Positions 1-47,259 of a DNA stretch of 47,259 nucleotides are shown piece by piece (the first letter of the stretch is position 1; the number at the start of each line of letters is the position of its first letter). Origin of the DNA: Candidatus Polarisedimenticolia bacterium. Its GTDB lineage: Bacteria; Acidobacteriota; Polarisedimenticolia; Gp22-AA2. The DNA lies in NCBI GenBank assembly GCA_041580375.1, contig JBFGDZ010000002.1, positions 1 through 47,259 on the forward strand, given 5' to 3'. The notes beneath the pieces are model-generated. The model did not search any database, was not told where the DNA came from, and saw only the letters and a list, made by a program, of their open reading frames with translations. The translations under genes and the position numbers were made by a program.

Positions 1-724
<724 letters not shown>

Positions 725-728
725 CGCG

Positions 729-2582
729 TCAGAACCCCGTTTTCCGGCCCCTGTTCTGCTCGTCCAGCCAGGTCTTGAGGGGCGCGAAGTAGTCGAGCAT
801 CGCCGTCGCGTCGAGCCGGCCGGTTCCGGTCAGCGCCGCGAGCGCCTCCGGCCACGGCCGGCTCTGTCCCATCTCCAGCATCGCCCGGAGCCTCCGCCCC
901 GCCTCCTCGTTGCCGTAGATCGAGCAGCGGTGGAGCGGTCCCCGGTAGCCCGCCGCCTCGCACAGCGCGCGGTGGAACTGGAACTGCAGGATGGTCGAGA
1001 GGAAATAGCGCGTGTAGGGAACGTTGGCCGGGACGTGGTACTTGGCACCCGGATCGAAATCCTTCTCCGTGCGCCGCACGGGCGGCTCGATCCCCTGGTA
1101 CTTGCGACGCAGGTCCCACCATGCCGCGTTGTAGCGCTCGGGCGGGATCTCCCCCGAGAAGACCTTCCAACGCCACTGGTCGACCAGCAGCCCGAACGGG
1201 AGGAAAGCGACCTTGTCGAGCGCCATGCGCATCAGCAGCGCGAGATCGCCGTCGGAGCCCGGCACGCTGTCGATCAGACCGACCTTCTTCAGATACTCGG
1301 GCGTGACGGAGAGCGCGATGGTGTCCCCCACCGCCTCGTGGAAGCCGTCGTTGGCGCTGCCCTGGAAGAGAGGAGGCTGGTGCCGGTAGGCGCGCTGATA
1401 GATGTTGTGACCCAGCTCGTGGTGGATGGTGGAGAAGTCCTCGTCGTTGACCTGGATGCACATCTTGATGCGCAGGTCCTCCTGGTTGTCGATGTCCCAG
1501 GCGCTGGCGTGGCAGACGACGTCCCGATCGGAGGGCTTGACGAACAGCGAGCGCTGCCAGAAGGTGTCCGGTAGCGGCTCGAATCCGAGCGAGGTGAAGA
1601 ACCGCTCCCCGTATCGCACCATCTCGAGCTCGTCGACCTCGCGGGCGCGCAGGATCGAGGTGAGGTCGTACCCCCCCTTGCCCTCCGGCGGAGCGACGAG
1701 CGGGTAGATGTTCGTCCATCCCTGGCTCCACATGTTGCCGAGCAGGTGGGCGGGTATGCGGCCGTCCTTCGGGACGAGATCGGCTCCGTAGGTCTCTCCC
1801 AGCCGGGCGCGCACGTGGGCGTGCAGGGCGACGTAGAGCGGACGGACCTGCGTCCACAGGCGCTCCAGCTCGGCCGCGAAGGCGTCGGGCGGCATGTCGT
1901 ACCTGGACCGCCACATGATTCCCACGTCCCGGAATCCGAGCTCGCCCGCCCCCTTGTTCGACAGCTCGACGAAGCGGCGGTACTGGGCGCGCAACGGCGG
2001 CGAGATCGTCCGCCAGCCGCGCCAGAGATCCAGAAGGCGGTCGGGGTCCCGGCTCTCCGCCAGGATGCGGCTCATCGCGGTCAGATCGAGGCAGTCCTCG
2101 GTCCCGCCGGCCGGGCAGTAGCGGCCCTTCCCGTAGGTGCTTTCCATGGAGGCTGCGATCTCCGTGAGCTCGGCACGCTCCGCGTCGTTGTCCGGCGCCG
2201 GCATCGACAGGGAGAGCCTGAGGAGCATCAGCTTGCGCGCCACGTCCGCGGGGAGGTTGTCGCCCCGGAACCGCGCCGCCTCGAGCGCGTACTTCGTCGT
2301 CAGCGCGATGGCCTGCTCCTGCATCTCGGCGGCCATCTTTTCGGTGTCCTCGGTGATGAAGTTCGACTGAATCCAGCTGGCCCGACTGGATCGGATCCAG
2401 ATGGTGTTGAGATCCCGTTCCGCCTTCTCCAGGAACCTGCGGGCCTCCTCGGCGGTCCCGGCCCCGGTCTCGTAGGACCGGGCCGAAGCGTCGCCGCCCG
2501 CCGACAGGAGCATCGGCAGGAGCGCGGTGAGAACGAGACGGACGTGGGGGGCGAACGATCGTTTCCCGGACGTGGTGCGCAC
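729..2582 (-). CDS. M2 family metallopeptidase (peptidyl-dipeptidase A / angiotensin-converting-enzyme-like), secreted
   Basis: HHELGH zinc motif, [34 protein letters not shown]; N-terminal signal peptide; GGGAGG SD before the GTG start. Confidence 0.95.
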
Positions 2583-2652
2583 GATGACCTCCCTGGTCGA
2601 GTCGGACGGCTGCGTGAGAGGACCGCAACCTAGCGCGTCGCGGACCTTGACG

Positions 2653-3306
2653 TCAAGATGCGCCGTCGGAGCGCACGAACCGCCGCATGATCGGGCGGGT
2701 CGGCGAGCGGCGGGCCACCTCGCGGAAGCCGACGCGGGAGAAGGCGGAGTCGATGCCCGTGCAGGCGAACACGTCCGGCATCGGATCGCGCTTCGGCGCG
2801 ACCGGGTATCCCTCGACGATGCGGGCGCCGCGACGCCGGGCGTGCTCCGCGGCCGCGTCGAGCAGGGCCGTGGCGATCCCGCGCCGCCGCCAGTTCTTCG
2901 CCACGAAGAAGCACATCACCGACCAGACGGGCCGGTCGTCCACCGGCTGCAGGATGCGCGAGCGCGCCAGCGCCGGAAAGGCCTCGCGCGGCTCGATCGC
3001 GCACCAGGCCACCGGCTCCCGGCCCACATAGCCGAGGAGCCCCGGCACGCCGCCTTTGTCGATGAAGCGCTTCAGGGCGCGCCGGTTCCCCCCGCCCTTG
3101 TTGCGCTCGAACTGCGATCGCGTCTGCTTGTAGAGCATGCACCAGCAGCCGCCGCAGGCGCCGCGCTCGCCGAACAGGCGCACGAGATCGTCCCAGCGGT
3201 CCGGCGTGACGGGGCGCGCCACCAGGCGCGCCGCGGGACGGGCGGTCGCACGCCTGGAAGTCCGCCTCCCGGAGGACGGAGCCGGGAGGCCCGTTCTGCT
3301 GGTCAT
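2653..3306 (-). CDS. GNAT family N-acetyltransferase
   Basis: CFFVAKNWRRRGIATALL acetyl-CoA-binding motif A; GACGGCWCM and VEGYP segments typical of this GNAT subfamily. Confidence 0.85.
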   Translation of the reverse strand: MTSRTGLPAPSSGRRTSRRATARPAARLVARPVTPDRWDDLVRLFGERGACGGCWCMLYKQTRSQFERNKGGGNRRALKRFIDKGGVPGLLGYVGREPVAWCAIEPREAFPALARSRILQPVDDRPVWSVMCFFVAKNWRRRGIATALLDAAAEHARRRGARIVEGYPVAPKRDPMPDVFACTGIDSAFSRVGFREVARRSPTRPIMRRFVRSDGAS

Positions 3307-3438
3307 GGCGTCGACTCCATGGGCGCCGCGATCCTAGCACCGGCGGGGCCGGCCCGGAGCCGCCGGCGCGCGGATGTCCATCGCCTGGAGGAGGGTGTAT
3401 CATCCTCCGCCGGACGTCGGGAAAGCGGGAGAAACGAA

Positions 3439-4893
3439 ATGACACACCGATCCACCATGGTCTTCGTCGCCGCGGCGCTGACCTCCGCCGCGCTGATCGT
3501 CGCCGCCTGCGCCACCAATCCGGTGACCGGCCGCCGCGAGCTCGCGCTCGTCACCCAGTCGCAGGAGATCCAGATAGGCCGGGAGGGATCGCGCGACGTG
3601 GCGCGCTCCATCGGCCTCTACCCGGACCAGGGCCTCCAGGACTACGTCGATGGCCTGGGCAAGAGGCTCGCGTCCCGATCGGAGCGCCCCGACCTGCCGT
3701 GGTCCTTCCAGGTCGCGGACGATCCGGCGGTGAACGCGTTCGCGTTTCCGGGCGGCTTCATCTTCGTGACGCGGGGGATCCTGGCCCACATGAACTCGGA
3801 GGCGGAGCTGGTGGCCGTCCTGGGGCACGAAATCGGGCACGTGACCGCGCGCCATTCCGTGCAGCAGATCAGCAAGGCGCAGCTGGCGCAGATCACGCTG
3901 GGCGTCGGCTCCATACTCAGCGACGATTTCCGACGGTTCGGCGACCTCGCCGGCACGGGTCTGGGCCTGCTGTTCCTCAAGTTCGGGCGCGACGACGAGC
4001 GCCAGGCGGACGACCTCGGCTTCCGCTACGCACTTCGCGGCGGCTTCGATCCGCGCGAGATGGTCCCGATCTTTCAGACCCTTCAGCGGGTGAGCGCCGG
4101 GGCGGGATCCGAGCGCCTGCCGCAGTGGCTGTCGACGCACCCGGATCCGGAGAACCGCATCGCCCGCACGGAGGAGCGGGTCCGCGTCACGCCGATCCCG
4201 CCGAGCGGACTGCGGGTCGGGAGGGAGGACTACCTGGCCCGGCTCGAGGGGATGACGTTCGGAGACGACCCCCGCAAGGGCTACTTCAAGGGGGAGGTCT
4301 TCTACCATCCGGACCTCGAGTTCCGGCTCTCGTTCCCCGGCGGCTGGAAGACGCGCAACGGCCTCTCCGCCGTCACGGCCATGAGCCCGAAGGAGGATGC
4401 CGCGTTCGTGCTGACCCTGGCGGGAGAGGATCCGCCGTCCGCGGCGGCAGCGAAATTCCTGTCCCAGCAGGGGATGATCGCCGGCCCCACGTCCACCGAC
4501 GCGATCCACGGCCTCGCCGCGGCCTCCGCGCCCTTCGCGATCACGACCGACCGCGGGCGGCTGGCGGGGCGGGTCGCCTTCGTCTCCCTCGGGGGCCGGA
4601 CCTACCGGATGCTGGGATACTCGGCGGAGGAGAACGAGCCGGGCTATAGAAACGCGGTGCTCGCCTCGATCCGGAGCTTCCAGAGGCTCACCGACCGCGC
4701 GGCGCTCGCCGTGACCCCGGCGACGCTGCGGATCGTCACCCTGGATCGCGACATGACGCTCGAGGAGTTCCACAAACGCCGGCCGTCGACCGTGCCGCTC
4801 GAGACGATCGCCCTGATCAACGGGCGCGCGCCGGGGGACCGGCTCGCCGCGGGGACCGCGGTGAAGCGCGTCACCGGAGGCACCCTCCCCTGA
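3439..4893 (+). CDS. M48 family zinc metalloprotease (BepA/YfgC-like lipoprotein) with C-terminal extension
   Basis: Lipobox VAAC-ATNPVTG, NAFAFPGG, HEIGH, ERQADDLG, LSTHP. Start moved to ATG 3439 inside ORF 2527..4893. Confidence 0.9.
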   Translation: MTHRSTMVFVAAALTSAALIVAACATNPVTGRRELALVTQSQEIQIGREGSRDVARSIGLYPDQGLQDYVDGLGKRLASRSERPDLPWSFQVADDPAVNAFAFPGGFIFVTRGILAHMNSEAELVAVLGHEIGHVTARHSVQQISKAQLAQITLGVGSILSDDFRRFGDLAGTGLGLLFLKFGRDDERQADDLGFRYALRGGFDPREMVPIFQTLQRVSAGAGSERLPQWLSTHPDPENRIARTEERVRVTPIPPSGLRVGREDYLARLEGMTFGDDPRKGYFKGEVFYHPDLEFRLSFPGGWKTRNGLSAVTAMSPKEDAAFVLTLAGEDPPSAAAAKFLSQQGMIAGPTSTDAIHGLAAASAPFAITTDRGRLAGRVAFVSLGGRTYRMLGYSAEENEPGYRNAVLASIRSFQRLTDRAALAVTPATLRIVTLDRDMTLEEFHKRRPSTVPLETIALINGRAPGDRLAAGTAVKRVTGGTLP

Positions 4894-5825
4894 CGCGCGC
4901 GGCCGGCGCCGCGGCCGGAGGGCCGGCCGAGGCATCCTCCTCCTCGATCGGAAACGATCTCGAACTGCTCTCCGTCGTGCTCTTCTGGGCGTTCAACCTC
5001 GTCGTCGTCAAAATCGCACTCCTCGAGATGACGCCCCTGGCCTTCAACATCATCCGCTTCGTGTGCGCATCGGGCATCCTCCTCCTGCTGACACGCGCCC
5101 GGGAGGGATCGCTGCGCGTGCCCCGCGAGGACTGGGGGCGGCTCGCGCTGCTGGGCTTCATCGGGCACACCGTGTACCAGATCTGCTTCATCGAGGGGAT
5201 CGCGCGCACGACGGCCTCGAGCGTGGCGCTCATCTTCGGAAGCACGCCGGTCTCGGTGGCGCTGATGTCGCATCTGTCGAAGCACGAGCGCATCCGCCTC
5301 AGCGGCGCGGCGGGAGCCGTCCTGGGCTTCTACGGCGTCTACCTCATCGTGCGGGGTCGCGCGGGCGAGGCGGGAGTCGCGGGAGGCTCCCTCGTCGGCA
5401 ATCTCCTGATCGTGGGCGCGGTGATCTGCTGGTCGGCCTACACGGTGGCGGCGCGCGGGCTCCTGCAGCGCCACTCTCCCCTTCGGGTGACCGCCCTCAC
5501 GGTGCTCGTCGGGACGATCTTCATGATCCCGGCCTCGCTCCCGGCGGTCGCGGCGCAGGACTGGGGGGCGGTCTCCCCGATCAGCTGGGCGGGGCTCGCC
5601 TACTCCTTCGTCTTCGCACTCGTGATCTGCTACGTGCTGTGGTACCGGTCGGTGAAGAAGGTCGGCAACGTCCGCACGGCCGTCTACTCCAATCTCGTGC
5701 CGGTGTTCGGCACGATGTTCGGCGTGTGGCTTCTGGGGGACCGGCTCACGGCGGGGCTCTGGATCGGAGCGGCGTGCATTCTGGGAGGGATCGTCCTGAC
5801 GCGGCTCGATCGGCGCGGCGCGTGA
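4890..5825 (+). CDS. DMT/EamA family transporter (probable CTG start at 4890; ORF track start is 4977)
   Basis: About 10 hydrophobic segments with two EamA repeats (FWAFNLVVVK; ICWSAYTV; YSNLVPVF). The frame is open back to CTG 4890, which overlaps the upstream TGA and has GGAGG 9 nt before it. Confidence 0.85.
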   Translation: MTRAAGAAAGGPAEASSSSIGNDLELLSVVLFWAFNLVVVKIALLEMTPLAFNIIRFVCASGILLLLTRAREGSLRVPREDWGRLALLGFIGHTVYQICFIEGIARTTASSVALIFGSTPVSVALMSHLSKHERIRLSGAAGAVLGFYGVYLIVRGRAGEAGVAGGSLVGNLLIVGAVICWSAYTVAARGLLQRHSPLRVTALTVLVGTIFMIPASLPAVAAQDWGAVSPISWAGLAYSFVFALVICYVLWYRSVKKVGNVRTAVYSNLVPVFGTMFGVWLLGDRLTAGLWIGAACILGGIVLTRLDRRGA

Positions 5826-5838
5826 CGGGCCGTCCGGG

Positions 5839-6228
5839 TCAGGCGGGCTCCTGCAGGGCCCGTCTCTCGGCGGCGGTCAGCGGCCGGGAACGCCCCGTCT
5901 CCGGATCGCGGACGACCACGACGACGCTGGCGCGCGCTGCGATCTCCCCGTCCTTCGTCGCGATCTCCTCCTCCGTGTGGATGCTGGAGTTGCCGATCTT
6001 CTTCAGGCGGCAGCGGACGACGACCTCGTCGTCCTTCTGGCGCAGCTCCCGCTCGAAGTCGATGGAGATGTGCGCGAGAACGTAGTCCAGCGGATGGCCG
6101 CGCTCGTCGAACAGGCTCATCAGCCACTCGTCCCGCAGCTCCTCCAGATAGGTCAGGAAGACGGCATTGTTGACGTGGGCGTAGGCGTCCATGTCGCGCC
6201 AGCGGATCTCGATCCTCTTCTCTCGCAT
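5839..6228 (-). CDS. acyl-CoA thioesterase (4HBT/YbgC hot-dog family)
   Basis: IRWRDMDAYAHVNNAVFLTYLEE signature. Confidence 0.9.
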   Translation of the reverse strand: MREKRIEIRWRDMDAYAHVNNAVFLTYLEELRDEWLMSLFDERGHPLDYVLAHISIDFERELRQKDDEVVVRCRLKKIGNSSIHTEEEIATKDGEIAARASVVVVVRDPETGRSRPLTAAERRALQEPA

Positions 6229-6253
6229 GGCCCCCTCGAGGCGCGGGATCCTA

Positions 6254-6772
6254 TCACTCCGCCGCGGCGAAGAGGCGCGCCGGCAGACTGCCCTCCAGCT
6301 CCAGGAGCATCCGCTTGACCTCGAGGCCGCCGCCGAATCCGGTCAGGGAGCCGTCGGCGCCGATCACCCGGTGGCAGGGGACGACCAGGCAGATCGGATT
6401 GGTCGCGTTGGCCCGTCCGACGGCGCGGATCGCGGAGGGCCGTCCGAGACGCGCCGCCAGATCGCGGTAGGAGAGAGTGGAGCCGTAGGGGATCGCGCGC
6501 AGCGCCCCCCAGACGGCGCGCTGGAACGCGCTCCCGTCGAGGGCGACGTCCAGTTCGAACTCGCGGCGCTCGCGGCGGAAGTACTCGCCGACCTGATCGA
6601 CGACCGGGCGCAGGCGGTCCGCGTTCCGCACGACCGGGCCGCGCAGCCCGGCCTCGAGGTCGCCGGGCCGGAGGTCCCCCGCGAACAGGAGCCGCACGAC
6701 GTGACCGCGCGGATCGACTGCGGCGAAGATGTCGCCCGCGGGCGAGGGAAACAGGTGCGCGTAGGTGGTCAT
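6254..6772 (-). CDS. ogt: methylated-DNA--protein-cysteine S-methyltransferase
   Basis: FQRAVW..IPYG, RAVGRANATNP, PCHRV active site; ATG at 6772 overlaps the alkA stop (ATGA). Confidence 0.93.
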   Translation of the reverse strand: MTTYAHLFPSPAGDIFAAVDPRGHVVRLLFAGDLRPGDLEAGLRGPVVRNADRLRPVVDQVGEYFRRERREFELDVALDGSAFQRAVWGALRAIPYGSTLSYRDLAARLGRPSAIRAVGRANATNPICLVVPCHRVIGADGSLTGFGGGLEVKRMLLELEGSLPARLFAAAE

Positions 6773-7740
6773 GCCGGTCCTCCGAGAGTCATCCACAGAT
6801 GGAAGGTCGCCAGGCTCCGGTGAGGAGCGTAGGGTCGCATCAAGCGCCGGGTCGCGGCGGCATCGGGCCGCCGCCGCAGCCGGTGGAGCCGCCCGAGGGC
6901 GGAGACGAGCCCGGCATCGCCGACCGGGACGCAGTCGGCGAAGCCGCAGGCACGCATCATCACATAGTGAGCCGTCCACGGGCCGATCCCGCGGATACCG
7001 GTCATGATCCTCTCCACCGAGGCGGGCGGACGACGTGCGAGCCCCTCGATCTCCAGACCGCCGGAGGCGATGAGCCGCGCCGCGTCAATCAGATACTCCG
7101 CCTTGCGCCTCGAGAACTGGCGACGGGTGAGATCGGCGTAGTCGAGGCGGGCGACGGCGGACGGCGTCGGGTGGGCCGTCAGCGCCGGACCGGCCGCCGC
7201 CAGCGGCTCGCCGACGAGATCGATGAGCCGCCGTCGCAGCCGGAAGGCGAAGGGGAGGTTCACCTGCTGGCCGAGGATCGCCCAGACGAGTCCCTCGAAC
7301 ACGGTCGGGGTGAGCGGGATGCGCAGCCCCCGGCGCGCGCGCACGATCGGTGCGAGCCGGGTCGATCGGAGCGCGCGACGCTCGAACGGTGCAACGTCGA
7401 GCCCGAGCCCGAGCAGCCGCCGGACGAGGGCGCGCGCCTCCGACGCGGCGCGCGGGGCCGCCGCCAGAAAGCCCCGCGCCCGGCACCGCGCGCGCCGCCG
7501 CTCGAGATCGATCGAGAGCAGCGCCGGCCGGCCGACCAGCCGGATCGCGCGCAGGAGCCGCCGGCCGATCACCCGCTCGGTCGGGCTCTCGGGATCCCGG
7601 CCGTGGAAACGCAGCATGTCGCGCACGCGGAAGTCGCGGGGCAGGGAGATGGCGAAGGAGACATCCCCCGGCGCCGCCGCCGCGCGCGTCGGTCGCGTCG
7701 CCGGGACCCCGGGATCGTCCAGAATGATCGTCGTCATCAC
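6769..7740 (-). CDS. alkA: DNA-3-methyladenine glycosylase II (AlkA N-terminal plus HhH-GPD domains)
   Basis: FEGLVWAILGQQV, helix-hairpin-helix IRGIGPWTAHY, DCVPVGD, PHRSLATFHLW. Confidence 0.9.
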   Translation of the reverse strand: MMTTIILDDPGVPATRPTRAAAAPGDVSFAISLPRDFRVRDMLRFHGRDPESPTERVIGRRLLRAIRLVGRPALLSIDLERRRARCRARGFLAAAPRAASEARALVRRLLGLGLDVAPFERRALRSTRLAPIVRARRGLRIPLTPTVFEGLVWAILGQQVNLPFAFRLRRRLIDLVGEPLAAAGPALTAHPTPSAVARLDYADLTRRQFSRRKAEYLIDAARLIASGGLEIEGLARRPPASVERIMTGIRGIGPWTAHYVMMRACGFADCVPVGDAGLVSALGRLHRLRRRPDAAATRRLMRPYAPHRSLATFHLWMTLGGPA

Positions 7741-7895
7741 GGTGTGGGCCCTTCCTCGCCGGTCGTTCTCACTCTTATACGCCGCGGCCCGGGAGACAGG
7801 TGCTCTCGCGACGGCTCCCTGTAAAATGATAGCCGGGCCGTCGATCCGGCGCTCGGGGCCCGATGCGCGAGGACCGTTCGTGGAGGGGCCGGAAC

Positions 7896-10406
7896 ATGAA
7901 GGGACGATGTCCGTCGGCGATCATCCTGCTCGCGGGGGTTCTCTGTCTCGGATCATCGGGGGACGTCGGAACCGGGGATCTGGCCGGGGAGATCCTCGAT
8001 CTGCCCCCCCCGCCTCCCGACTGGGAGCCGTACGTCGACTCCGCCCTGATCCCTCTCATTCTGGGGAGCCCGCGGGAGATCGAGGAGGCGCCCGGCGACG
8101 GAGCGTCCGTCGAGGTGCTGCTGGCGTTCTGGGGCCGGATGGCCCAGGTCCGCGCCGACGCGGAGCCGTCCCCCGCGACGCGGGAACGCCTGCTCGACGG
8201 CGTCGAGGCGCGGCCCGGGCTCCTGCCGGCTTTGCTGAGGTTCCTTCCCGACACGCCCGAGGCGCACGACCGGGTCCGCGCGCTGCTCGAGGGATCGCCG
8301 AATCTCCGGCGCGACGATCGGGCGCGCATCGAGGTGCGCTCGTGGCTCATGCGTCGCAGCCGGCACTTCCGGCGCGAACTGATCGCGTCCGCCACGCAGG
8401 CGGCCGACGAGGACGGCGGGATCCGCGGGCGCGAGGACCTCGAGGCGCTCTCCCGTCTCGACTGGCACGCGGCCGAGCCCGTCCTCAAGGCGCACGCCGC
8501 CGGCCAGCATCCCCGCCTCGCGGTCCTGTCGGTCGCTCTTCTCCACAACCACGCCGTCGAGGCGGGACGCTGGGAGGAGGTGGACGTCCTCCGGGCCCGT
8601 CTGATCAAGACCGCCGCGGATCGCGACGCTCCGGGCCGCGGCCGCGACGTGGCGATCGACGCGCTGATGACCTCCGACTGGATCGGGCGCGACGAATGGT
8701 TCCTGTCGCTCCTCGGCGACGGCACGCTGCGACGTCTCCACGACGGGATCTACGTGCTGACCCCGCTTCAGGACGCCGTGGCGCGCGATCCCGGACGCCT
8801 CATCCCGCGCGTGGCGGCGCGCATCGGCAATCCGGATCGCACGATCCACGACAACGCCGTGGCCTGCCTGGCCCACTTCCACCTGGGACGCGCCCGGCGC
8901 GACGCGCTCGAGCCCCTGTTGCCGTGGATCGAGGATCCGACGTGGTCCTCCGCCGGCTCCGGATGGTCGCCCGGCTACCGCCTGAGGATTCTCCAGAGCC
9001 TCGATCGGTTCGACATGCCCGACTGCATCCCCGGATTGATGCGGGTCGTGCGGGAGGAGAGCGGTCTGTACCGCGAGGCCGCGGCCCGCGCCCTGTCGCG
9101 CTACTGCGCGCCCGAGAGCTTCACCGCGCTGCGCGAGGCGTTCCTCCGCGAGCCGGAGGAGGCGCGCCGCCGCGCGGTGCTCCGCGCCCTGGTCGACTGC
9201 GGCGCCCTGACGGATCGCGAGGTGGCGCGCGCCATCGTGGCGTTCGCGCACAGCGCATCGAGCGCGGGCGGTCGCGCCGCGATCGAGCGGGTCCGGACGC
9301 GCTCGCACGATCCGGAGTTCCGTCTGGAGGACGACGTGAGCATGGGAATGCTGTTCAGCGAGGAGGCGACGCCGGGCGAGGGGGCCGCGGCGCTCGTTCT
9401 GCGCGAGATGGAGCGGCTCGAGCGCGACCATCCGGAGGCGGCGTGGCTGATGGCGGACATGGCGCGGACGTGGGATCGCGACGCGAGCCGTACCTGGCTG
9501 CTCGGCCGCATCGAGGGCGGGCGGGGCGGCGCCGGCGATCTCCTTCCGCTCCTGCAGCGCCGCGACGCCGTGGCGGGGCGCCATGAGCCTCGTCTGCGGA
9601 GCTGGCTCTCGTCGGGCGGGACGACGGCGGGGCTCGCCGCCGTTCTCCTGGGCGACCGGCGGGCGATGATCAAGCTGCTCTCCGGTGACGATCCGGAGGC
9701 GCTGACCGCGATGCTGGCGGCGGCCGCGCTCGTCCGGGAGCCGCTGCCGATCGATCGCGTCGGCGCGTGGGTGGCGGAGAGCGGAACGCTGCTCGGGCGT
9801 GCCGCCCGGCGCTACCTCGAGACGGAGGACGGCGAAAGGGCCGAGGCCCTCCTCGAATCGATCCCCGGGAGCGCGCCGGTCATCCTCGGGTACAGGCCCC
9901 CGCCGCCGCGCACGAACGGCGCCATCCGCGACATGACGTTCGACGTCTGGGAGGCGATGCTGCGCGAGGAGGTGCTCGACCCGAAGGGCCCGGACGAGGT
10001 CCACGCCCTCCTCAGCCGGTATCTGATCCACGACGTCGCGGTGACCAATGCCGGCGGCGAGCACCTGATCCTGCGCGTCTGGGACGATCGAGCGACGCTC
10101 ACCATCCATCGGGAGCGCGCCGGCGAGACCGTGCGCACGATCCCGGACGACGCGGTCGCGCGATTTCGCGAGACGCTCGAGTTGGAGCGGGTCGCCGCCC
10201 TCCCCTCCCTGATCGCGCCGCAGATCACGGGGCCCGAGTACGAGTACCTCCGGATCGATCGGTCGTCCGGCCGGCGCGTGCTGATCCGGGCGTTCGAAGA
10301 CGGCACGGTCGGCTCGCCGTATGGACGTTTGAAGGAGGCGTTCCGGAGCCTCCGCGACGCGCCGCCGGACGGTCCGGCCTTCCGCGCCGTGCCGCCCTGG
10401 GCGTGA
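7896..10406 (+). CDS. large exported hypothetical protein with HEAT/PBS-like helical repeats
   Basis: Long ORF with host-like codon use; GGAGG 9 nt before ATG 7896; hydrophobic N-terminus; segments such as LYREAAARALSRY and ARRRAVLRALVD. Confidence 0.65.
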   Translation: MKGRCPSAIILLAGVLCLGSSGDVGTGDLAGEILDLPPPPPDWEPYVDSALIPLILGSPREIEEAPGDGASVEVLLAFWGRMAQVRADAEPSPATRERLLDGVEARPGLLPALLRFLPDTPEAHDRVRALLEGSPNLRRDDRARIEVRSWLMRRSRHFRRELIASATQAADEDGGIRGREDLEALSRLDWHAAEPVLKAHAAGQHPRLAVLSVALLHNHAVEAGRWEEVDVLRARLIKTAADRDAPGRGRDVAIDALMTSDWIGRDEWFLSLLGDGTLRRLHDGIYVLTPLQDAVARDPGRLIPRVAARIGNPDRTIHDNAVACLAHFHLGRARRDALEPLLPWIEDPTWSSAGSGWSPGYRLRILQSLDRFDMPDCIPGLMRVVREESGLYREAAARALSRYCAPESFTALREAFLREPEEARRRAVLRALVDCGALTDREVARAIVAFAHSASSAGGRAAIERVRTRSHDPEFRLEDDVSMGMLFSEEATPGEGAAALVLREMERLERDHPEAAWLMADMARTWDRDASRTWLLGRIEGGRGGAGDLLPLLQRRDAVAGRHEPRLRSWLSSGGTTAGLAAVLLGDRRAMIKLLSGDDPEALTAMLAAAALVREPLPIDRVGAWVAESGTLLGRAARRYLETEDGERAEALLESIPGSAPVILGYRPPPPRTNGAIRDMTFDVWEAMLREEVLDPKGPDEVHALLSRYLIHDVAVTNAGGEHLILRVWDDRATLTIHRERAGETVRTIPDDAVARFRETLELERVAALPSLIAPQITGPEYEYLRIDRSSGRRVLIRAFEDGTVGSPYGRLKEAFRSLRDAPPDGPAFRAVPPWA

Positions 10407-10422
10407 GTCCCGCGCGAGGCGC

Positions 10423-10428
10423 TATAAT
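10423..10428 (+). promoter_or_regulatory. -10 box of the tRNA promoter
   Basis: Perfect TATAAT 21 nt upstream of the tRNA in a very GC-rich background. Confidence 0.6.
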
Positions 10429-10449
10429 CGGCCTGCGTCAGGCCCTCGG

Positions 10450-10524
10450 GGGCCCATAGCTCAGCCTGGTCAGAGCAGCTGACTCATAATCAGTTGGTCC
10501 CTGGTTCGAATCCAGGTGGGCCCA
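10450..10524 (+). tRNA. tRNA with CAT anticodon, most likely tRNA-Ile2 (lysidine-modified); CCA not encoded
   Basis: Acceptor stem GGGCCCA/TGGGCCC+A; D-arm AGCTCAG..GGTCAGAGC; anticodon arm GCTGA-CTCATAA-TCAGT; T-arm GGTTCGAATCC. It lacks initiator features (three G-C pairs in the anticodon stem, C1 mismatch) and resembles ileX-type tRNAs. Confidence 0.93.
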
Positions 10525-10537
10525 ATCCGAGCTACCG

Positions 10538-10568
10538 GCGCCCGATCGATCGTCGACCGATCGGGCGC
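10538..10568. terminator. perfect 11-bp hairpin between the convergent tRNA and amidohydrolase genes
   Basis: GCGCCCGATCG-N9-CGATCGGGCGC; no U-tract. Confidence 0.45.
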
Positions 10569-10576
10569 GCGCGGCG

Positions 10577-11959
10577 TCAGCGGTTTCCGCCTTCCGGCCC
10601 CCTGACGACGCGGCCCCCCAGCATGACGAAGACCGGACGCTCCAGCGCGGCGATGTCCCGCAGCGGATCGCCCGCGACCGCCACCAGATCGGCTAGCTTG
10701 CCCGCCTCGATCGTCCCGACGCGGTCCTCCCGGCCGAGCGCCTCGGCGCCGACGCGCGTGCCGGCCTGGATCGCCTGCATCGGCGTCATCCCGGCGCGCA
10801 CGAGGGCGGCGAACTCGCGCGCGTTCAGGGCGGTGTCGTGTCCCCCGAAATCGGATCCGACGCCGATCTTCACGCCCGCGCGGATCGCGCGGCCGACGCG
10901 GCGGACGAACTCGCCCTGGGTCCTCTTCGAGAGCTCGACCATCTTCTCCAGCTCCGGCGCGTCCGTTCCCTTCTCGATGTAGTAGTCCCCGATGTAGATG
11001 GTCGGGACGTAGTACACGCCGCTCTCGACCATCATCCGGATCGCCTCGTCGTCGAGGAACGTGCCGTGCTCGATGCTGCGCACCCCGGCGCGGATCGCCT
11101 GCTTGATTCCCTCGGCGGCGTGAGCGTGCGCCATCACCGGCACGCCCCGACGCTTCGCCTCCTCGACGGCGGCGCGCAATTCCTCGGGGCTGAAGTGGAC
11201 GTCGCCCGGATCGTCGCCGGTGGACATGAAGGCGCCCGTGACGAGCAGCTTGATCCAGTCGCTGCCGTACTTGATCTCGCGGCGGATCGCCTTGCGCATC
11301 TCGTCCGGACCGTCGGCCACCAGGCCGTCCGCGATGAGATGCTGCTCCGGGGCGGCGAAGTTGATGTCGCCGCCGCCTCCCGTCACGGAGATGTAATGGC
11401 CGGCGCCCGTGATGCGCGGCCCCAAAAACAGCCCCTCGTCGATCGCCCGCCGGACCTCGAGGTGCGCGTAGTAGACGTCGGCGTCCCCGGCGATGCGGAT
11501 CGTCGTCCAGCCGGCCCGGAGGTTGGCCTGCGCCGCGCTCAGCCCCCTGAGCGCCTTGTAGGCGGAGGACATCTTGAGGTGCGTCGTCTGATAGGCGTCC
11601 CCCTCGATGAGCGGGTGCGAGTGCAGATCGATGAAGCCGGGCAACAGCGTGGCAGGACCGAGATCGATGACCTCCGCGTCCTTCGGTACGATGTCGCGCC
11701 CGCCGACGCGCTCGATCCGGTCGCCCCGGACCAGGACGGCGGAGGCCGGCCGTGCGCGGTCCGAACGCCCGTCGATCAGGCGCCCGCAAAGGACCGCGGT
11801 CACCGGGCCGTCGTCCCGCGTTGCCGCGGCGGCCTCCGCTGAAGGCGGCGGCATCGCGAGCGCGAGCAGCGCGAGCAGCGCGAGCAGCGACCGGCCCGCG
11901 CGGCCGATCGCGCCGCGGTACCGGGGGATGGAGTCGGCTTTGCGTTTTGATTCTGTCAT
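10577..11959 (-). CDS. metal-dependent amidohydrolase (Xaa-Pro dipeptidase/prolidase-like), secreted
   Basis: LPGFIDLHSH, DWIKL, MAHAH, SIEHG, GSDFG, GKLADLV; signal peptide. Confidence 0.9.
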   Translation of the reverse strand: MTESKRKADSIPRYRGAIGRAGRSLLALLALLALAMPPPSAEAAAATRDDGPVTAVLCGRLIDGRSDRARPASAVLVRGDRIERVGGRDIVPKDAEVIDLGPATLLPGFIDLHSHPLIEGDAYQTTHLKMSSAYKALRGLSAAQANLRAGWTTIRIAGDADVYYAHLEVRRAIDEGLFLGPRITGAGHYISVTGGGGDINFAAPEQHLIADGLVADGPDEMRKAIRREIKYGSDWIKLLVTGAFMSTGDDPGDVHFSPEELRAAVEEAKRRGVPVMAHAHAAEGIKQAIRAGVRSIEHGTFLDDEAIRMMVESGVYYVPTIYIGDYYIEKGTDAPELEKMVELSKRTQGEFVRRVGRAIRAGVKIGVGSDFGGHDTALNAREFAALVRAGMTPMQAIQAGTRVGAEALGREDRVGTIEAGKLADLVAVAGDPLRDIAALERPVFVMLGGRVVRGPEGGNR

Positions 11960-12096
11960 GAGCGGCTCCTCCGGGTTGGAGGTCGCATCTTACCGGATGT
12001 CCGGGAGCGCGCGAGGGATCGGCCGGATCCGGGGCGGGACCGGGCGCGGGGAGGCGGGGGCGCGTCCCGGTGGGGGGACGATCCTGCCGCGCCTCC

Positions 12097-12131
12097 GGGG
12101 GGGCCGGCGCGGGGTCCGCACCGGCCCCCCC
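12097..12131 (-). terminator. very strong GC hairpin downstream of ygbA
   Basis: On the minus strand GGGGGGGCCGG-U-GCGG-ACC-CCGC-G-CCGGCCCCCCC gives 16 contiguous pairs including one U-G pair. Confidence 0.45.
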
Positions 12132-12243
12132 CTCCCCACGCCCGGCTGGAACGGGAGTGATGTCGGTCGGGCGCACGATGGATACACGACGCGCGTAAAC
12201 ATTTCGTGACGGGATGGTGACGATGTGGAAACGCCCGGATCGT

Positions 12244-12690
12244 CTAGTCGCGCGGCCGGGGCGGGACGGCGCGCGCGACGTCGCCGTCCGGCGCCGCGGC
12301 GCAACACTCGCCGCCGGAGGCCGGAGCGTCCGCGGCGGGCACGCTCGCCGAGGGCGCGCGCCTGACGAACGGGCCCTTGTTCCGGGAATCGAGCGAATGA
12401 CGGATGGCCAGCCAGGGGTGCCGCAGGATCATGCGCGGGCCGGCGTACCGCATGACGTCCTTCACCTCGGCCCTCATGTCGGGCCGGTAGCAGTGAACCG
12501 GGCAGGCGGCGCAGGTCGGCTTGTTGTCGGGAAAGAGACAGCGGTCGAGTCGCTTCGCGGCATAGTCGAGAAGGCCGGCGCACCGATCGCAGAGCCCGCG
12601 ACGGCGCCCGTGGAGCCCGCCGCAGTAGATGGCGATCATGGCCTCGATGGTGCGCCGCTCGCGCTCGAACCGGGCCCCGTCCTTCGTCAT
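12244..12690 (-). CDS. ygbA: YgbA-like (nitrous oxide-stimulated promoter family) Cys/His-rich protein
   Basis: RERRTIEAMIAIYC..H..LC..C..LLDYA..RLDRC....KPTC..CPVHCY....R..V..VMRYAGPRMILRHP family pattern. Confidence 0.88.
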   Translation of the reverse strand: MTKDGARFERERRTIEAMIAIYCGGLHGRRRGLCDRCAGLLDYAAKRLDRCLFPDNKPTCAACPVHCYRPDMRAEVKDVMRYAGPRMILRHPWLAIRHSLDSRNKGPFVRRAPSASVPAADAPASGGECCAAAPDGDVARAVPPRPRD

Positions 12691-12747
12691 CCAGTCATTC
12701 TGCCACGAACCGCGGACGTCGGCTCCGGTCCGGACCCGGAAAGGCTC

Positions 12748-13413
12748 TTAGATGCGGCGCCGGAGGCGGGCGTAGTGTCGCCGGGCCTTGGCGCGGTTGC
12801 CGCAGACGCTCATGTCGCACCAGCGCCGCGTGCGGTTGCGGCTCGAGTCGAGGAACAGCCAGGCGCAGGCGTCGGAGGCGCAGATCCGGACGCGATCGAT
12901 CTCGCCGCCGGTGAGGAGATCGGCGGCGGAGCGCAGAACGGGATGGAGGACGCGGTCCGGATCGTCCGGGCCGGTCTCGAGGCGCCAGGAGAAGCGACCG
13001 CGCTCCGCCCCGATCCGGAGCCGGCCCAGGGCCTGCGGGAGATGGCGGTTCAGGGTCCCGATCGCCCGGGCGGGGGGCGGCGCGCCGCGGGCGACGGCGG
13101 AGAAGATGTCGAAGATCGCCTCGCGCACGCGCACGGCCCTCGCCAGGGCGGCGCGCGCCGCGGCGGGGCGCCGGCCGGTTATCCGGAGGAGGCGGCGGCC
13201 TTCGCGATCGCCGATCGCGCCCGACTGCTCGCCCCAGGCGACGAGATCGTCGTACCGCGCCAGCAGGTCCCGGCGGCGCGGCGTGGGGCGGCAGTCGACC
13301 GTGTTGGCCAGATCGAGGCAGAGCCGGCCGCCCGTCAGCTCGAAGAGGATGCCTCCGGGGCCGGGCCGCCCCCCGCCCCTCGCGGCCGCCCGCGGCCCCG
13401 CGCGGGTTTTCAC
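12748..13413 (-). CDS. ABATE domain / CGNR zinc-finger protein (putative transcriptional regulator)
   Basis: LCLDLANTV at the N-terminus; C-x4-C-x-W-LFLDSSRNRTRRWCDMSVCGNRAK at the C-terminus; AGGAGG SD. Confidence 0.92.
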   Translation of the reverse strand: MKTRAGPRAAARGGGRPGPGGILFELTGGRLCLDLANTVDCRPTPRRRDLLARYDDLVAWGEQSGAIGDREGRRLLRITGRRPAAARAALARAVRVREAIFDIFSAVARGAPPPARAIGTLNRHLPQALGRLRIGAERGRFSWRLETGPDDPDRVLHPVLRSAADLLTGGEIDRVRICASDACAWLFLDSSRNRTRRWCDMSVCGNRAKARRHYARLRRRI

Positions 13414-13418
13414 GCTTA

Positions 13419-13496
13419 TAACCTCCTAAAACGACTTGACTGGTTTATTCCACCCGTGTAGGCTCTAACCAACGTATAAGATTACGATAGTTAGAG
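13419..13496. promoter_or_regulatory. divergent promoter region with sigma70 promoter TTGACT-N17-TAGGCT (13436-13464, + strand) and two TAACC-N18-RGTTW inverted repeats
   Basis: AT-rich island. Box 1: TAACC(13419-23)..GGTTT(13442-46). Box 2: CTCTAACC(13463-70)..AGTTAGAG(13489-96). Confidence 0.7.
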
Positions 13497-13508
13497 GGGA
13501 TCGTCAAG

Positions 13509-14468
13509 ATGGGAGATCGGGCGTTCCGGGCCAGGATGATCGCGGCGTTCGCGGCCCTCTATTTCATCTGGGGATCGACCTACCTCGGGATCCGCTTCGC
13601 CATCGAGACGATCCCGCCGTTCCTGATGGCGGGTTCCCGCCTCGTTCTGGCGGGCGTGCCCCTGTTCCTGTGGGCCCTCGCGAGGGGGCACGCCTGGCCG
13701 CGCGCCTCGCAGTGGCTCGAGGCGGCCGTCGTCGGGGGCCTGCTCTTCGTGGGCGGGCACGGGGCGGTCTCCTGGTCGGAGCAGTGGGTGCCGACGGGCG
13801 CCGCCGCCCTGATCATCGGGACGCTGCCGCTCTGGATGGCGATCCTGGACGCGCTGCGCGACGGGGGGGCCCCGATCGATCGCAGGACGGGCGGCGGCCT
13901 CCTGATCGGCTTTCTGGGCGTCGGGTTGCTGATCGGTCCGGAGGACGTCATCGGCGGACCGCGGCCGGATCCGGTCGCCTCGGCCGTGCTCCTGCTCGGC
14001 GCCTTCTCGTGGGCGGTCGGCTCGGTGCTGTCGCGCAAGCTGAAGCGCCTTCCGGAGACGGGCCTGGCGACATCGATGCAACTGCTCACCGGGGGCGGGC
14101 TGCTGTGGATCCTCGGGATCGCGACCGGCGAGCCGGGCCGGTTCGAGCCGGCCGCCGTGTCGGCGCGATCCGCCCTCGCGCTCCTCTACCTCGCGTTCGT
14201 CGGGTCGCTGATCGGCTTCTCCGCCTTCAGCTGGCTGCTGCGCGTCACGACTCCCGCGCGGGTGTCCACGTACGCCTATGTCAATCCCGTCGTGGCCGTG
14301 CTCATCGGCTGGGGCCTCGGCGGAGAGGCGCTGACGCCGCGCATCCTGTCGGGGGGGCTGCTGATCGTCTCCGCCGTCGTCCTGATCCTGGCGCGCCGGC
14401 GCGCGGGAGCGAGCCGCGCCGCGACACCGCGCTCCATCGCTCTGCAAACGGACAAGGAGGCTCCATGA
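13509..14468 (+). CDS. EamA/DMT transporter (YedA-like)
   Basis: LYFIWGSTYLGIR, PPFLMAGSR, YLAFVGSLIGF, STYAYVNPVVAV. Confidence 0.92.
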   Translation: MGDRAFRARMIAAFAALYFIWGSTYLGIRFAIETIPPFLMAGSRLVLAGVPLFLWALARGHAWPRASQWLEAAVVGGLLFVGGHGAVSWSEQWVPTGAAALIIGTLPLWMAILDALRDGGAPIDRRTGGGLLIGFLGVGLLIGPEDVIGGPRPDPVASAVLLLGAFSWAVGSVLSRKLKRLPETGLATSMQLLTGGGLLWILGIATGEPGRFEPAAVSARSALALLYLAFVGSLIGFSAFSWLLRVTTPARVSTYAYVNPVVAVLIGWGLGGEALTPRILSGGLLIVSAVVLILARRRAGASRAATPRSIALQTDKEAP

Positions 14469-14770
14469 CCGTACGCATCTGGGGCGGGCGCACGCCCGAC
14501 ACGAAGGCGGACGCCTATCTCGATTATCTCAACGCCACCGGAGTGAAGAACCTCAGGGCCACGCCGGGGAACCGGGGAGTCTACGTTCTGCGCAGCATCG
14601 AGCACGGCGTGGCCGAGTTTCTCGTCGTCTCGCTGTGGGAATCGCTCGACGTGATCCGCGCCTTCGCGGGAGATCCGATCGACAGGGCGGTCTACTACCC
14701 CGAGGACGACGCGTTTCTTCTCGAGCGCGAGCCGCGCGTGCGGCACTACGAGGCGCTCGTCGCTCCCTGA
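14465..14770 (+). CDS. antibiotic biosynthesis monooxygenase (ABM)-like dimeric alpha/beta barrel protein
   Basis: ATGA overlap with the EamA stop and AGGAGG SD; RIW.G.T..KADAYLDYL...PGNRG...SLWES..IRAFAG...AVYYPED. Confidence 0.82.
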   Translation: MTVRIWGGRTPDTKADAYLDYLNATGVKNLRATPGNRGVYVLRSIEHGVAEFLVVSLWESLDVIRAFAGDPIDRAVYYPEDDAFLLEREPRVRHYEALVAP

Positions 14771-14813
14771 GGGGCCGCGGCACCAGCGCGTTTCGCCGGC
14801 GCCGTTGCTTCCC

Positions 14814-16361
14814 TCACCGGACGCCGAGCAGGGGAAGCGCGACGGCGTAGGTGAGCGCCGTGATCAGCACGATCCCGATCAGGTTGAGCCACAGTCCGGC
14901 GCGACACATCTGCGGGATCGTCACGCGTCCCGAGCCGAAGACGATCGCGTTGGGAGGCGTGGCGACGGGAAGCATGAAGGCGCAGCTCGCCGCGATGGCG
15001 GCCGGCACGATCAGCATGTACGCGTGCACCCCGAGGCCGGGCGCCAGGGCCGCGAGGATCGGGACCATCGTCGCCGTCGTGGCGGTGTTGCTCGTGATCT
15101 CGGTCAGATAGATCATCGTCGCCGTCACGACGAGGACGAGGAGAAGGGGCGACGCCCCCCGGAACGATCCGACCTGGTTCCCGATCAGGTCGGCGACGCC
15201 GTTGGCGTTGATCGCCGACGCCAGGCTGAGGCCCCCGCCGAACAGGATCAGGACGCCCCACGGAAGCCTGAGCGCCGTCTCCCAGTTCATCACGAAGATC
15301 CGCGATCCCGGATGGACCGGGATGACGAACAGGAGCAGGGCCGCCCCCATGGCGATCCCGGCGTCGGTCAGTCCCGCGAGGGGCCGCCCCTCCCCGAAGG
15401 CGACGCGGGTCAGCAGGGGCCGCAGGATCCATGCGGACGCGGTGAGCGCGAAGACGACGAGCGTGATCCATTCGCCCGGCTTCATCGGTCCCAGTTGGCG
15501 ATAGGCCTCCCGCGTCACGGCCGCGCCGCCTTCGATCGGCCGCGTACCCACCGGGTAAAGGAACCGCGTCAGCATCAGCCACACGATCGGGACGAACACG
15601 ACGACGAGGGGCAGCCCGACCCCGAGCCAGCGGGCGAACGTGATCTCGGCGCCCAGCTGATCGCGGATGAAAGATGCGAGAAACAGATTGGGGGGTGTCC
15701 CGATCAGGGTGCCGATGCCGCCGATCGAGGCGGCGTAGGCGATCCCGAGCAGAAGGCAGAGCGCCAGAGGGCCGGTCCCCTCGCGGGGCGCGGCCTCGCC
15801 GTCCTCCCTCGCCACGAGATCGATCACGCTGAGCGCGATCGGGAGCATCATGATCGTGATCGACGTGTTCGAGACCCACATGCTGAGCACGGCGGTGATC
15901 ACCATGAACCCGCCGACCATGCGGCGCGGCCGGTCGCCGACCAGCCGCAGCGCCGCGAAGGCGATGCGCCGGTGGAGGTTCCAGCGCTGCATCGCCAGCG
16001 CGATGATGAACCCGCCCATGAACAGAAAGATCAGCTCGTGGCCGTAGGGGGAGGCCGCCTGCCGCATGGTGGTCGCGCGCGCGATCGGCAGCAGGACCAG
16101 CGGGAGGAGCGCGGTGGCGTAGACGGGGATCGCCTCGGTCATCCACCAGATCGCCATCCAGGCCGCGGCGGCGGCGGTGGCCCGCCCGGCGTGGGTGAAC
16201 GGGATGGTGCTGCCGGCGCCGTCCAGGTAGAGATCCGGGAGGAGCAGATAGACGGCGATCGCCGCGGCCGGCCCGGCGACGAGGCCGATCCACTGAACCG
16301 TCGCGCGGAGCTCGCGCGTCCGGCCGCTCCCGGCGCGGGTCGGCCCGTTCGATCCCATCAC
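14814..16361 (-). CDS. SLC13/DASS family Na+-coupled dicarboxylate/sulfate symporter
   Basis: WWMTEAIP, SMWVSNT, IGTLIGTPPN, TEITSNTAT, AFMLPVATPPNAIVF. Confidence 0.93.
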   Translation of the reverse strand: MMGSNGPTRAGSGRTRELRATVQWIGLVAGPAAAIAVYLLLPDLYLDGAGSTIPFTHAGRATAAAAAWMAIWWMTEAIPVYATALLPLVLLPIARATTMRQAASPYGHELIFLFMGGFIIALAMQRWNLHRRIAFAALRLVGDRPRRMVGGFMVITAVLSMWVSNTSITIMMLPIALSVIDLVAREDGEAAPREGTGPLALCLLLGIAYAASIGGIGTLIGTPPNLFLASFIRDQLGAEITFARWLGVGLPLVVVFVPIVWLMLTRFLYPVGTRPIEGGAAVTREAYRQLGPMKPGEWITLVVFALTASAWILRPLLTRVAFGEGRPLAGLTDAGIAMGAALLLFVIPVHPGSRIFVMNWETALRLPWGVLILFGGGLSLASAINANGVADLIGNQVGSFRGASPLLLVLVVTATMIYLTEITSNTATTATMVPILAALAPGLGVHAYMLIVPAAIAASCAFMLPVATPPNAIVFGSGRVTIPQMCRAGLWLNLIGIVLITALTYAVALPLLGVR

Positions 16362-16391
16362 CGGGTCATGTTAGACCAGGTGCTCTCCGGA

Positions 16392-16973
16392 TCAGATCCC
16401 GCAGGTCACGGCCCGGCAGTCGGCGGGCGGGCACGATTGGGCCGCGAAGGCCCCGGTCAGCGTGCACGGGAAGGTCGGTCCGCAGGACTGGAACTCGTTC
16501 ACCGGCGAGACGGTCAGCGTGTAGCTGCCGAAGATCTCACGGCCGGCGGGATCGGAGGTCCCGGCCGCCTCGGTCGACAGCGTCAGCGAGCACGAGCCGG
16601 AGACGACGAAGGTCTGCTCCCAGGGGAAGGTCGCGACGCCCGACGGCTCGATGACGCCCTCCCCGTGAGCCACGACGGCGCCGCACCGGTCGACGACGGC
16701 GAAGGCGGTCCGGCCGCCCGTCTGGGTCAAACGCAGGACGCCTTCGTCCGTGACCGGAAAGAACTCGATGCCGCAGGTGTCGGTCCCCGGCGACAGGGTG
16801 AACGACCACGGTCCCGCGATGCCGGGCGTCGTCTTCACGAATCCGCCGATGACGTTCGGAGCGGGCGTGGCCCCGCCGGCCGGGCCCTCGTCGGAGCATC
16901 CGGACGACAGAACGAAGAGAAGCACGCACAGACCGGACACGCCCGGCCCAAGACGACGGAAACGCGCGAACAC
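16392..16973 (-). CDS. hypothetical Cys-rich lipoprotein
   Basis: GTG start at 16973 with GGGAGG SD; basic N-region, hydrophobic stretch and SSGC lipobox-like site; 8 Cys after the lipobox Cys. Confidence 0.6.
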   Translation of the reverse strand: MFARFRRLGPGVSGLCVLLFVLSSGCSDEGPAGGATPAPNVIGGFVKTTPGIAGPWSFTLSPGTDTCGIEFFPVTDEGVLRLTQTGGRTAFAVVDRCGAVVAHGEGVIEPSGVATFPWEQTFVVSGSCSLTLSTEAAGTSDPAGREIFGSYTLTVSPVNEFQSCGPTFPCTLTGAFAAQSCPPADCRAVTCGI

Positions 16974-17140
16974 TCGGCCCTCCCGGGTGCGAATCGGGCA
17001 CCCCTTACGGTGTGCCATCCATGTACGCCGAGGGAGGGGCCCGCGCAAGGGGATCCGGAGCGGCGCCCGGGCGGCGCGCCGGTTTTATGACGGAGTCGGG
17101 ACGGATCAGCGCGGGGAGTCCACCGGCCGCCCCGGCGGGA

Positions 17141-18334
17141 TCAGGCGGAGGTGTCGTCCGTCGGCCCGGGAGGACCCGGCTCGGCCGGCTCCGCCGGCTG
17201 GGTCGGGAAGCCCTTCAGAGAGCCCAGCTCGTGGCGGTCGCGCGGCACGACGCGCGGCGTCTGCATGTACAGGGCGATCAGATCGGCGAGCGAGAGCAGC
17301 GACTGGATGTGCGTGCGCTCGTGGCCGTGGGACCCGTCGACGCCGAAGCAGATGAGGGCGGTCCGGATGTCGTTGCCCGCCTCGATGGCGGAGGCGGCAT
17401 CGCAGCGATAGTGCCGGAAGACGTCCCGCGCGTGCGGGATATCGTGATCCCGGCAGAGATCGAGCAGATGGTGCGTGAGATGCCAATCGAACGGGCCGGT
17501 CGAATCGGCCATGGCGACGGTCACCCCCTCCTCGATCGAGTTCTGCCCGGGCGCCGGCGTGGAGTTGTCCACGCTGACGAGCTCCGCGACGTCGCCGTGC
17601 AGGATGGCGGAGGCGCCGGAGCCGACCTCCTCGGAGATGGTGAACAGCAGGTGGCAGTCGACGGCGGGGCGGAGATTCGCGCTCCGGACCGCACGGGTGG
17701 CCGCGAGAAGGGTCGCCACGCCCGCCTTGTCGTCGAGATGGCGGGCGACGATGTGCCCGCTCTCGGTGATCTCCGGGGAGGCGTCGACCGCGACGATGTC
17801 GCCGATGTTCAGTCCCAGGCGCTTCAGATCCTCGTCCGAGTGGCAGCGCTCGTCGATCCGGAGCTCGACGTGCTCCCAATCGATCGGCACTCGATCGATC
17901 TCCTCGCCGAACGTGTGGCCTGACGATTTCACCGGCAGGATCGTGCCGCGGCGCGTGCCGCGATCGGTGTAGACGGTCACGCGCGCGCCCTCACTGAAGC
18001 GGCTCGACCAGGTCCCGATCGGGGCGAGCCCGAGCCGGCCGTCCGGTCTCAGGCTCCTCACCATCGCCCCCAGCGTATCCAGGTGGACGACGAGCGCCCG
18101 GTCGGGACTGCGCTCCTCCCCTTCCAGATCGGCTCGGATGGCGCCGCGCCGGGTCAGCTCGAACGGCACGCCCAGGCGGCTCAGCTCCTCCCCCACGAAG
18201 TGGACCATCCGATCCGTGTATCCGCTGGGGCTGTCGATCTCCAGCAGCCGCAAGAGGATCGCCGTGAGGTACTCGGAATCGATCGGAAGACGGCGCAGTT
18301 CGACGCCCGCTGACGGAGGACCCGCGTAGTTCAT
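17141..18334 (-). CDS. osmoprotectant NAGGN system M42 family peptidase
   Basis: SPSGYTD, HLDTLGAMV, GTWSSRFSEG, RHLDDKAG, SEEVG, YRCDAASAIEAG, SHGHER; adjacent to asnO-ngg. Confidence 0.9.
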   Translation of the reverse strand: MNYAGPPSAGVELRRLPIDSEYLTAILLRLLEIDSPSGYTDRMVHFVGEELSRLGVPFELTRRGAIRADLEGEERSPDRALVVHLDTLGAMVRSLRPDGRLGLAPIGTWSSRFSEGARVTVYTDRGTRRGTILPVKSSGHTFGEEIDRVPIDWEHVELRIDERCHSDEDLKRLGLNIGDIVAVDASPEITESGHIVARHLDDKAGVATLLAATRAVRSANLRPAVDCHLLFTISEEVGSGASAILHGDVAELVSVDNSTPAPGQNSIEEGVTVAMADSTGPFDWHLTHHLLDLCRDHDIPHARDVFRHYRCDAASAIEAGNDIRTALICFGVDGSHGHERTHIQSLLSLADLIALYMQTPRVVPRDRHELGSLKGFPTQPAEPAEPGPPGPTDDTSA

Positions 18335-18435
18335 CCCGCTCGCTCCTGACCCGGCCGGGACGCGTCGCGACCCCGCGGCCCGGTGTCTGGAAATTCCTTA
18401 CACCGCAAATTAAATATCACAAGCGCCGGATCTCC

Positions 18436-18527
18436 GCAACTTCCAATAAGTTGCCCGGATCGAATCAATTAGAGTGCCCCCGCCCGCCCGGGGGCCTTGA
18501 ATTTCTTTCGCATAGAATATAAATTCA
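18436..18527. promoter_or_regulatory. AT-rich divergent control region with palindromes and a sigma70-like promoter TTGAAT-N17-TAAATT (18497-18525, + strand)
   Basis: GCAACTT-N5-AAGTTGC (18436-18454); TGAATTT-N16-AAATTCA (18498-18527). Confidence 0.55.
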
Positions 18528-18543
18528 GGAGCATGGGACGGGG

Positions 18544-19080
18544 GTGGACTTGAGCGCGGAGAACGAGAAGTGGCGTGAGGCGGTGACCGCCCTGAGGCGG
18601 ATCATCCGCGCCGTCGATCTCCACTCCCGGTCCCTCGTCCAGCGCTGCGGGCTGACCGGTCCGCAGCTTCTCATGCTCCATCGACTCGCCTCCGCGGGCG
18701 AGATCTCGATCGGCGAGCTCGCCGTCGCGGTCAGCCTCAGCCAGCCCACGGTGACCGGCATCCTGGACCGGCTCGAGCGCCGGGGGCTCGTGCGCAGGCG
18801 CCGCAGCCCCGACGACAAGCGCCGGGTGCTCGTGCGCACCACGCCCGCCTGCAAGCGCCTGCTCGCATCGGCGCCGCCGCTCCTTCAGGAGTCGTTCGTC
18901 CGGCAGTTCACCGGCATGGGGGACTGGGAGCAGAATCTGATCCTCTCCTCGCTACAGCGCGTCGTGGCGATGATGGAGGCCGCGGAGATGGACGCCGCGC
19001 CGATCCTGACGACGGGACCGATCCATCCCGCCGGCGGAACGTCCGGGAAGGACGGAGGCCATGTGCGGCATCTGCGGTGA
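18544..19080 (+). CDS. MarR family transcriptional regulator (EctR-like)
   Basis: ALRRIIRAVDLHSRSL..GLTGPQL, SLSQPTVTGILDRLE, DKRRV, APPLLQESF, ILSSLQRVVAMM; this pattern matches the osmolyte-operon regulator EctR. Confidence 0.9.
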   Translation: MDLSAENEKWREAVTALRRIIRAVDLHSRSLVQRCGLTGPQLLMLHRLASAGEISIGELAVAVSLSQPTVTGILDRLERRGLVRRRRSPDDKRRVLVRTTPACKRLLASAPPLLQESFVRQFTGMGDWEQNLILSSLQRVVAMMEAAEMDAAPILTTGPIHPAGGTSGKDGGHVRHLR

Positions 19081-20836
19081 GGTGCAATACGGCGGAGTGT
19101 CCGATCCGGAGGCCAGGGTGCGCCGGATGGCGGACGTCCTCGCGCCGCGGGGACCCGACGCCGCCGGCTCGTTCCGGCAGAACGGAACCGTCCTGGCGCA
19201 CCGGCGCCTGAAGATCATCGACCTCACCGAACGGGCCCAGCAGCCGATGATCGACAATCACCTGGGTCTGGGGATCGTCTACAACGGCACAGTCTACAAC
19301 TACCCCGCGCTGCGCGCCGATCTCGAGGCGCGCGGCTACCGGTTCTTCTCGAGCGGCGACACCGAGGTCGTGCTGAAGGCGTATCACGCGTGGGGCGACG
19401 CCTGCGTGGAGCGCTTCAACGGGATGTTCGCGTTCGCCGTCTGGCACCGGGACAGCGGCGCGATCGTTCTGGCGCGGGACCGGCTCGGGATCAAGCCTCT
19501 CTACTACGCCGAGCGTCCGGGCAGCTTCCGCTTCGCCTCGTCGCTGCCGGCGCTGCTGGCGGGGGGCGATGTGGACACGGAGATCGATCCCGTCGCCCTG
19601 CACCACTACATGACGTTTCATTCGATCGTTCCCCCGCCCCGCACCATGCTCAAGGGCGTGCGCAAGCTCGCCCCGGCGACCGTGATGACGATCCAGCCGG
19701 ACGGCACGCGCCGGGAGCGGGTCTACTGGGATCTGCCCTTCGGGGCCGGTGAGGGAGAGCGCGCACGCGACACGAGCGAGTGGGCGAGCGAGCTCAGGCG
19801 GCACCTCCAGAATGCGGTCGAGCGCCGGCTCGTCGCCGACGTTCCTGTCGGCGTGCTCCTCTCCGGGGGGCTCGATTCCAGCCTGCTGGTGGGCCTCCTG
19901 GCGCACGCCGGCCAGCGCGGTCTCAACACCTTCTCCATCGGGTTCGAGAGCCTCAACGGCGAGGAGGGGGACGAGTTTCGCTATTCCGACGTGGTGGCGG
20001 AACGGTTCGGAACGGCGCATCACCGGATCCGGGTGCCGTCGGATCGCGTGCTCGATTCGCTCGAGTCGTGCGTGCGCGCCATGAGCGAGCCGATGGTCAG
20101 CCACGATTGCATCGGGTTCTATCTGTTGAGCCGGGAGGTGTCGCGCCACATGCGCGTGGTTCAAAGCGGACAGGGCGCGGACGAGATCTTCGCGGGCTAC
20201 CACTGGTACCCGCCGCTCCTCGACAGCCCGGACGCCACGACGGACTACGCCCGCCTCTTCTTCGATCGCCCGCATGACGAGCTATTGAGCGCCATCGATC
20301 CGGCCCACCGCGGACGCGATCACAGCACGGCGTTCCTCACCGAGCACTTCGCCCGCCCCGGCGCCGCCGCGCCCGTGGACAGGGCGCTCCGGATCGACGC
20401 GACCGTGATGATGGACGATCCGGTGAAGCGGGTGGACAACATGACGATGGCGTGGGGCCTGGAGGCGCGCGTCCCGTTTCTCGATCACGAGCTGGTGGAG
20501 TTCGCCGCGCGCGTGCCCCCCGGACTGAAGATCCGATCGGGTGGCAAGCACATCCTGAAGCAGGTCGCGCGGGAGGTGATCCCCGCCGAGGTCATCGATC
20601 GTCCGAAGGGATACTTTCCGGTGCCCGCCCTCAAGTACCTCCGGGGCGCGTACCTCGAGAGGGTCCGGTCGATCCTCGAGGAGCCGGCGGCGCGGCGTCG
20701 CGGGCTCTTCGACTCCGGATACGTGCGGGCGCTCCTGTCGCGGCCCGAGGAGCATCTGACGCCGCTGCGCGGATCCAAACTCTGGCAGATCGCCCTGCTG
20801 GAATACTGGTTGCAGGTGCATGAGGTGGGACCATGA
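19061..20836 (+). CDS. asnO: N-acetylglutaminylglutamine amidotransferase (class II glutamine amidotransferase)
   Basis: N-terminal [60 protein letters not shown]; directly upstream of ngg. Confidence 0.92.
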   Translation: MCGICGEVQYGGVSDPEARVRRMADVLAPRGPDAAGSFRQNGTVLAHRRLKIIDLTERAQQPMIDNHLGLGIVYNGTVYNYPALRADLEARGYRFFSSGDTEVVLKAYHAWGDACVERFNGMFAFAVWHRDSGAIVLARDRLGIKPLYYAERPGSFRFASSLPALLAGGDVDTEIDPVALHHYMTFHSIVPPPRTMLKGVRKLAPATVMTIQPDGTRRERVYWDLPFGAGEGERARDTSEWASELRRHLQNAVERRLVADVPVGVLLSGGLDSSLLVGLLAHAGQRGLNTFSIGFESLNGEEGDEFRYSDVVAERFGTAHHRIRVPSDRVLDSLESCVRAMSEPMVSHDCIGFYLLSREVSRHMRVVQSGQGADEIFAGYHWYPPLLDSPDATTDYARLFFDRPHDELLSAIDPAHRGRDHSTAFLTEHFARPGAAAPVDRALRIDATVMMDDPVKRVDNMTMAWGLEARVPFLDHELVEFAARVPPGLKIRSGGKHILKQVAREVIPAEVIDRPKGYFPVPALKYLRGAYLERVRSILEEPAARRRGLFDSGYVRALLSRPEEHLTPLRGSKLWQIALLEYWLQVHEVGP

Positions 20837-22593
20837 AGGGACGCATCCTGGCGAAACGGGCGGAGAAGAGCCGGCGGTGGGATCGTGGCGGGGGCCTGAC
20901 CCTGCGCAGCTGGGAGAAGCCGAGCGGCCCGGCCGCCGGCCGGATGAGCTCCGACGTGATCATCGACATGGGCTGGGGACGCCTGATCCTGGGCCACACG
21001 TTTCTCTCCGAGCAGAAGCTGGCGGACGCGCTCTGCGAGGAGAAGCCGGGCCAGCGCGACATCGCGTTCTACCTGCGCGATCCGCACGTCGTGCTCTCCC
21101 TCGCGCCGCAGAGGCTGTTCCTGGACCCCTCCCACACGTACCGTCTGCTGCGCCATTCCTATCGTCCCCGGGCGCGTCCGTTCCGCGGTTTCCTCGTGCG
21201 GCGGCTCCGCTCCATCCGGGACGCCGAGGAGACCAACCGTATCTACGCCGAGCGGGGGATGGTGACCTGCGATCCGGAATTTCTCCTCTCCAAGCACACG
21301 CTGAAGAGCCGGACCTACCTGATCGCGGAGTCCGAACACGACGGCCGGGTCGTCGGCACCGTAACGGGCCTGGATCACCTGGAGGCGTTCCAGGACTCGG
21401 AGGGCGGCGCCAGTCTCTGGTGCCTGGCCGTCGACCCCCAGGGCGACCTTCCGGGAGTGGGGGAAGCGCTGGTGCGCCACCTGGTGGAGCATTACTTCGC
21501 GCGCGGCCGCAACTACGTCGATCTCTCCGTTCTGCACGACAACCGCGAGGCGATCCGCCTGTACCGGAAGCTGGGCTTCCAGAGAGTTCCCGTCTTCTGC
21601 ATCAAGCACAAGAATCCGATCAACGAGCCCCTGTTCGTGCCGAAGCGCGCCGACGAGAAGCTCAACCCCTACGCCCGGATCATCGTCAAAGAGGCGCGGC
21701 GCCGCGGCATCGACGTGGAGGTCATCGACGGCGAATCGGGATATTTCGTCCTGCGCATGGGAGGGCGCGCCGTCACCTGCCGCGAGTCGCTCACCGACCT
21801 GACCTCCGCCATCGCGATGAGCCGCTGCGACGACAAGCGCCTCACGATCCGCGTGCTCAGGTCGGCCGGCCTCAGCGTGCCGGCGCAGCGGCCGGCGGCG
21901 GATCCGGAGACCAACGCGAAGTTCGTCGAGGACCACGGCCGCGTGGTCGTCAAACCGGCGCGCGGCGAGCAGGGCATGGGCGTCAGCGTGGATCTGCACT
22001 ACCCGGCGGAGGTGGAAGAGGCCGTGGCGGCCGCGAAGGAGATCCACCCCGAGGTGATCCTCGAGGAGTACGTCGAGGGGGAGGATCTCAGGGTCATCGT
22101 CATCGACGACGAGGTGGTCGCCGCCGCCATCCGCCGCCCCCCGCGCATCGTGGGCACGGGCCAGCACACGGTCCGTGATCTGATCGAGAAGGCCAACCGG
22201 CGCCGGGCGGCCGCCACGGGAGGCGAGAGCAGGACGCCCCTGGACCGCGAGACGGCGCGGTGCGTCTCGGCCGCGGGCTACGAAATGGACTCGGTCCTGC
22301 CGGAGGGGGAGAGCGTGACCGTCCGCAAGACCGCCAACCTGCACACGGGCGGGACGATCCACGACGTCACGCCGCGGCTGCACCCGCACCTGGCCCGCGC
22401 GGCGACGGCGGCGGCCCGGGAGCTGCAGATCCCGGTCGTCGGGCTCGATCTCATCGTGCCGGACGTCGCGGGCCCCGACTACGTCATCGTCGAGGCGAAC
22501 GAGCGGCCCGGTCTCGCCAACCACGAGCCGCAGCCGACGGCGGAGCGCTTCATCGACTTCCTGTTCCCCCAGATCGCGACCGCCGGATCCTGA
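20833..22593 (+). CDS. ngg: N-acetylglutaminylglutamine synthetase (GNAT plus ATP-grasp)
   Basis: GWGRLILGHTF, RDIAFY.RDPHV, SLWCLAVDPQ, LNPYARII..EARRRGI, VKPARGEQG, NLHTGG, EANERPGLANHEPQPTAERF; ATGA overlap with asnO. Confidence 0.93.
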   Translation: MKGRILAKRAEKSRRWDRGGGLTLRSWEKPSGPAAGRMSSDVIIDMGWGRLILGHTFLSEQKLADALCEEKPGQRDIAFYLRDPHVVLSLAPQRLFLDPSHTYRLLRHSYRPRARPFRGFLVRRLRSIRDAEETNRIYAERGMVTCDPEFLLSKHTLKSRTYLIAESEHDGRVVGTVTGLDHLEAFQDSEGGASLWCLAVDPQGDLPGVGEALVRHLVEHYFARGRNYVDLSVLHDNREAIRLYRKLGFQRVPVFCIKHKNPINEPLFVPKRADEKLNPYARIIVKEARRRGIDVEVIDGESGYFVLRMGGRAVTCRESLTDLTSAIAMSRCDDKRLTIRVLRSAGLSVPAQRPAADPETNAKFVEDHGRVVVKPARGEQGMGVSVDLHYPAEVEEAVAAAKEIHPEVILEEYVEGEDLRVIVIDDEVVAAAIRRPPRIVGTGQHTVRDLIEKANRRRAAATGGESRTPLDRETARCVSAAGYEMDSVLPEGESVTVRKTANLHTGGTIHDVTPRLHPHLARAATAAARELQIPVVGLDLIVPDVAGPDYVIVEANERPGLANHEPQPTAERFIDFLFPQIATAGS

Positions 22594-22623
22594 GCCGTCG
22601 CGCCCCGGGCGGCGACGTCCCTC

Positions 22624-23406
22624 CTACGCGGCCGGCTTGCGGTACTTGTGCACGAACCGGTGAATGTAGTACCGGTGGATCGGGGCGTCCTCCTCGCGGC
22701 CGTCGAAGTCGTAGGTGTCGTCCGGGTTGTACAGCACGTCCGATCGATCCACGAGCTGAAAACCGGCCGAGGTGATCTCCTCGATCACGAGATCCTCGTT
22801 GATGCGGTGGAACGGCTCGTCGACCCCTTTCTTCGGCGTATAGGCCTCCACCACGCCCAGAACGCCGCCCGGCTTCAGCGCGCGCATCAGGTCGGGGAGA
22901 ACCGCCGTGCGCGCGTCCCGGTCGCCCAGGTCGTGGTAGTTGCGCACCGTGATCATGACGTCGACGCTGTTGTCGGGGACGTCGGAGAGCGGCCCCACGA
23001 CCTCCACGTTCTCGAGCCGGCCGGCCTCGATGCGCTCCTTCAGGGCGCTGCGCACGCGCTCCTCGTACTCGCTCTGCAGATAGAGAGGACCGAGCACCGA
23101 CAGGACCTTCCCGCGCTCGCCCATCAGCAGGGAGAGAAGGTGCGTGTGGTAGCCGCGCCCCGGCCAGACGTCGGCCACCGTCATCCCCGGCTCGATGCCG
23201 AGGAAACCGTACACCTCGATCGGCTTGAACCCCTCGTCGCGATAGCGGTCGTCGTCGCTCCGCGATGCGTGCGCGAGGACGGCGCGATCGAGCTTGCCGG
23301 CCGCCTGGACGGCGGCCCGCCGGGTCTCCGTGCCGCCCTGGCACGCCGGCAGGGCGATCGCGACCGCGAGTGCCATCGACGGTGCGAGAAGTGATTCGAG
23401 TCTCAT
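22624..23406 (-). CDS. class I SAM-dependent methyltransferase-fold lipoprotein
   Basis: ATG 23406 with GAGGAGG SD; LPAC lipobox; GIEPGMTVADVWPGRGY, RNYHD, LKPGGVLGVV, RFVHKYRKP. Confidence 0.8.
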   Translation of the reverse strand: MRLESLLAPSMALAVAIALPACQGGTETRRAAVQAAGKLDRAVLAHASRSDDDRYRDEGFKPIEVYGFLGIEPGMTVADVWPGRGYHTHLLSLLMGERGKVLSVLGPLYLQSEYEERVRSALKERIEAGRLENVEVVGPLSDVPDNSVDVMITVRNYHDLGDRDARTAVLPDLMRALKPGGVLGVVEAYTPKKGVDEPFHRINEDLVIEEITSAGFQLVDRSDVLYNPDDTYDFDGREEDAPIHRYYIHRFVHKYRKPAA

Positions 23407-23600
23407 CGTGACCTCCTCATCGGGGATCTCCCGACGGCGGGCGGACGCGCCCGCCGGGATTTCGATCGGTGTTTCGGGAGGCACACAGGTTAGGAGTTTT
23501 TCGGCTCCCTGTCCACGGGGATCCGGCCGGCCCGCGACACATTCCGCCACCTTTTTGCTTCCCCTCATCATGCATTCGGTGTATTTTGCGTCACTCCGAC

Positions 23601-26288
23601 ATGTCGCTCGCTGCCGGTACCCAACTCGGCCCCTACGAGATCCTCGCTCCGGTCGGAGCGGGGGGTATGGGGGAGGTCTATAGCGCCCGGGACACCCGGC
23701 TCGACCGGACCGTGGCGATCAAGGTCCTGCCCGAGCACCTGTCCTCCGATCCCGACCTCAGGCAGCGCCTCGAGCGCGAGGCGCGCGCGATCTCCGGCCT
23801 CAACCATCCGCACATCTGCACCCTGCACGACATCGGCCACCAGGACGGCGTCGACTATCTCGTCATGGAGCATCTCGTGGGCGAGCCGCTGTCGGAGCGC
23901 CTCGCGCGGGGGGCTCTGCCGCCGCACGAGCTGCTGCGTCACGCGATCGAGATCGCCGACGCGCTCGACAAGGCGCACCGCCAGGGCGTCATCCATCGCG
24001 ACCTGAAACCGGCCAACATCATGCTGACCAGGTCCGGAGCGAAACTCCTCGACTTCGGCCTGGCCAAGAGCGCCGCGCCGGCCGCGGCGTCGGATCTGAG
24101 CGCGTCGCCGACGGCCACGAGCCCTCTGACCGCCGAGGGGACGATCGTGGGCACCTTCCAGTACATGGCGCCCGAGCAGATCGAGGGAAAGCCCGCCGAC
24201 GCGCGCAGCGACATCTTCGCGTTCGGCGCCGTGCTGTACGAGATGGCGACCGGCCGGCGTGCGTTCGAGGGAAGGACCCAGGCGAGCCTGATCGCGGCGA
24301 TCCTGAAGGAGGAGCCGCGCCCGATCCCGTCGGTGGCTCCGCTGACGCCGCCCGCCCTGCAGCGCCTCGTGGCGACCTGCTTGGCGAAGGACCCCGAGGA
24401 GAGGCGCCAGACGATGCACGATGTCCTGCTGGAGCTGCGCTGGATCGCCGAGGCGGGATCGCAGGCGGGCGTGCCCGTCCCGGTCGCCGCGCGCCGGCGG
24501 TCGCGCGAGCGGCTGGCGTGGGGCGCGGCCGGGGTCGCCGTCGCGCTGCTCGCCGCCGTCGCCGCGGCGTGGCTGATGACGCGGCCCGGCCCTCCGCGGG
24601 AGGCCGTCGTCCGATCGTTTCTCCTGCCTCCGGTCGATGCCGCGGCCGAGTTCGCCCTGGACGCCGTCGATTCCGGATCGCTGACCGTCTCGCCCGACGG
24701 GCGGTACGTGACGTTCGCGGCGCGGACCTCCGACGGCCGGAAGCAGCTCTGGCTGCGCCCGCTCGACGCGCTCGAGTCCCGTCCGCTGCCCGGGACGGAT
24801 GACGGGGAGCACCCCTTCTGGTCCCCGGACAGCCGGTTCATCGCGTTCTTCTCGGGCGGCAAGCTCAGGAAGATCGATCTGGCGGGATCCCCCGCCCTGG
24901 CGCTGGCCGACGCGACCAGCGGCCGCAGCGGCGCCTGGAACAAGGACGGGGTCATCCTGTTCTCGCCGACGACGCTCGACCCGATCCACCGCGTGCCTGC
25001 GGGGGGCGGCGAGGCGACGCCGGTGACCGAGATCGATCGGTCCCGCAACGAGACGACGCACCGGTGGGCGACCTTCCTGCCGGACGGCCGGCATTTCCTC
25101 TTCATGGCGGGCGGGCACGGCACGCAGTCCGACAGCGAGACGCACGCCGTCTTCGTCGCCGATCTCGAGTCGGGAGAGAAGAAACTGCTGGTGCGCGCCC
25201 GCTCCAACGCGGCGTACGCCGACGGGCACCTGCTCTACGTGCGGGGCCACGTCCTGCTGGCCCATCCGTTCGACCCGAATCGGCTCGAGTTCACGGGCGA
25301 TCCGATCCCGATCGCACAGGGGATCCAGTACGAACCGCCCTTCTTCCGCGCGGTGTTCTCGGTCTCGAACAACGGGGTCCTCGTCTACCGCTCGGGCGAG
25401 GTCGACAGCGACTCGACGCTCGTCTGGATCGATCGCGGCGGGCGTGAGATCGGATCGATCGGCGAGCCGGCGGGCTACAACGACATCAGTCTCTCCGGCG
25501 ACCAGACCCGGGCCGCCGTCTCGATCGTGGATCCCGACACGGGAACGAGCGACATCTGGCTCTACGATCTGAAGCGCGAGGTCGCCACGCGCTTCACCTT
25601 CGGCAAGCTGAGCGAGTTTCAGCCGATCTGGTCGCCCGACGGCGAGCGGATCGTGTACAGCGCGATCACGAAGATCTATCCCGATCTGTACGTCAAGCCC
25701 GCGAGCGGGGCCGGCCGCGAGGAGCCGCTCGTGGTCTCCGACTCCGCGAAGGTCGCGAGCGACTGGTCGCCCGACGGCCGGGTCATCCTGTACATGCATT
25801 TCGATCCGAAGGGAGATTCGGAGAGAGACGTCTACGCGCTGACCGTGGGGGCGGACGGGCCGCCGGTCCCCTATCTCGATACCGAGTTCGACGAGTACGA
25901 GGCGTCATTCTCCCCCGACGGGCGGTGGGTCGTTTACACGTCGGAGGAGTCCGGCAGCGCCGAGATCTACGTGACGTCCTTCCCGAAGGCGGCCGGCAAG
26001 TGGCAGATCTCCAAGGGGGGCGGCTCGAGCGCTCTGTGGAACGCGAACGGCCGGGAGATCCTGTACGCAGGACCCGGAGGAGGCCGGCTGATGTCGGTCA
26101 GCGTGCGGATCCTGGAGGACCGCATCGACATCGGCTCTCCCGTCGAGCTGTTCAGGAACGGCCGGATCCGGGAAGGGGACGTGACCCGCGACGGCCAAAG
26201 GGTGCTCGTCGCTCTCGGCGCCGAGGAGCAGGACAACTTCCCCGTCACGCTCACCACGCACTGGCCCGCCGCGCTGGCGAAGAAGTAG
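23601..26288 (+). CDS. Hanks-type Ser/Thr protein kinase with TM segment and C-terminal TolB/PD40-like beta-propeller
   Basis: GAGGMGEVY, VAIK, HRDLKPAN, DFGLAK, YMAPEQ, SDIFAFG; TM helix; repeated (W/F)SPDG motifs. Confidence 0.95.
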   Translation: MSLAAGTQLGPYEILAPVGAGGMGEVYSARDTRLDRTVAIKVLPEHLSSDPDLRQRLEREARAISGLNHPHICTLHDIGHQDGVDYLVMEHLVGEPLSERLARGALPPHELLRHAIEIADALDKAHRQGVIHRDLKPANIMLTRSGAKLLDFGLAKSAAPAAASDLSASPTATSPLTAEGTIVGTFQYMAPEQIEGKPADARSDIFAFGAVLYEMATGRRAFEGRTQASLIAAILKEEPRPIPSVAPLTPPALQRLVATCLAKDPEERRQTMHDVLLELRWIAEAGSQAGVPVPVAARRRSRERLAWGAAGVAVALLAAVAAAWLMTRPGPPREAVVRSFLLPPVDAAAEFALDAVDSGSLTVSPDGRYVTFAARTSDGRKQLWLRPLDALESRPLPGTDDGEHPFWSPDSRFIAFFSGGKLRKIDLAGSPALALADATSGRSGAWNKDGVILFSPTTLDPIHRVPAGGGEATPVTEIDRSRNETTHRWATFLPDGRHFLFMAGGHGTQSDSETHAVFVADLESGEKKLLVRARSNAAYADGHLLYVRGHVLLAHPFDPNRLEFTGDPIPIAQGIQYEPPFFRAVFSVSNNGVLVYRSGEVDSDSTLVWIDRGGREIGSIGEPAGYNDISLSGDQTRAAVSIVDPDTGTSDIWLYDLKREVATRFTFGKLSEFQPIWSPDGERIVYSAITKIYPDLYVKPASGAGREEPLVVSDSAKVASDWSPDGRVILYMHFDPKGDSERDVYALTVGADGPPVPYLDTEFDEYEASFSPDGRWVVYTSEESGSAEIYVTSFPKAAGKWQISKGGGSSALWNANGREILYAGPGGGRLMSVSVRILEDRIDIGSPVELFRNGRIREGDVTRDGQRVLVALGAEEQDNFPVTLTTHWPAALAKK

Positions 26289-26349
26289 AGCCAGCTTCCC
26301 CATCTCTTCGTCCGGAACGTCTCGAGCCACCGCCGGATGAGTCGCTTTT

Positions 26350-26378
26350 TTGCCCTCGCGCCCGGGGGCGGGTATGAT
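26350..26378 (+). promoter_or_regulatory. sigma70-type promoter
   Basis: TTGCCC-N17-TATGAT, preceded by a T-tract, upstream of the serine hydrolase. Confidence 0.55.
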
Positions 26379-26440
26379 CCCGGTCCGGCGGGCGCAGACC
26401 AGGCGGGCCGGACGCGATCCAGCTGAAAAATCGGGGGGGG

Positions 26441-28252
26441 ATGATGACGATCCGAGTGTTCCAACGCATCGGTGTGCCCGCGGCGCTCTGCCTGACGGTT
26501 CTGGCGGCCGGTTTCCAATTGCAGGCGTGCGGTGGCGGGGACGGGGGCGCCGGCGCGCGCCTCGAGAAGCGCGGCGACCGGGATCTGGCGCGCCGGCTGG
26601 ACGAGTACATGTCGCGCCTCGTCGCGTTCGACGTCTCGGGGGCGCTCGTCGTCGCGAAGGACGGCGAGGTCGTCCTGGCCCGGGGATACGGTCTGGCGGA
26701 TCGCGAGAACGAAGTGCCGTTCTCGCTGCAGACCGTCGTCACGGTCGGATCGATCACCAAGCAGTTCACGGCGGCCGCCATCCTGAAGCTGCAGGAGATG
26801 GGAAGGCTGAGCGTCGAGGACAGGATCGATCGTTTCTTTCCCGACGCCCCCGAGGACAAGAGAAGGATCACGCTCCACCACCTGCTGACGCACACGGCCG
26901 GCTTCGAGGCCGCCCTGGGCGACGACTTCGACGAGACCGCCACCCGCGATCGGGTCGTGGAGCAGGCCCTGGCCTCCGATCTGCTGCACGAGCCGGGCGG
27001 GCCGTATGTGTACTCGAACGTCGGGTACAGCCTGCTGGGCGCGATCGTCGAGATCGCCTCGGGACAGCCGTACGAGGTGTTCCTGAAGCAGCACCTCTTC
27101 GATCCCGCGGGCATGACCCGCACGGGGTATCGCCTGGCCGACTGGTCGGGGCTCGCCGTCGCGCGCGGATACGACGGGAAGGAGCCCTGGGGCACGGTCC
27201 TCGAGCGCCCCTGGATGGAGGACGGGCCGTACTGGCACCTGCGGGCGAACGGCGGGATCCACTCCACCCTCGAGGACATGTACCGGTGGCACCTGGCCCT
27301 TCTGGACGACCGCGTGCTCTCGGCGGCGTCGCGGGAGGCGATGTTCACGCCGTTCGCGGACGAGGGCGGCGGCGAGTCGCACTACGGGTACGGCTGGAGC
27401 ATCGCGCGCACGCCGCGCGGCACGACCCGCATCGCGCACAACGGCGGCAACGGCATCTTCTTCGCCGATGTCCTGCGCTTCGTGGACGAGGGCGCCGTCG
27501 TCCTCTTCGCCACCAACACGGCGCGGAGCGGCTCGGAACGGGTGAGCACGATCATCCCCGCCATCCTCTTCGGGGAGGACTATCCGGTGCCGCCGAAGGT
27601 CGCCCGCATCGACCCGGCGGGCGCCCGCCGGCTCGCGGGGTCATACGCGCTGCCGTCCGGGGACGTCGTCGAGATCGCCGCCGGCGAGAACGGCCGGCTC
27701 CGCGCCTCGGCGCGGGGCGAGGCGTTCTGCCTGATCAGCAGCGGCGAGGCGCACCGGCGCCCGGATCTCGATCGCCTGGCGGCGCGCACCGCCGGCATCC
27801 TGGGTCAGGCGATCCGGGGCACGATCGATCCGATCGAGACGGCGCTGGACAGCCGGATGCCGCGCGCGGAGCTGGAGCAGATCTTCAAGGAGCGCCGGGC
27901 CACCTGGACCGGAGAGCACGGAGAATACCGGTCCACGTCGCCGGTCGCGGCGGTGCCGGAGACGGACGACGAGGTCGTCGTCCTGGCGCGCTCCGATTTC
28001 GCGCGGGGCGCGATCCACCACCGCGTCGTCTGGGCCGGGGGGCGGATCGCCGGGGCCCGGCTGACCTTCGATCCCGCCATCGTCTTCTATCCCGAGTCGG
28101 AAAACGAGTTCTCCTCGTTCGATCTGGACCGACCGACGATCGTCCGAATCAGCTTCGAGCCCGCGGCGGACGGTGACGGCGTGCGGCTCGTCGTGCACGG
28201 GCCCTCCGGCGCGACGCGGCTGGCGAGATCGGACCGGGCCGGTCCGGGATAG
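26441..28252 (+). CDS. serine hydrolase, beta-lactamase class C/PBP-like family, lipoprotein with C-terminal extension
   Basis: SxxK (GSITKQF), LLTHTAG, YxN (YSNVGY), HNGG; LQAC lipobox-like site. Confidence 0.9.
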   Translation: MMTIRVFQRIGVPAALCLTVLAAGFQLQACGGGDGGAGARLEKRGDRDLARRLDEYMSRLVAFDVSGALVVAKDGEVVLARGYGLADRENEVPFSLQTVVTVGSITKQFTAAAILKLQEMGRLSVEDRIDRFFPDAPEDKRRITLHHLLTHTAGFEAALGDDFDETATRDRVVEQALASDLLHEPGGPYVYSNVGYSLLGAIVEIASGQPYEVFLKQHLFDPAGMTRTGYRLADWSGLAVARGYDGKEPWGTVLERPWMEDGPYWHLRANGGIHSTLEDMYRWHLALLDDRVLSAASREAMFTPFADEGGGESHYGYGWSIARTPRGTTRIAHNGGNGIFFADVLRFVDEGAVVLFATNTARSGSERVSTIIPAILFGEDYPVPPKVARIDPAGARRLAGSYALPSGDVVEIAAGENGRLRASARGEAFCLISSGEAHRRPDLDRLAARTAGILGQAIRGTIDPIETALDSRMPRAELEQIFKERRATWTGEHGEYRSTSPVAAVPETDDEVVVLARSDFARGAIHHRVVWAGGRIAGARLTFDPAIVFYPESENEFSSFDLDRPTIVRISFEPAADGDGVRLVVHGPSGATRLARSDRAGPG

Positions 28253-28353
28253 TCGGCGCGACGGGGCCGGGCGGGTATCGCTCCGCCCCCCGCGGGTGTA
28301 GACTGTCGCGGCTCCGAAAGCCCGATTCGCACGATCCTGGAGGACCGGTCTCC

Positions 28354-30288
28354 ATGATGCCGATCCGCACGCCCGGAGGAACGAACGCGCCGGGACGATT
28401 CGCGGCGGCGCTCGCCTGCGCGGCGCTCCTCGCGGCCTGTCCGGGCGCCGGTCCGGAACGCCGGGACGCCCCGGCGCGGGTCGATTCCGCCGGAGCGGCG
28501 CACGACATCCATTCGTTCGGCCGGCCCGGGGACGTGCGGGTCACGCACGCCGACATCGACTGGACGATCGACTTCGACCGCCGCGAGATCGCGGGCAGCG
28601 TCACCTGGACGTTCGAGCGGGCGCCCGGAGGGGAGGGCGAGCCGCTCATCCTCGACACGAGAGGCCTCTCCGTCGAGGAGGTCACGGCGGAGGACGGCAC
28701 GGCGCTGGACCACGCCCTTGCGCACGAGCACCCGGCCCTGGGACGGGCCCTCGGGATCATGGCGCCGCCCGGGGAGAACAGGGTCGTCATCCGATACCGC
28801 ACGAGCCCCGGGGCCGGCGCGCTGCAGTGGCTGACTCCGGAGCAGACCGCGGGCGGCGGCAAGCCGTACCTGTTCTCCCAGGCCCAGTCGATCCTCGCGC
28901 GCACGATGCTGCCGTGCCAGGACTCGCCGGGCGTGCGCATCACGTATCGGGCCCGCGTCCGGGTTCCGCGGGGTCTCCGGGCGGTCATGGCGGCCCGCAT
29001 GGAGCCCGGCCCGGAGCCCTCCGGCGCGCTCGATTCGTACCTGTTCGAGATGCCGCAGCCGATCCCGTCCTACCTCATCGCCCTGGCCGTCGGCGACATC
29101 GTGTTCAAAGAGATCGGCCCCCGATCGGGCGTGTTCGCCGAGCCGTCCGTGATCGAGCGCGCGGCCTGGGAGTTCGCCGACACGGAGGCGATGATCGACG
29201 CGACGGAGACGATGTACGGGCCGTACCGCTGGGAGCGCTACGACATCCTCGTCCTGCCGCCGAGCTTCCCGTTCGGAGGCATGGAGAACCCCCGCCTGAC
29301 CTTCGCGACCCCGACTGTCCTGGCGGGCGATCGCTCGTTGACCGGCCTGATCGCCCACGAGCTCGCCCACTCCTGGTCCGGCAATCTCGTCACCAACGCC
29401 ACCTGGTCCGAATTCTGGATGAACGAGGGCTTCACCGTCTATCTCGAGCGCCGGATCCTCGAGGCCGTCTACGGCAAAAAGAGAGCCGACATGGTGTCGG
29501 TCCTCGGCTGGCAGAACCTCCTGATCGACATGAAGGAGATGGACGCGGGCGACACGGCGCTGCACAACGTCTCGCTTCAGGGCCGCGATCCGGACGATGC
29601 CTTCAGCCGCGTGCCCTACGAGAAGGGCTCCCTGTTCCTGCGGCTGCTCGAGGGCGAGGTGGGGCGCGAGCGTCTCGACGCGTTCCTGAGACGCTGGTTC
29701 GATGAGAACGCCTTTCAGAGCCGCACGACTCAGGAGTTCGAAGCGGCGCTCCGCGAGCGGCTCTTCGCGGGCGATCCCTCCCGGCCCGGTGCTCTGCGCG
29801 TCGATGAGTGGCTGTACGGAACGGGCCTGCCGGACAACGCGCCCGAGCCGGAGAGCGACGCCTTCGACCTCGCCGAGGCGGAGGCACGGGCGTTCCTCGC
29901 GGGTGAGAAACCGGCCTCCGCCCTGCCGGTGAAGGACTGGTCCACTCAGGAGTGGCAGCACTTCATCCGCTCTCTTCCCGACGATCTCGACTCCCGTCGC
30001 ATGGGCGCGCTCGACCAGGCCTGGTCCCTGAGCGAGAGCGGCAACGCCGAGATCCTGTTCGAGTGGCTCAAGAAGTCGATCCGGGCCGGATACGCGCCCG
30101 CGCTTCCCCCGCTGGAGAAGTTCCTCATCGAGCAGGGACGCCGCAAGTATCTCAAGCCGCTCTACACGGAGCTGGCGAAGACCGAGGCGGGCAGGCGCCG
30201 CGCGCTCGACATCTACCGGCGCGCCCGTTCCCTCTACCACCCGGTCTCCGCGAACACCATCGACCAGGTTCTCGATTACGGAGGGTAG
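28354..30288 (+). CDS. M1 family aminopeptidase (leukotriene A4 hydrolase-like), lipoprotein
   Basis: GGMEN, HELAHSW..NEG, PYEKG, LTA4H-type C-terminal domain (NAEILFEW, GRRKYLKPLY); LAAC lipobox. Confidence 0.95.
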   Translation: MMPIRTPGGTNAPGRFAAALACAALLAACPGAGPERRDAPARVDSAGAAHDIHSFGRPGDVRVTHADIDWTIDFDRREIAGSVTWTFERAPGGEGEPLILDTRGLSVEEVTAEDGTALDHALAHEHPALGRALGIMAPPGENRVVIRYRTSPGAGALQWLTPEQTAGGGKPYLFSQAQSILARTMLPCQDSPGVRITYRARVRVPRGLRAVMAARMEPGPEPSGALDSYLFEMPQPIPSYLIALAVGDIVFKEIGPRSGVFAEPSVIERAAWEFADTEAMIDATETMYGPYRWERYDILVLPPSFPFGGMENPRLTFATPTVLAGDRSLTGLIAHELAHSWSGNLVTNATWSEFWMNEGFTVYLERRILEAVYGKKRADMVSVLGWQNLLIDMKEMDAGDTALHNVSLQGRDPDDAFSRVPYEKGSLFLRLLEGEVGRERLDAFLRRWFDENAFQSRTTQEFEAALRERLFAGDPSRPGALRVDEWLYGTGLPDNAPEPESDAFDLAEAEARAFLAGEKPASALPVKDWSTQEWQHFIRSLPDDLDSRRMGALDQAWSLSESGNAEILFEWLKKSIRAGYAPALPPLEKFLIEQGRRKYLKPLYTELAKTEAGRRRALDIYRRARSLYHPVSANTIDQVLDYGG

Positions 30289-30400
30289 GGACCCGTCGTG
30301 CGGCAGCGCCGGGTGGAGCGCGCGGGGCACGGATTTCCGGCCGTGCGATGACCGGATCTGGTAATCTACGCAGACCGTTTCAAGGGAGGATCGTCATCCG

Positions 30401-31462
30401 ATGTCGAGCAAAAAACGGAGTCTCATCGGCTTCGCTCTCGTGAGCGCGCTTCTCCTGGGCGTGGCCTGCGGGGCCGCCTCTCAGGACGCCTCGAAGAAGA
30501 AGTCGGGCGGGAAGGAGGGGGCCGCCGGAGGCGGCGTCGCGGCCCGCGTCGGCGACAGAACCATCACGCTCGCCGAGGTGGACGAGAAGGCGATGACCGC
30601 CAACATCAACGCGTACCAGGCTCTGTACGACGCGCGCCGCGCCGCTCTGGATCAGATCATCTCCGACCTGCTGCTGGAGAGGGAGGCTGCGGAGAAGGGC
30701 GTCACCAAGGAGAAGCTCCTCGAGGAGGCGCTCAACACGGAGAGCCTGGCGGTGACCGACGCGGAAGTCGAGTCCTTCTTCAACGAGAACCAGGGCATGA
30801 TGGGGGGGCGGACCCTCGATCAGCTGCGGGGCCAGATCCATCAGTACCTGGCGAATCAGAAGGTCGGCGAGGCGCGGCAGGCTTTCTTCGACGTCCTCAA
30901 GAAAAAGGCCGGCGTGAAGATCGCGCTCGATCCGCCGCGCGCTCCGGTCCAGATCGCGGCGAACGACCCGGTGAAGGGTCCCGCGGACGCCCGGATCACG
31001 ATCGTCGAGTTCTCCGACTTCCAATGACCGTACTGCGCGAGGGTCGGTCCGACCCTCTCCAAGATCTTCGAGACCTACCCGAACCAGGTCCGGCTCGTCT
31101 ACCGCGACTACCCGCTGCCGAATCACAGCCAGGCGCTGCCCGCGGCCGAAGCGGCGCAGTGCGCCCACGCCCAGGGTAAGTTCTGGGAGTATCACGACGC
31201 GCTGTTCGAGAATCAGCGCTCCCTGACGGCGGAGAACTACCAGAAGTTCGCCGCCGACCTCGGTCTGGACACGAAGAAGTTCAAGTCCTGCATGGACTCC
31301 GCCACACACCGCGCCGGAGTCCAGGAGGATCACCGCCAGGGCGTGGAGGTCGGCGTCACCGGAACCCCCGCCTTCTTCATCAACGGCCGCTTCCTCTCCG
31401 GGGCCCAGCCGTTCGAGGCGTTCAAGGCGATCATCGACGAGGAGCTGACGCTCGAGCGCTAG
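30401..31462 (+). CDS. exported DsbA/thioredoxin-fold oxidoreductase with SurA-N-like domain; probable selenoprotein (TGA 31025-31027 = Sec, UPYC)
   Basis: The ORF track stops at ...IVEFSDFQ*, but the frame continues PYCARVGPTL...RDYPL..H..A..AAEAAQCA..QGKFWEYHDALF...GVTGTPAFFING..LSGAQPFEAFKAIIDEEL to TAG 31460-62 (353 aa). A SECIS-like hairpin follows the TGA. Confidence 0.88.
31039..31057 (+). promoter_or_regulatory. putative bacterial SECIS element
   Basis: GAGGGTC-GGTCC-GACCCTC perfect stem starting 11 nt after the in-frame TGA, with G/GU at the start of the apical loop. Confidence 0.75.
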
Positions 31463-31482
31463 ATCCGCGCGCGCCGCGCGGC

Positions 31483-32301
31483 TCAGCCGCGGCTTTTGCG
31501 GAGCACGTGCGTCAGCGAGGCGTCCGGCCGTCCTCCCCCGGTCATGTCCCAGCCACCGCCGACCGACAGCTGGGTGCCGCTGATGGCGGAGGATTCGCGC
31601 GACGCCAGGAACGCCACGGCACGTGCGATCTCGTCGGGCCGGACGAGCCGCCCGATCGGGGAGCGCGCCGTCATGACCCTCTTGTACAGGGCGCCGAGGT
31701 GGGCGTTGTCGGTGAGCCCCGGCCCGACCGCGTTCACCGTGATCCCTCTCCGGATCTCCTCCAGCGCGAGAGCCCGGGTGAGGGCCAGCAGCGCGAGCTT
31801 GGCGACGTGATAGGCGGCGGCGCCGGGCGCCGGGGCCTGAGTCTCGACCACGGACGCGGTGATGTTGACGATCCGGCCCCAGCGCTTCCTGCGCATCTCC
31901 GGAACGGCCTCGCGCGCGCACAGGAACGCGGCGTGCAGGTTGGAATCGACGATCCCCTTCCACTCCTCGAACCGCATCGACGCGATCGGCCCCTCGGCGT
32001 ACTCGCCGACGTTGTTGACCAGCACGGAAACGGGACCGAGCGCGCGGCGGACGGACGCGAACAGGCGACGCACCTGGTCCGGCCGCGTCACGTCGGCGCG
32101 CACGGCGATCGCCCGCCGACCGCGCCTCTTCACTTCGGCCAGCGTTCGTTCCGCTCCGCGCCGGTGGCCCCGGTAGGCGAACCCGACGTCGAACCCGGCG
32201 CCGGCCAGCGCGATCGAGACGGCGCGGCCGACGCCGCGTGAGCCGCCCGTGACGAGCGCGACGCGGACGGCCGCGCGGGACGGTGTTCTTCTTCTGGGCA
32301 T
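31483..32301 (-). CDS. short-chain dehydrogenase/reductase (FabG-like)
   Basis: TGGSRGVG, NNVG, YHVAK (YxxxK), VNAVGPG. Confidence 0.9.
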   Translation of the reverse strand: MPRRRTPSRAAVRVALVTGGSRGVGRAVSIALAGAGFDVGFAYRGHRRGAERTLAEVKRRGRRAIAVRADVTRPDQVRRLFASVRRALGPVSVLVNNVGEYAEGPIASMRFEEWKGIVDSNLHAAFLCAREAVPEMRRKRWGRIVNITASVVETQAPAPGAAAYHVAKLALLALTRALALEEIRRGITVNAVGPGLTDNAHLGALYKRVMTARSPIGRLVRPDEIARAVAFLASRESSAISGTQLSVGGGWDMTGGGRPDASLTHVLRKSRG

Positions 32302-32345
32302 GATGGCGCACCTCCCGATGGATGAGATCTCTTCTATTGTAGCGC

Positions 32346-33158
32346 GTGCGATCTTATGATGAGCCGGTGCCGGTCATCGACGACGGGTTCCGGACCTGGT
32401 GCGACGCGCTCGAGCGGCGGCATCTGGCCTCGCTGACGTTTCCGGAGGTTCGCCGCGGCCTGCAGGCGCTCTCGTCGCTGTATGTGGAACGCCGGGCGCG
32501 CCTGGATCGCGTCGGGGCGCTGGACGGCGCGGGCAAGCGGGCAGCCTTCGCGCTGTTCTTCGGCCCGCTGCACTACCTGATGGTGCGGACGGTCGTGCGC
32601 GGCCTGGGAAGCGGCGCGCGGCCTCCCCGCTCGATCATGGATCTCGGCTGCGGGACGGGCGCATCGGGCGCCGCCTGGGCGGGCGAGGTCCGGCGCGACT
32701 GCGCCGTGACCGGGATCGATCGAAAAGGATGGGCGGTCGAGGAGGCGCGCTGGAACTACCGCGCGCTCGGGATCCGCGGCCGGGCCGTCCGGGGCGATCT
32801 CATGAAGACCCCGCTCCCCGCGGGCAACAAGGGGATCCTGCTCGCGTACACTGCGAACGAGCTGGAGGAGGCGGCCCGGGACGACCTGCTCGAGCGGCTG
32901 ATCGGCGCCGCGCGCTCCGGCGCGCGCGTCCTGGTCGTGGAGCCGCTGGCGCGGAGCGCCGCGCCCTGGTGGAGCGGATGGGCCGATGCATTCAAATCGG
33001 ACGGCGGGCGGGTGGATCGCTGGCGCGTCGCCGTGAATCTCCCGGAGCGCCTCCGGCTGCTCGACCGCGCGGCGGGACTCGATCATCGCGAACTGACCGG
33101 ACGATCGCTGGCTCTGGGACGCTGGGGCGAGGGTCGTCGATCGCGGGACATGGAATGA
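32346..33158 (+). CDS. class I SAM-dependent methyltransferase (start may be GTG 32367)
   Basis: MDLGCGTG motif I, AYTANEL, VLVVEP. Confidence 0.8.
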   Translation: MRSYDEPVPVIDDGFRTWCDALERRHLASLTFPEVRRGLQALSSLYVERRARLDRVGALDGAGKRAAFALFFGPLHYLMVRTVVRGLGSGARPPRSIMDLGCGTGASGAAWAGEVRRDCAVTGIDRKGWAVEEARWNYRALGIRGRAVRGDLMKTPLPAGNKGILLAYTANELEEAARDDLLERLIGAARSGARVLVVEPLARSAAPWWSGWADAFKSDGGRVDRWRVAVNLPERLRLLDRAAGLDHRELTGRSLALGRWGEGRRSRDME

Positions 33159-33183
33159 AGCCGAACCACAGGAGGAGAGGACG

Positions 33184-33945
33184 ATGCGTCTGAAAGGCAA
33201 GGTCGCGCTGATCACGGGAGGCACGCTGGGCATGGGGCGGGCGACGGCGATCCTGTTCGCCCGGGAGGGGGCCGCGGTCGCCGTCACGGCGCGCAACGAG
33301 GGCCCCGGGCGCGAGGTCGTGAGCGCGATCGAGAAGGAGGGCGGCCGGGCGATCTTCGTCCGATCCGACGTGCGCGTCGCGGCGGACTGCCGGCGCGTTG
33401 TCGAGGCGACCATCGAGGCGTTCGGCCGGATCGATATCCTGTTCAACAACGCCGGGGTCTGGTTCCCGAACACGGTCCCGGACTGCAGCGAGGAGGAGTG
33501 GGACCTGACCATCGACGTGAATCTGAAGGGCACCTTCCTGATGTCCAAGTACGCGCTGCCCGGGATGATCGCGCGCGGCAACGGGGTGATCATCAACAAC
33601 GGATCGGGGTGGGGGCTCGTCGGCGGAAACGAGGCGGCCTCCTACTGCGCGTCGAAGGGGGGCGTCGTCCTGCTCACGAAGGCGATGGCGGTCGACCACG
33701 GCCGGCAAGGGATCCGCGTCAACTGCATCTGCCCGGGCGACGTGGACACGCCGATGCTCCGCGGCGACGCCGTCCAGCGCGGACAGACCTGGGACGAGTA
33801 CATGAAGACCGCGACGAGCCGTCCGATCGCCCGCATCGGCCAGCCCGAGGAGATCGCGCGGGCGGCGCTGTTCCTGGCTTCGGACGACTCCTCGTACGTC
33901 ACCGGCGCGGTCCTGGCCGTCGACGGCGGCGGCACGGCGGACTGA
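33184..33945 (+). CDS. short-chain dehydrogenase/reductase
   Basis: TGGTLGMG, NNAG, YCASK, VNCICPG, VDGG; AGGAG SD. Confidence 0.93.
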   Translation: MRLKGKVALITGGTLGMGRATAILFAREGAAVAVTARNEGPGREVVSAIEKEGGRAIFVRSDVRVAADCRRVVEATIEAFGRIDILFNNAGVWFPNTVPDCSEEEWDLTIDVNLKGTFLMSKYALPGMIARGNGVIINNGSGWGLVGGNEAASYCASKGGVVLLTKAMAVDHGRQGIRVNCICPGDVDTPMLRGDAVQRGQTWDEYMKTATSRPIARIGQPEEIARAALFLASDDSSYVTGAVLAVDGGGTAD

Positions 33946-34028
33946 TCGAGGCGGGCTCCTCGATTGACGCGCGGCTCCCCCCTCCGCTACAGTCCCGCCC
34001 ATCGACTTCGAGGGAAGGAGGACGATCC

Positions 34029-36935
34029 GTGAGAGGACCCGCGGCGCTGTTCGTTTGCGCGGCGAGCTTCACCGTGGCGCTCGCCGCGACACCCGATCCC
34101 TACGCTCCCGACGTGCCCGAGCCCGGCTCGGTGGAGGCGATCCGGGAGGCGACCACCGAGGATCGGTTCCTGAACCCCTGGGTGGCGTACGTACCGGATT
34201 CCGCGAACGTGCCCTCGCCGACCGACTATCTGGGCCACATCGCCGGCGCGCCGGGCGAGCTGAGCCGCACGACGCAGATCTACGGATACATGCGCGCGCT
34301 GGCGGAGGCCTCGCCGCGGGTGCGGGTGGAGACGGTCGGCGAGACGGAGGAGGGGCGCGAGATCATGATCGTCATCGTCTCGGACGATGGCACGATCGCT
34401 GATCTCGATCGCTATCGCGGCGCCACGGCGTCGCTGTCCGATCCGCGGGGATGCGACGAGTCGTGCCTGGAGAACACGCTCGGGTGGGCGAAGCCGATCT
34501 ATTTCCTCAACGGGGGCCTGCACTCGACCGAGACCGGAAGCCCGGAGATGCTGATGGAGCTGGCCTACCGGCTGGCGGTCTCGGAGCGCAGCGAGATCCG
34601 GCAGATCCGCGAGCGGGTCATCGTCCTGATGAATCCCGTGTCCGAGCCGGACGGGCGCGATCGCACGGTCGACTGGTACTACCGCTACCTCAAGGGGAAG
34701 ACCGACTACGATCACCGGCCGCGCCGCTCTCCCCCCTACTGGGGCAAGTACGTCTTCCACGACAACAACCGCGACAGCCACCAGCGTGCCCTGGCGCTCA
34801 CGCGCGCGGACCAGGACGCGTTTCACCGGTGGCATCCTCAGGTCGTGCACGACCTGCACGAGTCGATCCCGCTGCTCTGCATCTGGACGGGAACGGGGCC
34901 TTACAACAAGTACATGGACCCGATCCTGGTCGGCGAGTGGCACCAGATGGCGTTCCACGAGGTGCGCGCGATGTCGTCGCTCGGCATGCCGGGCGTCTGG
35001 ACGTGGGCCTTCGGCGAGGGCTGGGGCCACATGTTTCTCGACTCGTGGGCCGTGAACCACAACGCCATCGGGCGCGGCTACGAGACGTTCGGGATCACGA
35101 GCGCGGACACGATGGACGTGCGGCTCGATCTGCGCTGGCAGGAGTACGCCGGCCAGCCGGTCACCCGGCGCACCTGGTACCGGCCCTGGCCGCCGCCGCG
35201 CACCTTCCGGTGGTCGCTGCGCAACAACACGAACTACATGCAGACCGGCGTGCTGTCGATCCTGCAGTACACGGCGCTGCACCATCGCGACATGCTGCGC
35301 GACTTCTGGCGCAAGGGGAAACGGGCCGTCGAGCGCGGCGCCGCGGAGCCCCCGTACGCGTTCGTCATCCCCGAGGCGCAGGACGATCGGCGCCGCATGG
35401 CGAGGCTCGTCAACCTGCTCGGAGAGCACGGCATCGAGGTGTCGCGCGCGACGAAGCCGTTCGATGTGGACGGGCGGAAGCTCCCGCGCGGGACCTACGT
35501 CGTCCGGATGGATCAGCCGTACCGGGGTTACGCGTGGGATCTGCTCGAGGCCCAGGACTACCCGGCCGACGAGGCTCCGTACAGCCCGTACGACGACGTC
35601 ACGTGGGCGCTGCCGGTCGCGTTCGGCGTCGAGGTCCTGCGGGCGGACGACCCGGCCGTGCGCGCCGTTCCGGTGGAACCGGTGAAGTCCCCTGTCGCCT
35701 ACGAGGGGACGGTCTCGGGACGCGGGCCGATCTACCTCCTGCGCGACACGGGCCAGGAGGCGCTGCACGCCGCGCGCCACCGGCTGTCGCGATACGAGGT
35801 CGCGGCGGCGGAGAAGCCGTTCGATCATGGGGGGGTGACCTACCCGGCCGGCTCCTGGATCGTGAGCGGCGGAGAGGGTCTGCGGGAAGCCCTCGCGTCC
35901 GTCGCGAAGGAGCTGTCGCTCGATTTCGCGTCGGCGTCGAAGCGGCCGTCCGTCCCGGCCCACCCGATCGATCCACCGCGCCTGGCTCTCTTCCATACCT
36001 GGCGCGACACCGAGAGCGCGGGGTGGGTGCGCATGCTGTTCGACCAGGAGGGCATCCCGTACGACTACATCCTGGACGATCAGGTCAAGCGCGGCGGGCT
36101 CGAGAAACGCTACGACGTCATCCTCTACCCGCACACCTACGAATCGCTGAAGAGCGTCATCCAGGGCATCGACACGCGCTTCGGTCCGATGCCGTACACG
36201 AAGACACCGGAGTTCCCGAGCCACGGAACGCCGGCCTCCTCGCCCGACATCACGGGCGGCCTCGGCTACCGCGGCCTGGAGAATCTCCGCGCGTTCGTCG
36301 AGCGCGGCGGCGTCCTAATCGCGCTGGGCGGGGCGAGCACGGTGCCCCTCGACGGAGGCTTCGTGCGCGACGTGCGGAGCGCCAGCACCTCGAAACTCTA
36401 CACGCCGGGCACCGAGATCCGCGCCCGGTTCGCGAAGCCCGATCACCCGCTCGCCTACGGCTATCCGGAGATCACCTCCGTCTTCCGCGGGGGCGAGCCG
36501 CTGTACGAAGTCGGCGAGGCGGATCAGCACCTGGTCGTGATGCGCTGGGGCACGGAGCCGCCCCGCTGGGACGACCCGCGCGCCGAGAAGGACGGTCCCT
36601 GGCGGAGCCTCGACGCGGAGGGGGACGGGATCGACGACGAGAGCGGCGACGACGAGAAGGGAGGCGCGCCGGACAAGGGCGATGCGGAGGAGCCGTCCGT
36701 GACGGACGATGAAGAGGAGGACGCGCTCGTCGTCTCCGGCGGCATGACCGGGGAGAGCGAGATCCAGGGGAAGCCGGCGATCTTCGACATCCCGGTCGGC
36801 GAGGGCCGGATCGTCGCCTTCAACTTCGACCCGATCCACCGGCTCATGAGCCGGTCCGATTTCCGCCTGGTCTGGAACGCGCTGCTGAACTGGAACGACC
36901 TGCCCCCCGTCCGGGTCGAAGGCTCCGATCGGTGA
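34029..36935 (+). CDS. M14 family zinc carboxypeptidase with C-terminal GATase-like domain, secreted
   Basis: GTG 34029 with AGGAGG SD; signal peptide; HSTE (HxxE), PDG, DNNRD, DLHE; acidic insert near the C-terminus. Confidence 0.88.
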   Translation: MRGPAALFVCAASFTVALAATPDPYAPDVPEPGSVEAIREATTEDRFLNPWVAYVPDSANVPSPTDYLGHIAGAPGELSRTTQIYGYMRALAEASPRVRVETVGETEEGREIMIVIVSDDGTIADLDRYRGATASLSDPRGCDESCLENTLGWAKPIYFLNGGLHSTETGSPEMLMELAYRLAVSERSEIRQIRERVIVLMNPVSEPDGRDRTVDWYYRYLKGKTDYDHRPRRSPPYWGKYVFHDNNRDSHQRALALTRADQDAFHRWHPQVVHDLHESIPLLCIWTGTGPYNKYMDPILVGEWHQMAFHEVRAMSSLGMPGVWTWAFGEGWGHMFLDSWAVNHNAIGRGYETFGITSADTMDVRLDLRWQEYAGQPVTRRTWYRPWPPPRTFRWSLRNNTNYMQTGVLSILQYTALHHRDMLRDFWRKGKRAVERGAAEPPYAFVIPEAQDDRRRMARLVNLLGEHGIEVSRATKPFDVDGRKLPRGTYVVRMDQPYRGYAWDLLEAQDYPADEAPYSPYDDVTWALPVAFGVEVLRADDPAVRAVPVEPVKSPVAYEGTVSGRGPIYLLRDTGQEALHAARHRLSRYEVAAAEKPFDHGGVTYPAGSWIVSGGEGLREALASVAKELSLDFASASKRPSVPAHPIDPPRLALFHTWRDTESAGWVRMLFDQEGIPYDYILDDQVKRGGLEKRYDVILYPHTYESLKSVIQGIDTRFGPMPYTKTPEFPSHGTPASSPDITGGLGYRGLENLRAFVERGGVLIALGGASTVPLDGGFVRDVRSASTSKLYTPGTEIRARFAKPDHPLAYGYPEITSVFRGGEPLYEVGEADQHLVVMRWGTEPPRWDDPRAEKDGPWRSLDAEGDGIDDESGDDEKGGAPDKGDAEEPSVTDDEEEDALVVSGGMTGESEIQGKPAIFDIPVGEGRIVAFNFDPIHRLMSRSDFRLVWNALLNWNDLPPVRVEGSDR

Positions 36936-36957
36936 CGGGGAGTCCGGAGGAGGCGCC

Positions 36958-37944
36958 ATGACGGAACCGGGGATCGATGCGGCCGCGATGGAGTTCAAGG
37001 ATCGGACGACCGGTCTGATCCTGTTCGGCGTCGTCGGGATCCTGATCGGCGCCTTCAAGCTGATGTCGTTCGCCGTGATGCTGCTCGTGGTGGGCGTCGC
37101 CGGAGGAGCGGAGGACGCGCCCGGTCCCGAATTCGCGTCGCGCGCCGCGCCGCTCAGTTTGGGCTACCAGGCCGCGGAGGCGATCGCCTGGATCTGGCTC
37201 GGCATCGGGTCGATCCGGATCCGCCGCTGGGCGCGCGCGCTGCTGCTCATCTACTCGTGGTTTTGGCTGCTGACGGGTGCAACCGGTTTGGTGGCTATCA
37301 TCGTGCTGCTACCGCGCATGATGCAGCGCATGCCCTCGACGACGACGAGCGAGCCGGCGATCACGGCGGCCGTCATGGCCGTCATGTCGGTGTTGATGGG
37401 ACTCTTCATGGTCGTGCTTCCGGCGATCTTCATCCTCTTTTACGGGAGCCGCCACGTGAAGGCGACGTGCGAGTGGCGCGATCCGACGCCGCGATGGACC
37501 GATCGCTGCCCGCTGCCGGTCCTGGCGATGAGCCTCTGGTATCTGTTCGGCGCCGTGGCGATGCCGACCGGGCCGGCCCTGCTGGGCGTATTTCCCCTGT
37601 TCGGCGTCTTTCTCGAAGGCGTGCCGGCGATCGCCGCGGTGTTCGCCATGATGGGACTGTGGGCCTGGCAGGCCTGGGGGCTCTACAGGCTCGATCGGAT
37701 GGCCTGGCGCATCTCGCTCGCGACCACCATCGTCTTCGGGCTCTCCGCCATCGCCACCTTCGCCCGGAGCGACCTCCTCGACCTCTACTCCAGGATGAAC
37801 CTGTCCGAGCAACAGCTGGACATGATGCGGTCGACGGGGCTGCTCGAAGGTCAGGCCCTGACGGCACTGATCGCCGCCTCGATCGCCGTCTGGGTCGGGG
37901 GTCTGTTCTGGATCCGCCGCTACTTTTCCGATCCCGTTGCTTAG
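36958..37944 (+). CDS. hypothetical multi-pass membrane protein
   Basis: About 8 hydrophobic segments; GGAGG SD. Confidence 0.75.
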   Translation: MTEPGIDAAAMEFKDRTTGLILFGVVGILIGAFKLMSFAVMLLVVGVAGGAEDAPGPEFASRAAPLSLGYQAAEAIAWIWLGIGSIRIRRWARALLLIYSWFWLLTGATGLVAIIVLLPRMMQRMPSTTTSEPAITAAVMAVMSVLMGLFMVVLPAIFILFYGSRHVKATCEWRDPTPRWTDRCPLPVLAMSLWYLFGAVAMPTGPALLGVFPLFGVFLEGVPAIAAVFAMMGLWAWQAWGLYRLDRMAWRISLATTIVFGLSAIATFARSDLLDLYSRMNLSEQQLDMMRSTGLLEGQALTALIAASIAVWVGGLFWIRRYFSDPVA

Positions 37945-38960
37945 CGATCGGAGTCCGCGCCGGCCCGTCTTCGCTCGTGATCCCGGCGCGCACTGGTCTC
38001 CCGGACGGACGCCTTCTGCGCCCGTCCGGCCGTGGCCGGGGCGTGGAAGAATGCTCTGCGAAGATCCTCCAGGCGGGTTCGTGCCGCGCGGGCGGCGGGC
38101 TCGATGAGGGTGCGCGACGCCTCGAAGTCGTCGATCGCGTAGCGGTGCTCGAGCGGGATGTTGATCCGGTGGTACTGCCCGGGCGGAAGGAGCCGCCGCG
38201 CGATCTCGTGGACGATGCGGGCCTGCGCGATCAGCATGTGCTCGTACTGGAGGGTCTTCCACTCCCAGACGCCCATCGTGCGGGCGCGCTCGTGCGGGAT
38301 GCGCTCGGCCCTCTCGCCGGTGCCGACCGAGAGGATTCGGATCCGATCGGTCGGCTGCCGGAAGTAGTGGACCGCCTCGGTGAGGCCGATCAGCGTCGGG
38401 TTGTTGGCGAACAGTCCGCCGTCGACGTGGCTGTCGTCGTCGATCACCTGCGCGCCGGGGAAGTAGATCGGAGCGGCCGACGACGCCAGGGCCACCTTCC
38501 ACGCCGGCGCGTCGCCGCCGTTGAGCGCGCCCGGCGCATGGTCGTCCTTCCAGATCCTCGGGTAGGAGTTGGTCAGCTCGTAGCTGGTGACGCAGACGGG
38601 CGTGAGTACGTCGTTCAGCGTGCGCTCCCCGAAGACCTCCCGCAGGATCCGCCGGAGCGCACGGCCGTCGTACTTGGGGCGCAGGAGCATCCCGAAGCGC
38701 CGGGGACGGTCGAAGATGACGCCTCCCCGCTCGACGTACAGATCAAGGATCCGGCGCGCCGGGACGCCGTAGGCGAGGGCGAGCGCGATCATCGCGCCGC
38801 TCGACGTCCCGACGATCAGATCGAAATGATCGGCGCTCCGGACGCGCAGGAGATCCTCGACGGTCGAGAGGAACGACGCCGTGAACGCGCCCCGCGCGCC
38901 GCCTCCGTCCAGAGAGAGAACCCGGAACACGTCGTCCGGCCCGGTGGTTTTGAGAAGCAT
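37941..38960 (-). CDS. patatin-like phospholipase (CapV-like subfamily); start may be 38960 or 39008
   Basis: LSLDGGGARG, GTSSG nucleophile elbow, SSAAP.YF, DGGLFANNP, LSVGTG. Confidence 0.88.
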   Translation of the reverse strand: MLLKTTGPDDVFRVLSLDGGGARGAFTASFLSTVEDLLRVRSADHFDLIVGTSSGAMIALALAYGVPARRILDLYVERGGVIFDRPRRFGMLLRPKYDGRALRRILREVFGERTLNDVLTPVCVTSYELTNSYPRIWKDDHAPGALNGGDAPAWKVALASSAAPIYFPGAQVIDDDSHVDGGLFANNPTLIGLTEAVHYFRQPTDRIRILSVGTGERAERIPHERARTMGVWEWKTLQYEHMLIAQARIVHEIARRLLPPGQYHRINIPLEHRYAIDDFEASRTLIEPAARAARTRLEDLRRAFFHAPATAGRAQKASVRETSARRDHERRRAGADSDR

Positions 38961-39069
38961 GAGGGAATCCCTGAGGTCAATATGGGCGCTGCGGTCGGAT
39001 CGCGCCACCGTCCGCGGGCGACGGAAAGGTGCCTGAGTGGAATCTGGTCACGGGGTTGGGAGAGTGGCG

Positions 39070-39720
39070 TCATGTCAGTGACGCGCCCTGCCTCAGCTTC
39101 CTTCGCGCGTCGCGCGCGATCGAGCGCGCCCCCGCCGCGCTGATCCCGAGAAGGCGCCCGATCTCCGGGGCGCTCAATCCGCCGATCCGGGACAGGACCA
39201 GCACGGCCCGCTGGCGGGCCGTCAGGCGCGCCAGCAGGCCGCTCGCCTCGAGGGAGCCTTCCAGATCGTGCCATCGCGAACGGGCCGCTGCCTGTGCGCC
39301 CCGTCGACGTTCGTCCTTCACGGTCGTGAGGAGCCGGGACCGTCGCGCCCGGCGACGAGCAACGTGGATCCTCGTATGTTGCAGGATGGCGACGAGCCAG
39401 GCGCGGAACGGCCCCCTCGAGGGGTTGTAGGATCGCAGCTTCCGGTGCGCGCGGAGCAGGGTCTCCTGGACCAGGTCGGGAACGTCTTCGCGCCGGACCC
39501 CCGAGGCGAGGGCGATCCGCTTCAAGCGTGGCCTCGCCGCGAAACACAGGGCGTTGCCGGCGCGACGGCTTCCGTCGCGCGCGGCGAGCGCCGCGGCATC
39601 GAGATGGTCCCGGTTCTTCCACAGCAGGTCGCACGCTCCGGCGTCGCCGGCGATGACGCGCCGGATCAGGCCGGAGAGTTCCTCGCGCGTCCGGTGCCCG
39701 TCCGTCCGATCGTTCTCCAC
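39070..39720 (-). CDS. ECF-type sigma-70 factor
   Basis: Region 2 DLVQETLLRA...F.AWL..I; region 4 LTARQRAVLVL....GLS..EIGRLLGIS. Confidence 0.8.
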   Translation of the reverse strand: MENDRTDGHRTREELSGLIRRVIAGDAGACDLLWKNRDHLDAAALAARDGSRRAGNALCFAARPRLKRIALASGVRREDVPDLVQETLLRAHRKLRSYNPSRGPFRAWLVAILQHTRIHVARRRARRSRLLTTVKDERRRGAQAAARSRWHDLEGSLEASGLLARLTARQRAVLVLSRIGGLSAPEIGRLLGISAAGARSIARDARRKLRQGASLT

Positions 39721-39824
39721 GGCGCTTCCACCGGTTCCCGTCCCCCGCGAGCACCGGCCCGGTGCGGCTGGCCTGCCGGAAATGTATACGCGGGTGCCGG
39801 ACGCGTCGAGCGCGCGCGCGGAAA

Positions 39825-39844
39825 AGCGCTGCGCTCCGCCCGCG
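39825..39844 (+). repeat. 20-bp direct repeat, copy 1
   Basis: AGCGCTGCGCTCCGCCCGCG; 19/20 identical to 46845-46864. Confidence 0.5.
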
Positions 39845-39880
39845 TCGGGCGCATCCGGTGTCCTGTCGGGCGGTGATTAG

Positions 39881-40210
39881 TCAGAGCTCGGTCTCGGAAC
39901 CCAGTTCGTCGATGCGGGTGTCGGGCGATGGACGGACCTGCGCGATGTAGGCCGCCCGCGCGATCATGTGCGCCGCGATGGGGGCGGTCATGAAGAGAAT
40001 CACGACGATGAGCAGGCAGCGGACCCAGACGGCGGGGCCTCCGAAATGGACGGCGACCGACAGCAGCACGAGAATGGCGCCGAGCGTGGCCGCCTTGCTC
40101 GAGGCGTGCATTCTCGTGTAGAGATCGGGCAGACGAAGGATGCCCACTGCGGCCAGCAGAATGAACAGAACGCCGAGCGCCGCCAGAACGAACGCGATCA
40201 TCACAATCAT
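39881..40210 (-). CDS. mrpG: Mrp/Mnh Na+/H+ antiporter subunit G
   Basis: [36 protein letters not shown]. Confidence 0.93.
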
Positions 40211-40470
40211 CGTCTCTCCTTCCGGTATCGTCTCTCCAGATAGTGGGCGAACGCGACAGTGCCCACGAAGCTGATGAGCGCGAGAACGATGGCGATGTCC
40301 AGGAACACCAGCCGCCCGTAGATGATCGCCAGGAGAGCGGTCATGCCGACACCCACCGTGGACATGAGATCCAGGGCGACGACGCGGTCGGGCAGCGTGG
40401 GCCCCAGCACGAGCCGGATGAAGGCGGGCACCAGGCTCAGGCTCAACAGGATCACGAGGGCGGTCATCAT
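40207..40470 (-). CDS. mrpF: Mrp antiporter subunit F
   Basis: [37 protein letters not shown]. Confidence 0.92.
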
Positions 40471-40483
40471 CGCCGTCTCCGCC

Positions 40484-40960
40484 TCACCGTCCGAGAAGCC
40501 GCAGCAGCAAGCGTTCGAATCCCTGCTTGATGGACGATCGGAATGCTTCGGGATCCTCGACGAACATCCCGTGGACATAGAGAGTTCTGCGATCCCGGGA
40601 GACGACGAGGCTGAGGCTGCCCGGAGTCAGCGTGATCAGATTCGCCAGCAGCATGATTCCGGCGTCCGACTCCACCTCCAGAGGGATGCCGACGATCCCG
40701 GGCCGGCGGCGAGGTCGAATGGCGACGACGTCTCTCGCGACGCGCACGCTCGAGAGTATGAGCTCATAAAACAGGAAGATGACCAGTCCGAGCGCCTGCG
40801 GGATCCGCAATGGAACTCTGGCGAACTTCAGCGGTCCGCCGATCCAGCGCAACAGGACGAACCCGATCACGAACCCGAACAGCATGACGGCCCAGTCCGC
40901 GGTTCCGAACAGGCCCGCCCAGAGGAGCGCGAGAAACAGGCTGAGAAGGAATACGTTCAT
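40484..40960 (-). CDS. mrpE: Mrp antiporter subunit E
   Basis: C-terminal part of ORF 40484..41692: [33 protein letters not shown]. Confidence 0.92.
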
Positions 40961-42534
40961 CGTTCGGGTTCCCGTCCGACGACGTCGTGAACCGCTGGCG
41001 CCGGACTCGACAGGACTCCCCGCGTGTAGCGCTCGGGCCTCAGGAGCTGGTCCGCGGATCGACCGGCGAACCGCATCAGCGGCTGCGGCGCGACGCTGAT
41101 CCAGAGAGTGATCGCGGCGAGGGCGCACATCGAGATCGCCCGAACACGGCGGTTCCGGCCGAGGAGTGCCGCAGGGACGGTTCCGGAGGGAGAACGGGCC
41201 GGGCCGTCGGTCGGCTTCCAGAAGCACTCCTGCCAGATCTTGAGCATGCTGACGAGCGTGAGCAGGCTGGTGGCCAGAGCGGCGGTGACCACCCACCCCT
41301 GACCGGCGAGGAGCCCCGCCCGGATGACGGCCAGTTTGGCCCAGAATCCCGACAGGGGCGGAACCCCCGCGAGACTCAAGGCGGGAATCAGGAACAGAAT
41401 GGCGATCGGCGGCGAGGCGCTCGCGAGTCCGCCCACCCGTCGCAAATCGTCGGTGCCGCGCATCTCCCTGACGGTCCCCGCAACGAGGAACAGATTCGTC
41501 TTCACGACGATATGGTGAGCGATGTAGAAGACGGCGGCCTGCAGGCCCAGATGGCGGATCGACGGGTCCGAGGAGGTCATCATGCCGACGCCCATGATCA
41601 TGTAGCCGATCTGGCTGACGATGTGGAAACTGAGGATCCGGGAGATCGTCTGCTGGGCGACGGCCCCGAGGACGCCGACGATCATCGTCCACGCGGCCAG
41701 CGCGGGGATCCAGCCGAGAACCGGACTCTCATGCGGAAAGACGATCGTGGCGGTGCGGATCAGGGCGTACAGCCCCACCTTCGTGAGAAGCCCCGCGAAC
41801 AGGGCCCCGATCGCGGACGGGGGCGTCGGGTAGCTGGCCGGCAGCCAGAAGTACAGCGGGAAGATCGCCGCCTTGATGCCGAATCCGACGAAGAGCAATG
41901 ACTGAACCGCGATCAGAAGATTCGGATGGGTCGACGCGATGCGGGCGGCCGACTCGTGCAGATCGGCCATGTTCAGAGTCCCGGTCGCCCCGTAGATGAG
42001 ACCGGTCGCCGCCAGGAACATCGCCGAGCACAGCAGATTGAGCCCGACGTACTTGATCGCGCCCTCCATCTGCCTCCGGCCGCCGCCGAGGGCGAGCAGG
42101 ACGAAGCTCGCGGTCAGCATCACCTCGAACCACACGTAGAGGTTGAACAAATCGCCGGTGAGAAAGGCGCCCGACACGCCGGCCAGCAGCACATGAAATA
42201 TCGGATAGAACCCCCGCGACCGAGCCTCATCCGGGATGTCCGCCAGGGAGTAGACGGCGACCCCCAGGCCCACGCATCCCGCCAGAACGAGCATCAGGGC
42301 GCCGAAGAGATCGGCCGCGAGCGTGATGCCGAAGGGCGCCGGCCAGCTCCCGACCTGGAGCACCAGCAGCTCCTGCGCGGACGCGCGGGACAGGAGGACG
42401 AGGGCGGCCCCCAGCTCCGCCGCGGCTCCCGCCGTCCCCGCCCAGCGCTGAAACACGGGGTGGCGCCATCCGACCAGGCACAGGGCCGCGGTCAGCAGGG
42501 GAATCAGCAGGGGCAGAACCAGCATCGTCGTCAC
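40957..42534 (-). CDS. mrpD: Mrp antiporter subunit D
   Basis: GSWPAPFGI, TGDLFNLYVWFEVML, GTLNMADL, KAAIFPLYFWLP, LLTKVGLYALIR, GVPPLSGFWAK. Confidence 0.95.
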   Translation of the reverse strand: MTTMLVLPLLIPLLTAALCLVGWRHPVFQRWAGTAGAAAELGAALVLLSRASAQELLVLQVGSWPAPFGITLAADLFGALMLVLAGCVGLGVAVYSLADIPDEARSRGFYPIFHVLLAGVSGAFLTGDLFNLYVWFEVMLTASFVLLALGGGRRQMEGAIKYVGLNLLCSAMFLAATGLIYGATGTLNMADLHESAARIASTHPNLLIAVQSLLFVGFGIKAAIFPLYFWLPASYPTPPSAIGALFAGLLTKVGLYALIRTATIVFPHESPVLGWIPALAAWTMIVGVLGAVAQQTISRILSFHIVSQIGYMIMGVGMMTSSDPSIRHLGLQAAVFYIAHHIVVKTNLFLVAGTVREMRGTDDLRRVGGLASASPPIAILFLIPALSLAGVPPLSGFWAKLAVIRAGLLAGQGWVVTAALATSLLTLVSMLKIWQECFWKPTDGPARSPSGTVPAALLGRNRRVRAISMCALAAITLWISVAPQPLMRFAGRSADQLLRPERYTRGVLSSPAPAVHDVVGREPER

Positions 42535-42875
42535 GGATCCTCCCTGAGCTCGTCGACGTCGTCTGTGCCGGTGACCCGGTAAACCTGTCTCACCAGAACC
42601 GCTGTAAAGGCGACGACGGCGAAGCCGATGACGATGGCGGTGAGAACGAGAGCCTGCGGGACGGGATCCGCCGATCCGGCATCCGGCGCCTCAGCACCGA
42701 GCCGGGCGATCGGGGGTGACGCGCGCACCAGTCCTCCCACGACGAAGAGGAGGAGATTCGCGGCGTGGCCGAGGAGAACGAGCCCGAACAGGAACTTGAC
42801 GAGGCTGCGCCGGAACATCAGATAGAGCCCTGCCGTGTAAAGGGCTCCGACGATCAGAGCAAGGACCACGTACAT
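42531..42875 (-). CDS. mrpC: Mrp antiporter subunit C
   Basis: HAANLLLF, DPVPQALVLTAIVIGFA. Confidence 0.95.
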   Translation of the reverse strand: MYVVLALIVGALYTAGLYLMFRRSLVKFLFGLVLLGHAANLLLFVVGGLVRASPPIARLGAEAPDAGSADPVPQALVLTAIVIGFAVVAFTAVLVRQVYRVTGTDDVDELREDP

Positions 42876-42879
42876 GAAC

Positions 42880-43287
42880 TCACTCCTCGCTCAGCGACAG
42901 GTAGACGAGCAGGATGGTCCCGAACACGACGAGGTAGACCCCGAGATCGAAAAGAAGCACCGATCCGATCTTCCCGACGCCGGGAAGCGACCAGGCGGAC
43001 CATGTGCCGGTCAGGAAGGGCCGGCCTCCCAGCGCCGCCGGCACGCCGCTGGCGAGCGCCGCCAGGAGCCCGCATCCGACAATCGCCTTCGGATCCAGAC
43101 CGAGAAGCTCTTCGATGGCGCGTCGCCCGTGGGCGAGCCCGTGCAGAGCGAACCCTCCGCCGAGCAGCAGGCCCCCCGTGAAGCCGCCGCCGGGTTGCTG
43201 GTGTCCCCGCAGAAGCAGAAACAGCGAAAACATTGCGAAGATGATCAGCAGAAAGCGGCTCGATGTCTTCAGAATCAGGGAGCCCAT
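42880..43287 (-). CDS. mrpB: Mrp antiporter subunit B
   Basis: [26 protein letters not shown]. Confidence 0.93.
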
Positions 43288-45630
43288 TCAGCCGCTCCTC
43301 GAACGGGTCGCGATCGAGCGCGTCAGGGCGAACACGCCGATGCCCGCCATCGCGAGCACGGTGATCTCGCCGAGCGTATCCAGCGCGCGAAAGTCGACGA
43401 GGATGACGTTGACCACGTTACGGCCGTGGGCGGCCGCGACGCTCTGCGATCGGAAGAAGTCCGCGAGCGTCGATTGAAGACGGACCGCGGGGACGATCAG
43501 GACGAGAGCCGCCATCAGCACACCGACGCCTCCCGCGACGGCGAGGTCCCTCAGCCGAACGGACAGGGTGCTGCGCCTGGAGAACGGTGGAAGATGATGG
43601 AAGACGAGGACGAAGAGGATGACCGTCTGGATCTCCACCATGATCTGGGTGATGGCGAGATCCGGCGCGCTGAACACGGCGAAGATGAGCGCGATCGCGA
43701 GCCCCGTGACGCCGAGAGCGGCGATCCCCGTGAGACGGGATCGGGAACGGACCGTGAGAACGACGCCCGCGAGAACGAGAACCGCGAGCAGCGCCTCGTG
43801 GAACTTCACGTCCCAGAGATCGAGGGTTCGGATCTCCAGATCCGCCAGGAATAACGACGACCCGACCAGAATGATCGCGCTCACGAGCACGATCAGGAGG
43901 TAGCGGCGAAAGGAACCGCTCTGGATCTGCGCCGTCAGACCGCCCGCCAGACGGAGCAGACCCGCATAGCCCCGCTCGTAGAGGCGATCGGGGCCCCACC
44001 GGAGGATCGCCCCGGGTCGGGGCCAGCGACGGTGGACTCCGCGTCGTATGCCGACGTACACCGCGAATCCGGCCGCGAGGGTCAGGCCGCTGAGGAGCAT
44101 GAGGATCATCGCCTCGAGGCTCAGTCCGTGCCAGAGCTTCAGCTTCATGTCCACGGGCCACCCGAGGATCGCCGTCGCGGTCGCCGATCCGATGTGCCGG
44201 GCGAACGGTCCCGGAGCCAGCCCCACGAGCAGGCCGAGCGCGGCGAGTACGATCGGCGCAGCCAGCATCGGCAGCGGCGCCTCGTGAGGGGGCCGCGGCG
44301 TGGGGTGAACGCGTCCCAGAAACGGGCGGATGCCCACGCGCAGGGCCGAGGCCACGAGCAGCACGTTCGATGTGATGGCGAGGAGAATCAACCACTGCCC
44401 GATCGACTCACGGTCCAGTTTCGCCTCGAACAGGAGCTCCTTGCCGAGGAAGCCGAACAACGGCGGAGCACCCGCCTTGCTCAGGGCCGCGAGCAGGCCG
44501 GCGGCCGCCGTCACGGGCATGAGACGGATCAGCCCGCCGAGCCGATCGGCGTCGCGCGTCCCGGTCCCGTGATCGATGTTGCCCGCGACGAGAAACAGGG
44601 CCCCCTTGTACAGGGCGTGGGCGAAGAGGAACACGACGAGCGCCTCGACCGCCTTGTCCGTTCCGACCCCCAGCAGCAGGACGAGCGTGCCGAGGACGCT
44701 GATCGTCGTGTAGGCCAGGATGCGTTTCAGATCGCGCTGGCCGAGAGCCATCGCGGCGGCCAGGAGCATCGTGGCGCCGCCTATCGAGATCAGGAGGATC
44801 TGCCAGAGCGGCGTCCCTCCGAGATGAGGATGCAGCCGGGCGAGGAGATAGACGCCCGCCTTCACCATGGTCGCCGAATGAAGGAAGGCGCTGACGGGCG
44901 TTGGCGCCGCCATCGCGGCCGGGAGCCAGAAGTGAAACGGAACCTGAGCGGATTTCACGAAGGCTCCCAGGGTGATGAAGACCAGGATCAGGGGATAGCG
45001 TGAGTCCTGACGGAGGTCGACCAGTCCGAGCGAGGAGATCCTCGAAGCCTGCTCGAGTGACAGGCCCAGATCCTGGCCCGCCTGGATCGCGAGCAGAATC
45101 CCCACGAGGAGCAGGATCCCCCCGGATCCGGTCACGAGGAGACTCTTGAGGGCGGCGCTGCGGGAAGCCTCGGACTCGTGATGAAAGCCGATCAGCAGAT
45201 ACGAGGCGACCCCGGTCAGCTCCCAGAACACGAACAGGGTGATCCAGTTGTCGCTCAGGACGAGGCCGATCATCGAGCCCAGGAAGAGCAGAAGGTAAGC
45301 CAGAAACGGACCGAGGCGCCGGTGGTCGGAAAGATACGCGCCCGAATACAGGATGACGAGCGAGCCGATCAGCAGAATCAGCAGCGTGAAGGCATTGGAC
45401 AGGCCGTCGAGTAGAAACGTGAGGTCGGCACCGAGGGAAGGGACCCAATCGATCCGCTCCACGATGATCGAGCCCGGCGTCACGGGAGCGTATCGCAGGA
45501 AGCGGAGTCCGAGGAGAAGCGGGATCCCGGCCAGGATCCAGGCGGTGGCCCTGCCCAAGCGTCCGGCCAGCACGGGGACGAGCGCCGCCAGCAGGAAGAG
45601 AACCAGGATGCCCGACAGCATCAGGGCCAC
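43288..45630 (-). CDS. mrpA: Mrp antiporter subunit A
   Basis: FWELTG..SYLLIGF, KSAQVPFHFWLP.AMAAPTPVSAFLHSATMVKAG, APDLAITQ, GRNVVNVILVDFRALDTLGE. Confidence 0.95.
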   Translation of the reverse strand: MALMLSGILVLFLLAALVPVLAGRLGRATAWILAGIPLLLGLRFLRYAPVTPGSIIVERIDWVPSLGADLTFLLDGLSNAFTLLILLIGSLVILYSGAYLSDHRRLGPFLAYLLLFLGSMIGLVLSDNWITLFVFWELTGVASYLLIGFHHESEASRSAALKSLLVTGSGGILLLVGILLAIQAGQDLGLSLEQASRISSLGLVDLRQDSRYPLILVFITLGAFVKSAQVPFHFWLPAAMAAPTPVSAFLHSATMVKAGVYLLARLHPHLGGTPLWQILLISIGGATMLLAAAMALGQRDLKRILAYTTISVLGTLVLLLGVGTDKAVEALVVFLFAHALYKGALFLVAGNIDHGTGTRDADRLGGLIRLMPVTAAAGLLAALSKAGAPPLFGFLGKELLFEAKLDRESIGQWLILLAITSNVLLVASALRVGIRPFLGRVHPTPRPPHEAPLPMLAAPIVLAALGLLVGLAPGPFARHIGSATATAILGWPVDMKLKLWHGLSLEAMILMLLSGLTLAAGFAVYVGIRRGVHRRWPRPGAILRWGPDRLYERGYAGLLRLAGGLTAQIQSGSFRRYLLIVLVSAIILVGSSLFLADLEIRTLDLWDVKFHEALLAVLVLAGVVLTVRSRSRLTGIAALGVTGLAIALIFAVFSAPDLAITQIMVEIQTVILFVLVFHHLPPFSRRSTLSVRLRDLAVAGGVGVLMAALVLIVPAVRLQSTLADFFRSQSVAAAHGRNVVNVILVDFRALDTLGEITVLAMAGIGVFALTRSIATRSRSG

Positions 45631-45722
45631 CCGGTCGGAACGGTACGGTGCGACCGGTCAGAGAGTCCCGTCACCATCTTCTGTCCCGGGATCCGCGCGT
45701 CCGCCGAAGCCCCCTCGGCGTC

Positions 45723-46673
45723 TCAATCCTCGAGGCGGACGGGAGTGACAAAGTTCCGAGGCTTCACGGTGAGCACAGAGCAGTCGACGCGGCCGAGCAC
45801 CTTTTCCGAGGTGTTGCCGATGAGAAGGCCGGCGATCCCCGTGCGGCTGATGGTCCCCATCACGATCAGATCGATCCGCTTGCGCTGCGCCATGTTGAGA
45901 ATCAGATCCTCGGGCTCCCCCTTGAGCATGTGCACCCGCGAACGCCGGGGATCCAGCGTGTAGTGCGACAGCAGATCATCCAGCATGCGTCGATGGTTCT
46001 CCCGTGCCTGCTCGATGAGCGCTTTCATCTGATCGGCCGGTGTGTTGACCCTGGAGCTTCTCAGCACGGATTCACCGTAGAGGGACCATGCGTGGATGAT
46101 GTGCAGCTCGCTCTTCTCCGACGCCGCGAGGGAAGTGCTCAGGTCGAGGATCAGGCGATTCAGATCCTCAGGCCGATCGCTCTCGGGGTCGGGATCCACA
46201 GCAGCGAGGATCCGAGAGAATCGCCTCTTCGTCGATGGCTTGATGATCCAGACGGGACAGGGGCATTTGCGGAGAAGATGAAGGCCCGTGCTGCTGAACA
46301 GCGGGCTCCGTTTCGTCTCGCCCCCCTCGGCCCGCTTCATCACCAGATCGTGTCCGTCGCGCAGGACCTGGCGGATGATCTCGATGAACGGCGTGCCGAC
46401 CGCGACCCTCGTCGTTGCCGCGACACCGCGCTTCTTGGCGATCGATACGAACTTCTCCAGAGCACGCTCTCTGTGCTCGCGGACGAGCCGAATCGGATCC
46501 ACGGGGTGCGACTTCTGCCAGAAGCTCAAATACGGAGGAGGTATCTGATCCTGGGCGTCGATCACAGTCAGGCGAGCCCCGTTTTGGCCGGCGAGATCGA
46601 CCGCCCTCGCGAAGGCGCCCGCCGGCCGGAGCTCCCGATCGGCCACGAAGAGGATGTTGCGGAATCGTTTCAT
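45723..46673 (-). CDS. tandem-domain universal stress protein (UspE-like)
   Basis: MKRFRNILFV..., DLVMK, LLRKCPCPVWIIK, RILAAVD, DLIVMGT..RTGIAGLLIGNTSEKVL..VDCSVLTVKP. Confidence 0.92.
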   Translation of the reverse strand: MKRFRNILFVADRELRPAGAFARAVDLAGQNGARLTVIDAQDQIPPPYLSFWQKSHPVDPIRLVREHRERALEKFVSIAKKRGVAATTRVAVGTPFIEIIRQVLRDGHDLVMKRAEGGETKRSPLFSSTGLHLLRKCPCPVWIIKPSTKRRFSRILAAVDPDPESDRPEDLNRLILDLSTSLAASEKSELHIIHAWSLYGESVLRSSRVNTPADQMKALIEQARENHRRMLDDLLSHYTLDPRRSRVHMLKGEPEDLILNMAQRKRIDLIVMGTISRTGIAGLLIGNTSEKVLGRVDCSVLTVKPRNFVTPVRLED

Positions 46674-46844
46674 CGATCCGATCGCGCTCGAATCTGTCGG
46701 AGCGCCCGGCTCATCCGGATCGCCGAGGAACACGCAGGATCCAGTCGCCGCGCATCTCCCAGTGTCGTGCCGCGAAATACTACCACACGGGAACGTCGGA
46801 CGAGCCGGCGACGCTCCGAAGGCGCGCCGGCGCGTGGGTCCGCG

Positions 46845-46864
46845 AGCGCTGTGCTCCGCCCGCG
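46845..46864 (+). repeat. 20-bp direct repeat, copy 2
   Basis: AGCGCTGTGCTCCGCCCGCG; 19/20 identical to 39825-39844. Confidence 0.5.
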
Positions 46865-46963
46865 CGAAGTGCCCGTGGCGAAGTCGGCCCCCCGCACGTT
46901 CGCCGCGGCCCGGGCGTATGAGCCGGATGGAAGCCGGTGTTCGAATCAGGGGAGGTGCCGGCC

Positions 46964-47259
46964 ATGCGCATCACGAGCAGGGCGGCGATCGTCGCGGGAA
47001 TCATTCTGTTGATTCCGTCGTCGGTGTTCACCGATCGTTCGACCGCGGCCGGAACGGCGAGTCCGGAGGTCCGGCTCTTGAGCCTGCAGGTCTTCTGGAT
47101 GGATCGGGAAGGGTCCCCGCTTGCGGGCGACGCCGCGGGAGTGGCCCTCGTGCCGGGTCGCGATCCCGGCCGGGATTTCTACGTTCTCACCGGCCGGAGC
47201 GGGGAACGGGCCGCGCAACGGTCGGTCCGCTTCGAGACGATCATCGGGACGCGGTCGAG
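46964..47259 (+). CDS. exported hypothetical protein (runs off the window end)
   Basis: GGAGGT SD, then ATG 46964: MRITSRAAIVAGIILLIPSSVFT... (signal-peptide-like); frame open to the window end. Confidence 0.55.
   Translation, partial: MRITSRAAIVAGIILLIPSSVFTDRSTAAGTASPEVRLLSLQVFWMDREGSPLAGDAAGVALVPGRDPGRDFYVLTGRSGERAAQRSVRFETIIGTRS

What the first reader, a model, noticed from the sequence alone, without database searches (positions are those of the whole stretch)
30401..31462. Hidden selenoprotein: exported SurA-N/DsbA-like oxidoreductase with a U-P-Y-C active site
Seen: the ORF appears to end at FSDFQ-TGA (31025-27), exactly where DsbA-family proteins have the first Cys of CPYC. The frame continues for 144 intact codons containing the rest of the fold (PYC, RDYPL, QGKFWEYHD, cis-Pro loop GTPAF, GAQP) with normal codon use and no decay. 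Established: Sec replaces the attacking Cys in UxxC thioredoxin-fold proteins, and DsbA-like selenoproteins have been reported from bacteria and metagenomes. Inference: a 353-aa selenoenzyme combining a signal peptide, a chaperone-like domain and a Sec-DsbA domain, i.e. selenium-dependent extracytoplasmic thiol-disulfide chemistry. Standard pipelines would call it truncated or a pseudogene. Termination at the UGA could also yield a stand-alone 208-aa chaperone-like domain when selenium is scarce.
Basis: partly seen in the sequence, partly recalled or inferred. Interest (0 to 1): 0.85.

Follow-up and report, generated by a model that had tools for sequence, protein, structure and literature searches.

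The report
Selenocysteine DsbA-like envelope lipoprotein gene
This gene very probably encodes a real selenium-containing envelope protein that pairs a chaperone-like domain with a disulfide-handling domain; gene callers cut it short at the selenocysteine codon, but selenoproteins of this general kind are already known.

Summary
An ORF at 30401-31462 (+) has one in-frame TGA (31025-31027) at the first position of a U-P-Y-C motif in a DsbA-like thioredoxin fold.

The selenoprotein reading is strongly supported:
- The genome holds selA, selB, selD (itself with an in-frame TGA) and a tRNA-Sec with anticodon TCA.
- A 7-bp hairpin with loop GGUCC starts 11 nt after the UGA and meets all four published bacterial SECIS constraints.
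- This hairpin is conserved at synonymous sites in Sec-bearing homologues. Cys homologues with the same peptide use drifted codons.
- The TGA stands in contigs from two studies.

The protein is a lipoprotein-type precursor with a SurA/PrsA-like chaperone module and a Sec-DsbA domain.

It is not rare. The exact TGA+hairpin cassette occurs in at least 118 public genome stretches, mostly Acidobacteriota and Myxococcota. In 27 of 88 cassette copies examined, the SurA-like module lies upstream in frame.

DsbA-like and DsbG-like UxxC selenoproteins have been in print since 2005-2006, so this is a new member of a known kind. The redox role (isomerase/reductase or oxidase) is only inferred. A side result is that Sec looks ancestral in this family, with repeated Sec-to-Cys losses.

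The parts
30384..30389 (+). Shine-Dalgarno-like GGGAGG, 11 nt before the ATG
   Evidence: Read directly. No tool test. The simple promoter scan found nothing upstream.
30401..31462 (+). Whole coding sequence: 353 codons including one Sec codon, plus the TAG stop
   Evidence: Pfam domain match across the TGA. GC3 is 0.89 upstream and 0.92 downstream in this frame. 7 of 8 strain-level differences in contigs are synonymous.
30401..30469 (+). Signal peptide ending in a lipobox-like L-G-V-A-C (Cys23): lipoprotein-type precursor
   Evidence: Read. A Cys preceded by A or G at the same place in most relatives whose N-terminus was recovered. The lipobox rule is recalled; no predictor was run.
30470..30535 (+). 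Low-complexity Gly/Lys/Ala tether, residues 24-45
   Evidence: pLDDT below 50 for residues 5-43 in the AlphaFold2 model. Length varies in alignment A1.
30536..30925 (+). SurA/PrsA-like helical chaperone module without a PPIase domain, residues about 46-175
   Evidence: Pfam SurA_N_3 E 2.4e-5, 24.6 bits, below the 27.2 cut-off. SurA_N_3 matches 23 of 30 and SurA_N_2 18 of 30 family members at E<=0.01. Profile A3 matches the leptospiral LIC12922 structure 3nrk (E 8.3e-5, three stretches near its N-terminus, middle and C-terminus) and the C-terminal helix of the HP_0175 PPIase (E 1.8e-4). The model has pLDDT 90.9, but Foldseek is not significant (best E 0.29; top ranks are PrsA/LIC12922-type foldases).
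30962..31441 (+). DsbA-like thioredoxin-fold domain, residues 188-347
   Evidence: Thioredoxin_4 E 1.3e-33 and DSBA E 5.5e-26. Foldseek against PDB: Corynebacterium diphtheriae DsbA/TsdA (E 7e-11, 37% identity), Caulobacter and Proteus ScsC, Bacillus BdbD, Wolbachia alpha-DsbA1.
31025..31027 (+). UGA read as selenocysteine (U209), first residue of U-P-Y-C (31025-31036)
   Evidence: Aligned with an invariant Cys column. TGA sits at the same codon in 26 homologues that I aligned or extracted. No other letter at this place in contigs of 4 runs.
31039..31057 (+). SECIS-type hairpin: stem GAGGGUC/GACCCUC (31039-31045 with 31051-31057), loop GGUCC (31046-31050)
   Evidence: Folds (-14.1 kcal/mol for the 23-nt piece). 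It meets the four bSECIS constraints quoted in PMC13188914. Synonymous sites are fixed in Sec forms only. 99.4% of cells are paired, and 2 of 7 pairs carry compensatory changes.
31160..31291 (+). Invariant Cys254 (31160-31162) and Cys297 (31289-31291) in the helical insert: probable structural disulfide
   Evidence: Invariant in 30 of 30 rows. The pairing is an inference. A second disulfide is implied by the title of PDB entry 3f4t, a C97A/C146A mutant of Wolbachia alpha-DsbA1.
31364..31369 (+). Thr322-Pro323 of the G-T-P-A-F loop (cis-proline loop of thioredoxin folds)
   Evidence: T322 and P323 are invariant in 30 of 30 rows. The cis conformation is inferred from family knowledge.

Best explanation
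The gene at 30401-31462 is one intact selenoprotein gene.

How the UGA is read: SelB carrying Sec-tRNA(Sec) binds the hairpin at 31039-31057, whose loop starts 18 nt after the UGA, and inserts selenocysteine at codon 209.

The product is a 353-residue precursor with four parts:
- a lipoprotein-type signal peptide (Cys23);
- a flexible tether;
- a SurA/PrsA-like helical chaperone module with no PPIase domain;
- a DsbA-like thioredoxin domain whose attacking residue is Sec in U-P-Y-C.

Shown here: the frame, the fold family, the Sec/Cys pairing, the SECIS features and their selective conservation, and the Sec machinery.

Inferred: it sits in the cell envelope. There the chaperone module holds unfolded envelope proteins while the Sec-Cys pair exchanges disulfides with them.

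Most likely role (about 0.5): a disulfide isomerase/reductase-type foldase kept reduced through a DsbD/CcdA-type membrane protein, comparable to ScsC or DsbC, where an N-terminal module is added to a catalytic thioredoxin fold. A primary oxidase role is the main alternative (about 0.3).

The confidence given below is for 'genuine Sec-decoded gene with this architecture', not for the redox direction.
For: (1) Sec machinery in the same assembly:
- selA, 557 bits.
- selB, 330 bits.
- selD, 363 bits, with one in-frame TGA in GG-U-AAK.
- tRNA-Sec, 75.5 bits in Rfam, called SeC with anticodon tca by ARAGORN.

(2) The SECIS hairpin has a 7-bp stem and a 5-nt loop beginning GG, lies 18 nt from the UGA, and folds at -14.1 kcal/mol. 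These meet the published constraints: loop 3-9 nt, stem 4-16 bp, G in the first two loop positions, spacing 16-37 nt, energy <= -7.5 (passage of PMC13188914). The genome's own selD has a loop starting GGU 17 nt after its UGA.

(3) Selective conservation:
- In 22 Sec homologues the Arg codon at +5 is AGG in 22 of 22. It is AGG in 0 of the 27 Cys forms (of 30) that have Arg there.
- Gly +7 is GGT in 20 of 20.
- Cys forms that keep the peptide R-V-G-P-(T/A)-(L/I) (L022, L075, L076, L093) have drifted synonymous sites.
- On 24 Sec forms, 99.4% of cells pair. There are G-C to A-U changes on both sides in G106, G116 and G048, and one G-U wobble. 0 of 500 shuffles reach the covariation score.

(4) Sec/Cys pairing at an invariant column. 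Among the 119 genomes of the class, 7 of 103 listed full-length matches carry one TGA, and these include the window's closest relatives at 50-54% identity.

(5) Contigs of X1 (2353 nt) and X5 (1278 nt, another study) cover 31025-31027 with no difference. 3 of 3 differences downstream of the TGA are synonymous.

(6) TGA is also an ordinary stop in this genome: the Cys paralogue on C16 ends in TGA.

(7) Function hints:
- DsbB was found in 0 of 31 genomes searched (G000 plus 30 relatives).
- VKOR was found in 13 of those 31, but not in G000 or its congener.
- A DsbD_TM protein is present in G000.
- ScsC is among the nearest solved folds.
Against: - There is no direct evidence of expression or of selenium in the protein. 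No RNA run was listed.
- Single-sequence folding is not unusual for this composition: z -0.54 for 81 nt and -0.93 for 48 nt, with 55 and 32 of 200 shuffles folding as well. The 81-nt minimum-energy fold does not even choose the local hairpin.
- Rfam has no match here (3 chance-level hits, E 1.7-7.7).
- Covariation rests on only 3 cells because the hairpin is nearly invariant.
- The genome is a 262-contig assembly, 84% complete with 2.6% contamination. The Sec genes lie on other contigs, so their link to this contig depends on binning.
- The protein does not reach the cut-off of the one curated selenoprotein model it hits (NF041057, 134.6 against 190 bits).
- The SurA-like call is below Pfam's cut-off for this protein, and the fold search of that domain is not significant.
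- Nothing here tests the redox direction. Failing to find DsbB/VKOR in an 84% complete genome is weak evidence.
Confidence: 0.88

Rival explanations
1. The gene is a primary disulfide oxidase (DsbA-type) rather than an isomerase/reductase. The Sec-Cys selenenylsulfide oxidises newly exported proteins and is recharged by a VKOR-like or other quinone-linked partner.
For: The nearest solved folds include oxidases: Corynebacterium DsbA, Bacillus BdbD, Wolbachia alpha-DsbA1. VKOR is present in 13 of the 31 genomes searched, G000 plus 30 relatives. G000 is only 84% complete, so a partner may simply be unassembled.
Against: No VKOR or DsbB was found in G000 or its congener G001. G000 already has a Cys paralogue of the same architecture on C16 that could fill the oxidase role. 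From general chemistry (recalled, not tested), a selenenylsulfide is a weaker oxidant than a disulfide.
Confidence: 0.3
2. The UGA mostly terminates. The main product is the 208-residue chaperone-like lipoprotein, and the full-length selenoprotein is a minor, selenium-dependent product (dual output).
For: Gene callers produce exactly this 208-aa product, and it carries the SurA-like Pfam hit (P0047). It is general knowledge (recalled) that bacterial Sec insertion competes with release factor 2.
Against: The downstream 144 codons are under purifying selection: GC3 is 0.92, 3 of 3 strain differences are synonymous, and T322, P323, C212, C254 and C297 are invariant. The truncated product would end inside the first strand of the thioredoxin fold. 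No test of product ratio was possible.
Confidence: 0.08
3. The gene is a pseudogene: a TGC-to-TGA nonsense mutation inactivated an ordinary Cys-type gene.
For: A single base separates TGA from TGC. Most full-length relatives in the class have Cys (96 of 103 listed matches).
Against: - The TGA is shared by the closest relatives in other families of the class (G104, G105, G106, G116, G050, G035) and by at least 118 public stretches.
- It is always followed by the same hairpin, with rare codons fixed.
- There is no decay downstream.
- Complete Sec machinery is present.
Confidence: 0.02
4. The TGA is a sequencing or assembly error.
For: None found.
Against: Contigs from four runs list no other letter at 31025-31027. 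Long pieces from two studies span the site (X1 record 1, X5 record 15). X1 may be the source sample and so not independent, but X5 is a different study.
Confidence: 0.01

Closest known systems
DsbA-like selenoproteins with a UxxC motif ('DsbA-like protein form 1', PF01323), reported from the Sargasso Sea metagenome and from Anaeromyxobacter, Desulfovibrio and Desulfotomaculum genomes
   Same: The Pfam DSBA match is over the cut-off (92 against 25.6 bits). Sec is the first residue of UxxC. A SECIS hairpin with G in the apical loop lies just downstream. (Passages seen in PMC1088965, PMC1794560 and PMC13188914.)
   Different: The passages I saw do not mention a SurA-like N-terminal module or a lipoprotein signal. 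The Sargasso set was assigned to COG2761. I could not compare sequences, because supplements are closed and the example accessions cannot be fetched here.
Rcas_1661 family thioredoxin-like (seleno)lipoprotein, NCBIfam NF041057, listed as 'DsbG-like protein' (UxxC) in PMC13188914
   Same: It is the best NCBIfam hit (E 4.1e-39), a UxxC thioredoxin-like domain in a lipoprotein.
   Different: The score is 134.6 bits against a cut-off of 190, and only model positions 83-246 of 247 align. The N-terminal part of that family is replaced here by the SurA-like module. The G050 long Sec form, the G018 short Sec form and the window genome's Cys paralogue on C16 score 111-129 bits, also below the cut-off.
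ScsC and DsbC/DsbG-type envelope disulfide isomerases/reductases
   Same: A catalytic thioredoxin or DsbA-like fold is preceded by a separate N-terminal module. ScsC structures are among the top fold matches (7rgv E 1.3e-10, 5idr, 4xvw). A DsbD-type membrane protein is present in the genome.
   Different: Their N-terminal modules are oligomerisation domains unrelated to SurA, and they use Cys. NCBIfam DsbC matches only residues 299-348 at 20.5 bits against a cut-off of 215.
SurA / PrsA / HP_0175 / LIC12922 family of envelope foldases
   Same: The N-terminal 130 residues match SurA_N profiles in 23 of 30 family members. The family profile aligns to the N-terminal, middle and C-terminal helices of LIC12922 and to the C-terminal helix of HP_0175.
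   Different: No parvulin PPIase domain is present (no such Pfam hit); a DsbA-like domain follows instead. The fold search of the isolated module is not significant.

Membership tests
Bacterial selenoprotein gene (SelB/SECIS-dependent UGA decoding) | In-frame UGA aligned with a conserved Cys of homologues, and TGA-bearing homologues in other organisms | tested here: met
   Invariant Cys column C209. 7 of 103 listed full-length matches in the class carry the TGA. 47 listed matches carry one TGA (3 full-length, 44 DsbA-domain only; 35 further matches were not listed).
Bacterial selenoprotein gene (SelB/SECIS-dependent UGA decoding) | bSECIS model: apical loop 3-9 nt, upper stem 4-16 bp, G in the first two loop positions, 16-37 nt between UGA and loop, energy <= -7.5 kcal/mol (PMC13188914) | tested here: met
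   Loop GGUCC (5 nt), 7-bp stem, 18 nt spacing, -14.1 kcal/mol. Constraints were read. bSECISearch itself was not available.
Bacterial selenoprotein gene (SelB/SECIS-dependent UGA decoding) | selA, selB, selC (tRNA-Sec) and selD in the genome | tested here: met
   All four are over their curated cut-offs, and the anticodon is tca. They lie on other contigs of an 84% complete binned assembly.
Bacterial selenoprotein gene (SelB/SECIS-dependent UGA decoding) | Selenium physically present in the polypeptide | not testable with these tools
   Needs 75Se labelling or mass spectrometry.
DsbA-like protein form 1 selenoprotein (PF01323, UxxC) | PF01323 match over the gathering score, with Sec as the first residue of UxxC | tested here: met
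   92 bits against 25.6. U-P-Y-C at 209-212.
NF041057 Rcas_1661 family thioredoxin-like (seleno)lipoprotein | Whole-protein score at or above NCBI's cut-off of 190 bits, over the full model | tested here: not met
   134.6 bits, with model positions 83-246 of 247 only. The G050 long Sec form, the G018 short Sec form and the window genome's Cys paralogue score 116.8, 111.4 and 128.6 bits.
Classical DsbA oxidase (E. coli type, with DsbB) | Equivalog score and a DsbB partner | tested here: not met
   NF008198 scores 22.5 bits against 279. DsbB was found in 0 of 31 genomes searched, including G000.
SurA-like N-terminal chaperone domain (PF13624 SurA_N_3) | Pfam match at or above the gathering score | tested here: inconclusive
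   The window protein scores 24.6 bits against 27.2. 23 of 30 family members match at E<=0.01, best 2.5e-7. The precomputed Pfam list of the truncated product gives PF13624. Foldseek is not significant.
Bacterial lipoprotein | Signal peptide ending in a lipobox with an invariant Cys | not tested
   L-G-V-A-C23 was read, and a Cys stands at the equivalent place in relatives. No predictor was available, and the rule is recalled.

The most novel reading that the evidence does not exclude
In this DsbA-like superfamily, selenocysteine with one frozen SECIS cassette is the ancestral state. The cassette is 32 nt long, with 26 fixed bases, and is shared between Acidobacteriota and Myxococcota. The many Cys forms, including the common SurA-like+DsbA lipoprotein of the window's own class, would then be repeated Sec-to-Cys losses that leave decaying hairpins behind. 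This runs against the published view that thiol-oxidoreductase selenoproteins arise by Cys-to-Sec conversion and that Sec-to-Cys replacement in bacteria is rare. The SurA-like+Sec-DsbA protein would be a selenium-dependent envelope foldase that works without DsbB.
Probability: 0.4. Interest if true: 0.6.

Novelty: new member of a known kind. Interest (0 to 1): 0.4.

Why it matters
- Annotation. Standard callers report only the 208-residue front half, and the one curated NCBI model nearby does not reach its cut-off. This protein and its many relatives in Acidobacteriota are therefore probably mis-annotated as truncated or split. A family model with the Sec column marked would fix this.
- Biology. 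It places selenium chemistry in the cell envelope of common soil, sediment and marine bacteria, fused to a chaperone module. That makes a simple Sec-against-Cys comparison possible, because the same genome carries a Cys paralogue of the same architecture.
- Evolution. The family offers many natural Sec/Cys pairs with intact or decaying SECIS hairpins. One is a near-identical pair in two congeneric genomes (G060 and G041). These are good material for asking when and why bacteria give up selenocysteine.

Tried and rejected
- Rfam scan of 30900-31200 at E<=10: only three chance-level sRNA hits and no SECIS family.
- Single-sequence folds: z-scores of -0.54 and -0.93 are not significant, so thermodynamics alone does not single out the hairpin.
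- Promoter/terminator scan of 30200-31600: no promoter-like site, and one terminator-like site on the minus strand inside the gene, within the number expected by chance.
- Fold search of the isolated N-terminal module: no match at E<=0.001. The PrsA/LIC12922 ranking is only suggestive.
- Conserved neighbours: the window has an M1 peptidase upstream and a convergent short-chain dehydrogenase downstream. Five other Sec long-form loci have unrelated neighbours (a glycosyltransferase, a methylguanine methyltransferase, a DcuC carrier, an FG-GAP protein, an outer-membrane barrel). So there is no operon partner.
- RNA evidence: no RNA holder was listed.
- Independent expression of the DsbA half: the first in-frame start after the TGA is at 31292, beyond the active site, so I rejected this.
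- Alternative genetic code: rejected, because TGA ends the Cys paralogue in the same genome and several homologues.
- Parsimony on the 82-row tree does not by itself give the direction of change: 10 changes if symmetric, at least 14 gains if gains only, at least 13 losses if losses only. I chose those rows knowing their Sec/Cys state, so the counts are not an unbiased sample. The two divergent forms with peptide A-R-L-L-P-T-L (G030b, G031) were left out of alignment A4 (24 of 26 Sec forms used).
- Literature: searches found no paper describing a SurA-like+DsbA selenoprotein. For some searches I saw only listings and one set of passages. Supplementary tables of the selenoproteome papers, which may list such genes, were not available.
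Full report
**Observation.** The region reads exactly as described. An ATG at 30401, preceded by GGGAGG, opens a frame with a TGA at 31025-31027 and a TAG at 31460-31462. With TGA read as U, the product has 353 residues and contains FSDFQ-U-PYC, RDYPL, QGKFWEYHD, GTPAF and GAQP. A single Pfam domain match runs across the TGA (Thioredoxin_4, residues 188-347, E 1.3e-33; DSBA, E 5.5e-26). In-frame GC3 is 0.89 before and 0.92 after the TGA, against 0.63 and 0.42 in the other frames. An open frame alone would mean little in this 69.5% G+C window, where a 643-aa antisense ORF overlaps the gene. The homology and codon pattern carry the argument.

**Sec machinery.** The assembly has 262 contigs and is 84% complete with 2.6% contamination. 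It contains:
- selA, 557 bits;
- selB, 330 bits;
- selD, 363 bits, with one in-frame TGA that reads GG-U-AAK;
- a tRNA-Sec, 75.5 bits, which ARAGORN calls SeC with anticodon tca.

TGA is also a normal stop here: the Cys paralogue on contig C16 ends in TGA.

**SECIS.** Eleven nucleotides after the UGA lies a hairpin: stem GAGGGUC/GACCCUC with loop GGUCC, at 31039-31057. It folds at -14.1 kcal/mol as a 23-nt piece. A 2026 review (PMC13188914, passages read) gives the bacterial SECIS model as follows: a 3-9 nt loop, a 4-16 bp stem, G in the first two loop positions, 16-37 nt between UGA and loop, and energy at most -7.5 kcal/mol. All four constraints are met, with 18 nt spacing. The genome's own selD has a loop starting GGU 17 nt after its UGA. 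Against this:
- Single-sequence z-scores are not significant (-0.54 and -0.93).
- The 81-nt minimum-energy fold prefers another pairing.
- Rfam gives nothing.

**Comparative evidence for the SECIS.**
- In 22 Sec-bearing homologues from 19 genomes, the TGA is in the same codon, and 20 carry the identical 19-nt hairpin.
- The Arg codon at +5 is AGG in 22 of 22 Sec forms, and in 0 of the 27 Cys forms (of 30) that have Arg there.
- Gly +7 is GGT in 20 of 20 Sec forms.
- Four further Sec long forms add variation that keeps the pairing. G106 and G116 change a G-C pair to A-U on both sides. G105 has a G-U wobble at the cost of a Thr-to-Ile change.
- On 24 Sec forms (the two forms with a different peptide and hairpin left out), 99.4% of cells pair and 2 of 7 pairs carry compensatory changes. 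0 of 500 shuffles reach the covariation score, and slid registers pair at 27-55%. The hairpin is nearly invariant, so only 3 cells carry covariation.
- Natural controls are more telling. Cys forms that keep the peptide R-V-G-P-(T/A)-(L/I) (L022 of G048, L075 of G083, L076 of G107, L093 of G041) have drifted at the synonymous sites. The nucleotide conservation is therefore tied to the TGA, not to the peptide or to codon bias.

**Reads.** Contigs of four runs list no other letter at 31025-31027. A 2353-nt contig of X1 and a 1278-nt contig of X5 (another study) span the site. X1 may be the source sample. Of 8 single-letter differences in these strain-level contigs, 7 are synonymous, including 3 of 3 downstream of the TGA. 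Many short foreign contigs pile up on 31000-31057 alone (depth about 2000 in X7, against under 61 in the bins outside 30977-31084). This reflects how conserved the active-site-plus-hairpin stretch is across organisms.

**Distribution.**
- In 61 genomes (G000 plus 60 relatives), all have a DsbA-like match. Among the listed matches, 47 carry one TGA: 3 full-length and 44 DsbA-domain only (35 matches were not listed).
- Across the 119 genomes of the class, 91 have a full-length match at E<=1e-58, giving 103 listed matches. Seven of these carry the TGA: the window, G104, G105, G106, G116, G050 and G035. They include the window's nearest relatives at 50-54% identity.
- The window genome also has a Cys paralogue of the same architecture (C16, 47% identity) and a shorter Sec paralogue with the identical cassette (C74).
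They are mostly Acidobacteriota and Myxococcota.
- In the 80 loci returned, 27 of 88 cassette copies have the SurA-like module upstream in the same frame. By their titles, 24 of those 27 are Acidobacteria-labelled. 8 copies were cut at the locus edge.

So this architecture is common, not unique to this genome.

**Evolution.**
- In a tree of 58 DsbA domains, the full-length forms lie on one side of a branch supported at 98/95.
- The Sec long forms and the relic-bearing Cys forms sit in an unresolved base.
- The main Cys clade (23 rows) is nested, with the Sec form of G035 as its sister at 91/88. An 82-row tree agrees.
- Parsimony alone cannot set the direction: 10 changes if symmetric, at least 14 if gains only, at least 13 if losses only. 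I also chose the rows knowing their state.
- The argument for Sec being ancestral is that the same hairpin stands on both sides of the deepest splits, and that Cys forms nested among Sec forms keep decaying copies of it.
- The review states that Sec-to-Cys replacement in bacteria is rare and documented mainly for FdhA and SelD. If that holds, this family would be an exception.

**Protein anatomy.**
- Residues 1-23 end in L-G-V-A-C. A Cys preceded by A or G stands at the same place in most relatives. I read this as a lipoprotein signal, using a recalled rule and no predictor.
- Residues 24-45 are a low-confidence tether.
- Residues 46-175 form long helices after a small hairpin (models at pLDDT 86.7 and 90.9).
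- SurA_N_3 is just under its cut-off for this protein (24.6 against 27.2 bits) but matches 23 of 30 family members, and SurA_N_2 matches 18 of 30.
- The family profile matches the SurA-like LIC12922 structure in three stretches (near its N-terminus, middle and C-terminus), and the C-terminal helix of the HP_0175 PPIase.
- This suggests a complete SurA/PrsA-type chaperone module with the PPIase domain absent. Foldseek on the isolated module is not significant.
- The C-terminal domain is closest to Corynebacterium DsbA/TsdA (37% identity), ScsC, BdbD and Wolbachia alpha-DsbA1.
- C212, T322, P323, C254 and C297 are invariant.

**Mechanism.** What is shown is a Sec-decoded gene for an exported two-module protein. 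What it does is inferred.
- DsbB was not found in any of the 31 genomes searched, G000 included.
- VKOR was found in 13 of those 31, but not in G000 or its congener.
- A DsbD-type membrane protein is present in G000.
- A catalytic DsbA-like domain behind an extra N-terminal module recalls ScsC and DsbC.
- The review notes the lower pKa and faster kinetics of selenols.

I therefore favour a disulfide isomerase/reductase-type foldase (about 0.5) over a primary oxidase (about 0.3). No neighbour is conserved.

**Comparison with what is known.**
- DsbA-like UxxC selenoproteins were reported in 2005 (PMC1088965) and 2006 (PMC1794560), and are listed in the 2026 review. The review also lists a 'DsbG-like protein' under NCBIfam NF041057.
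- This protein meets the loose definition of the first (PF01323 plus UxxC).
- It fails NCBI's cut-off for the second: 134.6 against 190 bits, with the N-terminal third of the model not aligned.
- I saw no mention of a SurA-like fusion in the passages and listings read.

**Verdict.** The side result on Sec-to-Cys loss is the part most worth following.

Noticed in passing
G000:C232:555-1487 (-), locus L007: The genome's selD is itself a selenoprotein gene, with one in-frame TGA reading GG-U-AAK. A hairpin follows whose loop starts GGU 17 nt after the UGA.
   Followed up: partly
G000:C74:9870-10415 (-), loci L049 and L069: A second Sec-DsbA gene in the same genome has no SurA-like module; a hydrophobic stretch and a helical region lie upstream of the DsbA domain (read by eye). 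It carries the identical TGA+hairpin cassette. This short form is the commonest Sec form among the relatives.
   Followed up: partly
G000:C16:25649-26683 (-), locus L050: A Cys paralogue of the window's protein (47% identity, same SurA-like+DsbA architecture, C-P-Y-C, no hairpin) lies in the same genome. Sec and Cys versions therefore coexist.
   Followed up: partly
L064 (G060) and L093 (G041): Two congeneric genomes carry nearly identical DsbA domains, one with TGA and the intact hairpin, the other with TGC and one changed base in the hairpin loop. This looks like a very recent Sec/Cys switch.
   Followed up: partly
L134, L099, L110, L135, L143, L151, L166 (public Myxococcota, Nitrospirota and Acidobacteria records): Two or three TGA+hairpin cassettes lie about 570-650 nt apart on one strand, and the upstream frame of each later copy ends at the previous TGA. 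These look like tandem DsbA-domain proteins with several selenocysteines.
   Followed up: no
L065 (G030) and L066 (G031): Two Sec forms with peptide A-R-L-L-P-T-L have a different small hairpin (5-bp stem, loop UUUU) with no G in the loop. This does not fit the published bacterial SECIS model.
   Followed up: no
window 31000-31057: In sediment and marine metagenome contigs, depth over this 58-nt stretch is far above the rest of the gene (about 2000 in X7, against under 61 in the bins outside 30977-31084). Short contigs of other organisms match it at 90% or more.
   Followed up: partly
window 23469-26288 (+), 26441-28252 (+), 28354-30288 (+), 31483-32301 (-), 33498-36935 (+): The neighbours are a Ser/Thr kinase with PD40 repeats, a beta-lactamase-fold protein, an M1 peptidase with a leukotriene A4 hydrolase C-terminal domain, a short-chain dehydrogenase and an M14 carboxypeptidase-like protein. 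Several look like envelope or secreted hydrolases, and none is a redox partner.
   Followed up: partly
G039:C228:6613-7758 (-): In one relative, a VKOR match lies directly beside a Cys DsbA-like match (coordinates). This is a possible oxidase pair in that genome.
   Followed up: no
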